Program-made: the position numbers and the translations under genes | Source of the DNA: Rhizobiaceae bacterium | Lineage (GTDB): Bacteria > Pseudomonadota > Alphaproteobacteria > Rhizobiales > Rhizobiaceae | Length of the DNA: 64,000 nucleotides | Assembly: GCA_050184585.1 (NCBI GenBank) | Contig: JBFXAF010000009.1 | Location: 37,695-101,694 of the forward strand | Direction of reading: 5' to 3' | Notes under the pieces: generated by a model | What the model was told of the DNA's origin: nothing | The model's database searches: none | Seen by the model: the letters and a program-made list of their open reading frames with translations, nothing else | Shown: positions 1 to 64,000 of the stretch, piece after piece | How positions within the stretch are numbered: the first letter of the stretch is position 1 | Layout: the number at the start of each line of letters is the position of its first letter

Positions 1-965
1 TCGCCCTCCTCGCCGTCCATGAGCCACCACTGGTAGCCATAGCCGAAGGCGGAATCGGAAGTGTCGCGCTTGCCCGGCATCAGGTGCGGAGCGTCCGGCG
101 TCACCGACGCCTTCACCCAAGAGGCCGGCACGATCTGCTTGCCGCGCCAGTTGCCGCCGTTGCGGAACAGCTCGCCGATCTTGGCGAAGTCGCGCGCCGT
201 CGCCTGCAGTCCGCCATAGGCCATCTCCATGCCGTCGGAATCGACCAGCCAGTGGCCGTCGGATTCCATGCCGAGCGGATGCCAGAGCTTTTCCTCCATG
301 TAGTCCCGGATCGGCCGCCCGGTGACCTTCGTCAGCAGCATGCCCAGCACCTGCGTGTCGATCGAATTGTAGAGGTTGAACGTGCCCGGTTCCCGCTGGC
401 GTTTCAGCCGCGCCGCCAGCGCGTTGAAGGAGCCGCCCACCGCGAACACCTCGATGAAGCGGTTGATGTCGGAATCGGGGTCCGAATAATCCTCGTTCCA
501 GCGCGCCCCGGACGACATCTGGAGCACGTCCCTGATGCGCGCGCCGTCATAGGCCGAGCCCTTGAGTTCCGGCAGATGGATCGCGATGTCGTCCTCGATG
601 TTCAATCCGGCCTCGGCCGCCGCGATGCCGAGCGCGGCCGAGGTGAAGCTCTTGGCAACCGACATCGAGGTCCAGTGCGTCCTCTCCCCGCCGGACAGCG
701 CATAGCGCTCCAGCCGCATCCTGCCGTCCTGGATCACCACCAGCGCCACCGTGTCGGTGAGCGAGAGGAACGCCTCGGTGGATTTCTCCTCGCTTTCGTG
801 CCGGTAGGTCTCGGGCAGCGTCAGCGGCTCGCCCTCGACAAAGGACATCGGCGTCGGCGAGGCGGTCATGGTGGCAATCGGAAAGATCTCGGCCAGCCGG
901 CGGAACACGCCGTGCATGCTCTTGCCCGAAAACATGCTCTGCGCGAATTCGAGACGTTCGCTCAT
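1..965 (-). CDS. serine hydrolase / beta-lactamase-fold protein, N-terminal part (3' end runs off the window)
   Basis: Manual minus-strand translation from ATG at 965: MSERLEFAQSMFSGKSMHGVFRRLAEIF...THWTSMSVAKSFTSAALGIAAAEAGL. It has an S-x-x-K motif (SVAK). The ORF is not in the track because it leaves the window. Its start overlaps the TetR stop. Confidence 0.7.
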   Translation of the reverse strand, partial: MSERLEFAQSMFSGKSMHGVFRRLAEIFPIATMTASPTPMSFVEGEPLTLPETYRHESEEKSTEAFLSLTDTVALVVIQDGRMRLERYALSGGERTHWTSMSVAKSFTSAALGIAAAEAGLNIEDDIAIHLPELKGSAYDGARIRDVLQMSSGARWNEDYSDPDSDINRFIEVFAVGGSFNALAARLKRQREPGTFNLYNSIDTQVLGMLLTKVTGRPIRDYMEEKLWHPLGMESDGHWLVDSDGMEMAYGGLQATARDFAKIGELFRNGGNWRGKQIVPASWVKASVTPDAPHLMPGKRDTSDSAFGYGYQWWLMDGEEG

Positions 966-1558
966 CGTCCTACCCCCTTCCGCTCGTCCAGCCGATCCAC
1001 CACCTGCTGCATCGCCGCCCGAAGCGTCCCCTTGCGCTTCGGCGCGATGCCGAAATCCCTCAGGCTGGTGTCGCCGAGCGCCAGCGCCAGGATCGCATAG
1101 GCCGCGCCCTGGCGCTCGGCGGAACTGCGGCCCGCTCTGTTCCGGGCCATGGCACCGACCAGCAGGTCGATCGCATAGTCGTACACCCCGTGCAGGCGCT
1201 CCCTGACATGCTGGTCGTATTTCGCCACATACCACAGTTCGCCCATGACCGTGTTGGTGAGTTCGTTGCCGAACACCTCGCCGGCGTAGAGATCGATGAG
1301 CCCGTCGAGGTCGGCCGCCCCCTTCTCGTCGCGGACGCGCGACAGGCTGGCTTCCGACCGGACCATCAAGCGTTCGATCAGCCGGTCCACCATGTCGTCG
1401 CGGTTGCCCATGAAGTAGCGCACGAGGCTGCGTGGCAGCGCCGCCTCGGCGGCCACGTCGGCCAGCGTCGTCGCGGCCAGCCCCTGCCGCGCCACGCAGG
1501 CCTCGAAGGCATGCATGATCTCCTCGCTGCGTTCCTCGAATTTCGGCGGTCGGCCCAT
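962..1558 (-). CDS. TetR/AcrR family transcriptional regulator
   Basis: 198 aa ORF with an N-terminal HTH (ATTLADVAAEAALPRSLVRYFMGNRDDMV) typical of the TetR family. Divergent from the SBP gene. Confidence 0.85.
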   Translation of the reverse strand: MGRPPKFEERSEEIMHAFEACVARQGLAATTLADVAAEAALPRSLVRYFMGNRDDMVDRLIERLMVRSEASLSRVRDEKGAADLDGLIDLYAGEVFGNELTNTVMGELWYVAKYDQHVRERLHGVYDYAIDLLVGAMARNRAGRSSAERQGAAYAILALALGDTSLRDFGIAPKRKGTLRAAMQQVVDRLDERKGVGR

Positions 1559-1570
1559 CGGTCAGCCTTT

Positions 1571-1588
1571 CCTGTCAGCGTTGACAGG
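1571..1588. promoter_or_regulatory. palindrome CCTGTCA-N4-TGACAGG, candidate TetR operator
   Basis: Perfect 7-bp inverted repeat in the 96-bp divergent intergenic region. Confidence 0.35.
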
Positions 1589-1607
1589 AAACCGGAACGG
1601 GAGTTTA

Positions 1608-1623
1608 TTGTCAATAATGACAA
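1608..1623. promoter_or_regulatory. palindrome TTGTCA-N4-TGACAA, second candidate TetR operator
   Basis: Shares the TGTCA-N4-TGACA core with the site at 1571..1588. Confidence 0.35.
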
Positions 1624-1654
1624 GAAACGCTCGACCAGAGCAAAGGGGAACGGC

Positions 1655-2737
1655 ATGTCTCTTTCGAAACTCACCAGTGCCCTGCTTGCCGCGTCGGTTA
1701 CCGGTGCGGCGCTGCTCACCGCCTTCGCCGGCCGCGCCGAGGACGCGCCGCTCACCGTCTTCGACTGGCCGGGCTACGAGGATCCCGCTTTGCACGCCGA
1801 CTATGCGGCGAAGCATGGCGGCTCGCCGGCCTTCGCCTTCTTCGGCGACGAGGACGAGGCCTTCGAGAAGCTGCGCACCGGCTTCAAGGCCGACCTCGCG
1901 CATCCCTGCGCCACCAATGTGGTGAAGTGGCGCGACGCGGGCCTGATCCAGCCGCTCGACACGTCGCGCATCGCGGCGTGGGACGACATCCTGCCGGGCA
2001 TCCGCGAGATCGACGATTTGATGGTCGACGCCGACGGCAAGGCTTGGTTCCTGCCCTTCGACTGGGGCAACACGCTGCTCACCTACCGGACCGATACGGT
2101 GCAGGAGGCGGACGTCGCGTCCCTGAAGGTCTTCGCCGATCCGAAGTTCAAGGACCGCATTTCGATCCCGGACAACACCGACGCGGCTTACGCGCTGGCG
2201 CTGCTGGCCGTCGGGGCGAACGACGTTCAGAAGGTCTCCGACGAGGATTTCGAAAAAGCCTCCGCCTTCCTGCGCGAGGTTCACAAGAACGTCCGGCTCT
2301 ACTGGGGCGACAATACCGAACTCGGCCAGGCGCTGGCCGGCGGCGAGGTCGACATCGCCTGGGCCTGGAACGAGACCGCCAACGCGCTCAAGGCCGCCGG
2401 CATGCCGGTTGCGGTCAGGAAGGACACGGCCGAGGGCATCGCGTCCTGGGTCTGCGGCTATGTGCATCTGAAGGACGCGCCGGGCAGCGTCGACGCCGTC
2501 TACGACTTCCTCAACGCCGCGACCGCGCCTGCCGTGTCGAACTACATGGTCACCGCTTGGGGCTACGGCCACGCCAACGGCAAGGGCATGGCGGCGGTCG
2601 ACCCGGCGGCGCTGGAGGCCGCGGGCCACAAGGATTTCGAGACGACGATGAAGACCTCGCTCTTCGCCGCGCCGATCGACCCGGCCATGAAGCAGAAATT
2701 CGTCGCCGAGTTCGAGAAGATCAAGGCGGGGTATTGA
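1655..2737 (+). CDS. ABC transporter periplasmic substrate-binding protein (PotD/PotF-like family), no adjacent permease/ATPase
   Basis: ATG 1655 begins a signal peptide (MSLSKLTSALLAASVTGAALLTAFAGRAED). Length and overall sequence look typical of spermidine/putrescine-type SBPs. The upstream part of track ORF 1190.. is antisense to the TetR gene. Confidence 0.8.
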   Translation: MSLSKLTSALLAASVTGAALLTAFAGRAEDAPLTVFDWPGYEDPALHADYAAKHGGSPAFAFFGDEDEAFEKLRTGFKADLAHPCATNVVKWRDAGLIQPLDTSRIAAWDDILPGIREIDDLMVDADGKAWFLPFDWGNTLLTYRTDTVQEADVASLKVFADPKFKDRISIPDNTDAAYALALLAVGANDVQKVSDEDFEKASAFLREVHKNVRLYWGDNTELGQALAGGEVDIAWAWNETANALKAAGMPVAVRKDTAEGIASWVCGYVHLKDAPGSVDAVYDFLNAATAPAVSNYMVTAWGYGHANGKGMAAVDPAALEAAGHKDFETTMKTSLFAAPIDPAMKQKFVAEFEKIKAGY

Positions 2738-2815
2738 GGGGTATCGGGTCAGCTTGAAATCTGCCGGCTCGCCAGTCGCCTAGCGCCCCCTCTCTATGTA
2801 TGCTCACCGGAAAGC

Positions 2816-3118
2816 ATGGAACCTCGGAAAATGGCTCGGATGTTTGAGCGGTCCTTCGGAGGCAGGTCGGTGGACTTTGGCGTCTCCGACTCGCGACCTT
2901 ATGTTGCACCAACACCAAGGTCGAAGCGATCTGGCAAGCTAAAGGCGCCGACCATTCAGCAACCGCGTTCAGAGGAAAGTCGACTGCGAGACGAGTATGC
3001 GTTCTATAAGCGCGAAGAGAAGCGCCAACGTCGTGCCGGCACTGATAGATGGATCAAGCCGTTCCAACTATGCTTGGAGATTGAACGCTATTTCCAGATG
3101 CGCGGGAAAGTCTTGTGA
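2816..3118 (+). CDS. hypothetical small basic protein (uncertain)
   Basis: 100 aa ORF inside the low-GC islet, very basic, with no recognisable motif. Confidence 0.25.
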   Translation: MEPRKMARMFERSFGGRSVDFGVSDSRPYVAPTPRSKRSGKLKAPTIQQPRSEESRLRDEYAFYKREEKRQRRAGTDRWIKPFQLCLEIERYFQMRGKVL

Positions 3119-3347
3119 TGGCTACAAGGACCTAGCGCCCAAAAGCGCGGACTAACGTTATCGGCCATGCCGTGAGGGTCATGCGCATTGAGATAGCTAA
3201 GAAGCGGAGAATTGCAGCAGGCACCGGACCGAGCGCTGAGATTGCGAAGATAGCACAGTAATGCCCGTGGAGAAACAAATACCCTGCTAGACACAGGGAC
3301 AGGATTTGGGTAGTAGGGTATGCACGAGTCAGGACAGGACTTTTGCG

Positions 3348-4025
3348 ATGCCCGATTACCAAGAGGCGCTTGATAGCGCATTTCCCGAACACACCTACGG
3401 CGATACCATTCGCGCGTTGCGGGAGGGTGTTGCGCTCGGCGACGATGCCGTCAAAAGCCTCCCCTTTCTGGATACTCCAGTTGGAAAAGATTTCCGTGGG
3501 CTGGTGCGTCGCGCTGGCGTGATGTTTCGAATACATCAACTCTGTGAAGCTGGCGATCTGCCGTTCGTCGCTGAATTCACACCAATGCCCATTGGCAGCT
3601 GGCATTGGCTAGAAATCCGCAGCGGTCAATGTCGCGGCTTTCTGGTGAGGACGGTGGATAAAGACGCGTTCCCCGAAGATACACCGAACCAGCAGGACAA
3701 GCGCCACTCTAATCAGATCGAGATGTTCGATGACCCGAAGGTCGTCCAACTGCCGACTGCCAAGCTGTACACCGCGTGGCTATGTTACGGAGCCACCAAG
3801 AACGGAGCGCTGAGTCATGCCCTATGGGGTCTCCCGAGCGGGCAGGAGACCGAAACATGGCTGGCTCGGCGGGATGCCCTGAACGCCGTCCGCACAGTAG
3901 TTGTTAGACCTGAAGAAGCGAAGCGCCCCGCGGTGAATCCGCGTGATGCTATGAAATTTCGGGAGGAGGTTCAGGAAGCGCTGGAGCAGCAAAAGGGCGA
4001 GATCGATTCCGGCCAAGAGAAATGA
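3348..4025 (+). CDS. hypothetical protein, no recognisable domain (candidate toxin/effector of the islet module)
   Basis: First in-frame ATG is at 3348, with AGGACAGGA upstream; the track starts at TTG 3306. No TM segment or signal peptide. The stop overlaps the next ATG (ATGA at 4022..4025). Confidence 0.6.
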   Translation: MPDYQEALDSAFPEHTYGDTIRALREGVALGDDAVKSLPFLDTPVGKDFRGLVRRAGVMFRIHQLCEAGDLPFVAEFTPMPIGSWHWLEIRSGQCRGFLVRTVDKDAFPEDTPNQQDKRHSNQIEMFDDPKVVQLPTAKLYTAWLCYGATKNGALSHALWGLPSGQETETWLARRDALNAVRTVVVRPEEAKRPAVNPRDAMKFREEVQEALEQQKGEIDSGQEK

Positions 4026-5137
4026 CGAGCGAGCAGCATAAGGTGATCCCGGAGCGAATCCGGGAGGCGCGCGAAGCGGCTGGTTTGACCGACGAGCAAT
4101 TCGCTGATGCGATTGGCGTCTCGCGCGGTGCAGTTGGCCATTATGAGACTGGTTTGAGCGCGCCTAGGGGCGAAGTGTATGCCCGAATCATAGATGTGAC
4201 GGGACAGCCGCCGTCGTTTTTCACAACGCCTCGAAATAGGTCAGTATCCCGCTTCCGCATGCCTAATTGGCGCAGCTTGAAACGGATGCAGAGACCAGAG
4301 CGGTTGCGCATTGCTCGCCGGTTGGAATGGGCTTTCGACATCACGTCCTACCTAGAGCGGTTTATTGAACTGCCCCCCGTTCGATTGCCCGAAATCGATT
4401 TCGACTATGAGAACGACGACGACGACAAGATTGAATCTGTCGCAGAGGCGGTTCGAAAGCTCTGGGGGCTTGCCTATGAGCCGGTAACTGACCTTACCGC
4501 TGTGCTTGAATTCAACGGCTGCATCTTGATTGAAGAGTATGTGAAATGCGAGGACATGGATGCGGTTTCTCGCTGGCAAGGAGGGCGCCCCTATATCCTC
4601 TATTCCAAAGAAGTGCAGAGCACCTCGCGTACACTTTTCAATCTAGCCCATGAACTTGGTCATATCGTCCTACATGCCTCTGTCGAGGTAACCAGCAAGA
4701 ATCTAGACAAGATTGAACGACAGGCAAACAGGTTTGCTGGTGCATTTCTGTTGCCAAGGAAGCAGTTCGCTTCCGAGGTCGCAAGTACCTCCATAGACTA
4801 TTTATTGGCAATGAAACAGCGATGGCGTGTAGCAGTCGCTGCAATGGTTTATCGTTGCAAAGACCTTGAAATTCTAAACCCTATTCAGGTCCAGTATATT
4901 TGGAAGCAAATGAACATGCGGCGTATTCGTAAGAGGGAGCCGCTGGATAATGCGTTTAATCTGCCTTCACCGACAGTTTTGGCGACGGGCGTGCGAATGT
5001 TGATTGAGCACCGTGTTCAGCCAAAGGCACAGATTGTGGGCGCGCTGGCATTGAACACCTTCGATATCGAAAGTCTCAGTGGCTTGCAAAGGGAAGAACT
5101 GCAAACCAAGGTTGTCCAGTTGCGGCTTATAAAGTAA
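4022..5137 (+). CDS. XRE-family HTH fused to ImmA/IrrE (M78, COG2856-type) zinc metallopeptidase
   Basis: N-terminal HTH (LTDEQFADAIGVSRGAVGHYETG). Intact HEXXH (HELGH, aa 210-214, nt 4649..4663) in the context FNLAHELGHIVLH. Confidence 0.85.
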   Translation: MTSEQHKVIPERIREAREAAGLTDEQFADAIGVSRGAVGHYETGLSAPRGEVYARIIDVTGQPPSFFTTPRNRSVSRFRMPNWRSLKRMQRPERLRIARRLEWAFDITSYLERFIELPPVRLPEIDFDYENDDDDKIESVAEAVRKLWGLAYEPVTDLTAVLEFNGCILIEEYVKCEDMDAVSRWQGGRPYILYSKEVQSTSRTLFNLAHELGHIVLHASVEVTSKNLDKIERQANRFAGAFLLPRKQFASEVASTSIDYLLAMKQRWRVAVAAMVYRCKDLEILNPIQVQYIWKQMNMRRIRKREPLDNAFNLPSPTVLATGVRMLIEHRVQPKAQIVGALALNTFDIESLSGLQREELQTKVVQLRLIK

Positions 5138-5441
5138 ATATTTAGTACTTGGTGCCGAGCATTAAAATTTTCATATAGAGGTAGACGAGTCGGTTTTCAC
5201 CTGAAATCGAGTCCAAACTTTCACGATTGCGAGGGGGCGGCTGACGTCTCCGAACCGATGACGACGTGGTTGCGATGATTGACGCGGTTTCGTCCTACAA
5301 GCGCGGCAAGGCAGATTCCGACTGAAACACTGCCGGCACCCGCGACCATTTTTCCTCTGACATCACGCGGCATTTCGGTATGTTGCCGGCCGCGATGTCG
5401 GGCTGGCCCGGCGAAAGGACCCTTTCAACCGGGAGCCCCCG

Positions 5442-6623
5442 ATGTCCGGCCGGCCCGTATCCATCTTCCGCGAGTTCATCGACAGCGAATCCTCCGGCGG
5501 CATCGTCCTGATGGCGGCCGCCGCACTTGCGCTCGTCGTCGCGAACTCGGCGCTCGCGCCCGTCTACTTCGATACGCTGCATGCCTATCTCGGGCCGCTG
5601 AGCGTCTCCCACTGGATCAATGACGGCCTGATGGCGGTCTTCTTCCTGCTGGTCGGGCTGGAGATCAAGCGCGAGGTTCTCGACGGCCAGCTCTCCACCT
5701 GGCCGCGCCGCATTCTTCCAGGCATCGCCGCCGCCGGCGGCATGGTCGTGCCGGCGCTGATCTACGTGGCGCTCAACATCGACAATCCCGGCGCGCTGCG
5801 CGGCTGGGCGATCCCGACCGCCACCGACATCGCCTTCGCACTCGGCGTGCTGTCGCTGCTCGGCAGCCGCGTGCCGGCGTCGCTGAAGGTCTTTCTCACC
5901 GCGCTCGCCATCATCGACGACCTCGGCGCCGTCGTCATCATCGCGCTGTTCTACACAGGCGGCCTGGAAGTCTGGTGGCTGGCCGCCGCCTTCTTCATCC
6001 TGGCCCTCCTCGTCGGTCTCGGCCGCATGAAGGTCGACACGCTCTGGCCCTATCTCGCGCTCGGCCTGATGTTGTGGTTCTGCGTGCTCCAGTCGGGCGT
6101 CCACGCCACGCTCGCCGGCGTCGCGCTCGCCATGACCATCCCGCTGAAGCGCGCGCCCGGCATCGAACACGACCTCGAGGAATCGCCGCTGCACCGGCTG
6201 GAGCACGCGATCAGCAAGGTCGTGCCCTTCGTGATCGTGCCCGTCTTCGGCTTCGCCAATGCCGGCGTCTCCTTCGCCGGCATGACGCCCGCGGCGCTGC
6301 TCGATCCGCTCACCCTCGGCGTCGCGCTCGGCCTCGTCCTCGGCAAGCTCGTCGGTGTCTTCGGCACCACCTTCATCGCCGTCAGGTCCGGCCTGTCGGA
6401 CATGCCGGCCAATGCCGGCTGGTCTCATGTGCTTGGCGTTTCCCTGCTCTGCGGAATCGGCTTCACCATGAGCCTCTTCATCGGCCTGCTCGCCTTCGCC
6501 GACGACGTCGGTCTCCAGGACGACGTCAAGGTCGGAATCCTGACCGGCTCGCTCGTCGCCGCCCTGCTCGGAGCGGCGATCCTCGCGCTGGGTCCGAGGC
6601 CGTCGCCCGACCTCGCGGAGTGA
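5442..6623 (+). CDS. nhaA: Na+/H+ antiporter NhaA
   Basis: 393 aa polytopic protein with NhaA-typical motifs (HWINDGLMAVFFLLVGLEIKRE, IPTATDIAFALGV). Confidence 0.95.
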   Translation: MSGRPVSIFREFIDSESSGGIVLMAAAALALVVANSALAPVYFDTLHAYLGPLSVSHWINDGLMAVFFLLVGLEIKREVLDGQLSTWPRRILPGIAAAGGMVVPALIYVALNIDNPGALRGWAIPTATDIAFALGVLSLLGSRVPASLKVFLTALAIIDDLGAVVIIALFYTGGLEVWWLAAAFFILALLVGLGRMKVDTLWPYLALGLMLWFCVLQSGVHATLAGVALAMTIPLKRAPGIEHDLEESPLHRLEHAISKVVPFVIVPVFGFANAGVSFAGMTPAALLDPLTLGVALGLVLGKLVGVFGTTFIAVRSGLSDMPANAGWSHVLGVSLLCGIGFTMSLFIGLLAFADDVGLQDDVKVGILTGSLVAALLGAAILALGPRPSPDLAE

Positions 6624-6836
6624 CGGCGCGACTTCTCGGCGGAATCGCGCGCCCGTAACGCCCGAACGGCGGAATCCGGGCCCGTTTTCCTGGACAGGGA
6701 GGGCCTGTGAACAAATTTGGCGGACCCTGGCGGCACGGTCGCGCGCATGTGCTTGAAATGTCGGGAAAGATCGCGCGTCGAATTCTTCGCGGCGAGAAAA
6801 TCGATCCACCTGCCCGATCCCTCCCATATGGGGGGA

Positions 6837-8123
6837 TCAGATCCTGTCCCTCAGCGCGTACCAGTTGAGCGCGAGGAAGAGCAGCACCGAGCGGAAGCGG
6901 TCTCCGCCTGGGAAAGCCGGGATCTTCAGCTCCTCGAAGAGTTTCAGGCGGTCGCGGTTGCCCGCCACCGTTTCGGCGTAGAGCTTGCCGACGAAATTCG
7001 ACAGCATCACCCCATGCCCGGAATAGCCGCCGGCCGAGATCACGTTCGGCATCACCTCGCGCACGAACGGCTTTCGCGGCACGGTGATGCCCACGTAGCC
7101 GCCCCAGCCATGCGTGATCTCGACATCCTTAAGTGCTGGATATATCTCGGCAATCTGCCGGCGGATCGCGGCCGGGATGTCCTTCGGATCGGTGACGGCG
7201 TAGATCTCGCGCCCGCCGAAGAGTAGCCGCCCGTCCTTCGATTTCCGAAAATAGCGCACCACGAAACGCGAATCGTCGACCGATTCCCCGCCCGGCAGCA
7301 CCGGACTGTCCGAACCCAGCGGCACGGTCGCGCCGATGAACGAGCCGATCGGCATGATGTGCGACGTGCTCTGTTCTTCCAGCCCGGCATTGTAGGCGTT
7401 GGTGGCGATCAACCCCTTGTCGGCGTTGACTAATCCGGTCGGCGTCGTGACCACGACCTTGCCACCTTTGCTCTCGATCTTCAGCGCCCTGGTGTTCTCA
7501 TGCAGCTTCGCGCCGGCCTCGGCAGCCACGCGCGCCGTGCCGATGACCAGCTTGAGCGGGTGGATATGGCCGGTGCCGGTGTCGCGCGTGCCGCCGAAAT
7601 AGCGAGTGGAACCAAGGCGTTCCGCCGTTTCGGCCGCATCCATGAACGTGACGTGGTCATAGCCGGCGCGCTCCCGCATGTAGTCGGCGTACTTCCGGTA
7701 GTCGTCGACATAGCGCTTCTTGTGCGCGACCGAGAGCTGGCCCGGCGCGTAGTCGATCTCGATGCCGTTTGTCTCAGCGAAATCAAGAAGATGCGCCTTT
7801 GCCTCCTCGGCGAGGTCGAACAGGGCCTTGGCGCGTGTCCAGCCCCAGGCGGCCTCCATCTCGTCGAGCGACCCGCGCTGTCCGGTGCCGAGTTGCCCGC
7901 CATTGCGGCCCGACGCCCCATCGCCGAACCGGTTGGCGTCGATCAGCACGACGCTGGCTCCCGACTTGGCGAGATGCGTCGCCGCGGAAAGCCCGGTGAA
8001 TCCGCCGCCGACGATGGCGACGTCGGCCGATACCGACCCGTCAAGCGGCTGATATTGCGGACGTTCTCCCGCGGTGTCTTCGTACCAGGAGACGCCGGGG
8101 GAGATGGGGGACTGGTAGGTCAT
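6837..8123 (-). CDS. FAD-dependent oxidoreductase (DAO family, gamma-glutamylputrescine oxidase PuuB-like)
   Basis: Dinucleotide-binding motif VAIVGGGFTGLSAA. ATG at 8123 (MTYQSP...); the track extension to 8255 reads through the octamer repeat. Confidence 0.8.
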   Translation of the reverse strand: MTYQSPISPGVSWYEDTAGERPQYQPLDGSVSADVAIVGGGFTGLSAATHLAKSGASVVLIDANRFGDGASGRNGGQLGTGQRGSLDEMEAAWGWTRAKALFDLAEEAKAHLLDFAETNGIEIDYAPGQLSVAHKKRYVDDYRKYADYMRERAGYDHVTFMDAAETAERLGSTRYFGGTRDTGTGHIHPLKLVIGTARVAAEAGAKLHENTRALKIESKGGKVVVTTPTGLVNADKGLIATNAYNAGLEEQSTSHIMPIGSFIGATVPLGSDSPVLPGGESVDDSRFVVRYFRKSKDGRLLFGGREIYAVTDPKDIPAAIRRQIAEIYPALKDVEITHGWGGYVGITVPRKPFVREVMPNVISAGGYSGHGVMLSNFVGKLYAETVAGNRDRLKLFEELKIPAFPGGDRFRSVLLFLALNWYALRDRI

Positions 8124-8138
8124 CAGGGCAATAGGTGA

Positions 8139-8157
8139 GTAGGGCAGTAGGGCAGTA
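8139..8157. repeat. 2.4 copies of GGCAGTAG (reverse complement of the CTACTGCC octamer)
   Basis: Sequence gtag ggcagtag ggcagta, read directly. Inverted relative to the array at 8540..8607. Confidence 0.85.
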
Positions 8158-8160
8158 TGT

Positions 8161-8535
8161 TCATGGCTGTCCTTCAGACAACTTGCGGATAAGAAGCCGG
8201 AGGAGTTTGCCGACGCTTTCAGCGCGACTGAGCAATTCTCCGGTTGATTGATCACTGGCCAGGCCGATCCGGTTCGCGATCAAGAGGTGGGTCTCGAGTT
8301 CTTTGAGCGAACCCTGGGCTATGCGTAGAAACTGTTGATACGAACCACGGTTCTCCCGAGCAAATCCCTCGGCGATGTTTGCGGGGATCGAGGTTGCGGC
8401 CCGCCGCGCTTGCGAGGTCAGCCCATACAGTTCCTCACGGGGCCAACGTTTGGTTTCGGCATAGGTCGCGACGACCAGATCCATGGCCTGTTGCCAGACG
8501 ATCAGATCCTTGTAGGACTCAATTGGTGCAGTCAT
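8161..8535 (-). CDS. four-helix-bundle protein (23S rRNA intervening-sequence protein / Avd family)
   Basis: 124 aa with typical family sequence (YKDLIVWQQAMDLVV...SIPANIAEGFAR...FLRIAQGSLKELETHL). Confidence 0.85.
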   Translation of the reverse strand: MTAPIESYKDLIVWQQAMDLVVATYAETKRWPREELYGLTSQARRAATSIPANIAEGFARENRGSYQQFLRIAQGSLKELETHLLIANRIGLASDQSTGELLSRAESVGKLLRLLIRKLSEGQP

Positions 8536-8539
8536 CTTC

Positions 8540-8607
8540 CTACTGCCCTACTGCCCTACTGCCCTACTGCCCTACTGCCCTACTGCCCTACTGCCCTACT
8601 GCCCTAC
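8540..8607. repeat. tandem octamer CTACTGCC x 8.5
   Basis: Counted directly: 8 perfect copies at 8540..8603 plus ctac. Lies between the 4HB start codon (8535) and the GS-like stop (8613). Confidence 0.95.
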
Positions 8608-8612
8608 AAATC

Positions 8613-10046
8613 TCACACGTTCAGCAGCAGGAACTCCCGCTCCCACGGGCTGATGACCTCCATGAAGGTCTCGAATTCGGCTCGCTTGATCGCCGCGTAG
8701 GTGGCGCAGAAGCCTTCGCCCAGCATGGCGCGAAGGTCCGCGTCGCCCTCGAAGAGGTCGACCGCTTCGAGCAGTCCGCGCGGCAGGTCGATCTCGTCCT
8801 CGTTGGCGGTAGTCAGGATCGGCGCCTCCGGCTCGATCTTGCGGCGCATGCCGATCAGCCCGCAGGCGAGCGAGGCGGCGAGCGCGAGATAGGGATTGGC
8901 GTCCGACGAGGGAATGCGGTTCTCGACCCGCCTTGCCGCCGGGTCGGAGCGCGGCACGCGGAAGGCCGTCGTGCGGTTGTCGTAGCCCCACTTGTTGTTG
9001 ACCGGCGCGGACGCCGCCTGGGTCAGCCGGCGGTACGAATTCACATAGGGCGCGAACATGACCAGCGCATTTGGCACATGCGTCTGCATGCCGCCGATGA
9101 AATGCCGGAAGGTCGCCGATTCCGAGCCGTCCGCCTCGGCGAAGACGTTCTGGCCGGTGCGTCTGTGCACCACCGACTGGTGGATGTGCATGGCCGAACC
9201 CGGCTGACCCTGGATCGGCTTGGCCATGAAGGTGGCGTAGGTGTCGTGCTTCAGCGCCGCCTCGCGGATCGTACGCTTGAACATGAAGACCTGGTCGGCG
9301 AGTTCGACGGGATCGCCATGGCGAAGGTTGATCTCGAGCTGGCCGGCGCCCTCCTCGTGGATCAACGTGTCGATCTCCAGCCCCTGGCTTTCGGAGAAAT
9401 GGTAGATGTCGTCGATCAGCTCGTCGAACTCGTTGACGCCGGCGATCGAATAGCCCGCGCCGCCGCCGATGGCGCGGCCCGACCGGCCGACCGGCGGGGT
9501 GAGCGGATAGTCGGGGTCGGGGTTCTTGCGCACGAGATAGAACTCGATCTCGGGCGCGACGACGGGTTTCAGTCCGTCCGCCTCATATGCCGCGAGAACC
9601 TTCTTGAGCACGTTGCGTGGCGTGAACTCGACGAAACGGCCTTCCTGATGGACGAGGTCGCAGATCACCTGCGCCGTCGGGTCGCTTTCCCATGGGACGA
9701 CCGTCAGCGTCGACAGGTCCGGCACCAGCTTCAGGTCGCCGTCGTCCTCGGGGTAGGAGAAGCCGTTGCCGTCCTCCGGATAGCCGCCGGAGATGGTCGC
9801 CATGAAGACGGCCGACGGCAGCGCCAGCGAGGTGTTCGAGGTGAACTTCTTGGAAGGCATCATCTTGCCGCGGGCGACGCCCGCCTGGTCTGGCGTGATG
9901 CACTCGATATCCTCGATGCCGCGCCATTCGAGCCACGCGCCGGCTTCCTTGAAATTTCGGACGCCGCGATGGTTCTTCAGAAACGCGGGCTTGCGCGAGC
10001 GCGACCCGCGGCCGGTGGGGCGCGCTTCCTTCTTCACGAGAGCCAT
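8613..10046 (-). CDS. glutamine synthetase family protein (gamma-glutamylpolyamine synthetase PuuA-like)
   Basis: About 477 aa with a GS catalytic-domain-like sequence (GSAMHIHQS, NSYRRL, WGYDNRTTAFRVP). ATG at 10046; the track start at 10049 is TTG. Confidence 0.85.
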   Translation of the reverse strand: MALVKKEARPTGRGSRSRKPAFLKNHRGVRNFKEAGAWLEWRGIEDIECITPDQAGVARGKMMPSKKFTSNTSLALPSAVFMATISGGYPEDGNGFSYPEDDGDLKLVPDLSTLTVVPWESDPTAQVICDLVHQEGRFVEFTPRNVLKKVLAAYEADGLKPVVAPEIEFYLVRKNPDPDYPLTPPVGRSGRAIGGGAGYSIAGVNEFDELIDDIYHFSESQGLEIDTLIHEEGAGQLEINLRHGDPVELADQVFMFKRTIREAALKHDTYATFMAKPIQGQPGSAMHIHQSVVHRRTGQNVFAEADGSESATFRHFIGGMQTHVPNALVMFAPYVNSYRRLTQAASAPVNNKWGYDNRTTAFRVPRSDPAARRVENRIPSSDANPYLALAASLACGLIGMRRKIEPEAPILTTANEDEIDLPRGLLEAVDLFEGDADLRAMLGEGFCATYAAIKRAEFETFMEVISPWEREFLLLNV

Positions 10047-10366
10047 CAATCACCAGGATTTGTTGCCGATGGCGAGACTATAGCCGGGCCGCGCGAACGA
10101 AGGGAAGGGGAGGGGAGTGGTGGTATGCCGGCGTGAATTTCAGCTCGCGACGCCATTTCGGTCGTTCGTGTCGACGGTGATCACTCCTGGAATCGGATCT
10201 TGCATGCGGCTGTCGTCATCGTTGACACTACCGCATAAGTCATGTGCAGAACTGCCGCTTTAATCGGGATTTTCCCGAAACTGGCAACGAACCGTAGACC
10301 ACCCCTCCTAAATCTTCGTTCAACTTGTCAGGTTTATTCTGGCGGCGGTTGTTCTTTGGAAATGCT

Positions 10367-11029
10367 ATGCTGTCTGCCCGTTTCCGCTTTCTGCCGATCC
10401 TCGCCGTGGCGCTGCTCGCTCTGACGCTGGCTGGATGCCGGGATATCTATGAATGGCATCAGAAACTCACCGTGACGGTAGAGACGCCCTTGGGCCAACG
10501 GTCAGGCTCCGGCATCGCCAAGATCGTCGCGCTGTTTGGCCGGCTTCCGGCCAGCAGCAGCGAAGTCGAGTACAGAATTACCGGCGAGGCGACGGTGGTG
10601 GAAATGTCGCCGGGGCAGTATCTTTTTGCGCTGTTGGATGAAGGCTCCAAAGAACTTGCCGCCGCTACTTGGAGAGGAGAGCTTCCCACGGGGCGTCACC
10701 ACTGGCTGCCACGCATCCCCGATCTGAAAGGTCCGAAGGATGTTCCGCAAGCCCGCTATCCCATGCTGGTGACGTTCACCGATCTCGGTAATCCCAAGAC
10801 CGTGCGCCGTCTCAACCCCGCCGATCTCGCGGCGACCTTTGGCCCCGGTTATGCCCTCAAGGGAATCACGCTGGAGATCACCGACGAGCCGGTGACAGTC
10901 GGAGCGGTGGAAAGCGTGCTGGGATGGCTGCACGATCCAACCTATCGAACGCCCCCTGTCTGGCCGTCCCTGACGCAACTGCAGCAAGATACGTTGTCGG
11001 GCATGGTGGTTCAAGGCCGCAGGCTATGA
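10367..11029 (+). CDS. hypothetical lipoprotein
   Basis: ATG 10367 gives MLSARFRFLPILAVALLALTLAGC with a lipobox (LAGC). No other motif recognised. Confidence 0.6.
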   Translation: MLSARFRFLPILAVALLALTLAGCRDIYEWHQKLTVTVETPLGQRSGSGIAKIVALFGRLPASSSEVEYRITGEATVVEMSPGQYLFALLDEGSKELAAATWRGELPTGRHHWLPRIPDLKGPKDVPQARYPMLVTFTDLGNPKTVRRLNPADLAATFGPGYALKGITLEITDEPVTVGAVESVLGWLHDPTYRTPPVWPSLTQLQQDTLSGMVVQGRRL

Positions 11030-11290
11030 CCCGGATTATAGCGGACGCGCTCTAGGGGCGGGTTCTTTCATCGCGTAGATTGTCGCGCAATTCCAAAGTT
11101 TCGCGACAAAATCGACGGCTCAAATTTCTCATGAAGAATCCGTCGCAAAAGTCAGGTGTAAGAGTCGAAATTGCGCGACAGATTTTTACGACAGTGGAAG
11201 GCTGCTTCCGCCCTCTGCTGGCCCAAATCCTGCCTATCCGCTCTCCACCCCCAAGCGGACGCTCAAGCGGACACGTGGGAAAACAGCAGA

Positions 11291-11314
11291 CCCCCGTGCG
11301 TGGCCGCACGGGGG
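11291..11314 (-). terminator. rho-independent terminator-like hairpin for the 79-aa gene
   Basis: cccccgtgcg-tggc-cgcacggggg, followed on the minus strand by a T-rich run (tctgctgtttt). Confidence 0.5.
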
Positions 11315-11354
11315 CCTCCTTCTCCCGAAAGTCAACGCCGTTCGAGCGGCAGGG

Positions 11355-11594
11355 TCAGCCGTGCGCCTGGGTGACGATGACCGGCGTGAGCAGGTCGCCC
11401 CAGTTGCCGTCGCCGCCGTGGTGACGGGCCGAGCGGATCAGCTCCACCGACACGCCGGCCTCGACCGCCTTCATGACGGCCTGGTTGAGGCGATGCAGGT
11501 CGTTGGCGACGATGCGGATCGCCGCCTGCTGGTCGTTGGTCATCGTCGAGGCCTGCTCCTCGGCGCGTTCCTTGACGTGGGTCCTGGGTGTCAC
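11355..11594 (-). CDS. hypothetical small protein (79 aa)
   Basis: GTG start preceded by AAGGAG at good spacing. High-GC3 coding look. No family recognised. Confidence 0.55.
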   Translation of the reverse strand: MTPRTHVKERAEEQASTMTNDQQAAIRIVANDLHRLNQAVMKAVEAGVSVELIRSARHHGGDGNWGDLLTPVIVTQAHG

Positions 11595-11718
11595 GGCTCT
11601 TCTCCTTGGCTCGCCCGTCGGGCGTTTCCTCTGTGACCTGCCCCTCGCTAGGGCTCAGGGCGTTCGTTCGCTTGGAAAGCCCATTCAGGGGCTTTCCATC
11701 TGCTTCGCAGACCGCTCC

Positions 11719-13008
<1,290 letters not shown>

Positions 13009-13252
13009 CTCTAGCACTCCTGGCAAATCGGTCGATTGTAGCGATGTGGTCGCGCCTGGGAGCAACGCGCCAAAGCTCTGTCAATCTCATTACATTGCAT
13101 CGCAGCAGAAACGAGCGCTTTCAGCATTCTCTGCAGAAAATAAGGGAAAATTGGTGTTGAGTTTGACAGGGTGTGGTTGTAACTTTGTCAAACCTGTCAA
13201 GCCGGTTCCGGCGCGAAAGGCCGGCGGGTCTGTCAAAAAGCTGTCAAGGACA

Positions 13253-14698
13253 ATGGCTGACCAGAAAATCTTCGCCGGGCCGCGCATACGCCGCATCCGC
13301 AACGCCAAGGGTCTGACGCAGACGGCGATGGCCGAGGGGCTGGGCATCTCGCCGTCCTACCTGAACCTGATCGAACGCAACCAGCGGCCGCTGACGGTCC
13401 AGCTCATTCTGAAGCTCGCGACGGCCTACAAGGTCGAAGCGGAGGAGCTGCAGGGTGAAGGGCGGGGTTCCGTCGCCGCGCTCAAGGAGGTCTTCGCCGA
13501 TCCGCTGCTGACGGGCGAACTGCCCGGCGACCAGGAACTCGTCGAGATCGCCGAGGCCGCGCCGAACGCGGCGGCGGGGATGATCAAACTCTATCGGGCG
13601 TATCGGGAGCAGGCCGAGAGACTGACGGACCTGAACGAGCTGCTCGCGCGGGACGGGCGCTCGACGGCCGCGACCGGCGCGCGCCTGCCGATCGACGAGG
13701 TGCGCGAAGCCTTCGAGCGACGGCCGAACCATTTCGTCGCGATCGAGGAAGAGGCCGAGGCATTCTGGACCCTGCTCGATCCCGGCGAGGATCTGTTCGG
13801 CGCGCTGAAGGTATGGCTCAAGCGCGAATACGGCATCGTGGTGCGGTCGCTGCCCGTGGCGACGATGCCCAACTGGCGTCGCCGCTACGACCGGCATTCG
13901 CAGCGCCTGTTCCTGTCCGAGCGCCTGTCGCCGTTCGACCAGTTGCGCGAGGCGGCGATGGAGGCGTGCCTGATCCGGATGACGGCGACCGTGGCGGCCG
14001 AGATCCAGGCGCTGAAGCTGTCGTCGGACGAGGCGCGGCGGCTGGCCCGGTTCGAACTCGGCCGCTACGCCGCGCACGCGCTGATGATGCCATATGGCGT
14101 CTTTCAAGCGGCCGCGGTTCGGGCGCGATATGATGTCGACGTGCTGCGCTCGCGCTTCGGCGTGTCCTTCGAGCACGCGGCGAACCGGCTGACCACGCTC
14201 TGCCGGACGGGCGCATCCGGGGTGCCCTTCTTCATGCTGGAGGTGGACAATGCCGGCCATCGTTTCCGGCGAGCGGGCGCGCAGGGCTATCCGCACGGCC
14301 GTTTCGGCGGCGGTTGTCCCAAGCTCGCCGTGCACGCGGCCTTCGCCCAGCCGGGGCAGATCCTGGTCGAGGCGGTGGAGATGCCAGACGGCGCCGAGTT
14401 CCTGACCATTGCGCGCACCCTGGAGGGGCCACAGGGGGCGTTCAGCGAGCGGCCGCGGCGCACCGCGCTGCTGATCGGATGCGACATCGCCTTCAGGGAC
14501 GAGGTCGTCTACGGCGCGGCGCTGCCGGGCGCGCCGCAGGCCGCCGGCTCGAAGCAGGGTATCGCGGCGGTCCAGGTCGGTTCCGCCTGCCGGCTGTGCG
14601 AACGGCAGGGCTGCCTCGCCCGCGCCGAACCGCCGGTGACGCGCCCGCTGGGACTGGACGAGATGGTAACGGGGCTGAGCGCCTTCGATTTCAGGTGA
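13253..14698 (+). CDS. XRE-family regulator with degenerate M78 domain and C-terminal DUF2083-like region (RamB / short-chain fatty acyl-CoA regulator type)
   Basis: HTH (LTQTAMAEGLGISPSYLNLIERNQR). Divergent from aceA, as for RamB. The HEXXH position reads FELGRY (14051..14068). Confidence 0.8.
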   Translation: MADQKIFAGPRIRRIRNAKGLTQTAMAEGLGISPSYLNLIERNQRPLTVQLILKLATAYKVEAEELQGEGRGSVAALKEVFADPLLTGELPGDQELVEIAEAAPNAAAGMIKLYRAYREQAERLTDLNELLARDGRSTAATGARLPIDEVREAFERRPNHFVAIEEEAEAFWTLLDPGEDLFGALKVWLKREYGIVVRSLPVATMPNWRRRYDRHSQRLFLSERLSPFDQLREAAMEACLIRMTATVAAEIQALKLSSDEARRLARFELGRYAAHALMMPYGVFQAAAVRARYDVDVLRSRFGVSFEHAANRLTTLCRTGASGVPFFMLEVDNAGHRFRRAGAQGYPHGRFGGGCPKLAVHAAFAQPGQILVEAVEMPDGAEFLTIARTLEGPQGAFSERPRRTALLIGCDIAFRDEVVYGAALPGAPQAAGSKQGIAAVQVGSACRLCERQGCLARAEPPVTRPLGLDEMVTGLSAFDFR

Positions 14699-14707
14699 CG
14701 CCGGTGC

Positions 14708-15007
14708 CTATTCCTCTTGGCCCATCAGCGCTGCAACGTCTCTTCGGCCATCTACGACTGCGGCGATAAGTACCTCCTTGCCAGGCGGGTCGAAGCTGTA
14801 GAAAACGAGGTGGTTTCGTACGGACAGAACTCGATACCGCGAATTGTACCGCCTTGCCGTTTCCGGAAAATCCGCGAGACGCATGGTAGCTAGTACGATA
14901 TCTTCCAGATATCGGACGGCAGCGAGTGGATTCTCCGCTGATATGTACCGATATGTGTCTTGCAAGTCTTCTTCGGCTGCATCAAGCCAGACGACCTCAA
15001 CGGTCAT
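14708..15007 (-). CDS. type II toxin, ParE/RelE family
   Basis: 99 aa with family-typical features (LQDTYRYISAENPLAAVRYLEDI, VFYSF, IAAVVDGRRD). Overlaps the upstream antitoxin ORF by 11 nt. Confidence 0.8.
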   Translation of the reverse strand: MTVEVVWLDAAEEDLQDTYRYISAENPLAAVRYLEDIVLATMRLADFPETARRYNSRYRVLSVRNHLVFYSFDPPGKEVLIAAVVDGRRDVAALMGQEE

Positions 15008-15194
15008 AAATAGCTCTCAAACGGGCGACAACCTCGGCATGTGGTGTTTTACCACCCCGCGCCTCAGCCGCTGCCAGTTTTGCGTCGATGCGTTTCCGCG
15101 CGGCCATCACGAGTAAAGCCTGTGCGAGTTCCTCCTGCTCGTCCTCGGGCAGGGACTCGACTTCCTTGATGGCATCCTTCAGCGTCTGGTTCAT
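14997..15194 (-). CDS. cognate antitoxin (addiction-module component)
   Basis: 65 aa acidic helical ORF immediately upstream of, and overlapping, the ParE-like toxin. Confidence 0.65.
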   Translation of the reverse strand: MNQTLKDAIKEVESLPEDEQEELAQALLVMAARKRIDAKLAAAEARGGKTPHAEVVARLRAIYDR

Positions 15195-15225
15195 CGACTT
15201 AATTTAGCACATCTGTAGTCGCTCT

Positions 15226-16203
15226 TCACCCCACGTCCACCACCACGTTGCCGATCGCCTTGCCGCCTTCCACCGCCTCGTGGGCGGCGGCGATGTCCTT
15301 CAAAGGGAAGCGCGGGCCGATCGAATGCTTCAGCGCGCCCTGCTCCAGCAGATGGCCGAGTTCGGCGATGGCGGCCTTCCGGTCTTCCGGCTTCAGTTCG
15401 TAGACAACGAAGACCTTGAGCGCATAGCTGTTCCAGAGCATTGCCGGAAACGAGATGGCGACGTCGGCGGCCACGTTCGAGCCATAGCAGACATAGGTCG
15501 AATGCGGCACCATGATCGCGTCGGCGATCAACTTGGCGTTGGTCGACAGGTCCATGTCGATGATGCCGTGGACGCCCTTGTCCCGGGTCAGTTCCTTGAC
15601 CACCTTGGCGACGTCCTTCTTGCGGTAGTCGACGACGAAGTCGGCGCCCGCCGCCCGCGCGTGGTCGGCCTTCGCCTCGGACGCCGTGCCGATGACCCGG
15701 GCGCCCTTGGCCTTGGCGATCTGCACGATGTAATGCCCGACCGACGATCCCGCGCCGGTGACGAGCAGCGTCTTGCCGGCGACGTTGCCTTGCAGCCGCA
15801 CGGCCTGCACGGCGGTGAGCGCGGGTATGCCCATGCAGGCGCCGGCCGCCATGTCGACACGGTTTGGCAGCTTCACGGCCTGCTCGGCGGGCAGCACGCA
15901 GCATTCGGCGGCGGTGCCGAATGGACGCTGCCACTGCGCGTTCCACGTCCAGACCCGTTCGCCGACGCGACCGTGGTCGACGCCCTGGCCGACCGCGTCG
16001 ATGACGCCGGCTCCGTCGCTGTGCGGGATGACTCGCGGACCGACCATCGGCCGGCCGCGGCGGCTCTTCACGTCGGAGGGGTTGACGCCGGACGTCGCGA
16101 TCTTGACGCGCACCTCGCCCGGACCCGGGTCCGGCGTCTCGATGTCGCCGACCCTCAGCACGTCGCGCGCCGCGCCGTTGCGTTCGTACCAGGCTGCTTT
16201 CAT
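15226..16203 (-). CDS. NADPH:quinone oxidoreductase / zinc-type alcohol dehydrogenase-like (MDR) protein
   Basis: ATG 16203 (MKAAWYERNG...). Has a GAGSSVGHY Rossmann motif. The track ORF extension to 17496 is antisense to the EamA gene. Confidence 0.85.
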   Translation of the reverse strand: MKAAWYERNGAARDVLRVGDIETPDPGPGEVRVKIATSGVNPSDVKSRRGRPMVGPRVIPHSDGAGVIDAVGQGVDHGRVGERVWTWNAQWQRPFGTAAECCVLPAEQAVKLPNRVDMAAGACMGIPALTAVQAVRLQGNVAGKTLLVTGAGSSVGHYIVQIAKAKGARVIGTASEAKADHARAAGADFVVDYRKKDVAKVVKELTRDKGVHGIIDMDLSTNAKLIADAIMVPHSTYVCYGSNVAADVAISFPAMLWNSYALKVFVVYELKPEDRKAAIAELGHLLEQGALKHSIGPRFPLKDIAAAHEAVEGGKAIGNVVVDVG

Positions 16204-16374
16204 GGCCGTCCTCCGTCGCCGCATGAGACCAGAAGGGGGCGTCCGTCGCAACGTCGCGTGGCGCTTGACGATCCGCTTGGTTGACACAAACCAAAGACCG
16301 GGCTGGATCAGGCCAAGCGCGCGGCCTTTCAATAGTCGAGGTCGACGCGGCACCCGCCGGGACACCCTCTGGCA

Positions 16375-17322
16375 ATGACGAACACCGGACCGGCAACGAC
16401 ACCCGCCGCAGGATCGCGGGGCGACGAGCGCCTCGGCTTCCTGCTGGTCTTCCTCTCGGCCTTCGTCTGGAGCTTCGGCGGCGCGCTCGCGCGCTACATC
16501 GAGGCGGAGTCGAGCTGGACGGTGGTGTTCTGGCGCTCGCTCTGGGCGGCGCTGTTCCTCATCGGCTTCATGCTCGTGCGCGACGGACGCGCCGGTACGG
16601 TCGCCCTCTTCAGGGGCATGGGGCTGGCGGGCGTCGTCGTCGCCATCTGCTTCGCCACCGCGTCGACGTCGTTCATCGTCGCGCTCTCCTTCACGACGGT
16701 CGCCAACGTGGTCCTGATCCAGGCCGGCGTGCCGCTGCTCGCGGCGCTGATCGCCTGGGTCGTGTTTCGCGAGACGGTGGGGCCGGCGACCTGGGCGGCC
16801 ATCGCTGCCGTCATCCTCGGCGTGACGATCATGGTCTCGGATTCCTTCTCCGGAAAAGTCTCGCCCGTCGGTGACGGGCTTGCGGTCTTGATCGCCTGCG
16901 CCTTCGCCACGGCGACCGTCGTCACCCGGCGCTACGCCCATGTAAGGATGACGCCCGCGACCTGCGTCGGCACGATGATCGCCGCGACGGTTGCGTTCGT
17001 TCTGGCGCCTTCGCTCGCCGTCACCGCCGTCGACATGAGTTTCCTCTTCGCCTTCGGGGCGCTCAACCTCGGGCTCGGGCTCGCCTGCTTCACCATCGGC
17101 GCGCGACTCGTGCCGGCGGCATTCGCGGCGCTGATCGGCACGCTGGAGACGGTTCTCGCGCCGGTATGGGTCTGGCTGGCGCATGGGGAGATCCCGTCCG
17201 GACGCACGATCGTGGGGGGGACGGTGGTGTTCGTGGCGTTGCTCGTGCACATCGGAATGGAGTTGCGGCGCCAGGCGCGTCCGACGCGTCCAGGGGTAGG
17301 CGGCTTCCCCACGCCGAACTGA
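16375..17322 (+). CDS. DMT superfamily (EamA-like) transporter
   Basis: 315 aa with about 10 hydrophobic segments and a two-EamA-repeat look. Confidence 0.85.
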   Translation: MTNTGPATTPAAGSRGDERLGFLLVFLSAFVWSFGGALARYIEAESSWTVVFWRSLWAALFLIGFMLVRDGRAGTVALFRGMGLAGVVVAICFATASTSFIVALSFTTVANVVLIQAGVPLLAALIAWVVFRETVGPATWAAIAAVILGVTIMVSDSFSGKVSPVGDGLAVLIACAFATATVVTRRYAHVRMTPATCVGTMIAATVAFVLAPSLAVTAVDMSFLFAFGALNLGLGLACFTIGARLVPAAFAALIGTLETVLAPVWVWLAHGEIPSGRTIVGGTVVFVALLVHIGMELRRQARPTRPGVGGFPTPN

Positions 17323-17461
17323 CACGGCGCGCCGCGCGCGCCGGTTTTCCGTCCTGGCAGAGGGTGCTTGTCGCACCGCGAAAACCCACTTAGGTTCGAC
17401 CCCGACTGGCCGCGAATGCCCCCGCGCGGGCAACGAAGCCAACGATTGACAGGAGAACGAC

Positions 17462-18559
17462 ATGACAGGCACTTTTCTACGCCTCGCCGCGGCCACCGCA
17501 CTCGCCGCGGGCCTCGTCTCGCCGGCTTCCGCTCAGGAGCGGGTAGTCAACGTCTACAATTGGTCCGACTACATCGACGACTCGCTGATCGAGGAGTTCA
17601 CCGCCGAGACGGGCATCAAGGTCGTCTACGACGTTTTCGACTCCAACGAGATCCTGGAGACAAAGCTCCTGGCCGGCGGTTCCGGCTATGACGTGGTCGT
17701 GCCCACCGGCTCGTTCCTGGCCCGCCAGATCGAGGCAGGGGTGTTCCAGAAGCTGGACAAGGCGAAGCTGCCGAACCTCGCCAACATGTGGGACATGGTG
17801 TCCGAACGGACGGCCAAGTACGACCCGGGCAATGACTATTCGATCAACTACATGTGGGGCACGGTCGGCATCGGCTACAATGAGCGCAAGGTCGCCGACG
17901 CCCTGGGCATCGAGAAGGTCGACAGCTGGGATGTCGTCTTCAAGCCCGAGAACATGGAGAAGCTGAACGCCTGCGGCGTCTACTTCCTGGACTCGCCGAC
18001 GGACATCATGCCCGCGGCCCTGAAGTTTCTCGGGCTCGACCCTGCAAGCGTCGAGCCGGATGACTTCGCCAAGGCCGAGGAACTGATGGTCTCGATCCGG
18101 CCCTATGTCCGCAAGTTCCATTCGTCCGAATACATCAACGCACTGGCCAACGGCGACATCTGCGTCGCCGTCGGCTGGTCAGGCGACGTGTTCCAGGCGC
18201 GCGACCGCGCGGTCGAGGCAGACCAGGGCGTCAGCGTCGCCTATGTGGTGCCCAACGAAGGCGCGCAGATGTGGTTCGACCAGATGGCGATACCGGCGGA
18301 CGCGAAGAATGTCGCCGAGGCGCATGAGTTCCTCAACTTCATCATGAAGCCGGAGGTGGCCGCCAAGGCGACCAACTACATCTACTTCGCCAACGGCAAC
18401 CGTGCGTCGCAGGAGTTCATCGAGAAGGAGATCCTCGAGGATCCGTCGATCTATCCGACCGGTGACGCGCTGGCCAAGCTCTATACGGTCCAGCCTTACG
18501 ATCCCAAGACGCAGCGACTGGTGACGCGTTCCTGGACGCGCATCGTCACCGGCCAATGA
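17462..18559 (+). CDS. potF: putrescine-binding periplasmic protein
   Basis: Signal peptide followed by VNVYNWSDYI, typical of PotF/PotD. AGGAGA RBS. First gene of potFGHI. Confidence 0.9.
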   Translation: MTGTFLRLAAATALAAGLVSPASAQERVVNVYNWSDYIDDSLIEEFTAETGIKVVYDVFDSNEILETKLLAGGSGYDVVVPTGSFLARQIEAGVFQKLDKAKLPNLANMWDMVSERTAKYDPGNDYSINYMWGTVGIGYNERKVADALGIEKVDSWDVVFKPENMEKLNACGVYFLDSPTDIMPAALKFLGLDPASVEPDDFAKAEELMVSIRPYVRKFHSSEYINALANGDICVAVGWSGDVFQARDRAVEADQGVSVAYVVPNEGAQMWFDQMAIPADAKNVAEAHEFLNFIMKPEVAAKATNYIYFANGNRASQEFIEKEILEDPSIYPTGDALAKLYTVQPYDPKTQRLVTRSWTRIVTGQ

Positions 18560-18567
18560 CATAAGGG

Positions 18568-18588
18568 GGCCCGGCGGCAAGCCGGGCC
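18568..18588 (+). terminator. intercistronic stem-loop after the SBP gene (attenuator/stabiliser)
   Basis: ggcccggc-ggcaa-gccgggcc, 9 nt after the potF stop. Confidence 0.4.
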
Positions 18589-18619
18589 TTTCCGCTTCGA
18601 GGGGTATGGCGGGGGTCAT

Positions 18620-19762
18620 ATGAAATCGCTGGGCAGCATCCGCAGGAGTTTCGCGCCGTGGACCGACCCCGGCGCGAAGCCTTACATCCGGTTCGAGAAC
18701 GTCACCAAGCGCTTCGGCGACTTCATCGCCGTCAACGACCTGTCGCTCAGCGTCTTCGAGCGCGAGTTCTTCGCGCTGCTCGGCGCTTCGGGCTGCGGCA
18801 AGTCGACCCTGCTGAGGATGCTCGCCGGCTTCGAGGCGCCGACCTCGGGCCGCATCCTGCTCGACGGGCAGGATCTGGCCGGAATCCCGCCCTACCGGCG
18901 ACCCGTCAACATGATGTTCCAGTCATACGCGCTGTTCCCGCACATGACGGTGGAGCAGAACATCGCCTTCGGGCTCAAGCAGGAAGGCATGCCTGCGCCC
19001 AAGGTCGCCGAACGCGTCGGCGAGATGCTGGAACTCGTCAAGCTGCAGCAGTTCTCCAAGCGCAAGCCTCACCAACTGTCCGGCGGTCAGCGCCAGCGCG
19101 TTGCGCTAGCGCGCTCGGTCGCCAAGCGGCCCAAGGTGCTGCTCCTCGACGAGCCGCTCGGCGCGCTGGACAAGAAGCTGCGCGAGGAAACGCAGTTCGA
19201 ACTGATGGACCTGCAGCAGGAACTCGGCCTCACCTTCATGGTCGTGACCCACGACCAGGAAGAGGCGATGACCATGGCCGATCGGATCGCCATCATGGAC
19301 AAAGGCAAGGTGATGCAGGTCGCCACGCCGGCGGAGGTCTACGAAGCGCCGAGTTCGCGCTTCGTCGCCGGTTTCGTCGGCAATGTGAACATGTTCGAGG
19401 GCAAGGTCGTGACACGCGACGAGCGCGGCGCCCACATTGCCGGCCCGAACGGCATGTCGATCCAGACCGTCAACCCGGGTGACTCGCAGGCCGGCGGCGA
19501 GGTGTCGTTCGCGATCCGGCCCGAGAAGATCAGGGTTTCCTCGAAACGCCCGGGCGACGCCAGCGTGAACGCCGTCGAGGGCGAGGTGTTCGACATCGCC
19601 TATCTCGGCGACATGACCGTCTATCACGTCAAGCTGAGGGACGGTCAGGTGGTCAGGGCGAGCACGATGAACAGCGCCCGGCTCGTCGAGGATGCGCTCA
19701 CCTGGCACGACCGCGCATGGGTCTCATTCGAGCCCGACGCCGGCGTCGTGCTGACGCGCTAG
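18620..19762 (+). CDS. potG: putrescine ABC transporter ATP-binding protein
   Basis: Walker A (GASGCGKST), ABC signature (LSGGQRQR), Walker B (LLLDEP). Confidence 0.9.
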   Translation: MKSLGSIRRSFAPWTDPGAKPYIRFENVTKRFGDFIAVNDLSLSVFEREFFALLGASGCGKSTLLRMLAGFEAPTSGRILLDGQDLAGIPPYRRPVNMMFQSYALFPHMTVEQNIAFGLKQEGMPAPKVAERVGEMLELVKLQQFSKRKPHQLSGGQRQRVALARSVAKRPKVLLLDEPLGALDKKLREETQFELMDLQQELGLTFMVVTHDQEEAMTMADRIAIMDKGKVMQVATPAEVYEAPSSRFVAGFVGNVNMFEGKVVTRDERGAHIAGPNGMSIQTVNPGDSQAGGEVSFAIRPEKIRVSSKRPGDASVNAVEGEVFDIAYLGDMTVYHVKLRDGQVVRASTMNSARLVEDALTWHDRAWVSFEPDAGVVLTR

Positions 19763-19771
19763 GGGACGGTG

Positions 19772-20746
19772 ATGGCGGACGCGGCGGTCGGAGCAGTGTC
19801 GAGGTCCCAGTCCACCGGGGCGCGGGGTACCGGTTTCTCGAAGACGGTCGCAGCGCTGTCGTCGCGCCTCGTCATTGTCGTGCCCTACCTGTGGCTCCTG
19901 GTGTTCTTCCTCATCCCCTTCGTCATCGTCTTCAAGATCTCGCTGTCGACGACGGCGATCGCCATGCCGCCCTACACGCCGACCTTCGACATATGGGGCG
20001 GGCTCGCCGGGCTCCGGGAAGCCTTCTCCGAACTTTCGCTCGACAACTACCTCTGGCTGGTCGACGATTCCCTCTACTTCAATGCATACGCATCCAGCGT
20101 GATCATCGCCGGGATATCGACCATCATCGCCCTGCTGGTCGGCTTTCCGCTCGCCTACGGCATGGCCCGTGCGCCGGCCTCGCTGAGGCCGACCTTGCTG
20201 ATGCTGGTGATCCTGCCGTTCTGGACGAGCTTCCTGATCCGGGTCTACGCCTGGATCGGCATCCTCAAGCCCGAAGGGCTGCTCAATCAGTTCCTGCTCG
20301 CCATGGGAGTGATCGACCAGCCGCTGCTCATCATGAACACGCATACGGCGATCTTCATCGGCATCGTGTATTCCTATCTGCCGTTCATGGTCCTGCCCCT
20401 GTACTCGTCGCTGGAGAAGATGGACTTCTCCCTGATCGAGGCGGCGCAGGACCTCGGCTGCACGCCGATTGCCGCGTTCTGGAAGATCACCTTCCCGCTG
20501 GCTCTGCCCGGCGTGCTTGCCGGCAGTCTGCTCGTCTTCATCCCCGCGGTCGGCGAGTTCGTCATACCCGACCTGCTCGGCGGCTCGCAGACCCTGATGA
20601 TAGGCAAGACGCTGTGGAACGAGTTCTTCGCGAACCGTGACTGGCCGGTTTCGTCGGCCGTCGCGATCATCCTGCTGCTGCTGCTGGTGGTGCCGATCAT
20701 GATCTTCCAGCACGCGCAGGCGCGCGCGCAGGAGCAGGCCCGATGA
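19772..20746 (+). CDS. potH: putrescine ABC transporter permease
   Basis: Polytopic permease. ATG at 19772; the track GTG is at 19769. Confidence 0.9.
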   Translation: MADAAVGAVSRSQSTGARGTGFSKTVAALSSRLVIVVPYLWLLVFFLIPFVIVFKISLSTTAIAMPPYTPTFDIWGGLAGLREAFSELSLDNYLWLVDDSLYFNAYASSVIIAGISTIIALLVGFPLAYGMARAPASLRPTLLMLVILPFWTSFLIRVYAWIGILKPEGLLNQFLLAMGVIDQPLLIMNTHTAIFIGIVYSYLPFMVLPLYSSLEKMDFSLIEAAQDLGCTPIAAFWKITFPLALPGVLAGSLLVFIPAVGEFVIPDLLGGSQTLMIGKTLWNEFFANRDWPVSSAVAIILLLLLVVPIMIFQHAQARAQEQAR

Positions 20747-21561
20747 ACGCCTCCTGGTCGCGTTTCAACATCGCCTCGATCGTGCTTGGCTTCGCTTTCC
20801 TGTACCTGCCGATCCTTCTCCTCGTGATCTACTCGTTCAACGAGTCGCGGCTTGTCACCGTCTGGGGCGGCTTCTCGACCAAATGGTACGTCGAGCTGTT
20901 TCGCAATCAGGGCCTGATGGACGCCGCCTGGGTGACGTTTCGCGTGGCGCTCGTGTCCGCCACGGTGGCCACGGCCCTCGGCACCATGGCCGCGCTGGCG
21001 CTGACCCGTTACACGCGCTTCCGAGGCCGCGTGCTGTTTTCCGGCATGGTGTTCGCGCCGCTAGTCATGCCCGAGGTAATCACCGGACTGTCGTTGCTGC
21101 TGCTGTTCGTGGCCATCGGGTTCGATCGCGGCTTCATGACCGTGACGCTCGCCCACATCACCTTCACGATGTGTTTCGTGGCCGTGGTCGTCCAGTCTCG
21201 CCTTGTCAGCTTCGACCGGTCGCTGGAGGAGGCGGCCATGGATCTCGGTGCGACGCCGGTGAAGACGTTCTTCCAGGTGACCTTGCCCGTGATCCTGCCG
21301 GCGGTGATCTCCGGATGGATGCTCGCCTTCACGCTTTCCCTCGACGATCTCGTCATTGCGAGCTTCACGTCGGGGCCCGGGGCGACGACCTTGCCGATGA
21401 AGATTTACAGCCAGGTGAGGCTCGGCGTCACGCCGGAGATCAATGCCGCCTGCACGATCCTCATCGGCGTCGTCGCCGTCGGCGTGATCGCGGCATCCAT
21501 CGTGAACAAGCGCCGCGAAGTTCAGCGCCAGCGCGACGAGCAGGCCGCATTCAGGAACTGA
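20743..21561 (+). CDS. potI: putrescine ABC transporter permease
   Basis: ATGA overlap with potH. 272 aa permease. Confidence 0.9.
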   Translation: MNASWSRFNIASIVLGFAFLYLPILLLVIYSFNESRLVTVWGGFSTKWYVELFRNQGLMDAAWVTFRVALVSATVATALGTMAALALTRYTRFRGRVLFSGMVFAPLVMPEVITGLSLLLLFVAIGFDRGFMTVTLAHITFTMCFVAVVVQSRLVSFDRSLEEAAMDLGATPVKTFFQVTLPVILPAVISGWMLAFTLSLDDLVIASFTSGPGATTLPMKIYSQVRLGVTPEINAACTILIGVVAVGVIAASIVNKRREVQRQRDEQAAFRN

Positions 21562-21571
21562 CGAGCCATTC

Positions 21572-21814
21572 TCAGGCGCGCGGCGGCCTGAGCAGGTAGA
21601 CGACCAGCCAGATCGGCACGATCACCATCGAGCCGAGCACGAGGTTGGGAATCGCCCAGGTTGCGCCGCGCTCCAGGAGCCCGAGCACGTTCTCGGGCGT
21701 CATCCCGATCTCGTTGAGGATATCCGCGGCCTGGATGTCCAACGCCGAGAGGCCCGCCCCGGTGATCAGCGAGACGAGCGCCAGCTTCAAAGCCGCCGAC
21801 AGCACCCTGAGCAA
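21572..21814 (-). CDS. small integral membrane protein (DUF6460-like)
   Basis: TTG start preceded by AAGGGGAAG. Two hydrophobic helices. The family name is from memory only. Confidence 0.5.
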   Translation of the reverse strand: MLRVLSAALKLALVSLITGAGLSALDIQAADILNEIGMTPENVLGLLERGATWAIPNLVLGSMVIVPIWLVVYLLRPPRA

Positions 21815-21923
21815 CCGCTTCCCCTTTGGCCGCTCAGGCGAACCTATCGCGATTCGCGCCGTGGATGTACCGCTGTCGGAAAAAGCCTTCGGCGAGACAA
21901 TCGCTCCGGGCGGCGAAGCCGTC

Positions 21924-23747
21924 CTATTGGGGCGGCAGATCCGGTGGAACCGCCGTCACGTAGGGCGACCGCCAGGATCCGCCGACGAAGAACCCGAGCT
22001 CCGGCGTCCAACTCGTGGCCGCCGCGCCCTGCGTCCGGGCGAGCACGTCGCCGCTAAGGGCAAGGCCCCCGTCCGGAAACGGCACCAGCCCGGTGAGCAT
22101 GACGACCCGGTCCGCCATCCTGAGTTCGGCCTTCTGAATGCGCGCCACTCCATTGTCGACGGTTGCCGCGACGTCGCCGCCGCCGATCGACACGGTCCCC
22201 TGCCTGAGATCGGCAAGCGGGAAGAATCCCGCGCTTTGCATGCGATCGAGGAACGTCGCGATATCGAAACCGGCGACGGCGCCCTCCCCGAAACTCGCCG
22301 TCACGCTTCCCGACAGGCCCGCGACCAGTTCGTCCCATGTCCGAGCGGGCCCCTTCAGCGTCGCGGACACACGGGTCCGGGCCGCGGGAACCAGCCAGTC
22401 CCAGCCGAGCGCCGACGCCAGCGCGACGCCATCGAGGTCTTCCCCGATGAACCTGATCTCGGCGCTGTCACCGCCGGGGCGCCGGTCGAAGCGGATGCCT
22501 GCCTGGATGGCGCCGCCGAACGCCGAAGCGTCGGAGATGTCGAACATGACGAGTTCCTCCTTCACCTGGATCGTCGCGGCGATGTCGGTGAGGGGCGCCG
22601 AACCGATCGACGCGGCGGCCGCCGACAGGCGGATGTCGAGGGCGGCGCGGTCGGCGAAGATGGTGTCGACCGATCCGGTCGGGGGCGCGCCGCCCGGCGA
22701 AAGGGCGGAAAGGAACGATCCGAAGTCCAGCGACCCGAACGCAAGCGTTCCGGACACCGAAGGCACCTTGCCCGCAAGCGAAACCTCGAGCACGCCTTCA
22801 CCCGGCTTGCCGTCGAGCACGACCTCCGCATTGGAAAGCTTGAGGCGACGAGCGTCGCCGGCGATCGCGGCCGAAACCGCGATCGATCCTGGTCCCTTGC
22901 CGGAGATCGGACGCCCCGACCATTCGAGCATCCGCCCGAGCGAAGGCGTCGCGACGGAGAGATCGCCCTCGACGAAAGCCTGCGCTCCACCGCTGGCGCG
23001 CCCGGTGAATGACGCGCGGATCGGCGCGGCGTCGAGGCCGAGCTGAAGTTCGCTGGCGCCACCGCCGAGGAGGAGAAGGAACTGCTGCGCGGAGAAGGAG
23101 GCGTTCACGTTCTCGCCGCGCCAGATTCCCGAGGCGCTCATGCGTGCGGCGCGGTTGAGAGCAGGCCATTCGAGGCTTCCCGTGATGCCGGTCGCGATCT
23201 CGCCGCCAGCGCCATCGACAACGCGCCCGTCAGCAAACTCGACGCGACCGAACGGGTCATCCGGCAGCGCGCCGCGATCCGGATTCGCCGAGTCGTCGGC
23301 AACGGCCGCGCGCGCGGATGCGACGGCATGGGCGAGCCGCCCGCCTTCGGGAAGCGGGGGCATCCGCGAGTTCGCCCCGCTGCTGGACCAGTGGACCGTT
23401 GGGCGCACGAGGCGCGCATTGGAGAAGACCACATGGCCGAACAGCGCCTCGAGCGCCGACAACTCCGCGTCGATGCGCTCCACCGCCAGGACCGGACGTC
23501 GTTCCGGATCGTTCCATGCCGAGAAACGGACATCGTAGAGTTCGGTGCGAAAGGATGGCCAGAGAGCAAGCTGCGGGTCGGCTCCGAGTTCGACGCGGTA
23601 CCCGCTCCAAGCGCTGAGCTCGAGGGCGATGCGGTTGCGCACGATCTGGGTCGAGGCGGCATAGGGGAGGAGGAGCACGACCGCGACCGCCAGCACGAAG
23701 GCGCCGGCCGCAAACCACAATCCTTTCCTGACGGCCCCAGACCGCAT
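21924..23747 (-). CDS. AsmA family outer-membrane biogenesis protein
   Basis: N-terminal TM anchor (MRSGAVRKGLWFAAGAFVLAVAVVLLL) followed by a long beta-rich region typical of AsmA. An alternative start lies at 23795. Confidence 0.75.
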   Translation of the reverse strand: MRSGAVRKGLWFAAGAFVLAVAVVLLLPYAASTQIVRNRIALELSAWSGYRVELGADPQLALWPSFRTELYDVRFSAWNDPERRPVLAVERIDAELSALEALFGHVVFSNARLVRPTVHWSSSGANSRMPPLPEGGRLAHAVASARAAVADDSANPDRGALPDDPFGRVEFADGRVVDGAGGEIATGITGSLEWPALNRAARMSASGIWRGENVNASFSAQQFLLLLGGGASELQLGLDAAPIRASFTGRASGGAQAFVEGDLSVATPSLGRMLEWSGRPISGKGPGSIAVSAAIAGDARRLKLSNAEVVLDGKPGEGVLEVSLAGKVPSVSGTLAFGSLDFGSFLSALSPGGAPPTGSVDTIFADRAALDIRLSAAAASIGSAPLTDIAATIQVKEELVMFDISDASAFGGAIQAGIRFDRRPGGDSAEIRFIGEDLDGVALASALGWDWLVPAARTRVSATLKGPARTWDELVAGLSGSVTASFGEGAVAGFDIATFLDRMQSAGFFPLADLRQGTVSIGGGDVAATVDNGVARIQKAELRMADRVVMLTGLVPFPDGGLALSGDVLARTQGAAATSWTPELGFFVGGSWRSPYVTAVPPDLPPQ

Positions 23748-23926
23748 CGCGTCAGCCCCTGGTCCGGAATGGCTTTCCCGCCTGCCCCGCACCACACCTT
23801 GGTATCCAAGCCGCCAGCCATTTCAAGCCTTTGTGGCTTGCGAATGGCGGTGGCTGAACCGCCGCGGTCAGATATTGCCATGCCGCAGCGCAGCATGCAT
23901 AAACCGCGCGCGACCGGAGGACCCCC

Positions 23927-25882
<1,956 letters not shown>

Positions 25883-26134
25883 CGACGCCCAGCCCCACTC
25901 ACCGGGCGTCGACGCGCTTCGGAGCGCCGCTCGGTCTTGGTTAACGAGCGGTGACCGGGAAATTTACCTCGATTTCAGAGGTGGTACACTTTGGTAAAGA
26001 ACGTCGCTTCCAGGTAAGGACTTGTTAACGGAGCGGGCCTGATAGTCCCACGCAACTTGAGGGAGAAATCCCGCTCCTCCGAAGCCCCCGGAGCGCAGTT
26101 TCGCTCAAGCCCGTTGTCACAGCATCTCAATTTG

Positions 26135-26162
26135 AAGGCGCCTTTCCGGCGCCTTTTTCTTT
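26135..26162 (+). terminator. rho-independent terminator with no ORF to serve (candidate sRNA 3' end; may also act for LysR on the minus strand)
   Basis: aaggcgcc-tttcc-ggcgcctt followed by tttcttt, about 250 nt downstream of the synthetase stop. Confidence 0.6.
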
Positions 26163-26175
26163 GGTTGCGCGAAAC

Positions 26176-27150
26176 CTACCAGACCGCCGCGAACTTGGAC
26201 TGCTTCTGCTTGCGGCCGCGCTGCAACGCGACGCCGTCGAAGTCGAAGCCGCCGGTCTCCTCACTCACGGGAGCGGAAATGTTGTCCAGGCTCTCGGTGA
26301 TGTGACGGGCGAGCGCGTCCACGATCTCCGACTGTGTCGAGTGCCCCCGCAGGATGCCGATGCGGATATCCGGCAGGAGCCCGAAGCCATCGGCCTCGCC
26401 GAGCACGCGCATGCCCGGCCGCAACGCGCATTCCGGCAGGACCGAAACCGCCAGTCCCGACAGCACGGCTGCGGTGATGACGGTCGCCGACCAACTGGTG
26501 AAGAGGATGCGGTGTTCCCTGTTCATCCGGTGCAGTTCATCGGTCGCCCAGCGCCGCCATTGGCAGGTCGGGCGCCCGAACGCCATCGGCAGGACGTCCT
26601 CCTCGTGGACCAGATGGTTGGCCGACGAGACCCACAGGAGCGGCTCGCGCCGGACGATCTCCGGCGGGCGCACGTCTTCGCACTGGGTGACGAGCGCGAT
26701 GTCGAGGTTGCCGCGCCGGATGTGTTCGGCGAGGTTGGATGTCGGCTCGCATAGCACCGAGAGCTCAACCCGGGGATTGGAGCGGGCGAAGCGCGCCATG
26801 ATCTCCGGCAGGAAGCGGTCGGCATAGTCGTCGGGCGTGCCGATGCGGACATGACCCTCGAGGCTGCGGTCGTCGAAGGCGGCGAGGGTCTCGCGATTCA
26901 GCCGGATCATCCGCCGCGCATAGATCAGCAGCTTCTCGCCTTCCTCGGTGAGCCTGTTGCTGCGCCCGTCCTTGACGAAGAGGGCCTTGCCGATCCGCTC
27001 TTCCAGCCGGCGCATCTGCATGGAGACCGCCGACTGGGTGCGGTGAACCTGGTCCGCGGCGCGGGTGAAGCTGCCAGTGTCGGCGATCGACATGAAGGTC
27101 TGGAGCTGGTCGAGGTCGAGCGGCGCGCCCATGGCATCCTCATTCATCAT
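26176..27150 (-). CDS. LysR family transcriptional regulator
   Basis: N-terminal LysR HTH (LDQLQTFMSIADTGSFTRAADQVHRTQSAVSMQMRRLE). Confidence 0.9.
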   Translation of the reverse strand: MMNEDAMGAPLDLDQLQTFMSIADTGSFTRAADQVHRTQSAVSMQMRRLEERIGKALFVKDGRSNRLTEEGEKLLIYARRMIRLNRETLAAFDDRSLEGHVRIGTPDDYADRFLPEIMARFARSNPRVELSVLCEPTSNLAEHIRRGNLDIALVTQCEDVRPPEIVRREPLLWVSSANHLVHEEDVLPMAFGRPTCQWRRWATDELHRMNREHRILFTSWSATVITAAVLSGLAVSVLPECALRPGMRVLGEADGFGLLPDIRIGILRGHSTQSEIVDALARHITESLDNISAPVSEETGGFDFDGVALQRGRKQKQSKFAAVW

Positions 27151-27309
27151 CAGCGATGATGCATAGGATTAAAAACATTCGTTGGACTAATCAATAGGCG
27201 CGTCGCATTCTGACATCGTTCACAGGAACGGCGACGAGTCCGGACCGGTGGCCGCGTTCCTCCAGCGCGGCCCGCCACCCTCGCGCGCCGTCCGGAAAGG
27301 AGACATGTC

Positions 27310-27597
27310 ATGACTATGCTCGACCGCATCACGATCACTCCCGCCTCCCGACTCCCGGCCATCGTGTCGCGCGTAGCCACCGTGGCCGTGAACGCCTGGC
27401 GTGTCCTGAAAAATCGGCGAGAGTTCCACCGCCTCGGCATGCTCAGCGATTCCGAACTCGCCGACATCGGCCTGCGTCGCGTCGATCTGCATGCTGCTTC
27501 GGGATTTTCCCTCTTCCGGGATCCGACCGAGCAACTCGGAGCCATTGCCACGGCGCGCTCATGGGGCGGCGAGGACGCCGCCCGCAGGGTGTGCTGA
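27310..27597 (+). CDS. DUF1127 domain protein
   Basis: Motif RREFHRLGMLSDSELADIGLRRVDL is typical of DUF1127. Divergent from the LysR gene. Confidence 0.8.
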   Translation: MTMLDRITITPASRLPAIVSRVATVAVNAWRVLKNRREFHRLGMLSDSELADIGLRRVDLHAASGFSLFRDPTEQLGAIATARSWGGEDAARRVC

Positions 27598-27655
27598 ACA
27601 AAAAAGCAGGCGGTTCCCCCAAACCCCGCCGGTTCCCCCGGCTTGCCTGCGCACT

Positions 27656-27685
27656 GGCCCGGTCCGACCACGGACCGGGCCTTTT
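27656..27685 (+). terminator. rho-independent terminator after the DUF1127 gene
   Basis: ggcccggtccg-acca-cggaccgggcc followed by tttt. Confidence 0.6.
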
Positions 27686-27747
27686 CGCGTGTGCCGAACC
27701 CTCCGCTCGGCGGGGGCGGCCTGATGGCAGGAGATGGAGAGGTGAAT

Positions 27748-27888
27748 TCAGCGAGCTGCCGCGGTGACGCCGTAGCCGTCGACGACCGCGTGGCCCGTCG
27801 CCGCGTCGGCGGCGTAGATGCCGATGCCGCAGACGACGATCGCGGAGAGCATGGCGAAGGAGAGCAGTGCGGCTTTCACGGGGGTCAT
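27748..27888 (-). CDS. unlisted 46-aa ORF, predicted small membrane/secreted peptide
   Basis: Manual translation: MTPVKAALLSFAMLSAIVVCGIGIYAADAATGHAVVDGYGVTAAAR. It has high GC3 and is below the ORF-track size cutoff. Confidence 0.35.
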   Translation of the reverse strand: MTPVKAALLSFAMLSAIVVCGIGIYAADAATGHAVVDGYGVTAAAR

Positions 27889-28105
27889 CTCGGTTAACGC
27901 TTGGTCTCGATTACAACAGGACGGTTACCGATCGGTTCCACCCTCGCTGCGGCGCCTTCGTAGAACCGTCGTATAACGGATCGATGGCGGCGCGGGGCGA
28001 AAGGAACCGCAGCGCGCGATTCACTATCCGGGTTCACCGTGGGCTGCCATCGGGTCAGCGAACTCCTACTGGGATTGTCGGCAAGCGTTGCCCGGATGCC
28101 ACGCT

Positions 28106-28816
28106 TCAGACGACGGCCACCCAAGCCCTCGCAATGGCGAGACCGGATGCGTCGGCCTCCGCACCCCAGCGTTCCGCCTCGACGGCGCGCCGCTCGTTCC
28201 AGCCCGGCTGGCGCTCGGCCAGCCATTCGGGGAAGGCGCGGCTCCATTCGTCGACCAGCGTCCGGTCGGCTTCGAAATGGAACTGCATGCCATAGGCCGC
28301 CCGGCCGATGCGGTAGGCCTGATTGGCCACGACCGTGCCCGTGGCGAGACGCGTTGCGCCAGGCGGCAGGGTGAAGGTGTCGTCGTGCCACTGGAAGGTG
28401 CGGAACGTGCGGGGCAAGGCCCCGAGCACGGGGTCGTCGGTCGCCGTGTCATCCAGCCCGACCTCCTGCCAGCCGAATTCGCTCGCCCCGCCGATCTGGT
28501 TGGATCCGCCGAAGGCCCGGGCCATCAACTGGCTGCCGAGGCAGATGCCCAGCAGCGCCCGGTCGCGCCGCTCGATGTCCCGCATCAGGTCGAGCAAGGC
28601 GGGAATCCAGGGCGAGCCGGCATCGTCCAGCGCGTGCTGGCCGCCGCCGAGAACGACGGCGCCGTCATGGCCGGACGCGTCGGCGGGTAAAGCCTCGCCT
28701 TTCTGGGCGCGGACGAAGTCGATCGCATGGCCGGCTTCCACCAGCGCGCGTTCGACCTGGCCGAGGCCGGTGTTGTCGTAGTTCTGCACGACCAGCACAC
28801 GCTTGCGCGCCATCAT
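28106..28816 (-). CDS. class I glutamine amidotransferase-like protein
   Basis: Start MMARKRVLVV at 28816. Nucleophile elbow LGICLGSQLMA and a QFHFE His-Glu motif. Confidence 0.8.
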   Translation of the reverse strand: MMARKRVLVVQNYDNTGLGQVERALVEAGHAIDFVRAQKGEALPADASGHDGAVVLGGGQHALDDAGSPWIPALLDLMRDIERRDRALLGICLGSQLMARAFGGSNQIGGASEFGWQEVGLDDTATDDPVLGALPRTFRTFQWHDDTFTLPPGATRLATGTVVANQAYRIGRAAYGMQFHFEADRTLVDEWSRAFPEWLAERQPGWNERRAVEAERWGAEADASGLAIARAWVAVV

Positions 28817-28877
28817 GTCCCTCTCCAGACTGCCGGCTGGATACCATGCCGGGACGCAGGCCGGAACGGGAGGATAT

Positions 28878-29531
28878 ATGACGCTGCAGAACCGGGTCGA
28901 CCCGTTCGGCCGCATCGTCGCCGATCCGGCGCGCGGCATGTTCACCGGCAATCGCGGCATCATCCATGACCCGTCGACGAGGACGCTCTTGCGGAAACGC
29001 TGGTCGACGCCGCACTGGATCATCTGCGCATGCCGCTACAAGGATCGCCCGCCCCGCGACGTGATGGGCTACAACCCTCGCGGCGGATCGAAGGCCGGAT
29101 GGACGGAACTCTTCTTCCTCGACGAGCCGACGGCGCTCGCCACGGGGCACCGGCCCTGCTTCAACTGCCGGCGCGAACGGGCGAAGGATTTCATCGGCCT
29201 GTTCGCGGCGACGTCTGGCATCGCCGCGCCCAAGGTGAACGACCTCGACCGGCGGCTGCATGCCGAGCGGCTGGCGTCGGGCGGGAAACCACCGGTGATC
29301 GCCGGAAAGGAGCTCAGGAAGCTGCCCGACGGGGCGTTCGTCGGGATTGGGGAAAGGGCCTTCGCCGTAAAAAGGAGCAGGCTGCTGCCGTGGAAGTTCA
29401 AGGAGTACGAAGCGTCGATCGCGTTCGCCGACCGGCCGGTCTTCCCGATCCTTCTGCTGACGCCTTCAACCACGGTCGAGGTGCTGCGGGCAGGGTACCG
29501 GCCGGAGTGGCATGCGAGCGCCTTCGCTTGA
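28878..29531 (+). CDS. conserved-looking hypothetical protein with CxC...HxxCxxC cluster
   Basis: ATG 28878 preceded by GGGAGGA. 217 aa. Cys cluster: IICAC ... GHRPCFNC. Confidence 0.6.
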
Positions 29532-29562
29532 CGAGTCGCCCGCCCGCGCGCATTCGTCCGCC

Positions 29563-30297
29563 ATGCGCGCGAACTACAGGATGCAGCGGCTTTTCGTTGA
29601 CGTCGACCTCGCGGCCGGCCTGCCGGTCGAGGCGAGCCCGACGCAGAGCCATTACTTGGCCAACGTCCTGAGGCTGGCGGAGGGCGCGGAACTGCTTGTC
29701 TTCAACGGCCGCGACGGCGAGTGGCTGGCGCGCGTCGCGGCGCGATCGAAGAAAGCGGTTCGGCTGGAGGCGGTCGAGCAGGTGCGTCCACAGCCGCCGC
29801 AGCCCGACCTCGTCTACGCGTTCGCGCCGCTGAAGGCGGGACGCCTCGACTATCTGGTTCAGAAGGCGGTGGAGATGGGGGCCGGCGTGCTCCAGCCGGT
29901 CGTCACCCAGCACACGCAGGTGGCCAAGCCCGGCACCGACCGGGTCAGGTCGAATGCGATCGAGGCGGCCGAACAGTGCGGCGTGCTGGCGATCCCGGAG
30001 ACGCGCGAGCCGGTGAGGCTGGAAAAGCTGCTCGCCGGCTGGGAGAAGGACCGCCGGCTGATCTTCTGCGACGAGGATGCGTCCACCAACAACCCGTTGC
30101 CCGCATTGCAGGCGATCAAAGAAAGTAAGCTTGGCCTGCTTGTCGGTCCCGAGGGGGGCTTCTCGGACGATGAGCGCCGGCAGCTTCGGGCGCTGCCGTT
30201 CGTGACCGCGATACCGCTCGGGTCCCGCATCCTGCGCGCCGACACGGCGGCGGTTGCCGCATTGGCGCTGATCCAGGCGACCGTCGGCGACTGGTAG
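29563..30297 (+). CDS. rsmE: 16S rRNA (uracil1498-N3)-methyltransferase
   Basis: 244 aa with RsmE-typical features (RLFVD..., [24 protein letters not shown]). Confidence 0.85.
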
Positions 30298-30371
30298 ACG
30301 GTCGCTCGACTCTCCCAATCGTCGCCGCTCGTCTTGACTCCCGAAATCCGTCCGCCTATCTGCACGTCGCG

Positions 30372-30398
30372 TTAGCACTCCGGTTTAGTGAGTGCTAA
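30372..30398. promoter_or_regulatory. CIRCE operator (HrcA binding site)
   Basis: TTAGCACTC-N9-GAGTGCTAA, a perfect match to the consensus, 58 nt upstream of groES. Confidence 0.95.
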
Positions 30399-30455
30399 CA
30401 GTCCGGCCAGCCGGACGTCAGATTACCAGAAGATATGCATCGAGGATCCACGAAG

Positions 30456-30752
30456 ATGGCCAAGACGAAATTTCGCCCGCTCCACGACCGTGTGGTCGTC
30501 CGCCGGGTCGAGTCGGAGGAGAAGACCAAGGGCGGGATCATCATCCCCGACACCGCCAAGGAGAAGCCGCAGGAAGGCGAGATCATCGCCGTCGGTTCCG
30601 GCGCCCGCGACGAAAGCGGCAAGCTGGTGCCCCTGGACGTGAAGAAGGGCGACCGCATCCTGTTCGGCAAGTGGTCCGGCACCGAGGTGAAGCTCGATGG
30701 CGAGGATCTCCTCATCATGAAGGAGTCCGACATCATGGGCATCATCGGCTGA
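30456..30752 (+). CDS. groES: co-chaperonin GroES
   Basis: [47 protein letters not shown]. Confidence 0.95.
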
Positions 30753-30805
30753 TCACAGCGAACCCTTCCATCTGAAGACATTCGGGCCCGAGGCCCAGGA
30801 GCTAG

Positions 30806-32455
<1,650 letters not shown>

Positions 32456-32483
32456 GTCCGGCCGTCTAACCCTGACGAACAAA

Positions 32484-32513
32484 GAGAAGGGCGGCCGCAA
32501 GGCCGCCCTTCTC
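32484..32513 (+). terminator. groESL terminator hairpin
   Basis: gagaagggcggcc-gcaa-ggccgcccttctc (13-bp stem), 29 nt after the groEL stop. Confidence 0.65.
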
Positions 32514-32699
32514 GATTCAGCGGACTGCTGGACTTCGTTCGCAGCAGTTGATATTCAATCTCTATTGATCTCCTTTAGGCGCTGACGGGGGAACTGGCGT
32601 CGTGATCAACAGAGAGGCGTTCCTATCCCTGCCTATATTCTGTCTCGCCTGCAGCGGGACCGGTGAGCGGAACGCGTCCGGGCACGGCAGGCCGTAGCG

Positions 32700-35009
32700 A
32701 TGGCCGACGACGACGCCAGCTTCGACGATGGCGATGGTCGCAAGAGCCGCCGGCGTGCCGAGTTCGTGAACAACCTCCTGTTCGAGACACCCGGAGGAAC
32801 CCGTTTCACCCAGGGCAGTCCGATCCTTCCCAACATCTGGATGGCCTATGCCCGGAATCCGACCGAGCAGCTCGATCTGATCCTGAACGTTCACTACACC
32901 AAACACGGAGGCCCGGCGGCGGCGGTCGTCAGGAGTAGGCTTGCCGAGTATCGCGCCAAGGCGGCGAAGTTGCATCCAGCCATTGAGAGGAAGCCGGCCA
33001 GGATTTCATACATCCCGGGGCAGATCGCCGCCAAACTCTACTTCGACGAACTCATCCGCGTCGTTTTGCCATTGACGACCTGGTGGCAGGAGATACGCCG
33101 GAAGGCATGGGATACGCTGCGAGAATACGAACGGCGCGCAAACAAGCCCGCGGGCGCTGCCGACTGGGAAAGGTTTCCCATCCCGAGCGAGGGTCTCAAG
33201 AGGCAGTTCCATCACGCGCTGCTGCTGATGCGTCGCGAACTGCTTCCTCCGCGAACCTATGTCGGCTCGGACGACACCCCCGAGAGTAACATCGCCTTTA
33301 GCGGCGACCGGCGTGCGGTGGTCGACGCCATACCGAACGATCTGGTCTGGCTGGTTCGGGTGGTCGGCCTGATCGCCAACTGTTTCCGCAAGAGGGTCCC
33401 TCTGCTTTCCGAGGACGACGAGTTGTCGAGGCCGGTGGAAACGGACTTCGTAATTCGCCGCGCGACAGGCATCGAAAGCTCGGCGACGAGAGAAGCTCGC
33501 ATCAGGACGGCGGCGACCAACAACGCGGCCGAGGCGAACCGCCGGGCGATCGTGGAGAGCTTCTTCAGTCTCTTTGAAGACTATGACGAACAGGAGTTGC
33601 GCAGCGAGGCCGCGCATATCTTCCGGGCCAACAAGAACCGCCCCGTGCACCTTGCGGTGAGCGAATCCGCGCTGACGGTCAAAGCCGACGCGGCCCGCTT
33701 GCTCTTCAACGTCTCATGCGCCTCCATCACCTGGGCGGTGATCGACAGCGGCATCGACCGCAATCATCCCGCATTCCGCAACACGTCTCAGAAGCATGCT
33801 CTGGAGGTGCGTCAACGGCTCGCCGGGCGCGCCGACAGCGACGGCTACACGGACCAGGTTCACCTGGAGGACCTGGAAAGCCGCGTCGACAAGACAATCG
33901 ACTTCACCCGGCTCAGGGAACTGCTGGACGTCGGGGCCAACATCAGCGCCGACGGCGAGATCAGCAATGAGAACGAGGAGGAACGCGACGAACTGCTGAC
34001 GCGGATCGCCGTCAACATCGCCGCCCGCGAAGGCGTAGCCCTGGATAGGTCGCGCGGGATCTCGATCATCCCGCCGGAATTCCTCGGCAAGGCCAGGCAG
34101 CGGATGAGGGAGTTCCGCCAGCATATCAGGCAAGGGCGCAACATCGAATGGGCGGACATGGAGGACATGATCGTCGACAGGGAGCCGGCCGAGCCCGACA
34201 ATGACCATGGCACCCATGTGGCGGGCATCCTGGGGGCCGACTGGATCGAGGATATCGAGAGCGAGCGCGGCATCCCGATGGAGAGCCGTACGCGCAGGAT
34301 GCGCGGCGTTTGCCCCGACATCCGCCTGATCGATGTGCGTGTCTTCCGCCAGGACGGGCTGACCGACGAATTCGAACTGATGGCGGCGATACAGTACCTG
34401 CGCTGGATGAACTCCCGCGCCGGCTTCATGCAGGTGCATGGCGCCAACATGAGCCTGTCGCTGGTTCACGAGGTCCGCCGGTTTGCCTGCGGGCAGACGC
34501 CGATCTGCATCGAATGCGATGAAGCGACCGCGTCCGGCATGGTCATCGTGGCGGCGGCGGGCAACCGCGGCTTCGATTTCGAGGATCTCGACGAGATCCG
34601 CCCGAACGATGGCTATCGCACCGTTTCGGTCACCGATCCCGGCAACGCTGCGAGCGTGATCACCGTCGGCGCCACCCACCGGCGCCACCCCCACGAGTTC
34701 GGCGTCAGCTACTTCTCGAGCCGCGGCCCGACAGGCGACGGGCGCTTGAAGCCCGATGTCGTGGCTCCGGGAGAAAAGATCGAGGGACCCACGACGCGCG
34801 GCCAGGCCGGCGTCAAGGACGGCACCAGCATGGCGGCGCCGCATGTCAGCGGCGTGGCGGCGATGTTGATGGCAAGGCACACGGAACTCATCGGCGACCC
34901 GGCGAAGCTGAAGCAGATCATCTGCCGCACGGCGACCGATCTGGGCCGCGAACGCTATTTTCAGGGGCACGGCCTGGTCGATGCCCTGCGCGCGATGCAG
35001 TCGGTCTAA
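32700..35009 (+). CDS. S8 family (subtilase) serine peptidase, no signal peptide, long unassigned N-terminal region
   Basis: Catalytic triad in order: AVIDSGID (Asp349, nt 33744), HGTHVAG (His503, nt 34206), GTSMAAPHVSG (Ser710, nt 34827). The N-terminus MADDDASFDDGDGRK is not a signal sequence. Confidence 0.85.
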   Translation: MADDDASFDDGDGRKSRRRAEFVNNLLFETPGGTRFTQGSPILPNIWMAYARNPTEQLDLILNVHYTKHGGPAAAVVRSRLAEYRAKAAKLHPAIERKPARISYIPGQIAAKLYFDELIRVVLPLTTWWQEIRRKAWDTLREYERRANKPAGAADWERFPIPSEGLKRQFHHALLLMRRELLPPRTYVGSDDTPESNIAFSGDRRAVVDAIPNDLVWLVRVVGLIANCFRKRVPLLSEDDELSRPVETDFVIRRATGIESSATREARIRTAATNNAAEANRRAIVESFFSLFEDYDEQELRSEAAHIFRANKNRPVHLAVSESALTVKADAARLLFNVSCASITWAVIDSGIDRNHPAFRNTSQKHALEVRQRLAGRADSDGYTDQVHLEDLESRVDKTIDFTRLRELLDVGANISADGEISNENEEERDELLTRIAVNIAAREGVALDRSRGISIIPPEFLGKARQRMREFRQHIRQGRNIEWADMEDMIVDREPAEPDNDHGTHVAGILGADWIEDIESERGIPMESRTRRMRGVCPDIRLIDVRVFRQDGLTDEFELMAAIQYLRWMNSRAGFMQVHGANMSLSLVHEVRRFACGQTPICIECDEATASGMVIVAAAGNRGFDFEDLDEIRPNDGYRTVSVTDPGNAASVITVGATHRRHPHEFGVSYFSSRGPTGDGRLKPDVVAPGEKIEGPTTRGQAGVKDGTSMAAPHVSGVAAMLMARHTELIGDPAKLKQIICRTATDLGRERYFQGHGLVDALRAMQSV

Positions 35010-35027
35010 GCTGGCGGGGAGGTTGGC

Positions 35028-36218
35028 GTGGCGACGGATCTGGTGCTCAAGGTTCTGAGGGCGAAGAAGGGCGACTGCCTGATCCTGCAGGCGGATGGCG
35101 CCACGGTGCTGATCGATGGCGGACCCGGCGGCGTGTTCCGGGCATTTCTCGAGCCCGTGCTCGAGGAATTGCGACCCGGCGCCGGCATCAACAAAGAGAG
35201 CCAACCGATCGATCTGATGATGGTCAGCCACATCGACGACGACCACATCGCCGGAATTCTCGACCTCTTGAGAAAGCTCGAGGCCCAGAATCAGGCGCAA
35301 CAGAACCCGATCGTCGAGATATTCCAAGCCTGGCACAACAGCTTTGCCGACATCGTCGGCGGCGTCGCGGCGCCCACCGGTGCGGTCAAGGCGGAAGCCG
35401 CCTCGCTCAGCGCGGCGATGACCGAACTCCTGGGCGAGGAGACATCGCACAGCACCGAACTCGTGCTCGCCGGGGTGGCGCAAGGACGGGAACTGAAGCT
35501 TCATCTGGATGCGCAGGGGATCCCGACGAACCAGGGGTTTCAAGACGAACTCGTGGCTCAGCGGGCCGGCGTCGCGTTCACGTCGATGACGGGGGGCCTG
35601 TCGATCACCGTGATCGGCCCGTCTAAGGCCGAACTCGACGCCCTGAAGGCGAAGTGGAAGACAGAGCTTCCGGCGATTCTCGCGAAGAAAAACTCGGCTT
35701 CGGCAGCGGAAGTCGCGGAAGCGAAGGAACGCGCCCTCAAGCTCGACAAGTCGGTGGCGAACCTGTCGAGCATCGTCTGTGTAGCCGCGGTCAACGGCAA
35801 ACGCGCGCTACTGACCGGCGATGCGCGCGGCGACATGATCATGCCTTGGCTTGTCGAGGCCGGCTACATGCAAGCGGGGGAGACGGTCATGTTCGACATC
35901 GTCAAGCTGCCGCATCATGGAAGCCACTACAACATCTCGCCCGAGTTCTTCCGCACGGTGCTCGCGACGCACTATGTCGTCAGCGGCGACGGGGAGCACG
36001 GCAATCCCGAACCGACAGCGCTGCAGTGGCTGTTCGAGGCCCGCCCCGAACTGGACTACACGGTCTGGATGACCTACGGCCCCGACCAGCTGATGCAGCA
36101 TCCGAAATTCCGGAAGGCAGGAAACGACCAGGCACTGTCGAACCTCTTGACCCCGGAACGGCGAGCAGTCCTTCGGTTTCCTGATGGGCAAGAAATCTTC
36201 ATGGATGTCGAGGTCTAG
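35028..36218 (+). CDS. MBL-fold (ComEC/Rec2-type) metallo-hydrolase-like protein
   Basis: GTG start with GGGGAGG upstream. Motifs: KGDCLILQADGATVLIDGG, SHIDDDHIAG (nt 35229..35246), LLTGDARGD, VKLPHHGS. Confidence 0.7.
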   Translation: MATDLVLKVLRAKKGDCLILQADGATVLIDGGPGGVFRAFLEPVLEELRPGAGINKESQPIDLMMVSHIDDDHIAGILDLLRKLEAQNQAQQNPIVEIFQAWHNSFADIVGGVAAPTGAVKAEAASLSAAMTELLGEETSHSTELVLAGVAQGRELKLHLDAQGIPTNQGFQDELVAQRAGVAFTSMTGGLSITVIGPSKAELDALKAKWKTELPAILAKKNSASAAEVAEAKERALKLDKSVANLSSIVCVAAVNGKRALLTGDARGDMIMPWLVEAGYMQAGETVMFDIVKLPHHGSHYNISPEFFRTVLATHYVVSGDGEHGNPEPTALQWLFEARPELDYTVWMTYGPDQLMQHPKFRKAGNDQALSNLLTPERRAVLRFPDGQEIFMDVEV

Positions 36219-36229
36219 CACCAGCCGCC

Positions 36230-36265
36230 GGCGGATGAATGCCGACGGTGTCGGAACCATCCGCC
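36230..36265 (+). terminator. hairpin directly after the MBL-like gene (no T-tract)
   Basis: ggcggatg ... catccgcc with an inner ccga-cggtg-tcgg stem, starting 12 nt after the stop. Confidence 0.3.
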
Positions 36266-36479
36266 ACCCGCGCCGTTGATCCCGCGTCCGACAGCCGTCG
36301 AAAGAAGGCCGAGGACGACAAGACGCCTCCAGCACTGTCACAGGTGCGGGAGGCGTCTTCGCGACCGCGAGCGGCGTCGGACGTATTTTGCGTCCCGACC
36401 TCATCCTGCGGAAAGTGCTTCCTTGGCCTCGGGAGTGCTTGGTCCTAGAGCCTGACGATCGTCCGTCACGGAGCCGGCC

Positions 36480-37259
36480 ATGCAGGAATTTTTCCTCTTC
36501 GCTATCGTTGGTTTCCTGGCCCAGGCCGTCGACGGTGCGCTCGGCATGGCCTACGGCGTCATCTCGTCGACGACGCTGCTGGCCTTCGGCGTTTCACCCG
36601 CGCATGCTTCCGCCGCCGTCCACGCGGCCGAACTCTTCACCACCGCCGCCTCAGGCTCGTCGCACCTCTATCATCGCAACATCGACTGGAAGCTGTTCTG
36701 GCGGTTGACGCCGTTCGGGATCGCCGGCGGCTGCCTTGGCGCTTTCGTCCTGACATCCTTCGAGGGTGACATGGTGAAGCCGTTCGTGACGCTCTACCTC
36801 GCGCTCGTGGGGGCGTTCCTGGTGTTCCGCTCGTTCCGGAAGATTCCGTCGAAGCCGGTGCCTACGCAGGTCGTTGCGCCGCTCGGGGCGGCGGGTGGGT
36901 TCCTCGATGCCGCTGGGGGCGGGGGCTGGGGGCCGATCGTGACGACCGGACTGCTCGGCGCTGGCGCGCCTCCGCGCTATGTCATCGGCACCGTGAATGC
37001 GGCCGAGTTCCTGATCACCCTTGCGGTATCGTCCGCCTTCGTCGTCGCGATGGTCACCGGTCACTGGGAGGAGGCGGGAGCCTGGAGCGAAAACCTGGCC
37101 GCCATCGCGGGCCTCATCATCGGTGGACTGATGGCCGCGCCGCTCGCGGGCTATCTCGTCAGACGGATTCCGGAGGTTGCGCTACTCAGGCTGGTCGGAT
37201 GCCTGATCGTGCTGGTCGCCGGATTCCAGTCGATCCAGATACTCGGCCTGACGGGGTAG
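36480..37259 (+). CDS. TauE/SafE (TSUP) family anion exporter
   Basis: 259 aa polytopic protein. N-terminus FLAQAVDGALGMAYGV is typical of the TSUP family. Confidence 0.85.
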   Translation: MQEFFLFAIVGFLAQAVDGALGMAYGVISSTTLLAFGVSPAHASAAVHAAELFTTAASGSSHLYHRNIDWKLFWRLTPFGIAGGCLGAFVLTSFEGDMVKPFVTLYLALVGAFLVFRSFRKIPSKPVPTQVVAPLGAAGGFLDAAGGGGWGPIVTTGLLGAGAPPRYVIGTVNAAEFLITLAVSSAFVVAMVTGHWEEAGAWSENLAAIAGLIIGGLMAAPLAGYLVRRIPEVALLRLVGCLIVLVAGFQSIQILGLTG

Positions 37260-37267
37260 GTTCGGCC

Positions 37268-37930
37268 TCAGTCCGTAAAGAGTCCGGGGTTCGCCGCTGC
37301 GAGCTTCGGCAGCGACGTGAGCACTTCGGAGAGATGGCCACGCATGGCAGCGTCGGCTCCGGATGCATCGCGTATCTTGAGGGCCTCGACGATCCTGACG
37401 TGCTGGTCGATGATGACGTCGAGCGGCGTCGCGTTGGGAAGGGACAGGTATCTCACCCGGTCCATCTGGGCCTTGAGACTTTCCAGCACCCGCCACGCAT
37501 CCTCGCAGTCGGCGCCGCCTGCGATCGCCTGGTGGAATGCGTCATCGAGGCGCAGGAACGCGACGTTGTCGCCTCGTGCGGCGGCGGTGCGCTGACCTTC
37601 GACGGCGGCCTCGATCGCGGCCAGGTCCGCGGGTTCGACTTCCGCGACCGCCTTGCGGACGATGGCGACCTCGATGGCTTCCCGCAGGAAGCGGGCGTTC
37701 TGAACCTCGCGGATCGAGATCAGTCGGACGAAGGTGCCACGCTGAGGGCGGATTTCGACCAGCCCGACTTCGGCGAGCTTGATGAACGCCTCGCGCACGG
37801 GTTGCCGCGAAACGCCGAGCTGACGACCGATCTCGGCCTCCGATAGCGGTTCGCCCGGCCGGAAACCGAGCTGGACGATCGCCTTGCGAATCGAATCGTA
37901 GACGCGGCTGCCGATCGAGACCTGCCGCAT
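37268..37930 (-). CDS. GntR family transcriptional regulator (FadR/FCD subfamily)
   Basis: HTH (SEAEIGRQLGVSRQPVREAFIKL). ATG 37930 (MRQVSIG...) is preferred; the track start at 37990 lacks an RBS. Confidence 0.8.
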   Translation of the reverse strand: MRQVSIGSRVYDSIRKAIVQLGFRPGEPLSEAEIGRQLGVSRQPVREAFIKLAEVGLVEIRPQRGTFVRLISIREVQNARFLREAIEVAIVRKAVAEVEPADLAAIEAAVEGQRTAAARGDNVAFLRLDDAFHQAIAGGADCEDAWRVLESLKAQMDRVRYLSLPNATPLDVIIDQHVRIVEALKIRDASGADAAMRGHLSEVLTSLPKLAAANPGLFTD

Positions 37931-38052
37931 CCTGCGGCTCTCATCCCCCAGCGTCGCGAGTTCAAATCCCAGCGTCATGTTGACAGTCATATACTACCAT
38001 ACTAGCTTGGGGAAGGTCGCCGTCGTCGGCGAGAGGCTTTTGGGAGGAAGTC

Positions 38053-39030
38053 ATGAAATCCATGTCCAGTCGGATCCTGCTTGCCGCGGTCGCCGTGTCG
38101 TTCTCCTTCGGCGCGTCGGCGGCGGACCATACATTGAGCGTGAACACCGCGCTCGCCGTCACCGACCCCTTGTACAAGGGTCTCGAGACTTTCGCCGCCA
38201 ATGTCGCCACCGCAAGCGGCGGCCGCGTCGAGGTGAAGCTTTTCCCCAACTCGCAGCTTGGACCCGACGAGGACGTCCTCGAGCAGGCCCGCGCGGGTGC
38301 GCCCGTCGCAGTGGTCGTGGACGGCGGCCGCCTGGCCAATTTCGTGCCGGAGTTCGGCGTGCTCGGCGCGCCTTACCTGGCGAACGGCTATGACGGCATC
38401 CGCAAGGTGGTGACGTCCGACAAGTTCGAGGAGTGGGTGAAGAAGCTTCACGACGCCTCTGGCCACCAGATCCTGTCGTTCAACTGGTGGCAGGGCGAAC
38501 GCCACCTGTGGACCGCCGGTCCGGTGAGCAAGCCCGCCGACCTCGCCGGCAGCCGCATGCGCACGCCCGGCGCGCCGGTCTGGGTCGAGACCGTGACGGC
38601 CATGGGCGCCGTACCGACCCCGATGCCGTTCGCCGAGGTCTATTCCGCGCTGGAGCAGAAGGTGATCGATTCCGTCGAATGCCAGCTGCCGGCCGGGCAG
38701 GGCGCGAAGCTCTTCGAGGTCACCAAGGTGCTGACCAAGACCGGCCACATCAACCTGATCACCGGCCTTGTGACCAGCGCGTCCTGGTATGATGGTCTGC
38801 CGGCCGATCTGCAGAAGGTGCTGCGCGACGAGGCGTTGAAGGCGGGCGACGTCGCCTCATACGGCACGCGCGACGCGCTGGCGAGCATCGAGGAGGATCT
38901 CAAGAAGTCGGGCATGACCGTCAACGAGATCGACCTGACGGTGTTCCGCGACGCCACCGCCGGCGTCTACGAGAAGCTCGGCTACGCCGCGCTGAAGGAC
39001 GAGTTGCAGGCCATCGCCAACGCGCAGTAG
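38053..39030 (+). CDS. dctP: TRAP transporter substrate-binding protein
   Basis: Signal peptide and DctP-family length. Followed by the Q and M subunit genes. Confidence 0.9.
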   Translation: MKSMSSRILLAAVAVSFSFGASAADHTLSVNTALAVTDPLYKGLETFAANVATASGGRVEVKLFPNSQLGPDEDVLEQARAGAPVAVVVDGGRLANFVPEFGVLGAPYLANGYDGIRKVVTSDKFEEWVKKLHDASGHQILSFNWWQGERHLWTAGPVSKPADLAGSRMRTPGAPVWVETVTAMGAVPTPMPFAEVYSALEQKVIDSVECQLPAGQGAKLFEVTKVLTKTGHINLITGLVTSASWYDGLPADLQKVLRDEALKAGDVASYGTRDALASIEEDLKKSGMTVNEIDLTVFRDATAGVYEKLGYAALKDELQAIANAQ

Positions 39031-39049
39031 CGTACTCGGCGTCGAGATC

Positions 39050-39074
39050 GGGCGGGACGCGCCGCGTCCCGCCC
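39050..39074 (+). terminator. intercistronic hairpin after the TRAP SBP gene
   Basis: gggcgggacgc-gcc-gcgtcccgccc followed by gttt. Confidence 0.45.
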
Positions 39075-39100
39075 GTTTCGTTCGGAAAGGAGGCCCGGCC

Positions 39101-39619
39101 GTGCTCAAGCGTCTGTCGCAGGTCGAACTGGCTTTCGCGATCGGTCTGCTCGCCTTGATCACGGGCCTCGTCTTCGTCGCCGCCATCATGCGCTTCTTCG
39201 GCAGGCCGCTGATCTGGTCGGTGGACATGGCGCAGCTCCTGTTCATCTGGCTGTGCATGATCGGGGCCACGCGGGCCATGCGCGAGAAATCGCACCTCGG
39301 AATGGAGGTGCTGGCCAAACATTTCGGCTACCGCCGGCAATTCTGGGTCGAGATGGCCTGCGCGGCGATCATCCTCGCCTTCCTCGGCATCCTGACGGTC
39401 GAAGGCTACAGGCTCACCATGCTGAACCGCGAGCGCACCTTCGGCGATTCAACGCTCTCCTATGCCTGGGTGACGGCGGCGGTGCCCGTCGGCTGCGTGA
39501 TGCTCGCAATCGCGCTCGCCTACAACATGGTCGTCGCCTGGATGCGACGCGCGGAAGGAATGCTCGTCTATACGCGCACGCGCGCCGACGGCGAGCAGGT
39601 CGAGACCTTCGAATTGTAG
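39101..39619 (+). CDS. dctQ: TRAP transporter small permease
   Basis: GTG start with AAGGAGG RBS. 172 aa with 4 TM segments. Confidence 0.85.
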   Translation: MLKRLSQVELAFAIGLLALITGLVFVAAIMRFFGRPLIWSVDMAQLLFIWLCMIGATRAMREKSHLGMEVLAKHFGYRRQFWVEMACAAIILAFLGILTVEGYRLTMLNRERTFGDSTLSYAWVTAAVPVGCVMLAIALAYNMVVAWMRRAEGMLVYTRTRADGEQVETFEL

Positions 39620-39629
39620 GCGCGGGGCG

Positions 39630-40910
39630 ATGCTGCTGATCTCCGTCGTCTTCGTCGTCCTGATGGTGATCGGAATGCCGGTCGCCTTCGCCACGGGCAT
39701 CGCCGGCTTCGTCTTCTTCATGACCAATTCCGGCATGCCGATGTCGATCGGCGTGCAGAAGATCGCCTCGATGAGCCAGAGCTTCCCGCTGCTGGCCGTG
39801 CCGTTCTTCGTGCTCGCCGGCCACCTGATGAACGAGAGCGGCATCACCGGCCGGCTGCTCAAGGTGTCGCTGGTCGCGGTCGGCTGGATGTCGGGCGGCC
39901 TCGCGCAGGTGGCGATCCTTCTTTCCACGCTGATGGGCGGCGTGTCGGGCTCGGCGGTCGCCGATGCCGCCATGGAAGCGCGCATCCTCGGGCCCGCGAT
40001 GATCCAGAAGGGCTACGGCAAGGGCTTTTCGGCCGCCGCCATCGCCGTCGGCTCACTAATCACGGCGACGATACCGCCCTCGATCGGCCTCATCCTCTAC
40101 GGCTACATCGGCAATGTCTCGATCGGCCGCCTCTTCCTCGCCGGGATCATTCCGGGTTTCATGATGATGGCGGTGCTCATGCTCACCACCTACGTGATCG
40201 CCCGGCGTCGCGGCTACGTCGTGGCCAACAGCGAGAAGCCGACCGTGCGCGCGCTTGCGGCGGCGGCATGGGAAGCGAAGTGGGCGCTGTTCTTTCCGGT
40301 CGCGCTGGTCCTGGCCATCCGCGGCGGGGTCTTCACGCCGTCCGAGGTCGGCTCCTTCGCGGTGGTCTACGCGCTGGTCATCGGCTTCCTGGCGCATCGG
40401 GAACTGACATTCGCGAAAGCGTGGCGGGCCTTCGGGCATGCCTGTTCGGATGTCGGGCTGATCATGCTGATCATCCTGATGTCGGGCATGGTCGGCTTCG
40501 CGACCATCTACCTCCAGGTCCCGCAGAACCTCGCCAACTGGATGCTTGACGGGCTGACCGATCCGAACGTCATCGTGATCGCCATCCTGCTCTTCCTGCT
40601 GATCGCCGGGCTGGCCCTTGAATCGACGGTCATGGTCCTTCTGCTGACACCCATTTTCGTGCCCATCATCACCAAGATCGGCATCGACCCGGTGCATTTC
40701 GGCATCCTGATGATGTCGATCGTCACTCTCGGCGGAATGACCTGGCCGAGCGGATCGGCGATGTTCGCGGTATGCTCGCTGATGAACGTTTCGATCGAGG
40801 AATACTCGATCGCCTCCATTCCGTTTCTCGCTGCGGTCGTGGCGCTGATCGTCTTCCTCCTGTTCACGCCCGGCCTGGTCCTGTGGCTGCCGAACATGGC
40901 GTTCGGCTAG
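39630..40910 (+). CDS. dctM: TRAP transporter large permease
   Basis: 426 aa polytopic DctM-type protein. Confidence 0.9.
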   Translation: MLLISVVFVVLMVIGMPVAFATGIAGFVFFMTNSGMPMSIGVQKIASMSQSFPLLAVPFFVLAGHLMNESGITGRLLKVSLVAVGWMSGGLAQVAILLSTLMGGVSGSAVADAAMEARILGPAMIQKGYGKGFSAAAIAVGSLITATIPPSIGLILYGYIGNVSIGRLFLAGIIPGFMMMAVLMLTTYVIARRRGYVVANSEKPTVRALAAAAWEAKWALFFPVALVLAIRGGVFTPSEVGSFAVVYALVIGFLAHRELTFAKAWRAFGHACSDVGLIMLIILMSGMVGFATIYLQVPQNLANWMLDGLTDPNVIVIAILLFLLIAGLALESTVMVLLLTPIFVPIITKIGIDPVHFGILMMSIVTLGGMTWPSGSAMFAVCSLMNVSIEEYSIASIPFLAAVVALIVFLLFTPGLVLWLPNMAFG

Positions 40911-41020
40911 GGCCGTCCCGAAAATATCGATTAGACCGACGCCACGGCCGCCGCGGGCGGTAGCGGTCCCGGCATCGCTTGACTATGGTGCGCGCGATTT
41001 CGACCGACCACGGGAAGACC

Positions 41021-42412
41021 ATGACGAAGACCCGCACCGAGACCGACACGTTCGGACCGATCGAGGTGGCCGCCGACCGCTACTGGGGCGCGCAGGCCGA
41101 GCGTTCGCTGGGCAATTTCAGGATCGGCTGGGAAAAGCAGCCGCTGTCGATCGTGAGAGCGCTGGGCATCGTCAAGCGCGCCGCCGCCGAGACCAACATG
41201 GCGCTCGGCCGGCTGGACCCGGCGCTCGGCAAGGCGATCGTCGATGCCGCGCAGGAGGTGATCGACGGCAGGCTGAACGACCATTTTCCGCTGGTCGTCT
41301 GGCAGACCGGCTCGGGTACGCAATCGAACATGAACGCCAACGAGGTGATCTCGAACCGGGCGATCGAGATGCTCGGTGGCGCGATGGGCTCCAAGAAGCC
41401 CGTGCATCCCAACGATCACGTCAACATGAGCCAGTCGTCCAACGACACCTATCCGACGGCCATGCACATAGCCTGCGCGGAGCGCATCGCTCACGACCTG
41501 CTGCCGGCGCTGAAGCACTTGCATGCGGCGCTCGACGCCAAGGCGAAGGCCTTCGACCACATCGTCAAGATCGGCCGCACGCACACCCAGGACGCGACGC
41601 CCCTCACCCTCGGTCAGGAGTTCGGCGGCTACGCCGCACAGGTTGCCTCGTCGATCAGCCGTATCGAGATGACGCTCCCGGGCCTGCAGGAACTGGCGCA
41701 GGGCGGTACGGCGGTCGGCACCGGCCTCAACGCGCCGGTCGGCTTTGCCGAGAAGGTGGCCGAGACGATCGCGGCGATCACGGGCATCGCGTTCACGAGC
41801 GCACCCAACAAGTTCGAGGCGCTGGCAGCGCACGATTCGATGGTGTTCTCGCATGGCGCGATCAATGCCGCGGCTGCTGCACTCTTCAAGATCGCCAACG
41901 ACATCCGCTTCCTGGGCTCGGGCCCGCGCTCGGGACTGGGCGAACTTTCGCTGCCGGAAAATGAGCCTGGCTCGTCGATCATGCCCGGCAAGGTGAACCC
42001 GACGCAGTGCGAGGCGATGACGCAGGTGTGCGTCCAGGTGTTCGGCAACCACGCGGCGCTGACCTTCGCCGGCAGCCAGGGCCATTTCGAACTCAACGTC
42101 TACAACCCGCTGATGGCCTACAATTTCCTGCAATCGGTGCAGCTGATGTCCGATGCGGCGATCTCGTTCACCGACAATTGCGTGGTGGGCATCGAGGCGC
42201 GAGAGGAGAACATCAAGGCCGCGCTCGACCGCTCGCTGATGCTGGTGACGGCGCTGGCGCCCAGGATCGGCTACGACAATGCGGCCAAGATCGCCAAGAC
42301 GGCGCACAGGAACGGTACGACCCTCCGCGACGAGGCGGTCGGCGGCGGTTATGTGACGGACGCCGAGTTCGACGCGCTGGTGCGTCCGGACATGATGACG
42401 CGGCCAGGATGA
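41021..42412 (+). CDS. fumC: class II fumarate hydratase
   Basis: ATG 41021 ([16 protein letters not shown]...). Has the [15 protein letters not shown] signature. Confidence 0.95.
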
Positions 42413-42544
42413 ACGGCCTCACGCATTTGTGAACGCATTGTGATCGGTTGTTCACAATAGTCGAACGAAGAGTTCGACGGTTCGGGGTCGATCAATGGAG
42501 CGGCTTAGGCTACGGCGATCTAACCAAACCGGAGTCGCCCCGAC

Positions 42545-42943
42545 ATGCAGAACAGCCTCGTCCTCCTCATTGCTCGCGTCCTCCTCTCGTTCATGTTCAT
42601 CATGGCCGGGTTGCAGAAATTCGGGGCCATCGAAGGAACCGCCGGCTACATAAGCTCCGTCGGCCTGCCCGCCGGGACGGCGCTGGCCTGGCTCTCGGCC
42701 ATCTTCGAGACCCTCGCCGGCATCGCGATCCTCGTGGGCTTCCAGACGCGGATTGCCGCTTGGGCGCTCGCCGCCTTCTGCGTGTTCACCGCCTTCATGT
42801 TCCACTACGTGCCGGGCGACATGATGCAGACGATGATCATGACCAAGAACCTGACCATTGCCGGTGGCTTCCTGGCGTTGTCGGTGGCCGGGGCGGGCGC
42901 ATGGTCGGTCGACGCAAGGCGGGGTGCGGTTGCCTACGCCTGA
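42545..42943 (+). CDS. DoxX family membrane protein
   Basis: 132 aa with 4 TM segments and the RVLLSFMFIMAGLQKF motif. Confidence 0.8.
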   Translation: MQNSLVLLIARVLLSFMFIMAGLQKFGAIEGTAGYISSVGLPAGTALAWLSAIFETLAGIAILVGFQTRIAAWALAAFCVFTAFMFHYVPGDMMQTMIMTKNLTIAGGFLALSVAGAGAWSVDARRGAVAYA

Positions 42944-42965
42944 CGCGTCCTCCCGATAATCGAAG

Positions 42966-42996
42966 AACGGCCGGGGCGACCCGGCCGTTTCTTTTT
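42966..42996 (+). terminator. rho-independent terminator between the two DoxX genes
   Basis: aacggccggg-gcga-cccggccgtt followed by tcttttt. Confidence 0.7.
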
Positions 42997-43045
42997 GCGC
43001 TGAAGACCAGCGCAAGCGCTATGATCCTCCCACAGGGAGGCTTTC

Positions 43046-43444
43046 ATGTTTGGCTGGTCGGTGCTTGTTGCGCGCGTCTTGCTCGCGACGATGTTCCTCG
43101 TCAGCGGATGGAACGCGCTGTCCGACATCGGCGGCACGACTGCCTATTTCGCCGGGCTTGGCCTGCCCATGCCTGGCGCGGCGGCTGTCCTGACCGGTGT
43201 GTTCGAACTGGCCGGGGGCATTGCCCTCTTGATGGGTCTGCTCGCCAGACCCTTCGCGCTGGCGCTGGCGGCCTTCACCCTCGCCGCGACCTTCATCGGC
43301 CACTACGGGCAAGGCGATGGCGCAATGGCCTTCTGGCACATGCAGATGTTCCTCAAGGACATCGCCGTCGCCGGCGGTCTGGCCGTCCTCGCCGTGCATG
43401 GACCCGGCGAACTGTCGATCGACGCGCGGCGCGACGTTCTCTAG
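43046..43444 (+). CDS. DoxX family membrane protein (tandem paralogue)
   Basis: 132 aa with an AGGGAGG RBS and the [16 protein letters not shown] motif. Confidence 0.8.
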
Positions 43445-44133
43445 GCGCCGAGCCTTCGCGCGAGTTCGGCGATTGTAGCGAGGTCGGAGGTGGCGCGGGG
43501 CTTGCGCGAGGCCACCAGGCACGCCTCGGACTTCAGGATCACCCCGTCCGACAGGACCTTCAGATTGTTGGCTCGCAGCGTCGAACCCGTCGTCGTGATG
43601 TCGACGATGACATCGGCGAGGCCCGCCGCCGGCGCGCCTTCGGTGGCGCCGAGGCTTTCGACGATGCGATAGACCTGGATGCCATGGCTGCCCGAGAAGA
43701 ACTGCTGGGTCAGCCGCCAGTACTTGGTCGCTATCCTGAGCCTGCGGCCATGGCGATGGCGGAAGTCGGCCGCCACGTCGTCGAGGTCGGCCATGGTGTC
43801 GACATCGTACCAGACATCGGGAACGGCGACGACGACATCCGCCCGTCCGAAACCCAGCCGCGCCGCGATCTCGGTGCGCGCGACCCAGTCGCCGACGGCC
43901 TCGCGCAAGAGATCCTCGCCCGTGACTCCGAGGTCGATCGTGCCGCGGCCGAGTTCGGCGGCGATCTCGGAGGCGGACATGAAGGCGACGTCGACGCCGT
44001 CGATGCCTTCGAGATGGGTTCGATAGCTGCGCAAATCGGGGGGCGCGGAGACGGTGAGCCCGGCGCGCTCGAAGCGTTCGAGCGACTGCTCCCGAAGCCG
44101 GCCCTTGGAGGGCAGGGCGAGGGTGAGGGTCAT
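43441..44133 (-). CDS. hisG: ATP phosphoribosyltransferase, short form
   Basis: 230 aa (LALPSKGRL...). ATGA-type overlap with hisZ. Confidence 0.9.
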
Positions 44134-45236
44134 TCTTCCGCCCTCAACTGCTCGACCCGGTCGATCCAGACGGAAAATCCGACGCCCGGGATGGGCTGCT
44201 CGGCCCCGAGCAGAGTGAGCAGCCGGTCGTAGCGGCCCCCACCAGCCAGCGGACGTGACGCGCCGGGCGCCGAAATCTCGAAGACGAGGCCGGTGTAGTA
44301 GTCGAGTGGCCGGCCGAAGGCGGCATCGTAGGTGATGGCGGCGGCCGACAGGCCGTGCCCGCCGATTGCCGCCGCGCGTGCGGAGAATCCGGCCAGGCCG
44401 GCGTCGAGATCGAGCTTCGTCGCGGCCGCAAAGGCGGCGAGCTCGGAGGGCGCACGGTCGAGCGGCACCCGGATGGCGAGGAAACGCTTGAGCGCGGCAA
44501 AGGCCCCGTCTGCAAGGTGCACCTGTGAGAGCGCGGCCTTCTCGATGAGCCGGCGGGCAATCTCGTCCGGCGTCCGGCCGGCCGTCGTGGCGAGCCCGAC
44601 CACCTCCATGTCGGCGGCGATCCTTTCCGCGAGCGCCTTCTCGTCACCCGTTTCGGCAAGTTTCGCGATCACCGGGTCCAGGCCCGTGCCGGCCGACGGG
44701 CTGGCGAGGTCCGCGAGCGCCGCTTCCAGCACGTCGGGCTGACCGAAGGCGCGGGCAAGCCGCATCCTCCAGCCGCGTGGCAGGCCAAGCGCGGCGAGCA
44801 CCGCCTCAAACACCGCCTGGTCGCCGAGCACGGTCGTCAGCGTCACCGAGGGAAGGGTCAGCGCGAACAGGGCGTGCGCGTCGGCGATGGAGCGCGCATC
44901 GGCCTCCGCGATATCCGTTTCGCCGAGGTCTTCGACGCCGGCCTGTATGAACTCGTTGCCCCCCTCGCGCCGTTGGCGAAAGACCTCGCCGCAATAGGCG
45001 TAGCGGCGCGGGGTGGAGGCATGGCTGGCGATGTGGCCGAGGCACACGGGGATGGTGAATTCGGGCCTGAGGCAGAGCGTGGCGCCGGTCTCGCTCTCCG
45101 TCAGGAATATGCGGCGCCGCAGATCCTCGCCCGCCATGTCGAGGAACGGGTCGGCCGGCTGCAGCACAGGCACGTCGACGGGTTGTGCGCCACGGGCGGC
45201 GAACAGGTCGAGGATGGAGGCGGGCAGGGCGGTCAT
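44130..45236 (-). CDS. hisZ: ATP phosphoribosyltransferase regulatory subunit
   Basis: 368 aa HisRS paralogue directly upstream of a short hisG. Confidence 0.85.
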
Positions 45237-45257
45237 GGGGAGGTAGCGGGGATAGGA

Positions 45258-45411
45258 CCCTCCTCTGGCCTGCCGGCCATCTCCCCCTCAAGGGGGGAGA
45301 TTGGCAGCTTCGGCCTGGCCACCCATCCTGCAACGGAGACGATTGGCGAAAGCAGACGCGACAGCCAATCTCCCCCCTTGAGGGGGAGATGGCCGGCAGG
45401 CCAGAGGGGGG
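45258..45411. repeat. RIME/REP-like element: two ~48-bp arms in inverted orientation
   Basis: Left arm 45258..45305 versus the reverse complement of 45364..45411 differs at 1 position. Each arm contains the internal palindrome ctccccctcaaggggggag. Confidence 0.85.
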
Positions 45412-45440
45412 TCGTTGCCGAGCGTTGGACTTGAGAAGAC

Positions 45441-46982
45441 TCAGCCTTCACGGCGCCGCTCTTCCTTCTGCGCCTCGAGAATGCCTCTCACCGTCGCCAC
45501 CAGCTCGGCCTCCGGCACGGTCACCTGGCCCGGCCGTGCTTCCTTGTACTCGGCGTGGTCGGTCATGCCCTTCGCAAGCTGTTCGCCGACGACGAGATCC
45601 TTGACCTGGATCGTGCCGGCCATGCGCTCGTCGCCGCCCTGGATGACGACGCAAGGACTGCCGCGCCGGTCGGCATATTTCATCTGCGCCTTCATGCCCG
45701 AGCCGCCGAGATAGAGCTCGGCGCGGATGCCGGCCCGCCGCAGTTCGGAGACCATCTTCTGGTAGCGGCCGAGGCTGTCGGTGTCCCTGTCCATGACGAG
45801 CACGACGACCGGGCCGACCACGTCGGACACGTCCAGCTTGCCGAGGTTCTTCAGCGCCGTCAGCAGCCGCGAGACGCCGATCGAGAAGCCCGTCGCCGGC
45901 ACGGGCTCGCCGCGGAAGCGCGAGACCAGCCCGTCATAGCGGCCGCCGCCGCCGACGGAGCCGAAGCGCACGATCTGGCCGTCCTCGTTCGGTATTTCGG
46001 CCAGCAGTTCGGCCTCGTAGACGGGGCCGGTGTAGTATTCGAGGCCGCGCACGACGGAGGGGTCGATGCGGATACGGTCTTCGCGGTAACCGGCTGAACG
46101 AATCATTCGGTGTATGTCGTCGAGTTCAGCAAATCCGGTTACCAACGTTGCATTCGACTTCATCTCTTCATTCCAAGAATGGATAAGTGCCGATTTGCTA
46201 ACGCCAGAGACGTAAGGTTGGTTTTCCACTACCGACAGAACATATTCTGCTTGTTGCCCATCCAGCCCGGCGCCCTTGGTAAAGTCGCCTTCGCCCTCCG
46301 TGCCGCCATCCCAGCGGCCGGGGCCGAGCAGAAGGCGCACGCCATCGACACCGAATTTGTCCATCTTGTCGATGGCGCGGAGCACGGTGAGGCGTCGACC
46401 GGAATTCTCCGGCCCGCCGAGGCCGATCGCCTCAAGCACGCCGTCGAGCACCTTGCGGTTGTTGACGCGGATGACGTACTGGCCGCGCGGGATGCCGAGC
46501 GCCTCCATCACGTCGGCCATCATCATGCACATCTCGGCATCGGCCGCTACGCCCGGCGTGCCGACGGTGTCGGCGTCGAACTGCATGAATTGGCGGAAGC
46601 GGCCCGGCCCCGGCTTCTCGTTGCGGAACACCCAGCCCGAGCGGTAGCTGCGGAACGGTTTCGGCAGCCGCTCGAAATTCTCCGCCACGAAACGCGCCAT
46701 CGGCGCGGTCAGGTCGTAGCGCAGGCTCAACCATTGGTCGTCGTCGTCCTGGAACGAGAAGACGCCCTCGTTCGGCCGGTCCTGGTCGGGCAGGAACTTG
46801 CCGAGCGCGTCGGTGTATTCGATCAGCGGCTGGTCGGCGGGTTCGAAGCCGTAAAGCTCGTAGACGCCCCGGATGGTCGCCATCATCGTCTCGGCCGCGC
46901 GCATGTCGTCGGCTGAACGGTCGACGAAACCTCGTGGCAAGCGTGCGGCTGCCTTGCTGGCTTTCTGATCGTGGTCGGCCAT
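45441..46982 (-). CDS. hisS: histidine--tRNA ligase
   Basis: ATG 46982 ([10 protein letters not shown]...). Class II motifs ([24 protein letters not shown]). Confidence 0.95.
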
Positions 46983-47157
46983 TGAACCGTTCGCCTGAGG
47001 AAATCCGCCGTATCGGGAGGGCGCGCGTGTCCTAACCGATGGGTCCGGCAGCGGCAAGGGACGAGGCTGTTACCCGGATCACCGCATGGCGACATGCTGC
47101 CGATACCGAATCCGACCACAAGCCGAGGCCAAAACAAGGCTCAAAAGGCCAACGGGC

Positions 47158-47412
47158 ATGTCCAAGAAGAAAAAGACCATCTCCTCCCGATCGACTGAGA
47201 AGGCTGCCGCCGGGCTGCGCCCCGCGGCGGCCGCCCTTTCCGAGGCCACACCGGCACCCGGACCGTTCGAGGCGAACCCCGCGGTCAACGGTCGCGCGAA
47301 CGATCTCGTGCGCGCCTTCGCGACCGGACTGCTCGTCATGTACCCGGTGGCGGCGATCGTCTGCGCGATCGTGGCGGCCAGCGCGCTGCTTGGCTTCGAT
47401 ACGCCGGCGTGA
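47158..47412 (+). CDS. hypothetical small protein with C-terminal TM segment
   Basis: MSKKKKTISS...LLVMYPVAAIVCAIVAASALLGF. No family recognised. Confidence 0.4.
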   Translation: MSKKKKTISSRSTEKAAAGLRPAAAALSEATPAPGPFEANPAVNGRANDLVRAFATGLLVMYPVAAIVCAIVAASALLGFDTPA

Positions 47413-47442
47413 CTCCCTTCTCCCACGAGGGGCGCATGGGCC

Positions 47443-48078
47443 TCACGGCCGCCGGAATTGTCTCCGCTCGAGTTCGCAGACGGGACGGCACAGGCAGCCT
47501 TCGATGTGGTCGTTCACCAGTCCCATGGCCTGCATGAAGGCGTAGCATGTGGTGGGACCGACGAAGGTCCAGCCGCGCTTCTTCAGCGCCTCGGAGAGCG
47601 TCACGGCGGCTGGCGGGGCAGGGTTTGCCGCGATCGTCGCGTAGTCGATCCGGCGCGGCCGGTCCTTCGCTCCAGGCTCGAAGCGCCAGAGGAAGGATGC
47701 GAGCGAACCGGCCTCGTCGACGAGTTCGCGCGCGCGATTGGCGTTGTTGATCACGGATTCGATCTTGCCCCGATGGCGGACGATCCCCGCATTGCCCATC
47801 AGCCGCTCGACATCCTTCTCGGTGAAGAAGGCGATGCGTTCGAACATGAAGTTGTCGAAGGCCTCGCGGAAGTTCTCGCGCTTCCTCAGGATGGTGATCC
47901 ACGACAGGCCGGACTGGAAACCCTCGAGGCAGATCTTCTCGAACAGGCGGTGATCGTCCGAAACCGGACGGCCCCATTCGTGGTCATGATATTCGCGATA
48001 GAGTTCGTCCTGTCCGGGCCACGAACAGCGCATCGCGCCATCAGACCCCGTCGTCAGTCCAGTCGTCGGCTCGCTCAT
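47443..48078 (-). CDS. tag: DNA-3-methyladenine glycosylase I
   Basis: YHDHEWGRPV, LEGFQSGLSWITILRKRENFREAF. Confidence 0.9.
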   Translation of the reverse strand: MSEPTTGLTTGSDGAMRCSWPGQDELYREYHDHEWGRPVSDDHRLFEKICLEGFQSGLSWITILRKRENFREAFDNFMFERIAFFTEKDVERLMGNAGIVRHRGKIESVINNANRARELVDEAGSLASFLWRFEPGAKDRPRRIDYATIAANPAPPAAVTLSEALKKRGWTFVGPTTCYAFMQAMGLVNDHIEGCLCRPVCELERRQFRRP

Positions 48079-48307
48079 GCGTCCCCTGTCAGGCAGGCCA
48101 TTTACCGGCGCTTTACCAGATTTCCGAACCGGCCGGTAACCACGCCCGCGAACCGGGCGGTAACCACACCAGAAGGTTTACGCGATCGATCGCATTTTCG
48201 ACATTCCGATTCACCTTTTTTCGGGGTCGGCGCGTCACCTTTCGCCTTGTGACGTCCGGACGACGAGCCGGGCGCATCTGTGACGATCGAGTGCGAGAGT
48301 GCGTCCC

Positions 48308-49057
48308 ATGCCCAAGAAGATCCTACTGCTTTTGTCGAGCGCGCTGATTGCGTTCCCCAGCCTGCCGGCCGCGGCGCGCGACCGCTACGCGGAACGGCCG
48401 CCCGTGCTGGTCAGTCCCGACCTCTCCGCGCCCTGGGTCTTGCAGCTTCGCGGCGCCGAGCCGCGGCGCAAGCTGGGGCAGCCGGTTCAAACGCGCCAGC
48501 CCGCGCCGGTGCGCAGGAAGCGCAGCGCCATCGTGGCGCCCGACCGCATGCAGACCGCCGCGGTGCCCGCTCCGGCCAAGAAAAAGATGCTGCCTCAGAT
48601 GGACCCGAAGTTCCTGCCGCAGCAGGTCGACTATTCGGGTCCGGAGAAGCCCGGCACCGTGGTCATCGATACGACGAAGAACTTCCTCTACCTCGTGCAG
48701 GCGGGCGGCAAGGCGCGCCGCTACGGGGTCGGCACGGGCAAGCCGGGTTTCGAATGGGCCGGGACGCACAAGGTGACCCGCAAGGCTCCGTGGCCCGATT
48801 GGCGGCCTCCGGCCGAAATGATCGCCCGCGAGAGGGCCAAGGGCCGTCATCTTCCGACCTATGTCGCGGGCGGGCCGGAGAACCCGCTCGGCGCGCGCGC
48901 CCTGTATCTCGGCTCGACGCTCTATCGCATCCACGGCACCAACCAGCCCTGGACGATCGGCGGCGCGGTTTCCTCCGGTTGCATCCGCATGCGCAACGAG
49001 GACGTGATCGACCTCTACGAGCGCGTCGCGATAGGCACGATGGTCAAGGTGATCTGA
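48308..49057 (+). CDS. L,D-transpeptidase (YkuD domain)
   Basis: Signal peptide from ATG 48308. Catalytic motif RIHGTNQPWTIGGAVSSGCIRM. Confidence 0.85.
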   Translation: MPKKILLLLSSALIAFPSLPAAARDRYAERPPVLVSPDLSAPWVLQLRGAEPRRKLGQPVQTRQPAPVRRKRSAIVAPDRMQTAAVPAPAKKKMLPQMDPKFLPQQVDYSGPEKPGTVVIDTTKNFLYLVQAGGKARRYGVGTGKPGFEWAGTHKVTRKAPWPDWRPPAEMIARERAKGRHLPTYVAGGPENPLGARALYLGSTLYRIHGTNQPWTIGGAVSSGCIRMRNEDVIDLYERVAIGTMVKVI

Positions 49058-49198
49058 ACCTTGCCGCGAACGCCCGCGAAGCCTTCACGAGGCTGAACCG
49101 CATTCCGTATTTGTGAAATCAATTGGCTCGGGACCGTTTCGCGCGGCCCCGGGGCGTGTATACTTTTACATACGATTTGGTCCGCGAGGGAACTGGTC

Positions 49199-50065
49199 TT
49201 GGACGTTTTCATCCGCGTCTTCCTGCCGCTGACGCTCGTCATCATCATGTTTTCGCTCGGCCTGGGTCTCAGGTTCGAGGATTTCAAGCGGGTTTTCCTG
49301 CAGCCAAAGGCCTTCGCAATCGGTGTCGGCACGCAGATCGTCGGCATTCCGGCGATCGCCTACGCGCTGGCCCTACTGTTCCGCCTTCCGCCCGAACTGG
49401 CGCTGGGCCTGATGATTCTCTCGTTCTGCCCGAGCGGCGTGACGTCGAACTTCATGACCAAGGTGGCCAGGGGCGACGTGGCGCTCGCCGTTTCGCTCAC
49501 CGGGGTCAGCAGCCTGACCGCCGTGCTCACCATGCCGATCCTGGTGAAGTACTTCGCCGGCGTCTTCCTCGGGCAGGCGGCCCCGGAGATCGACGTCACC
49601 GCGCTCGGCGTATCGATGTTCCTGATCACCGCGGTTCCTGTCGCTGCCGGCATCGCATTGCGACGCTACCGCGAACCGCTGGCGCTGGCCCTTGATCTCT
49701 GGATGTCGCGCATCGCGACCATACTCTTCGTCGTCGCCGTCGGCGGGGCGATCGTGTCGAACTGGCAACTCCTTGTCGACAACATCGCGAAGCTCGGCCC
49801 GAGCGTCGTTTCTCTCAACGTGGCGCTCCTCATCGTCGGACTGGCGCTGGCGAAGCTCTTCGGGCTCGGCCGCGAGCAGGCCACCACGATCGCGATCGAG
49901 AGCGGCGTGCACAACGCCACCCTCGGCATCACCGTGGGGACCCTGATCGCCGGCGCGGCGACCGGCTTGCCGATCTACAGCCTGCCCTCGGGTCTCTATG
50001 GCGTGACGATGTATCTCGTCGCGATCCCGTTCGTCTGGTGGCGCAGGAGCCTTGCCAACGCCTGA
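49199..50065 (+). CDS. bile acid:Na+ symporter (BASS) family transporter
   Basis: 288 aa polytopic protein with a TTG start. Has a BASS-like CPSGVTSN motif. Confidence 0.8.
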   Translation: MDVFIRVFLPLTLVIIMFSLGLGLRFEDFKRVFLQPKAFAIGVGTQIVGIPAIAYALALLFRLPPELALGLMILSFCPSGVTSNFMTKVARGDVALAVSLTGVSSLTAVLTMPILVKYFAGVFLGQAAPEIDVTALGVSMFLITAVPVAAGIALRRYREPLALALDLWMSRIATILFVVAVGGAIVSNWQLLVDNIAKLGPSVVSLNVALLIVGLALAKLFGLGREQATTIAIESGVHNATLGITVGTLIAGAATGLPIYSLPSGLYGVTMYLVAIPFVWWRRSLANA

Positions 50066-50068
50066 CGC

Positions 50069-51385
50069 TCAATTGGCGGGCATGTCTCCGAGCGCGGCGG
50101 GCTTCGGCCCGCCATGAGCCCAGTCGAGCAGTTCGACCGTATGCAGCACCGGCATGCCGACGGCGCCCGCGAGCTGCGTGATGCAGCCGATGTTGCCGGT
50201 CGCGACGGCGTCGGCGCTGGTGGCCCGGAGGTTGAGCGCCTTCCGCTCCTTGAGTCTAGCGGAGATATCCGGCTGGAGGATGTTGTAGGTTCCGGCCGAT
50301 CCGCAGCACAGGTGCCCCTCGCGCGGCTCGCGCAGCTCGAACCCCGCCGCCGTGAGCAGGTCCCTGGGCTGACGGGTGATCTTCTGCCCGTGCTGCATGG
50401 AACAGGCGGAATGATAGGCGATCGCAAGGCCGGGCCGGGTCGCTGGCTCCGGCATGGCCAGCGACGCCAGGTACTCGGTCACGTCCTTCGCCAGGGATGA
50501 GACCTTGCGCGCCTTCTCCGCATAGGCGGGATCGAGGCGCAGCATGAAGCCGTAGTCCTTGATCGTGGTGCCACAGCCGGATGCGGTGATGACGATGGCG
50601 TCGAGCCCAGCGCGTTCGACTTCGTGCGTCCACGCGTCGACATTGTTGCGCGCGGCGGCGAGGGCCGCTTCCTCGCGACCCATATGGTGGACGAGCGCTC
50701 CGCAGCAGGCTTCGCCCGGCGACACGACGACCTCGACACCGAACCGCGTCAGCAGCCGGACCGTCGCCTCGTTGATTGCTGGGTCGAGCACCGACTGCGC
50801 GCAGCCGGTCAGGAGCGCCACGCGGCCCCGCCTAGCGCCCTGCTGCGGGTGCACGGCGGCGCGCGAAAGCGGCGAGGTAGCGGGCACCGAGGCCGGCGTC
50901 AACGCCAGCATCGCGGCGAGCGGCTTCAGCGCCGGCACCGAACGCAACAGGCCGGCAAAGGGGCGCCCAAGCTTTGCCAGCCTGAGCGCCGCGCGGAAGC
51001 GGCCGGGGTAGGGCAGGACCGCCGCCAGCAGCGAGCGGACCACCCGGTCGATGAGCGGACGCCGGTAAGTTTCCTCGATATGCGCCCGCGCATGATCGAC
51101 GAGATGCATGTAGTTCACGCCGGAGGGACAGGTCGTCATGCAGGCGAGGCAGGACAGGCAGCGATCGATGTGGGTGACGATCTCGCGGTCGGCGGGCCGC
51201 CCGCCTTCCAGCATGTCCTTGATTAGGTAGATGCGGCCGCGCGGACTGTCGAGTTCGTTGCCGAGCGTGACATAGGTCGGACAGGTCGCCGTGCAGAAAC
51301 CGCAATGCACGCATTTGCGCAGGATCTGCTCCGATTCGGCGACGTGCGGATCGGCGAGCTGCTCGGGCGAGAAGCTGGTCTGCAT
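50069..51385 (-). CDS. glcF: glycolate oxidase iron-sulfur subunit
   Basis: Two 4Fe-4S motifs (CVHCGFCTATCP, CLSCLACMTTCP) plus CCG domains. Confidence 0.9.
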   Translation of the reverse strand: MQTSFSPEQLADPHVAESEQILRKCVHCGFCTATCPTYVTLGNELDSPRGRIYLIKDMLEGGRPADREIVTHIDRCLSCLACMTTCPSGVNYMHLVDHARAHIEETYRRPLIDRVVRSLLAAVLPYPGRFRAALRLAKLGRPFAGLLRSVPALKPLAAMLALTPASVPATSPLSRAAVHPQQGARRGRVALLTGCAQSVLDPAINEATVRLLTRFGVEVVVSPGEACCGALVHHMGREEAALAAARNNVDAWTHEVERAGLDAIVITASGCGTTIKDYGFMLRLDPAYAEKARKVSSLAKDVTEYLASLAMPEPATRPGLAIAYHSACSMQHGQKITRQPRDLLTAAGFELREPREGHLCCGSAGTYNILQPDISARLKERKALNLRATSADAVATGNIGCITQLAGAVGMPVLHTVELLDWAHGGPKPAALGDMPAN

Positions 51386-51389
51386 CTTG

Positions 51390-51767
51390 TCAGAAGAACC
51401 AGCTTTGCGGGTTCTTCATGGGCTCCTCGCGACCCAGCGCCTGCAGGCCGAAGATGATGCGCACGACGTACCAGACCGCGGTGGCGAGCAGCACGAGAAA
51501 ACCGATGAGTACGAACGCCAGGATGAAGCCGATGAAGGAGTAGAGCAGCCCGATCCAGAAGGTGCGGATCGCCCAGGTGTAATGCGTCTCGAGCCATGGG
51601 GGCGACTTGCCGCGGTTCACATAGGCGATGACAAGGCCGACGATCGGGGTGATGCCGATCACGAAGCCGGCCAGATAGAGGATGTAGACCACCTGGACGT
51701 TTGTCGCTCCGGGTTCCAGCCAGCCGTCGGTCTGGCGCGTTGGGGGTGGAGACACGGGTTCGGTCAT
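51390..51767 (-). CDS. small membrane protein (DUF4870-like) embedded in the glc operon
   Basis: 125 aa with 3 hydrophobic helices, located between glcE and glcF. Confidence 0.6.
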   Translation of the reverse strand: MTEPVSPPPTRQTDGWLEPGATNVQVVYILYLAGFVIGITPIVGLVIAYVNRGKSPPWLETHYTWAIRTFWIGLLYSFIGFILAFVLIGFLVLLATAVWYVVRIIFGLQALGREEPMKNPQSWFF

Positions 51768-51806
51768 CGCATTTCTCCTAGAGGTGGTAGGGTCGAAACT
51801 ATCAGA

Positions 51807-53018
51807 TCACGAACTGGACACCATGCGGCCCGGATTGAGGATACCCTTCGGGTCGAATTGTTCCTTGAGCCGTTTCGAGAGTGCGGCCAGCGCCGGCGGC
51901 TGCGGCTCGAACACGAGGTGCGACGCGCGCACCGCGGCCGGTGCGCGCACCAGCGTCGCATGGCCGCCGGCTTGCCGGACCAGCCGACGCACCACCTGCG
52001 CTTCCGCCTCACCGCCTTCCATGCGCAGCCACAAGAGCCCGCCCTGCCAGTCGTAGAACGCCATTGCCGGCGTCTCTCGCCGGATGCCCAGCGCCAGCTT
52101 CCAGCCTTCCGACGGCGCCACCGAGATGCGCCAGACCGGTTTGTCCGTGCCGTCCGCGAACGGCATGCAGTCGCGCACATCGCGCCAGATCGCTCTCGAC
52201 CGCTCCCGCTCCATCTCCTCGACATGCGGCGCGCCGGCGAACAGCGCCTTGAGCATCGCGATGCGGGCGGCGACCGAAGGGCCGAACCCTTCGACGCGCA
52301 AGAGCGTGGCGGCATCGCTGCCCAGCCCGCCGCCAGCGATCGAATCGGCGACTCCCTCCGGCAGGTGGGCGGAACCAGAGACTTCCGCCGAAGATCCCAT
52401 CGCCAACGCCATGGCCGCCGCGGCCTGTTCGTCCTCCAGCTGGCGCAGCACGAACGTCGTCTCGGTCTCCGCTGCGGGCAGCACCTTGAAGGTCAGGTCC
52501 GTCACGACCGCCAGCGTGCCCCAAGAGCCCGCCATGACCTTGGAGAGGTCGTAGCCGGTGACATTCTTGACGACCCGGCCGCCCGATTTGAAGACCTCGC
52601 CTCGCCCCGATACGGCGTGGACGCCGAGGATGTGGTCGCGCGCCGCGCCCGACTTGATGCGCCGCGGACCGGAAAGGTTCGCGGCAAGCGCGCCGCCGAT
52701 CGTGCCTCGCCCGGGCTGGCCGCCGAGCAGCGGGCCGTAGTCGATAGGCTCGAAGGCGAGTTCCTGACCTCGCGAACCCAGCAGCGCTTCGATCTCGGCA
52801 AGCGGCGTACCGGCCTTCGATGAGAGCACCAGTTCCTCCGCTTCATAGAGCGTGACGCCGGAGAGGCGCGAGAGGTCCAGCGTGTGCGCGGCCTGGACCG
52901 GCGCTCCGATGCCGCGCTTCGTGCCATGGCCGAGGATTTCCAGCGGTTCCTCCTCGGCCACGGCCCACGCCACCGCGCCCAGCGCTTCCTTGGCATTCGT
53001 AGGAACGAAGGCGGTCAC
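51807..53018 (-). CDS. glcE: glycolate oxidase FAD-binding subunit
   Basis: FAD-binding PCMH-type sequence. GTG 53018 (GGAG upstream) gives a typical N-terminus; the track start at 53087 is TTG. Confidence 0.85.
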   Translation of the reverse strand: MTAFVPTNAKEALGAVAWAVAEEEPLEILGHGTKRGIGAPVQAAHTLDLSRLSGVTLYEAEELVLSSKAGTPLAEIEALLGSRGQELAFEPIDYGPLLGGQPGRGTIGGALAANLSGPRRIKSGAARDHILGVHAVSGRGEVFKSGGRVVKNVTGYDLSKVMAGSWGTLAVVTDLTFKVLPAAETETTFVLRQLEDEQAAAAMALAMGSSAEVSGSAHLPEGVADSIAGGGLGSDAATLLRVEGFGPSVAARIAMLKALFAGAPHVEEMERERSRAIWRDVRDCMPFADGTDKPVWRISVAPSEGWKLALGIRRETPAMAFYDWQGGLLWLRMEGGEAEAQVVRRLVRQAGGHATLVRAPAAVRASHLVFEPQPPALAALSKRLKEQFDPKGILNPGRMVSSS

Positions 53019-53163
53019 CGGGCCATCTCCGCGGAGCGGCGCCAGTCGCTCGTGATGTTCATGTCCGGCAGGGCAAGCACCGCCCAACGTTTCCGGCGCC
53101 GGAAGGCAAGTGTCGCCTTGTCTCTCGCAATCGCCTCCAGCGTCTCCCGTATCAAAAGCACAC

Positions 53164-54660
53164 TCAGAACCTCGGAATGTCCGGGAACGCCACCTGGCCG
53201 CGATGGACGTGCATGCGGCCGAGCTCGGCGCAGCGCCTGAGCTGCGGGAAGACTTTGCCCGGATTGAGCAGATGATTGGGGTCGAAGGCGCATTTGACCC
53301 GCATCTGCTGGTCGAGGTCGGCTTCCGAGAACATCTCGGGCATCAAGTCGCGCTTCTCGACGCCGACGCCGTGTTCGCCAGTGAGCACGCCGCCAACCCT
53401 TACGCAGAGGCGCAGGATGTCGGCGCCGAAAGCCTCGGCCCGCTCGAGTTCGCCCGGCCGGTTGGCGTCGTAGAGGATGAGCGGGTGGAGGTTGCCGTCG
53501 CCCGCGTGGAACACGTTCGCGACCCGCAGCCCATATGTCTCCGACAGTTCCCGCATTCCGGCCAGGACCCTGGGCAGTTCCTTGCGCGGGATCGTTCCGT
53601 CCATGCAGTAATAGTCCGGCGAAATGCGGCCGACGGCCGGGAAGGCGGCCTTGCGGCCGGCCCAGAAGGACAGCCGCTCCTCCTCCGAGGTCGAGATACG
53701 GCAAACCGTAGCCCCGTTTGCCCGAGCGATCGTCTCGACCCGGTCGATCAGGTGGTCGACCTCGACCCCGGGTCCATCGAGCTCGACGATCAGCAGGGCT
53801 TCGACATCCAGCGGATAGCCCGCGCGCACGAAATCCTCGGCGGCGTGGATGGCGGGCCGGTCCATCATCTCCATCCCCCCAGGAATTATGCCGGCTCCGA
53901 TGATGTCCGCCACGCACTGTCCGCCCTGTTCGCTGGTCGGGAAACCGAGGAGCAGGGCACGCGCGGTCTCCGGCTTGCGCAGGATGCGAACGGTGACCTC
54001 GGTGACGACCCCGAGCAGCCCTTCCGAACCGGTCATGACGCCGAGCAGATCATAGCCTTCCGCGTCGAGGTGACGACCGCCGAGACGAATGACCTCGCCA
54101 TTCATCAGCACCATCTCGATGCCGAGTACGTTGTTGGCAGTCAGACCGTATTTCAGGCAGTGAACGCCGCCGGAGTTCTCAGCCACGTTGCCGCCGATTG
54201 AGCACGCGATCTGCGACGACGGATCCGGCGCGTAATAGAACCCTTCCTGCTCGACCGCATGGGTGATGCCGAGATTCGTCACGCCCGGCTGCGCGACGAC
54301 GCAGCGGTTGGGATAGTCGATCGACAGGATGCGGCTGAACCGGCTCATGACCAGCAGCACCGCATCCTCCAGCGGCAGCGCCCCGCCCGACAGCGACGTG
54401 CCCGAGCCTCGCGGCACCACCCGGATGTTGCGCTGGTCGCAATATTTCAGGATTCGCGCCACCTGACCGGTCGTCTCCGGCAGCACCACGACCAGCGGCA
54501 ATTGCCGATAGGCGGTGAGGCCGTCCGTCTCGAAGGCCCGCATCTCGTTGATCGTGTCGACCACACCCTCGCCCGGCACGATCGTGCGCATATCGGCGAC
54601 GATCTCGGCGCGCCGGCCGAGCGTGGCGGCGTCGGGTTTCGGCATGACGAGGCCGGACAT
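53164..54660 (-). CDS. glcD: glycolate oxidase subunit GlcD (FAD-linked oxidase)
   Basis: 498 aa. VVPRGSGTSLSGGALP FAD-binding motif. Confidence 0.9.
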   Translation of the reverse strand: MSGLVMPKPDAATLGRRAEIVADMRTIVPGEGVVDTINEMRAFETDGLTAYRQLPLVVVLPETTGQVARILKYCDQRNIRVVPRGSGTSLSGGALPLEDAVLLVMSRFSRILSIDYPNRCVVAQPGVTNLGITHAVEQEGFYYAPDPSSQIACSIGGNVAENSGGVHCLKYGLTANNVLGIEMVLMNGEVIRLGGRHLDAEGYDLLGVMTGSEGLLGVVTEVTVRILRKPETARALLLGFPTSEQGGQCVADIIGAGIIPGGMEMMDRPAIHAAEDFVRAGYPLDVEALLIVELDGPGVEVDHLIDRVETIARANGATVCRISTSEEERLSFWAGRKAAFPAVGRISPDYYCMDGTIPRKELPRVLAGMRELSETYGLRVANVFHAGDGNLHPLILYDANRPGELERAEAFGADILRLCVRVGGVLTGEHGVGVEKRDLMPEMFSEADLDQQMRVKCAFDPNHLLNPGKVFPQLRRCAELGRMHVHRGQVAFPDIPRF

Positions 54661-54675
54661 GCGACCCTCCGAGAG

Positions 54676-54698
54676 ACTGGTAAAGCGACTTTACCAGT
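54676..54698. promoter_or_regulatory. 23-bp palindrome ACTGGTAAAG-cga-CTTTACCAGT (candidate GntR-family operator)
   Basis: Perfect 10-bp arms, in the glcD / gntR-lutABC divergent region. Confidence 0.45.
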
Positions 54699-54760
54699 GG
54701 ATGAGACCCTTCGTAAACCCGCATGAAACCCTTAAGTCTCCAAATCCGGCCTGCCGCGCC

Positions 54761-54783
54761 ACTGGACAAAACAATTGACCAGT
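54761..54783. promoter_or_regulatory. 23-bp near-palindrome ACTGGACAA-aacaa-TTGACCAGT (second candidate operator)
   Basis: Same ACTGG...CCAGT ends as site 1. Lies 37 nt upstream of the GntR ATG. Confidence 0.4.
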
Positions 54784-54819
54784 TGGACGGTCCGGCGCTA
54801 GGTTCTCGGCGAACGCGGA

Positions 54820-55629
54820 ATGTCGATCGAAGTGGGCGCAATCTTCTCACGCATCGAGCACACGCGCACGGCCGACGACGTCGCCGGGCAGATCGAGGGG
54901 CTGATCCTCGAAGGCGTGCTGCGCGCCGGCGATCGGTTGCCGGGGGAGCGCGACCTCGCACGCCAGTTCGACGTGTCACGGCCCATCCTGCGGGATGCGC
55001 TGAAGGAACTTGAGGCGCGTGGGCTCCTGGTGACGCGCCATGGGGGCGGCACCCATGTGGCCGACGTGACGGGGCAGGTCTTCTCGCCTCCCATAGTCGA
55101 CCTGATAGCGGCCCACCCCAAGGCCGCGACCGATTACCTGGAATACAGGCGCGAGATCGAGGCGGTCGCGGCCGAACTCGCTGCCCGCCGTGCGACCGTG
55201 GAGGACCTTGCGCTGCTCGACCGGATCGTGGCGCGAATGGAGGAAGCGCATTCCGGCGGCGATTTCGAATCCGAGGCGGCGATCGACGTCGAGTTCCACA
55301 GCGCGATCGGCGAGTGCGCGCACAACATCGTTCTCCTGCACACGTTGCGCGCCTGCTACAGGCTGCTCTCCGACGGAGTGTTCCATACCCGCTTCGCGAT
55401 CTTCCGGTTGCCGGGCATGCGCGAGGCGCTGCTCGACCAGCACAAGTCGATCCACCGCGCGATCGTCGCGCGCGATGCCGCCAGCGCGCGGACGGCGGCG
55501 CAGACGCACATCGACGCCGTGACGCGCGCAATGGCCGAGGCCGAGCGATCCGGAGAGTGGCAGCGCGTGGCGCGGCTGAGATTGACCCAGCGATCGGGCA
55601 GCGAGAGCAAGGCGAAGGCGAATGCTTGA
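54820..55629 (+). CDS. GntR family regulator (FCD domain; LldR/PdhR-like)
   Basis: HTH (GERDLARQFDVSRPILRDALKELE). Overlaps the lutA start by 8 nt. Confidence 0.85.
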   Translation: MSIEVGAIFSRIEHTRTADDVAGQIEGLILEGVLRAGDRLPGERDLARQFDVSRPILRDALKELEARGLLVTRHGGGTHVADVTGQVFSPPIVDLIAAHPKAATDYLEYRREIEAVAAELAARRATVEDLALLDRIVARMEEAHSGGDFESEAAIDVEFHSAIGECAHNIVLLHTLRACYRLLSDGVFHTRFAIFRLPGMREALLDQHKSIHRAIVARDAASARTAAQTHIDAVTRAMAEAERSGEWQRVARLRLTQRSGSESKAKANA

Positions 55630-56425
55630 ACAGGCGGAGACGGACGGCGGCAATCTGGAAACGGCCGGGGCTAAACCCCGCGTCGGCCTGTTCGTCACCT
55701 GCCTGGTCGACCTGTTCCGGCCGGCGGTCGGCTTCGCCTCGATCAAGCTGATCGAGGATGCCGGCTGTACGGTCGAGGTGCCGCTGGCCCAGACCTGCTG
55801 CGGGCAGCCGGCCTACAATTCCGGCGACCGCAAGGACGCCAGGGAGATCGCCAAGGGCACCATCCAGGCGTTCGAGGACTTCGACTATGTGGTCGCTCCG
55901 TCCGGGTCCTGCGCGGGGATGCTCAGGAAGCATTATCCGGCGTTGTTTCAGGGCGATGCGAAGTGGGAAGACCGGTCCATCGCCTTCTCGGCCAAGGTGC
56001 ATGAACTGGTGAGCTTCATCGCCGACGTGCGCGGAATGACCGACGTGCAGGCAAAGCTGAAGGCCACGGCGACCTATCACGATTCCTGTTCGGGCCTGCG
56101 CGAACTGGGGGTTCGCGAGCAGCCTCGCCGGCTGCTTCGGTCCGTCAAGGGACTGAAGCTTGTCGAGATGCGCGATCCCGACGTGTGTTGCGGCTTCGGG
56201 GGCACGTTCTGCGTGAAATACTCGGACATCTCGAACACGATCGTCGCGAAGAAGACAGAAAACATCGAGGCCTCGGGCGCGGAGACGCTGCTTGCCGGCG
56301 ACCTCGGCTGCCTGATGAACATGGCCGGCAAGCTGAAACGCGCCGGATCGTCGGTGGAGGTCCGCCATGTCGCCGAGGTTCTGGCCGACATGGGCGACGA
56401 GGCGCCGATCGGGGGCAGGGGTTAG
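55622..56425 (+). CDS. lutA: lactate utilisation protein A ((Fe-S)-binding, CCG domains)
   Basis: VGLFVTCLVDLFRP and CCG-type Cys motifs. Confidence 0.85.
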   Translation: MLEQAETDGGNLETAGAKPRVGLFVTCLVDLFRPAVGFASIKLIEDAGCTVEVPLAQTCCGQPAYNSGDRKDAREIAKGTIQAFEDFDYVVAPSGSCAGMLRKHYPALFQGDAKWEDRSIAFSAKVHELVSFIADVRGMTDVQAKLKATATYHDSCSGLRELGVREQPRRLLRSVKGLKLVEMRDPDVCCGFGGTFCVKYSDISNTIVAKKTENIEASGAETLLAGDLGCLMNMAGKLKRAGSSVEVRHVAEVLADMGDEAPIGGRG

Positions 56426-56427
56426 CG

Positions 56428-57861
56428 ATGCAGATAACCTCCCCCTCGTTCAAGGAGAACGCCGTCGAGGCGCTCGCGGACGGCCAGCTCCAGAAGGCGC
56501 TGGGCAACGTGCGCGGCGGGTTCATCGACAAGCGCAAGAAGGCCGCCGACGCGCTGCCCGAATTCGACGCGCTGCGCGACAGTGCGAAAGCCATCAAGGA
56601 TCACACGCTCGCGCATCTCGACGTCTACCTCGAGGCCTATGAGGAACGCGTGACCGCCGCCGGCGGCAAGGTGCACTGGGCCGAGACGGCAGCCGACGCG
56701 CGGGGCATCGTCCTCGATATCTGCCGCATGGCCAACGCCCGCACGGTGACCAAGGGCAAGTCGATGATCACGGAGGAGATCGGGCTGAACGATTTCCTGT
56801 CGGGCATGGGCATCCGCCCGGTCGAGACCGATCTCGGCGAATACATCATCCAGTTGCGCAACGAGCATCCGAGCCACATCATCGCGCCGGCCGTGCATCT
56901 GAACGCGGAGCAGATCGAGGCCGACTTCCGCCGCGTGCATGACTACCTGCCGCCGCATCGTGACCTGTCGGAACCCGAGCAGCTTCTCGGTGAGGCGCGG
57001 CGGGTGCTCAGACCGGAATACTTCGCCGCCGACGTCGGCATCACCGGAGCGAACTTCCTGGTGGCCGAGACCGGCTCGTCCATCATCGTGACCAACGAGG
57101 GCAATGGCGACCTGACCCAGACGCTGGCGCGGGTCCACGTCGTGGTCGCCTCGATCGAGAAGGTCGTGCCGACGCTCGAGGACGCCTCGCAGATCATCCG
57201 CGTGCTGGCGCGCTCGGCGACCGGCCAGGAAATGAGCGTCTACACGACCGTGTCGACAGGGCCGCGCCGGACCGAGGATCCCGACGGGCCGGAGGAATAC
57301 CACGTCATCCTGCTCGACAATGGGCGGTCGTCTATGCTCGGCACCGAGTTCCAGGAGATGCTGCGCTGCATCCGCTGCGGCGCCTGCATGAACCACTGCC
57401 CCGTCTATCATGCGGTCGGCGGACACGCCTATGGCTGGGTCTATCCTGGCCCGATGGGCGCAGTGCTCACCCCCTCGCTGATCGGGGTGGAAAAGGGCGG
57501 GCACCTGCCGAACGCATCCACCTTCTGCGGTCGATGCGAAAGCGTGTGCCCCATGCGAATCCCGCTGCCCAAGATGATGCGGCATTGGCGCGAGAAGGAG
57601 TTCGAGCGGGGGCTCAATCCCGCGACGCAGCGCTGGGGCCTGAAGTTCTGGGCCTTCTTCGCCAAACGGCCGATGCTCTACAGGGCGGCGGCCTCGATCG
57701 CGATTCCCGTGCTGAAGCTCTTCGACAAGCGAGGGGGGCGCTTTCGCTTCCTGCCGCTCGCCGGAGGGTGGACGCGCTATCGCGATCTGCCCGCGCCCGA
57801 GAGCCGCACCTTCATGCAGCAGATGCGCGACCGCGCGGTCGAGGCAAGGCAGGGCGCATGA
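56428..57861 (+). CDS. lutB: lactate utilisation protein B (4Fe-4S)
   Basis: ATG 56428. CIRCGACMNHCPVY motif. 477 aa. Confidence 0.9.
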   Translation: MQITSPSFKENAVEALADGQLQKALGNVRGGFIDKRKKAADALPEFDALRDSAKAIKDHTLAHLDVYLEAYEERVTAAGGKVHWAETAADARGIVLDICRMANARTVTKGKSMITEEIGLNDFLSGMGIRPVETDLGEYIIQLRNEHPSHIIAPAVHLNAEQIEADFRRVHDYLPPHRDLSEPEQLLGEARRVLRPEYFAADVGITGANFLVAETGSSIIVTNEGNGDLTQTLARVHVVVASIEKVVPTLEDASQIIRVLARSATGQEMSVYTTVSTGPRRTEDPDGPEEYHVILLDNGRSSMLGTEFQEMLRCIRCGACMNHCPVYHAVGGHAYGWVYPGPMGAVLTPSLIGVEKGGHLPNASTFCGRCESVCPMRIPLPKMMRHWREKEFERGLNPATQRWGLKFWAFFAKRPMLYRAAASIAIPVLKLFDKRGGRFRFLPLAGGWTRYRDLPAPESRTFMQQMRDRAVEARQGA

Positions 57862-58547
57862 AGAAGCCGGTGCTCAGCGGCCGCGAAGCCGTTCTGAAGA
57901 AGGTCCGCGCGGCGCTCGGCGTGACGCAGGGCGACGTCGTGCGGCGCGCCGCGGTCGAGGACCGCATTGCGCTTACGCCGCTCGGCGTCATGCCAGCGCG
58001 CGGCCAGCTTCCGCTGGTCGAACGCACCGAACTGTTCGTGAAGATGGCGCAGACGCTGGCTGCGACGGTCGACCGGGTGACAAAGCCCGAGGACGTGCCC
58101 AGGGCGATCGTGGAGTATCTCAGACAGCGCAATCTGCCGGCGGCCGTGCGCATGGGCGACGACCGTCGCCTCCAGCGCATGCCGTGGTCGAGACATCGCG
58201 CCCTCGAGGTTCGGACCGGCCGCGCCGATCCCGACGACGAGGTCGGCGTGAGCCATGCGCTGCGCGCTATCGCCGAGACCGGGACGGTGGTGCTGGAGTC
58301 GGGTCCCGCCAATCCGACGACCGTCAACTTCCTGCCGGAGCATCACATCGTCGTTGTCGATGTCGAAGACATTGCCGGCGACATGGAGGCCGTCTTCGCC
58401 AAGGTACGCAAGAAGCATGGCAAGGGCCGCATGCCGCGTGTGGTGAACCTGATTTCAGGACCGTCCCGATCAGGTGACGTCGAGCAGAAGATCGTGCTCG
58501 GCGCGCACGGCCCGCGTGCGCTGCATTTGATCGTGGTAGGCGGCTGA
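57858..58547 (+). CDS. lutC: lactate utilisation protein C (LUD domain)
   Basis: ATGA overlap with lutB. 229 aa. Confidence 0.85.
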   Translation: MKKPVLSGREAVLKKVRAALGVTQGDVVRRAAVEDRIALTPLGVMPARGQLPLVERTELFVKMAQTLAATVDRVTKPEDVPRAIVEYLRQRNLPAAVRMGDDRRLQRMPWSRHRALEVRTGRADPDDEVGVSHALRAIAETGTVVLESGPANPTTVNFLPEHHIVVVDVEDIAGDMEAVFAKVRKKHGKGRMPRVVNLISGPSRSGDVEQKIVLGAHGPRALHLIVVGG

Positions 58548-58552
58548 CGCCG

Positions 58553-59281
58553 TTGCCCGGCGTTCATTTCATCGATGCACGCGGCCCCGAAGGCGTGCGC
58601 CTCTATGCCATCGGAGACATCCACGGCCGCCTCGACCTCCTCGAGGCGATGTATGAGAAGATCGAGGATGACCGCCGCGACGCCGCCGACTGGCGGATCG
58701 TCCATCTCGGTGACTATGTCGACCGTGGCCCCGATTCACGCGGTGTGATCGACGCGATCATCCGTGCCTCGGAAGGCGGCAAGGTGACGGCAATTGCCGG
58801 CAACCACGACATCGCCTTTCTCGACTTCATTGCCACGCCGGATGCGCGCGGCCTGTTCGCGCGGTTCGGCGGCGATGCGACCGCGCGGTCCTACGGCGTC
58901 GAGATCGCCTTCGAGCCGCAGTGGCTCTTGAAGGATGGTCATCGCGCGCTGGTCGCGGCGGTCCCGGATGCGCATGTCGAGTTCCTGCAAGTGCTGAAGC
59001 TGTCGTTCGACGCAGGCTACTTCTTCTTCTGTCATGCCGGCATACGGCCGGGCGTCGAACTGGACCGCCAGGACGCCCAGGATCTCGTCTGGATCAGGGA
59101 TGTGTTCCTGGGCCATCCGGGGTTGCACCCGAAGGTGATCGTGCACGGGCACACGCCCGCGGACGAGCCGGAGGTTCTGGCGAACCGCGTCAATGTGGAC
59201 ACCGGCGCCTATTTCAGCGGCGTGCTCACCGCGCTGGTGATTGACGGAGCCGAAAAGCGGCTGTTGCAGGCGAAGAGATAG
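58553..59281 (+). CDS. metallophosphoesterase (Ser/Thr phosphatase / ApaH-like)
   Basis: GDIHG, GDYVDRGPDS and GNHD motifs. TTG start (uncertain). Confidence 0.8.
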   Translation: MPGVHFIDARGPEGVRLYAIGDIHGRLDLLEAMYEKIEDDRRDAADWRIVHLGDYVDRGPDSRGVIDAIIRASEGGKVTAIAGNHDIAFLDFIATPDARGLFARFGGDATARSYGVEIAFEPQWLLKDGHRALVAAVPDAHVEFLQVLKLSFDAGYFFFCHAGIRPGVELDRQDAQDLVWIRDVFLGHPGLHPKVIVHGHTPADEPEVLANRVNVDTGAYFSGVLTALVIDGAEKRLLQAKR

Positions 59282-59282
59282 G

Positions 59283-60158
59283 CTACCGCTGCCGGTCCAT
59301 GCCCTGCAGGAACTGGTCGAAGATCGAGCCGACCGTCTTCTGGTAGTCGTCGCGCTGCTTGGCGCCCGTTTCGAACATGTCGCCGAACAGGTCGTCATAG
59401 GGCGTGCGGGCGCGTCCGCTCGGATTGTTGCGCGACGTCTTTCGTGGCGACGGCTCGGGTTGAGGCGCCGAGGCGCGGCCAGCCCCCATCATCTCCTCGA
59501 AGATGCGGCCGAGCGGGTTGTCCATCGGACCGGGCTGCTGGGTCTGGCGGCGAGGCTCGGGCTGTGGCTGGCCGCCGCCGAACATGCCCTCGAGGATCTT
59601 TCCGAACGGGTTGTCGAGGGGGTTCGGCGCCTCCGCGGGCCGCTGCGGCATTCCGAAGCCGCCGCCCTGCCGCATCATCTGTTCGATGATGTCGCCGAGC
59701 GGGTTCGATCCGCCGCCAAAACCCGCGGCCTGCGCCTGATTCGTCGACTGCTTGAACAGCCCGCCCATGATCATGGCGGCAATCGCCGGCAGCATCTGCT
59801 TCAGCACCTCCTGGCCTATGCCGGTCGCCTGCGCGGCCTGGGCGGTGACGGCGCGCGACAGCTCCTTGGAGCCGAACAGGTGCCCGAGGATGCCGTTGCC
59901 CTCCTGCATGCCGGCGGGGGTGAAGGCTGCGGCCGGGTTCTCGAAGTACTTTGCGTGCTGACCCGTCGACAGCGCCGACAGGAAGGAGCCGACGCCATAG
60001 GGGTCGGAGGCGTTGCGCTTGAGGCCCTCGCTGAAGGCCGGCAGCAGTGCTTCCAGTGCCAGCTGCGCCTGCTGCTGCGAAAGATTGAACTGCCTGGCCA
60101 GAAGGTCGACGCCGCCGCCGCTCTGCGCCTTCGTCATCATGTCGAACAGATTGAGCAC
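59283..60158 (-). CDS. DUF937-like protein
   Basis: GTG start with GGAGG RBS. N-terminus MLNLFDMMTKAQSGGGVDLLARQF followed by a low-complexity Gly/Pro/Gln-rich tail. The family name is from memory. Confidence 0.65.
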   Translation of the reverse strand: MLNLFDMMTKAQSGGGVDLLARQFNLSQQQAQLALEALLPAFSEGLKRNASDPYGVGSFLSALSTGQHAKYFENPAAAFTPAGMQEGNGILGHLFGSKELSRAVTAQAAQATGIGQEVLKQMLPAIAAMIMGGLFKQSTNQAQAAGFGGGSNPLGDIIEQMMRQGGGFGMPQRPAEAPNPLDNPFGKILEGMFGGGQPQPEPRRQTQQPGPMDNPLGRIFEEMMGAGRASAPQPEPSPRKTSRNNPSGRARTPYDDLFGDMFETGAKQRDDYQKTVGSIFDQFLQGMDRQR

Positions 60159-60219
60159 GGCCGCCCTCCGTTGATGTGCCGGACAGGAAGCTAGCGCAAA
60201 GCGCGGTGCGCGAAAACGC

Positions 60220-61593
60220 TCAGTATGCGTATTCCATGAACACTGGCTCGATGGAGCCGCCCCAGCGCGTGTGATAGGCCGAAAGCATCTCCTCGGCCTG
60301 GGTGGTGCCGCGGGCGACGACCTCTTCGAGCGGGCTGAGGAACGACGACTCGTCGTATCCGTCGCGGTTCGTGCGGGCCCGATTCTTCAGGCCCGCGCGT
60401 GACAGGGCCAGGACCTCGCGCGCCATGTCGCGCAACGGCGCGTTCCGGAACTCGGCCTCCAGCGCCATTTCAGGCACCTTGTCGCGGAGCGCCAGCACGT
60501 CCGCATACGTCCAGTCCCTGGTGAGGTCCTCGGCGGCGTCAAGAGCCTGCTCGTCGTAGAGCAGGCCGACCCAGAACGCGGGGAGCGCGCAGATCTTCCG
60601 CCACGGTCCACCATCGGCGCCCCGCATCTCGAGGAATCGTTTGAGACGTACGTCGGGGAAGAGTGTCGACAGGTGGTTCGCCCAGTCGCCGATGGTCGGC
60701 GTGCCGTCCGGAACGGAGTTGCGCAGTGCGCCGGCCATGAACTGGCGGAACGTGACGTGCGTGCAGTCGTGATAGTGGCCGTCGCGGATGACGAAGTACA
60801 TGGGAACGTCCAGCGCCCACTCCACATAGTCGGCGTAGCAGAAGTCGCGCGAGAAGCAGAACTCCAGGAGCCCGGCGCGCTGGTTGTCGGTGTCGCGCCA
60901 GATGTCGCCGCGCCATGACCGCAGCCCGTTCGGCCGGCCGTCGGTGAACGGCGAACTGGCGAACAAGGCGGTGGCCAGAGGTTGCAGCTTCAGCGACACC
61001 TGCATCTTGCGGCGCATGTCCGCCTCGCTGTCGAAGTCGAGGTTCACCTGGATGGTGCAGGTGCGGTACATCATGTCCAGGCCCTTGGCGCCGACCTTGG
61101 GCATGTATCGGGTCATGATATCGTAGCGCGATTTCGGCATTCTCGGCGTATCGGCGAGCGTCCATTTCGGACTGCCGCCAAGGCCCAGGAAACGGATGCC
61201 GAGCGGCTCGGCGATCTCGCGCAATTGAGCCAGATGCGCGTTTCCCTCGCGGCAGGTCTGGTGGATCGTCTCCAGCGGGGCGCCAGAGAGCTCGAACTGC
61301 CCGCCTGGTTCGAGGGAGATGGCGCCTTGGCCGGTCGGACCGCCGAGTCCGATTATCCGTCCGTCATCGAGAATCGGCTCCCAGCCAAGCTTCTGCTGCA
61401 TGCCCTCGAGGAGGGCCCTGATGCCTCGATCGCCGCCGTAGGGAACTGGCCCGTTGCCATCGATGTAGAACGGGAATTTCTCGTGCTCGGTGCCGATGCG
61501 CCACTGGTCGCGCGGCTTCTCGCCCTTGGCGATCCAGCCGACGAGCTGATCCATCCCCTCGATCGGCCGGTTGTCGGTCGTGTCACGCGCCAT
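60220..61593 (-). CDS. gshA: glutamate--cysteine ligase, plant/alphaproteobacterial type (GCS2)
   Basis: ATG 61593. 457 aa (RIGTEHEKF, YRTCTIQVNLDF). Confidence 0.9.
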   Translation of the reverse strand: MARDTTDNRPIEGMDQLVGWIAKGEKPRDQWRIGTEHEKFPFYIDGNGPVPYGGDRGIRALLEGMQQKLGWEPILDDGRIIGLGGPTGQGAISLEPGGQFELSGAPLETIHQTCREGNAHLAQLREIAEPLGIRFLGLGGSPKWTLADTPRMPKSRYDIMTRYMPKVGAKGLDMMYRTCTIQVNLDFDSEADMRRKMQVSLKLQPLATALFASSPFTDGRPNGLRSWRGDIWRDTDNQRAGLLEFCFSRDFCYADYVEWALDVPMYFVIRDGHYHDCTHVTFRQFMAGALRNSVPDGTPTIGDWANHLSTLFPDVRLKRFLEMRGADGGPWRKICALPAFWVGLLYDEQALDAAEDLTRDWTYADVLALRDKVPEMALEAEFRNAPLRDMAREVLALSRAGLKNRARTNRDGYDESSFLSPLEEVVARGTTQAEEMLSAYHTRWGGSIEPVFMEYAY

Positions 61594-61702
61594 GCAGGAA
61601 GCGTCTCCGAAGTCTTTTAGGTGGCGTTGATGGACGAACAGCCGCCCCACCCGCAAGCGAATAATGCTGACGGATAGATCAAGGCCGCTTGAGGGATCGT
61701 GT

Positions 61703-62899
61703 TCAGGCGCGGCGCGCCTTCGCCATGTCGGGCAGCAGGATCGTCATGAGCCCAAGGAACGGCAGGAAGGAGCAGATCCAGTAGACGAAATCGATGCCGC
61801 GCGCGTCGGCGATGACGCCGAGCACCGCCGCGGCGATGCCGCCCATGCCGAAGGCGAAACCGAAGAATATCCCGGCGATCATGCCGACGCGGCCGGGCAC
61901 CAGCTCCTGCGCGAACACGACGATCGCCGGAAAGGCCGACGCCATGATCATCGATACGAGACCGGTCAGGATCACGGTCCAGGTCAGGTCGACATAGGGA
62001 AGCGCCAGCGTGAAGGGCAGCACGCCGAGGATCGAGAACCAGATCACGTTCTTAGCGCCGATGCGATCGCCGAGCGGGCCGCCGAGGATGGTGCCGAGGG
62101 CTGCCGCGCCGAGCAGCACGAAGAGCAGCACCTGAGAATCCTGCACCGACACGCCGAACTTCTCGATGACGAAGAACGTGTAGTAGCTCGACAGGCTGGC
62201 CATGTAGGCGTTCTTGGAGAACGTCAGCACGGCGAGCGCAACCAGCGCGATCACAACCGTGCGCTTTGCAAAGGGCAGCGTCCGGGCGGTCTGCCTGCGT
62301 TTTGCCGCAGCGACCAGATGCGCGGCATACCAGACGCCGACGCGCCACAGGATGACCATCCCGGCGAGCGCGGCGAGCGTGAACCACGAGACGCTCTCCT
62401 GTCCGCGCGGGACGACGATGAAGGCGGCCAGCAGCGGTCCGATGGCCGTGCCGATGTTGCCGCCGACCTGGAAGACCGACTGCGCGAGGCCATAGCGCCC
62501 GCCCGACGCCAGGCGCGCGACGCGCGAGGACTCGGGATGGAAGATCGCCGAGCCGATGCCGATGAAGGCGGCGCCCAGCAGCAGCAGCGGATAGGCATGG
62601 GCGAAGGCGAGGAGCACGAGGCCGATGGCGCTCATGCCCATGCCGACGGCGAGCGAATAGGGCAGCGGTCGCTTGTCCGTGTAGAGGCCGACGACCGGCT
62701 GCAGCAGCGAGGCCGTGACCTGGAAGGTGAAGGTGAGGAGCCCGATCTGCCAGAAGTCGAGGCCGTAGTCGGCCTTGAGCATCGGGTACAGCGCCGAGAG
62801 CAGCGACTGCATCACGTCGTTCAGGAAATGGCAGATGCTGACCGCCACGATGACCGCGAAGACCGTCCGGTCCACATGCGTCGCCGGCTGCTCGGCCAT
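61703..62899 (-). CDS. MFS transporter (Fsr-like)
   Basis: 12-TM profile. ATG 62899; the track start at 62923 is TTG. Confidence 0.85.
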   Translation of the reverse strand: MAEQPATHVDRTVFAVIVAVSICHFLNDVMQSLLSALYPMLKADYGLDFWQIGLLTFTFQVTASLLQPVVGLYTDKRPLPYSLAVGMGMSAIGLVLLAFAHAYPLLLLGAAFIGIGSAIFHPESSRVARLASGGRYGLAQSVFQVGGNIGTAIGPLLAAFIVVPRGQESVSWFTLAALAGMVILWRVGVWYAAHLVAAAKRRQTARTLPFAKRTVVIALVALAVLTFSKNAYMASLSSYYTFFVIEKFGVSVQDSQVLLFVLLGAAALGTILGGPLGDRIGAKNVIWFSILGVLPFTLALPYVDLTWTVILTGLVSMIMASAFPAIVVFAQELVPGRVGMIAGIFFGFAFGMGGIAAAVLGVIADARGIDFVYWICSFLPFLGLMTILLPDMAKARRA

Positions 62900-62938
62900 G
62901 CCTGCTGCTGTCGTATCCGCCAAAGTCGTCGTCCCGTC

Positions 62939-63571
62939 CTAACGCTGCGCTTCAGTTGCCATCTTGACGGCAAATGCCCCGAGCACCCCGCCCATAGCCC
63001 ACCGCTGCATCGCGGACCAGAAGGGACGCGTCGCCAGGAAGCCGGCGATGGATCCCGCCGTGACGACGATCATCGAGTTGACCGTCACGCTGATGGCGAT
63101 CTGCATGAGACCCAGAACGAGCAGTTGCGTCATGACGCTGCCGCTGGCCGGTTCGATGAACTGCGGCAGCAGCGACAGGTAGACCATCGCGATCTTGGGA
63201 TTGAGCAGATTGGTGAGAATGCCCATCATGAACAGCCGCGGCGCGCGGTCGCGGGGCAATGCCCGCACCTGAAACGGCGATCTGCCGCCGGGCCGCACGG
63301 TCTGCCAGGCGAGCCAGAGGAGGTAGAGCGCACCGGCGATGCGCAACGCGTCGTAGGCGAACGGCACGGCGATCAGCAGCGCGGTGATGCCGAGCGCTGC
63401 GGCCAGCATCCAGAAGATGAAGCCGGTCGCCACGCCGCCCAGCGAGATGAAGCCGGCGGCGGGCCCCTGCGAGATCGATCGCGAGACGAGATAGATCATG
63501 TTCGGACCCGGCGTCAGCACCATGCCGAGCGCGAGCAGCGCGAAGGCGATCAGGTTGGCAGGCTCGGGCAT
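62939..63571 (-). CDS. LysE family amino-acid translocator
   Basis: 210 aa with the typical N-terminus (FALLALGMVLTPGPNMIYLVSRS). Confidence 0.85.
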   Translation of the reverse strand: MPEPANLIAFALLALGMVLTPGPNMIYLVSRSISQGPAAGFISLGGVATGFIFWMLAAALGITALLIAVPFAYDALRIAGALYLLWLAWQTVRPGGRSPFQVRALPRDRAPRLFMMGILTNLLNPKIAMVYLSLLPQFIEPASGSVMTQLLVLGLMQIAISVTVNSMIVVTAGSIAGFLATRPFWSAMQRWAMGGVLGAFAVKMATEAQR

Positions 63572-63673
63572 GGATGGCGTTCCGCGGGAGACGGCGGAAA
63601 CTGGAGGATGCGCCTCAACCCTGCAAGCGCAACTTTCGGGCGATCGATTGGCCCAGCCGGGATTTCGCGGCCT

Positions 63674-64000
63674 TCAGCCTACGATCCGCAGGTTGGACAG
63701 TTCGTCGGCGATTTCCTTGAACGCGTTCGAGAGGTTGCTGCCGGTGGCGTTCCAGAACAGTTTCGCCGGCAGGCCGGTCGAAGGATCCTTGCGGAAACGC
63801 GATTCCGACGAGCAGGTCTTGAGCGCCTGGATCTGGGCGTTCTCGTCGGTGTTGGATGTGGAAAGATCGAGCGAGACGGTCATGACCAGCACGTTGCCTG
63901 CCTTTGCATTCGAGCAAAGAGCCGCCATCTGCTCGTTGAGGGCCTTGGTGTAGTTGGAGTTCGAATAGTCGAACTGGCCCACCGCGGCCGAGACGCCCAT
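63674..64000 (-). CDS. C-terminal part of a vWA/TadG-like protein (5' end outside the window)
   Basis: The ORF reaches the window edge. Its tail (...LKTCSS...FWNATGSNLSNAFKEIADELSNLRIVG) resembles C-termini of vWA-domain pilus-assembly proteins. Weak, memory-based call. Confidence 0.4.
   Translation of the reverse strand: MGVSAAVGQFDYSNSNYTKALNEQMAALCSNAKAGNVLVMTVSLDLSTSNTDENAQIQALKTCSSESRFRKDPSTGLPAKLFWNATGSNLSNAFKEIADELSNLRIVG

What the first reader, a model, noticed from the sequence alone, without database searches (positions are those of the whole stretch)
3348..5137. Unknown protein translationally coupled to an XRE-HTH::ImmA/IrrE (intact HELGH) fusion: candidate toxin/effector plus protease-switch module
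Seen: a ~226 aa ORF (3348..4025; no TM segment, no signal peptide, no motif I recognise) ends in ATGA, overlapping the start of a 371 aa protein. That protein combines an N-terminal XRE HTH with an M78 metallopeptidase domain with intact HEXXH (HELGH at 4649..4663). Established: ImmR/ImmA (ICEBs1), DdrO/IrrE and CapH/CapP (CBASS and other defence systems) are HTH-repressor plus M78-protease switches. COG2856-Xre fusions were predicted as antitoxin or regulator components of type II TA-like systems with diverse toxins. Toxin-first operons with XRE antitoxins exist (higBA, mqsRA). Inference: the upstream unknown protein may be a novel toxin or defence effector, and the fusion its neutraliser or stress-triggered regulator.
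Basis: partly seen in the sequence, partly recalled or inferred. Interest (0 to 1): 0.7.

Follow-up and report, generated by a model that had tools for sequence, protein, structure and literature searches.

The report
RosmerTA toxin-antitoxin defence cassette

Summary
ORF1 (3348..4025, 225 aa) overlaps ORF2 (4022..5137, 371 aa) by ATGA. ORF2 carries an XRE HTH, an M78 peptidase domain and an intact HELGH at 4649..4663.

The pair is not a new kind of system. PADLOC profiles call ORF2 RmrA (E 4e-108, full length) and ORF1 RmrT (E 4e-14, full length), which makes it RosmerTA (Millman 2022; Ernits 2023). In 30 related loci the ORF1 homologue is followed by an RmrA gene wherever the contig allows. 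Both genes are under purifying selection. The cassette sits in a low-GC insert (GC3 about 0.6 against 0.91 in the flanks) among housekeeping genes of a high-GC genome; its relatives are all alphaproteobacterial.

The toxin subfamily is uncharacterised. It has no Pfam, NCBIfam or PHROG model. A confident AlphaFold model (pLDDT 92.7) has no Foldseek match in PDB or BFVD. No catalytic-type residue is conserved across the family.

Its best conserved linear motif (window QIEMF; relatives QLDLF, QLSLF, QLxLxL-like) resembles beta-clamp-binding motifs. Another Rosmer toxin, pneumococcal RipA, targets DnaN, but I could not show that RipA is homologous to ORF1. Clamp targeting is therefore a hypothesis (about 0.3).

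Verdict: new member of a known kind, with modest interest.

The parts
2750..5250 (.). Low-GC insert that carries the cassette, between a solute-binding protein gene (ends 2737) and nhaA (5442..6623)
   Evidence: GC is 46-60% here against 63-70% in the flanks. GC3 is 0.61 and 0.57 for the two genes against 0.91 for the flanking genes. Flank identities come from Pfam. DNA similarity to the closest relative L009 covers only 3261..5142.
3118..3262 (+). Decayed remnant of a small (76-81 aa) gene that sits directly upstream of rmrT in many relatives
   Evidence: Aligns with the intact gene of L009, but has a TAG at codon 6 and two deletions of 22 and 55 nt. The intact gene is present in 10 of 22 species-level loci.
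3288..3316 (+). Promoter-like element: -35 TAGACA (3288-3293), 17-nt spacer, -10-like TAGTAG (3311-3316)
   Evidence: A T[TA][GT]AC hexamer, a 17-nt spacer and a -10-like hexamer lie 57-82 nt upstream of the aligned gene start in 21 of 21 loci. The simple consensus scan did not call it. Function is inferred.
3282..3298 (.).
   Evidence: Present. The left arm is not conserved in L009. The scan flags it only as one of 4 terminator-like sites, against 2.8 expected by chance.
3331..3339 (+). Ribosome-binding-site-like AGGACAGGA, 8 nt before the ATG
   Evidence: Read from the sequence. The equivalent CAGAGGA or CAGGA is conserved in relatives.
3348..4025 (+). rmrT, the putative toxin (225 aa)
   Evidence: PADLOC RmrT PDLC03933, E 4e-14, aa 4-214 of 225. 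All 62 members of a family-wide alignment hit the same profile. Under purifying selection. AlphaFold model pLDDT 92.7.
3714..3728 (+). QIEMF (aa 123-127), the window's copy of the family's most conserved linear motif; clamp-binding-motif-like
   Evidence: Alignments, conservation, motif classes. Function is hypothetical.
4022..4025 (+). ATGA stop/start overlap (translational coupling)
   Evidence: Relatives show an overlap or a gap of at most 14 nt.
4022..5137 (+). rmrA, the putative antitoxin and autoregulator (371 aa)
   Evidence: PADLOC RmrA PDLC03947, E 4e-108, aa 3-369. PHROG 2439, E 5e-89. NCBIfam spr1629-family repressor/antitoxin, 179 bits, below the 335-bit cutoff.
4058..4219 (+). XRE-type helix-turn-helix domain (aa 13-66)
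   Evidence: Pfam HTH_3, E 5e-12.
4556..4861 (+). M78 (ImmA/IrrE) metallopeptidase domain (aa 179-280), with HELGH at 4649..4663
   Evidence: Pfam Peptidase_M78, E 2e-19. H210, E211, H214, E232 and the ANxFA motif are invariant from the window to pneumococcal RipB.

Best explanation
The locus is a horizontally acquired RosmerTA cassette. It pairs a toxin (RmrT, 3348..4025) with an antitoxin (RmrA, 4022..5137), co-transcribed and translationally coupled.

**Shown here**
- Both proteins match the family's profiles.
- The pair is syntenic across relatives that share as little as 32% toxin identity.
- Both genes evolve under purifying selection.
- The peptidase motif is intact.
- The cassette is foreign to its neighbourhood.

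**Taken from published work on other members**
- RmrT arrests growth when RmrA is absent. A deletion of rmrA could not be obtained, and ripB is essential only when ripA is present.
- The pair can protect against a narrow set of phages.
- In pneumococcus and in E. coli E101, control of the toxin also needs ClpX or ClpP.

**Inferred for this locus**
- RmrA's HTH represses the conserved promoter at 3288..3316.
- The M78 and C-terminal part of RmrA keeps RmrT harmless, by binding or cleaving it, possibly handing it to ClpXP.
- Phage infection or loss of RmrA frees RmrT and stops the cell.

**How this toxin subfamily might kill.** The family has no conserved catalytic-type residue and no known fold. 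I think it acts by binding rather than by catalysis. Its conserved N-Q-x-[DE]-[LM]-F loop may occupy the peptide-binding cleft of the beta sliding clamp. I give that last step about 0.3.
For: **Family assignment**
- ORF2 hits 14 RmrA profiles over its full length, the best at E 3.6e-108. ORF1 hits RmrT PDLC03933 (E 4.3e-14, full length), PDLC03938 and PDLC03940.
- All 62 members of a family-wide alignment hit PDLC03933, the best at E 6e-84.

**Linkage**
- Of 30 loci, 28 have a full RmrA homologue immediately downstream. One is cut by the contig end and one is degraded in both genes (gene calls).
- More distant members of the ORF1 family also sit directly upstream of an HTH-M78 gene. These are in an Enterococcus phage, a pneumococcal conjugative element, Lacticaseibacillus phage R24.2, a Zymomonas plasmid and E. 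coli phage Tritos / an LF82 prophage.

**Real genes, foreign origin**
- The GC dip is. The cassette lies in different contexts in different genomes.

**Peptidase and defence context**
- The HExxH motif and E232 are invariant across the aligned RmrA proteins.
- In Rhizobium phaseoli the cassette lies next to a PLD nuclease, a DEAD/ResIII helicase, T5orf172 and an MmeI-type enzyme.

**Literature**
- Millman 2022 preprint, Ernits 2023 PMC10440598, RipAB PMC12795458, Rousset 2020 preprint, Pectobacteriaceae Tn-seq.

**Clamp idea**
- The loop motif is among the best conserved segments: N122 86%, F127 73%, Q123 71%, L126 69%.
- Of 111 full-length members, 71 fit the pentamer or hexamer form at that column. 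The strict pentamer occurs anywhere in 41 proteins (40 of them at that column), against 5.8 in shuffles. The forms include the canonical QLDLF, QLSLF and QLNLF.
- The consensus QLxLF / QLxLxL is taken from PMC4564189 and PMC4549789.
Against: **No experiment on this locus**
- Toxicity, rescue and phage defence all rest on other family members.
- The window protein's own RmrT score is modest (50.7 bits).
- RosmerTA homologues can be inactive against the phages tested.
- The small upstream gene that accompanies the pair in many relatives is decayed here. If it matters, the system may be impaired.

**Against the clamp idea**
- RipA, the toxin with the DnaN evidence, belongs to another RmrT profile (PDLC03931). 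It shows no significant profile similarity to this family: hhalign probability at most 1% and hmmsearch 7.8 bits.
- Q is replaced in about 30% of members, while D-L-F is kept.
- In the better model the segment has pLDDT of about 86 rather than looking disordered. Its hydrophobic residues may therefore be conserved for packing.
- I could not read the coordinates to check exposure.
Confidence: 0.85

Rival explanations
1. The pair is a selfish addiction module only. It stabilises itself or a former mobile element and has no role in phage defence in this host.
For: - The cassette stands alone among housekeeping genes, with no other defence gene nearby.
- Its usual upstream companion gene is decayed.
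- Some RosmerTA homologues gave no protection against the phages tested.
- In pneumococcus the described role is competence induction rather than defence.
Against: - Both genes are intact and under purifying selection.
- A relative lies in a clear defence island.
- Other members gave measurable phage protection.
- Addiction and defence are not mutually exclusive.
Confidence: 0.15
2. It is a CapH/CapP- or ImmR/ImmA-type transcriptional switch. On DNA damage or another signal, the M78 domain cleaves the HTH part and de-represses ORF1. ORF1 would then be an effector controlled only at the level of transcription, not neutralised protein-to-protein.
For: - ORF2 gives weak hits to capP (E 3e-18), capH (E 9e-6) and the CapP structure 7t5t (E 1.6e-4).
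- A conserved promoter lies directly upstream.
- Ernits 2023 also suggests HTH cleavage as a regulatory mechanism in Rosmer-like systems.
Against: - In CapH/CapP and ImmR/ImmA the repressor and the protease are separate proteins. Here they are fused, and a conserved 90-residue C-terminal extension is part of the RmrA profile.
- RipB neutralises RipA when both are expressed in trans from foreign promoters, which transcriptional control alone does not explain.
- No integrase, excisionase or CBASS genes lie nearby.
Confidence: 0.12
3. RmrT of this subfamily is an enzyme or a membrane-acting toxin, like the membrane-depolarising Gordonia phage Kita RmrT, and not a clamp binder.
For: - RmrT partners of RmrA are very diverse, and one depolarises membranes.
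- The QxDLF segment is predicted with good confidence and could be structural.
- H86 and H157 are invariant in the close alphaproteobacterial subfamily.
Against: - There is no hydrophobic segment.
- No His, Asp, Glu, Cys or Ser is conserved above 70% across the whole family.
- No fold match to any enzyme: best Foldseek E-value 3e-3, with TM-scores of about 0.2 for all listed matches.
Confidence: 0.35

Closest known systems
RosmerTA (RmrT/RmrA) anti-phage toxin-antitoxin systems (Millman et al. 2022; Ernits et al. 2023)
   Same: - Toxin of unknown fold next to an antitoxin that fuses an XRE HTH with an M78/ImmA Zn-peptidase.
- Toxin-first order and tight gene coupling.
- Both proteins match the family's PADLOC profiles.
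   Different: - The window's pair has not been tested.
- Its toxin belongs to a subfamily for which I found no published experiment. That subfamily is rare in its close form: 20 clusters among 5.8 billion proteins, all alphaproteobacterial where the organism is named.
RipA/RipB (Spr1630/Spr1629) of Streptococcus pneumoniae, a Rosmer system whose toxin targets the DnaN sliding clamp and needs ClpX to be held in check
   Same: - Same architecture.
- RipB aligns with ORF2 over its full length, with all peptidase residues conserved.
- ORF2 hits the NCBIfam spr1629 model at E 1e-52.
- RipA starts with MLNQDLFD, which resembles this family's NQxDLFD loop.
   Different: - ORF2 scores 179 bits against a cutoff of 335.
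- RipA hits a different RmrT profile (PDLC03931).
- Profile comparison with the ORF1 family is not significant.
SocAB of Caulobacter crescentus (type VI TA: clamp-binding toxin SocB, antitoxin SocA as ClpXP adaptor)
   Same: Works-like comparison only. It is an alphaproteobacterial toxin that blocks replication by binding the beta clamp and is kept down through ClpXP. The Rosmer literature shows the same dependence on ClpX or ClpP.
   Different: I did not test sequence relatedness. The RipA authors report no similarity between SocB and RipA, or between their antitoxins. SocA has no HTH or M78 domain (own knowledge).
ImmR/ImmA (ICEBs1), DdrO/IrrE and CapH/CapP repressor-protease switches
   Same: They share the M78 peptidase fold family and an XRE HTH partner.
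   Different: - There the two functions are separate proteins that regulate a mobile element, a DNA-damage regulon or a defence operon.
- Here they are fused, carry an extra C-terminal domain, and are paired with a toxin gene.

Membership tests
RosmerTA | Antitoxin RmrA: one protein with an N-terminal XRE HTH and an M78 (COG2856/ImmA) peptidase domain, matching RmrA profiles over its full length | tested here: met
   Pfam HTH_3 plus Peptidase_M78. PADLOC RmrA PDLC03947, E 3.6e-108, aa 3-369 of 371.
RosmerTA | Intact metallopeptidase motif (HExxH plus a downstream Glu in ExxANxFA) | tested here: met
   H210, E211, H214, E232, A235, N236, F238 and A239 are invariant in 8 RmrA proteins, including RipB.
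RosmerTA | Adjacent gene matching an RmrT profile | tested here: met
   PDLC03933, E 4.3e-14, full length. 62 of 62 family members hit it. The window protein's own score is modest.
RosmerTA | Conserved two-gene operon | tested here: met
   28 of 30 loci have the full pair. The two exceptions are one contig end and one decayed copy. Gene spacing ranges from a 23-nt overlap to a 14-nt gap.
RosmerTA | RmrT is toxic and RmrA neutralises it | not testable with these tools
   Shown only for other members.
RosmerTA | Protection against phage | not testable with these tools
   Shown for other members, with a narrow spectrum. The defence-island context in one relative is only suggestive.
RipAB (spr1630/spr1629) equivalog | Antitoxin reaches the NCBIfam NF052239 cutoff, and the toxin is homologous to RipA | tested here: not met
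   179 bits against a cutoff of 335. RipA hits PDLC03931, not the ORF1 profiles. hhalign probability is at most 1%.
ImmR/ImmA or CapH/CapP switch | Separate repressor and protease genes next to the element or defence operon they regulate | tested here: not met
   HTH and M78 are fused in one 371-aa protein. No integrase, conjugation or CBASS genes lie in the neighbourhood.
Beta-clamp-binding proteins | Pentamer QLxLF or hexamer QLxLxL motif, exposed, that binds the clamp cleft | tested here: inconclusive
   The window has QIEMF at aa 123-127. 71 of 111 family members fit one of the two forms at that column. Exposure and binding could not be tested, and pLDDT there is about 86.
SocAB (type VI TA) | Sequence relatedness to SocB or SocA | not tested
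   No SocB or SocA sequence was at hand. The comparison is functional only.

The most novel reading that the evidence does not exclude
The RmrT superfamily that includes ORF1 (PADLOC PDLC03933, 38, 40, 34 and 37) would be a family of non-enzymatic replication poisons. Members occur from Rhizobiales to Enterococcus, pneumococcal conjugative elements and E. coli prophages. Each would insert an internal, family-wide conserved clamp-binding motif (QxDLF, QLSLF or QLxLxL) into the beta-clamp cleft. Together with RipA, which is not detectably homologous and starts with NQDLFD, this would make clamp poisoning a recurrent effector strategy of RosmerTA systems. It would also explain their dependence on ClpXP in the way SocAB does.
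Probability: 0.3. Interest if true: 0.6.

Novelty: new member of a known kind. Interest (0 to 1): 0.33.

Why it matters
As it stands, this is one more RosmerTA cassette. It is useful for annotation, because both genes are currently labelled 'hypothetical' and 'helix-turn-helix' in relatives, but it is not surprising.

The toxin side of RosmerTA is poorly understood. One toxin depolarises membranes and one targets DnaN. This subfamily is widespread and has a confident model with no known fold. It also offers a short, testable motif. If the motif binds the clamp, it would give a mechanism for a large share of Rosmer toxins and a second, independent case of defence or TA modules poisoning the replisome. 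A handful of point mutants and a peptide-binding assay would settle it.

Tried and rejected
**Naming ORF1 by sequence: nothing beyond RmrT**
- Pfam, NCBIfam and PHROG searches returned nothing usable for ORF1. NCBIfam also returned nothing for 62 family members.
- A profile search of PDB sequences gave 0 hits at E up to 10.

**Naming ORF1 by fold: no match**
- Foldseek of two models against PDB and of the first against BFVD gave a best E-value of 3e-3, and no listed match had a TM-score above about 0.3.

**Tying ORF1 to a tested toxin**
- I recovered RipA from the paper's primers through a metagenome scan. It belongs to another RmrT profile and profile comparisons fail. I therefore rejected transferring the DnaN target by homology.
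- I looked for the E. coli E101 toxin WP_001179380.1 through phage Tritos and E. coli genomes. I found only WP_001180546.1, WP_032298929.1 and WP_064185948.1, so no link was made.

**Other dead ends**
- Hairpin operator at 3282..3298: not conserved.
- Insert boundaries: only a 12-nt imperfect direct repeat (2878-2889 and 5242-5253), indistinguishable from chance.
- The second homologue search, using the wide alignment, added few named proteins.
- The 100-aa ORF at 2816..3118 has no match in any library or related locus.
Full report
**1. The observation**

An ATG-initiated ORF runs 3348..4025 (225 codons plus stop) and ends in ATGA at 4022-4025. The ATG of that tetranucleotide opens a 371-codon ORF, 4022..5137. 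Pfam places an XRE-type HTH at residues 13-66 and a Peptidase_M78 domain at residues 179-280 of ORF2. HELGH lies at 4649..4663. ORF1 has no hydrophobic segment: its highest 19-residue Kyte-Doolittle mean is 0.71.

Both ORFs are real genes. Against the closest relative, ORF1 differs in 104 synonymous and 27 non-synonymous codons, and ORF2 in 178 and 31. Most differences fall at third positions.

**2. What it is**

PADLOC's defence-system profiles identify the pair directly. ORF2 matches 14 RmrA profiles end to end, the best at E 3.6e-108. ORF1 matches the RmrT profile PDLC03933 over residues 4-214 (E 4.3e-14) and two further RmrT profiles more weakly.

RmrT and RmrA are the two genes of RosmerTA. 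[quoted passage not shown] Ernits et al. treated the HTH-ImmA protein as a hub antitoxin paired with many unrelated toxins. They found 58% of pairs in toxin-first order, and validated one phage-borne system as a membrane-depolarising toxin with narrow anti-phage activity. NCBIfam adds a full-length but sub-threshold match of ORF2 to the 'spr1629 family repressor/antitoxin' model, 179 bits against a cutoff of 335.

**3.

Close homologues of ORF1 are rare: 20 clusters among 5.8 billion proteins. A pattern scan of one genome per species found 22 loci; all those named to class level are Alphaproteobacteria.

In the 30 loci fetched, the ORF1 homologue is followed at once by an ORF2 homologue in 28. 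One locus ends at the contig edge. One, in Roseovarius sp. 217, is degraded in both genes (gene calls).

An exhaustive HMM search of 1.84 billion representatives widens the family to 145 proteins of 200-230 residues. All 62 members of a family-wide alignment match the same RmrT profile.

More distant members sit directly upstream of an HTH-M78 gene in five further settings. These are an Enterococcus phage, a pneumococcal conjugative element, Lacticaseibacillus phage R24.2, a Zymomonas plasmid, and E. coli phage Tritos. The Tritos pair also occurs in 41-45 of 5,426 complete E. coli genomes, where in strain LF82 it lies between hokD and ydfU.

**4. Surroundings**

The cassette lies in a 2.5-kb dip in GC content, 46-60% against 63-70%. 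GC3 is about 0.6 for the two genes, against 0.91 for the flanking genes. It sits between a solute-binding protein gene and nhaA, with further housekeeping genes beyond. No integrase, phage or other defence gene is nearby.

DNA similarity to the closest relative stops at 3261 and 5142. The pair therefore moves as a small cassette. In Rhizobium phaseoli the same cassette sits beside an IS66 element, a PLD-family nuclease, a helicase, T5orf172 and an MmeI-type enzyme, which is a typical defence island.

I found no convincing target-site repeats. I could not name the source genome.

**5. Upstream region**

What is conserved is a -35-like hexamer: TAGACA here at 3288-3293, TTGACN in most relatives. 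A 17-nt spacer and a -10-like hexamer (TAGTAG, 3311-3316) follow. This arrangement appears 57-82 nt upstream of the aligned gene start in all 21 sequences examined. A purine-rich ribosome-binding site follows (3331-3339). The simple consensus scan did not call this promoter, so it rests on conservation alone. Binding of the RmrA HTH there is inferred.

Immediately upstream, 10 of the 22 species-level loci carry a 76-81-residue gene with no family assignment. In the window that gene is a wreck, with an early stop and two deletions (3118..3262).

**6. The toxin**

No Pfam, NCBIfam or PHROG model covers the toxin, and no PDB sequence resembles it. With the shallow alignment AlphaFold gave pLDDT 76.6. 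With the 62-sequence alignment it gave pLDDT 92.7 and pTM 0.87.

The model has the following layout:
- an N-terminal helical bundle, residues 4-68;
- a six-stranded sheet in two halves, residues 74-101 and 141-176;
- an intervening 40-residue excursion containing one helix, residues 113-122;
- a long C-terminal helix.

Foldseek finds nothing significant in PDB or BFVD: the best E-value is 3e-3, and no listed match has a TM-score above about 0.3.

Across 111 full-length members the best conserved positions are prolines, glycines, a tryptophan, arginines and the stretch N122-Q123-x-x-L126-F127. No His, Asp, Glu, Cys or Ser exceeds 70%. From this I infer that the toxin is more likely a binder than an enzyme.

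**7. A lead on the target**

The conserved stretch reads QIEMF in the window. In close relatives it reads QxDLF, including QLDLF, QLNLF and QLDMF. A Zymomonas plasmid copy and one distant member have QLSLF. Many distant members have QLxLxL-like hexamers, for example QLSLGL, QLTLPL and QFSLPL.

These are the two accepted forms of the bacterial beta-clamp-binding motif, pentamer QLxLF and hexamer QLxLxL. In those motifs Q1 and the hydrophobic residues at positions 4 and 5 matter most.

Of the 111 members, 40 fit a strict pentamer at that column, 10 a loose pentamer and 21 a hexamer. In shuffled sequences a strict pentamer turns up anywhere in only 5.8 of 111.

Independently, the pneumococcal Rosmer toxin RipA (Spr1630) is suppressed by substitutions in the peptide-binding pocket of DnaN, and those substitutions abolish its two-hybrid interaction with DnaN. 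RipA also needs ClpX as well as RipB to be held in check. clpP or clpX likewise becomes essential in an E. coli strain and in Pectobacteriaceae that carry such modules.

**8. Why the clamp idea stays a hypothesis**

I recovered RipA from the paper's primer table through a metagenome scan. It is 243 aa and lies between trpA and a prepilin peptidase gene. It belongs to a different RmrT profile (PDLC03931, E 2e-80). It is not significantly similar to the ORF1 family: hhalign probability at most 1%, and hmmsearch 7.8 bits. The target therefore cannot be transferred by homology.

Two further points weaken the idea. About 30% of family members replace the Q while keeping D-L-F. In the better model the segment is predicted with confidence (pLDDT about 86) rather than as disordered. 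The hydrophobic residues may therefore be buried and conserved for structural reasons. I could not inspect the coordinates.

Two small observations point the other way. RipA begins MLNQDLFD. An unrelated RmrA partner in Clostridioides phage phiCD418 carries EQLSFF.

I put clamp targeting at about 0.3.

**9. Mechanism, with its status**

- **Shown here:** the architecture, family membership, synteny, selection, the intact peptidase motif, foreign origin and the conserved promoter position.
- **Established for other members, not this one:** the toxicity of RmrT without RmrA, rescue in trans, narrow anti-phage activity, and dependence on ClpX or ClpP.
- **Inferred:** RmrA represses the promoter through its HTH. 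It holds RmrT inactive through its peptidase and C-terminal part, possibly by priming it for ClpXP. Infection or loss of RmrA releases RmrT, which arrests the cell. The target of this toxin subfamily is unknown, and the beta clamp is the best candidate I can name.

**10. Comparison and verdict**

The locus meets every sequence-level criterion for RosmerTA. It fails the criteria for the RipAB equivalog, and for ImmR/ImmA or CapH/CapP switches, where the repressor and protease are separate genes sitting in a regulated element.

It may work like SocAB of Caulobacter, which pairs a clamp-binding toxin with ClpXP-dependent control. I did not test relatedness, so that is an analogy.

I file it as a new member of a known kind. 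Interest is modest (0.33). The motif-based clamp hypothesis is the one part worth an experiment.

Noticed in passing
window 3118..3262; L002 4211-4456; L006 5705-5935; L009 about 7694-7936: A small gene of 76-81 aa (MPxGPKGExRPxDVIGNAxKVMxIATGE...GGKARAxxMxxxRRxEIAxxAAxxRW) sits directly upstream of rmrT in 10 of 22 species-level loci, across toxin identities down to about 38%. It has no Pfam or NCBIfam family. In the window it is a decayed remnant. Whether it is a third component or shared mobile-element baggage is unknown.
   Followed up: partly
window 8125..8157 and 8539..8607, flanking 8161..8535 (- strand): Two arrays of an 8-nt tandem repeat flank a 124-aa 23S_rRNA_IVP (four-helix-bundle) gene in a lower-GC patch. 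One is AGGGCAGT x4.1. The other is CCTACTGC x8.6 with 100% matches. The two units are reverse complements of each other after rotation.
   Followed up: no
window 2816..3118 (+): A 100-aa ORF inside the low-GC insert has no match in Pfam, NCBIfam, PADLOC, PHROGs or any of the related loci. It may be non-coding filler or a fragment of the element that delivered the cassette.
   Followed up: partly
L036 6545..7276 (RipA, Streptococcus pneumoniae); L046 691..1446 (Clostridioides phage phiCD418): RmrT-type partners that are not detectably homologous to ORF1 also carry clamp-motif-like peptides. RipA starts MLNQDLFDSLE and has PIQMELV further in. The phiCD418 protein has EQLSFF. The RipA paper does not mention a motif.
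   Followed up: partly
L001 (Rhizobium phaseoli CP013522.1) 2952..12684: The same cassette, at 66% toxin and 78% antitoxin identity, lies between an IS66 element and a PLD-family nuclease gene, T5orf172/MUG113, a DEAD/ResIII helicase and an MmeI-type restriction-modification enzyme. This is a defence-island setting that the window lacks.
   Followed up: partly
L026 (Roseovarius sp. 217) 8001..9531: A decayed copy of the pair. The toxin match stops at residue 182, and only residues 253-367 of the antitoxin are recognisable.
   Followed up: no
window 2878..2889 and 5242..5253: An imperfect 12-nt direct repeat (TGGCGTCTCCGA and TGACGTCTCCGA) roughly brackets the low-GC insert. It is too short to distinguish from chance.
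   Followed up: no
L050 (E. coli LF82) 501..2257; L042 (phage Tritos) 842..2598: A member of the ORF1 toxin superfamily (hmmsearch E 2e-17) with its RmrA partner sits in a lambdoid prophage between hokD and ydfU. It is present in 41-45 of 5,426 complete E. coli genomes and is annotated only as 'hypothetical protein' and 'helix-turn-helix domain-containing protein'.
   Followed up: partly

Follow-up and report, generated by a model that had tools for sequence, protein, structure and literature searches.

The stretch of DNA analysed here (the window, 64,000 nucleotides from a Rhizobiaceae bacterium) contains, between groEL and tauE, an accessory cassette of patchy distribution that encodes an S8 subtilase (ORF1) and a ComEC-like MBL protein (ORF2). 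The two genes probably form an immune or toxin module that belongs to the S8/subtilisin branch of the protease-gated MBL pro-nucleases. Homology to defence MBLs, intact catalytic residues, insertions at the loop positions, adjacency with co-divergence, and patchiness are directly supported. A conflict or abortive-infection-like module, as proposed in a first-pass annotation of this DNA, is the best reading, since the cassette is self-contained, the pairing is conserved, and ORF2 falls into an MBL family of defence effectors. The pair belongs to the S8-associated clade of Tuck et al. (2025, Science, PMC12799240) and Evans et al. (2025, bioRxiv, 10.1101/2025.11.14.688446) and was thus already catalogued in silico, contrary to the first-pass suggestion that the module could be undescribed.

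The cassette and its insertion site

BLASTN comparisons revealed that homology to the sister loci L086, L087, and L085 stops at window position 32513 and returns weakly at about 36301 and then at 36480, in tauE. The cassette therefore lies in a lineage-specific insertion of ~3.8 kb (32514..36300, forward strand, as are all features below), extending from the groEL terminator to the conserved region upstream of tauE. In the sister genomes the cassette is absent from this junction, and groEL is followed by ~370 bp and then by tauE, which supports the earlier description of a self-contained unit unrelated to its neighbours. Terminal repeats, a tRNA gene, and an integrase gene were looked for at the insertion and were not found. 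The GC content is 63.6% for the cassette, 64.1% for ORF1, and 62.7% for ORF2, with ~66% in the flanks; the cassette is indeed 2–3 points below its surroundings, but the 55–57% counted earlier in two short samples does not hold overall.

The gene structure agrees with that read in the first pass: ORF1 (32700..35009, ATG start, 769 aa) and ORF2 (35028..36218, GTG start, 396 aa) are co-directional and 18 bp apart, and a Shine-Dalgarno-like GGGGAGG (35016..35022) is located 5 nt upstream of the GTG codon. The groEL terminator hairpin at 32484–32513 is, as had been claimed, very strong (−34 kcal/mol, z = −7.2). It is followed by a 186-bp non-coding region 5' of the cassette (32514..32699), presumed to be the promoter/5' UTR, in which no sigma-70-like site was found and for which BLASTN detected no homology to the sister junctions. 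The second predicted hairpin, 12 nt 3' of the ORF2 stop codon (36230..36265), is present as a stem-loop of 8+5 bp, but it is not exceptionally strong for its GC content (−26.9 kcal/mol in a 67-nt context, z = −1.7, 12 of 200 shuffles equally stable) and has no U-tract, and could be a weak terminator. No ATPase gene was found within the cassette, and no gene for a known infection sensor (STAND, HamA/B, LmuA/B, RT, or Ig-like/TPR) flanks the pair.

The two proteins

ORF1 is a cytoplasmic S8 subtilase and the presumed activating protease of the pair. The Pfam domain Peptidase_S8 spans residues 346–758 (E = 7e-44), the PADLOC model 'subtilase' PDLC03014 was matched at 1e-35, and Pfam, conservation, and phmmer data place the catalytic domain at aa ~315–769 (33642..35006). 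The motifs AVIDSGID (from residue 346), HGTHVAG (503), and GTSMAAPHVSG (708) occupy the positions given in the first pass. The triad residues D349 (codon 33744–33746), H503 (34206–34208), and S710 (34827–34829), along with the oxyanion residue N622, are invariant across 52 homologues. Neither ORF1 nor these homologues carry a signal peptide (as had been stated for ORF1), a hydrophobic N-terminus, or a TM segment. Between the catalytic Asp and His lies an insertion of ~118 aa (aa 360–477; 33777..34130), which appears as a gap from query position 359 to 478 in the phmmer alignment to 9ues and 3afg and is missing in solved subtilases; its motifs TLDFTxLRxLLD and IDWxDLE are conserved across the family. 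Some ORF1 homologues are labelled 'serine protease AprX' by JGI.

The N-terminal part, which could not be assigned in the first pass, had no Pfam match over residues 1–345 either. It forms a domain of ~310 residues (aa 1–~312; 32700..33635) modelled by AF2 with a pLDDT of 85.7 and a pTM of 0.86, and no similar structure was found in PDB or BFVD (best E ~1). A profile search retrieved 872 representative proteins; in the 150 best matches listed, the domain is N-terminal in proteins of 600–850 aa or occurs in shorter proteins or fragments. Its conserved motifs are R35-x-T37-Q38-D-S-P, E117, P124, and W128-W129. It is private to this S8 family and is a candidate sensor or regulatory domain; searches of Pfam, PDB, and BFVD detected in the pair neither a known sensor nor an NTPase or a domain for oligomerisation.

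IetAS reportedly consists of the ATPase IetA and the S8 peptidase IetS (Gao et al. 2020). It shares with the window pair a cytoplasmic S8 protease and a defence context, but has no MBL partner, while the window pair has no IetA ATPase. ORF1 matches IetS models weakly (PADLOC 8e-10; NCBIfam NF042956 16 bits, cut-off 900), and membership in IetAS was rejected on the basis of this score and the lack of an ATPase gene.

ORF2 is a soluble ComEC-like MBL hydrolase, as had been recognised, and its family acts as an effector in the Avs, Lamassu, Hachiman, and DRT defence systems. The best PADLOC matches were LmuA-MBL PDLC03854 (4.1e-55, residues 6–339), Avs1a (2.6e-44), and RTasMBL (1.6e-38). The motifs KGDCLIL (from residue 14), VLIDGG (27), SHIDDDHIAG (67), LLTGDARGD (261), and KLPHHGS (293) were confirmed; the ligands H68, D70, D72, H73, D265, H296, and H297 are invariant among homologues, with the metal motif encoded at 35229–35246. 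No TM segment was found (maximum KD19 1.23). Among solved folds, the C-terminal MBL domain of ComEC/Rec2 is the closest (9ic4; Foldseek E = 2.7e-11, TMt 0.72) and shares the metal-binding motifs of ORF2, and the ORF2 family profile matches ComEC chains. However, ComEC is an integral membrane protein for DNA uptake, whereas ORF2 is soluble, lacks the competence and OB domains, and carries two insertions, together ~85 residues, between its two ComEC-matching halves. Three assignments were rejected: ComEC/Rec2 competence protein (TIGR00361 13.4 bits, cut-off 190; no TM segment), AVAST type 1 (NF041809 187 bits, cut-off 420; no Avs1b or Avs1c, unlike the genuine locus L093), and Lamassu, for which the MBL model of one subtype matches alone, with no LmuB or LmuA fusion and with groEL and tauE as flanks. 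NCBI names P0121 'ComEC/Rec2 family competence protein'.

The two insertions are candidate gating loops. Insertion 1 (aa ~109–147; 35352..35468) shows low conservation and a pLDDT of 63–68, and insertion 2 (aa ~211–239; 35658..35744) shows low conservation with indels and a pLDDT of 75–81. The variable, lower-pLDDT segments 111–150 and 211–250 coincide with the cut sites of Avs1a: Ile133, a published cut position, aligns to A148 of ORF2, just past insertion 1, and Ile234 maps within insertion 2. On the other hand, only A148 and A236 reach ~80% conservation in the loops, where neither an Ile nor a Gly is conserved and no strongly conserved residue matches the Ile of the trypsin systems, and the model shows both loops as helical instead of disordered, which counts against the preferred reading.

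In Foldseek, ORF2 had its top match in the phosphorylcholine esterase Pce (2bib, 1.4e-11), and a non-nuclease substrate is therefore possible. The S8 protease and the MBL could be functionally linked with the MBL being, for example, an esterase or phosphodiesterase whose substrates are small molecules or envelope components, or with the protease having other targets or being itself the toxin, as proposed for IetS; the weak similarity to IetS models and the retention of the S8 gene without the MBL at three Acidobacteriota loci would fit such a scheme. We regard it as quite improbable, since the ComEC domain matches ORF2 equally well in structure and better in sequence, ORF2 is homologous over its full length to MBLs proven to be DNases, ORF1 falls far short of the IetS threshold, and at locus L006 another nuclease, in a trypsin::Endonuclease_NS fusion, takes the place of the MBL.

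Known protease-linked MBLs and the proposed mechanism

Protease-linked MBLs have been described as pro-nucleases (pro-DNases) switched on by a partner protease via double loop cleavage (Tuck et al. 2025; Evans et al. 2025). MBLs encoded beside S8 subtilisin-like proteases correspond to 'Clade 3' in Fig. 1B of Evans et al. (2025) and to the 'subtilase' track of protease-linked MBLs in Fig. S2/4A of Tuck et al. (2025). In both papers this clade appears in trees alone, with no name, domain anatomy, or experiments, and the mechanism for the window pair thus rests on analogy; the N-domain, the Asp–His insertion, and the patatin, Tle1, and Vps62 companions described below are absent from their text. 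The window pair does not differ in kind from this clade, a ComEC-like MBL with two insertions being encoded beside an S8 protease and downstream of it, as in the caspase (Canu) loci. Canu (CanABC; Tuck et al. 2025) likewise has a standalone protease, whose gene precedes that of a gated MBL nuclease homologous to ORF2, but it uses a caspase that carries an Ig-like domain and has CanB as a partner, while ORF1 is an S8 protease with an unrelated N-domain and no CanB-like gene nearby.

The trypsin/MBL modules of Hachiman (HamMAB), AVAST (Avs1a/Avs1b; VcMBL/VcAvs2), Lamassu, and DRT share with the window pair full-length MBL homology (28% identity between ORF2 and V. parahaemolyticus Avs1a), insertion positions, and metal ligands, and the cutting of loops to release a DNase is presumably the common logic. 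They differ in having a trypsin-like protease instead of S8, in the fusion of this protease to a STAND NTPase, HamA, LmuA, or RT, of which ORF1 has none, in the gene order (MBL then protease, reversed in the window), and in the conserved Ile at the cut positions. In bacterial gasdermins and in fungal HET-Q2 (subtilisin-like)/HET-Q1, a dedicated protease licenses a latent death effector encoded alongside; there the effector is a membrane pore former, whereas in the window pair it is a presumed nuclease.

On the model of HamM/HamA, Avs1a/Avs1b, VcMBL/VcAvs2, and CanC/CanA, from which we infer ORF2 cleavage by ORF1, DNase activity, a trigger, and an antiviral phenotype, we propose the following course. 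ORF2 would be a cytoplasmic ComEC-like metal-dependent DNase produced as a zymogen, inactive as made because its two insertions would block the active site. The subtilase would be kept inactive by its N-domain and/or the 118-aa insertion until it was released or oligomerised by a trigger, for which a phage-derived protein or a state induced by infection is most likely. Activated ORF1 would cut both loops, and the unmasked ORF2 would degrade DNA indiscriminately, so that the infected cell would be arrested or killed (abortive infection).

Distribution, companions, and genomic context

Of the 80 informative loci, which come from about ten phyla, 74 have the S8 gene followed by the MBL gene in the same orientation, 6–227 bp apart, and the two thus remain neighbours across distant taxa. 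The S8 and MBL identity matrices correlate with r = 0.86 (Mantel p = 0.001, 68 pairs), a value that partly reflects shared species phylogeny. The public names mentioned above ('ComEC/Rec2 family competence protein' for P0121 and 'serine protease AprX') would suit a secreted or nutritional subtilase that happens to adjoin a housekeeping or competence-related MBL. This explanation is effectively refuted by the conserved pairing, with its co-divergence, and by the cytoplasmic location, no secretion signal or TM segment being present in ORF1, ORF2, or the 52 homologues; ORF2 also has none of the membrane domains of ComEC and falls far below the TIGR00361 cut-off, and the cassette is missing from the sister genomes.

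The absence of an ATPase or other partner, noted in the first pass, holds for the window locus but not for the family: a patatin gene is added in 23 of 88 related loci, and Tle1-like or Vps62-like genes in smaller numbers. In P0486, the MBL, the N-domain, and S8 are fused in one polypeptide. Such addition or exchange of effectors, this fusion, and the plasmid relatives described below favour a protease-gated module; the lack of a known sensor or NTPase, the housekeeping surroundings, the lack of phage-borne relatives, the S8-only Acidobacteriota loci, and the Pce match weigh against it. Tentatively, and with considerable doubt, one could go further and hypothesise that the S8 clade provides immunity through a minimal system that needs no NTPase, with the N-domain as a new direct infection sensor or auto-inhibitor and the subtilase as a hub licensing several latent effectors. 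Besides the MBL DNase, these effectors would be, at related loci, phospholipases of the patatin/Tle1 type, the Vps62-like protein, or a trypsin::NucA fusion, which would amount to a protease cascade.

The genomic context bears on whether the module is antiviral. The S8-activated nuclease could instead serve a stress-triggered death module, one for addiction or competition of mobile elements, or a lipase-centred toxin system with a secondary nuclease. No recurrent PADLOC family and no defence-island signal were found around 21 chromosomal loci, the surroundings are housekeeping in the window, L001, L002, L004, and L091, and relatives were not found on phage or viral contigs; phospholipases (patatin, Tle1-like) are frequent companions, and one plasmid copy adjoins rep/par genes. 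Nevertheless, we consider a non-antiviral role rather unlikely, given that all experimentally tested protease-MBL modules to date are antiphage, that defence genes typically show such a patchy distribution, and that the plasmid locus L089 adjoins TIR/cyclase/E2 and ImmA genes. Cassette relatives occur on plasmids, conjugative ones included, and some of the relatives adjoin TIR/cyclase/E2/ImmA genes or have IS elements on both sides.

The S8–MBL cassette between groEL and tauE

The cassette consists of two genes on the forward strand: ORF1 (window positions 32700–35009), which starts with ATG and encodes a subtilase of 769 aa, and ORF2 (35028–36218), which lies 18 bp from ORF1, starts with GTG, preceded 5 nt upstream by GGGGAGG, and encodes an MBL-fold protein of 396 aa. 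ORF calling reproduced exactly the coordinates of the first-pass annotation, and its motifs and residue numbers in both proteins were all correct. Folding showed the groEL terminator (32484–32513) to be very strong (z = −7.2). The stem-loop reported after ORF2 (36230–36265) exists, but it is unexceptional for the local GC content (z = −1.7) and has no U-tract. The cassette is indeed slightly lower in GC (63.6%) than its flanks (about 66%), although the 55–57% estimated by eye was not borne out overall. No promoter was found in a scan of the 186-bp region upstream of ORF1, and no Rfam family matched across the whole window. Long antisense ORFs, such as those of 609 aa (33714–35543, minus strand) opposite ORF1 and ORF2 and of 701 aa (30395–32500) opposite groEL, are the usual coding artefact of high-GC DNA and not genes.

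The corresponding junctions were traced through TauE orthologues, with about 80% identity, in three relatives. In two of them (L086 and L087), groES–groEL is followed by about 370 bp and then by tauE, with no gene between; in Aquibium oceanicum (L085), the site holds a 59-aa ORF and an Rrf2 gene. Since DNA homology to the sister junctions ends at window position 32513 and returns weakly at about 36301 and clearly at 36480, the S8–MBL pair is a lineage-specific insertion of about 3.8 kb, unrelated to groESL or tauE. The absence of the pair from this site in all three relatives agrees with the earlier claim that it is functionally unrelated to its neighbours, and a functional link to groESL was rejected on these grounds. 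A search at both ends of the insertion revealed no terminal direct or inverted repeats, tRNA, integrase or transposase.

An imperfect inverted repeat with 26-nt arms (81% complementary) is located upstream of tauE at 36310–36369. It matches no Rfam family, is kept in the sister genomes (L087, 6804–6857), where a T-run follows, and may be a terminator or regulatory hairpin of the native intergenic region, not of the cassette. Further downstream, window positions 36480–42412 contain tauE, a GntR gene (37268–37990, minus strand), TRAP genes DctPQM (38053–40910) and fumC; the same interval comprises tauE, a 59-aa ORF and fumC in L086 and L087, while L085 has Rrf2 ahead of tauE, inverted DctMQP and a CNNM gene. 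The groEL-to-fumC region is a variable hotspot, and the S8–MBL cassette is one of several lineage-specific insertions there.

ORF2 and the protease-gated MBL nucleases

The public name of ORF2, 'ComEC/Rec2 family competence protein', is misleading: the protein scored 13 bits with the ComEC/Rec2 model, whose cut-off is 190. Pfam yielded weak generic Lactamase_B matches and nothing else. In PADLOC, ORF2 matched LmuA, the MBL of a Lamassu subtype (4.1e-55, residues 6–339), Avs1a (2.6e-44) and an RT-associated MBL (1.6e-38); the NCBIfam Avs1a model gave 187 bits, under its equivalog cut-off of 420 bits.

The AF2 model of ORF2 is confident overall (pLDDT 88.9, pTM 0.90), with low-confidence blocks at residues 111–150 (pLDDT 63–68) and 211–250 (pLDDT 75–81). 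Among solved structures it comes closest to the MBL esterase Pce and the ComEC MBL domain 9ic4 (TMt 0.72, 266 aa), with RNase J/CPSF73 ranking next. The ORF2-family profile meets ComEC in two halves (profile 4–80 with 9ic4 4–79, and profile 254–323 with 9ic4 168–233), between which the family has about 85 additional residues. In an alignment of 46 MBL sequences, the metal ligands H68, D70, D72, H73, D265, H296 and H297 are invariant, and ORF2 residues ~109–145 and ~211–239 are poorly conserved. The match to an esterase could fit an MBL that is not a nuclease, or a pair in which the protease itself is the toxin; next to the DNases among the published homologues of ORF2, such a reading is very unlikely.

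Two of these homologues, HamM (Hachiman) and Avs1a (AVAST), are 'gated' pro-nucleases with an active site blocked by two insertions; cleavage by the trypsin-like partner falls after Ile118/Ile218 in HamM and after Ile134/Ile234 in Avs1a, the cut MBL is an indiscriminate DNase leading to abortive-infection-type defence, and the caspase-linked Canu works likewise (Tuck et al. 2025, Science; PMC12799240). In an independent demonstration, VcAvs2 cleaved VcMBL twice (I133/I233), and the cleaved protein was a Zn-dependent dsDNase (Evans et al. 2025, bioRxiv 10.1101/2025.11.14.688446). The same authors recognise three clades of protease-associated MBLs, linked to trypsin (Clade 1), to caspase (Clade 2) and to S8 subtilisin-like proteases (Clade 3), with 'distinct sensor associations' in Clades 2 and 3. 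Experiments so far cover the trypsin and caspase branches, and an S8-clade member was used in neither paper. The S8–MBL pair is a member of this S8-associated clade, catalogued in silico, whereas membership of Avs1, Lamassu, IetAS and ComEC was tested and rejected and the pair is not a member of Canu. The statement in the first-pass annotation that no S8+MBL system had been described is out of date for the association, since both 2025 papers list S8-linked MBLs, but it still holds for experimental description; beyond these papers, no named S8+MBL or patatin+S8 system was found in the literature.

A reference Avs1a was taken from a genuine Avs1abc locus (L093) on a Vibrio parahaemolyticus plasmid; ORF2 is 28% identical to it over the full length, compared with 35–50% to S8-associated MBLs. 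The published cut positions are occupied in this Avs1a by Ile133 and Ile234. As judged from the alignment, ORF2 carries both candidate gating insertions at homologous positions, since Ile133 aligns with A148, at the C-terminal edge of insertion 1 and immediately ahead of a conserved S-V-x-Q-G-R, and Ile234 falls within insertion 2. Because no conserved Ile is present at the aligned cut positions in S8-clade MBLs, and because conservation in the loops peaks at A148 and A236 (about 80% each), the alignment hints that the P1 preference of the S8 clade differs from Ile.

The subtilase and the proposed mechanism

ORF1, publicly named 'S8 family peptidase', contains a Pfam Peptidase_S8 match at residues 346–758 (E = 7e-44) and no Pfam match in residues 1–345; the S8 domain itself begins at about residue 315. 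It matched the PADLOC 'subtilase' model PDLC03014 (1e-35) and, weakly, the IetS models (NCBIfam, 16 bits versus a cut-off of 900). Each of 52 homologues retains D349, H503, S710 and the oxyanion Asn622. Both ORF1 and ORF2 are cytoplasmic, since neither these proteins nor the 52 ORF1 homologues have a hydrophobic N-terminus or TM segment. An ordinary secreted protease and a competence protein, the latter as the public name of ORF2 would have it, are effectively refuted.

Residues 360–477, between the catalytic Asp and His, form an insertion without counterpart in solved subtilases, the closest being 9ues/3afg and subtilisin BPN'. A Cys cluster, FACGxTPICxEC, at window positions 34473–34520 (aa 592–607), together with aa 538, includes the invariant C597 and C603 and the nearly invariant C606 and C538; their conservation may reflect a structural metal site or a redox switch. 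To our knowledge, such a cluster has not been described for classical subtilisins.

The N-terminal domain (N-domain, ~312 residues) gave a confident AF2 model (pLDDT 85.7, pTM 0.86), for which Foldseek found no significant neighbour in PDB and BFVD (best E ~1); an I9-like subtilase propeptide was rejected for want of a structural match. The N-domain profile retrieved 872 representative proteins, 649 of them at E ≤ 1e-10. Among the best 150 of the 872, the domain is N-terminal in proteins of 600–850 aa or occurs in shorter proteins or fragments, the sole exception being P0486 (L095, 2715–8173), a 1107-aa chain in which an MBL 38% identical to ORF2 is joined to the N-domain and S8. Ahead of the P0486 gene lie another S8 gene (593 aa) and an ORF of 108 aa; as a single instance, P0486 is weak evidence, and it may be either a true Rosetta-stone fusion or an artefact of assembly or frameshift. 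The N-domain is private to the ORF1 family, and we consider it the obvious candidate for regulation or sensing.

The best-supported reading, and in our opinion a probable one, is that the S8–MBL pair is a protease-gated pro-nuclease module. A trigger acting through the N-domain and/or the 360–477 insertion would activate the ORF1 protease, which would then cut both ORF2 loops and release a metal-dependent DNase, leading to cell arrest or death. Work from 2025 established protease-licensed nucleases as a recurring effector principle of bacterial immunity, parallel to the animal caspase-activated DNase. The window locus is a clean minimal case of the subtilisin branch, with two genes, no NTPase and sharp boundaries. 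The S8+MBL pairing was already known; the new ground is the S8 branch, in which no infection sensor could be recognised and whose N-terminal fold is unmatched. An account of infection sensing by the N-domain and of the S8 cut sites in the loops would round off the understanding of this effector class, and the N-domain could uncover a new sensing principle; the compact two-gene locus is a good starting point.

Distribution, companion genes and genomic context

Across one genome per GTDB species, ORF1 has at least 594 relatives, and the 80 top-ranking loci belong to Alpha-, Beta- and Gammaproteobacteria and, beyond Proteobacteria, to Acidobacteriota, Actinomycetota, Methylomirabilota, Gemmatimonadota, Planctomycetota, Verrucomicrobiota, Chloroflexota, Myxococcota and Bacteroidota. 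Of the 80 loci whose downstream sequence is long enough, 74 have an ORF2 homologue on the same strand, 6–227 bp past the S8 gene, so that the pair, as the first-pass annotation proposed to check, does co-occur across distant taxa (about ten phyla). The pairwise identities of S8 and MBL proteins are correlated (r = 0.86, Spearman 0.73, Mantel p = 0.001, 68 pairs), which is consistent with co-transfer and co-evolution, with shared ancestry contributing. Among the exceptions, L071 has a frameshifted S8 gene adjoining an IS, and L036, L045 and L047 carry the S8 gene alone. In a Rhodobacterales MAG (L006, 5412–7370), whose S8 protein is 49% identical to ORF1, the place of the MBL is taken by a Trypsin_2 and Endonuclease_NS fusion of 653 aa, another protease-linked nuclease; the arrangement may represent a protease cascade with a different nuclease at its end.

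A census of 88 loci, with companion genes assigned by Pfam, recorded S8–MBL in 45, patatin–S8–MBL in 17, S8–MBL–patatin in 4, S8–MBL–Vps62-like in 5, patatin–S8–MBL–Vps62-like in 2, architectures with a Tle1-like (PF09994) α/β-hydrolase in 6, S8 only in 8 (4 of them at contig ends), and S8 with the trypsin::Endonuclease_NS fusion in 1. The patatin-like phospholipase (~350–390 aa) lies directly upstream of S8 in 19/88 loci and downstream of the MBL in 4/88 (L021, L032, L068, L034, L055, L020, L069, L018, L059, L011, L088, L090 and others); the one patatin searched with PADLOC, that of L088, matched no model. The Tle1-like hydrolase (PF09994/DUF2235; 6 loci) or a protein of ~410 aa that weakly matches Vps62 (PF06101; 7 loci) was found in L001 (11524–12723), L005, L008, L062, L067, L004 (10999–12240), L056, L057, L061, L065, L020 and L069. 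A protease-activated α/β-hydrolase zymogen has been described (Evans et al., 10.1101/2025.11.14.688446). The window cassette has none of the patatin, Tle1-like and Vps62-like companions.

The proximity to known defence genes raised in the first-pass annotation did not materialise on chromosomes: among 103 neighbour ORFs of 21 chromosomal loci, no PADLOC family recurred, the matches being to generic kinase/ATPase models, and patatin alone was recurrent. Housekeeping genes surround the cassette in the window and in L001, L002, L004 and L091. No ORF2 homologues were detected in 50,697 phage records, and no S8-family relatives of ORF1 in 2.9 M viral contigs. The main grounds for the defence assignment are thus effector homology, modularity and patchy distribution, not defence-island embedding. 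Such surroundings would also suit a module with the same S8–MBL biochemistry that serves cell death or addiction and is not antiviral, which we regard as rather unlikely.

Several relatives of the protease-gated pro-nuclease candidate reside on plasmids. Paroceanicella pD4M1C carries a patatin gene, a hypothetical gene, S8 and MBL, adjoining rep/par. On the conjugative plasmid pCMU01 of M. extorquens CM4 (L089), an S8 gene with a different N-terminus and an MBL gene are found beside IS21; an adenylate/guanylate cyclase, E2-domain and TIR-domain triad lies directly 5' of them (1773–5019), with ImmA/IrrE upstream, and the region looks like a small defence island. An S. meliloti plasmid has patatin–S8–MBL flanked by IS elements, and an S. 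medicae plasmid carries S8–MBL near a caspase-family gene.
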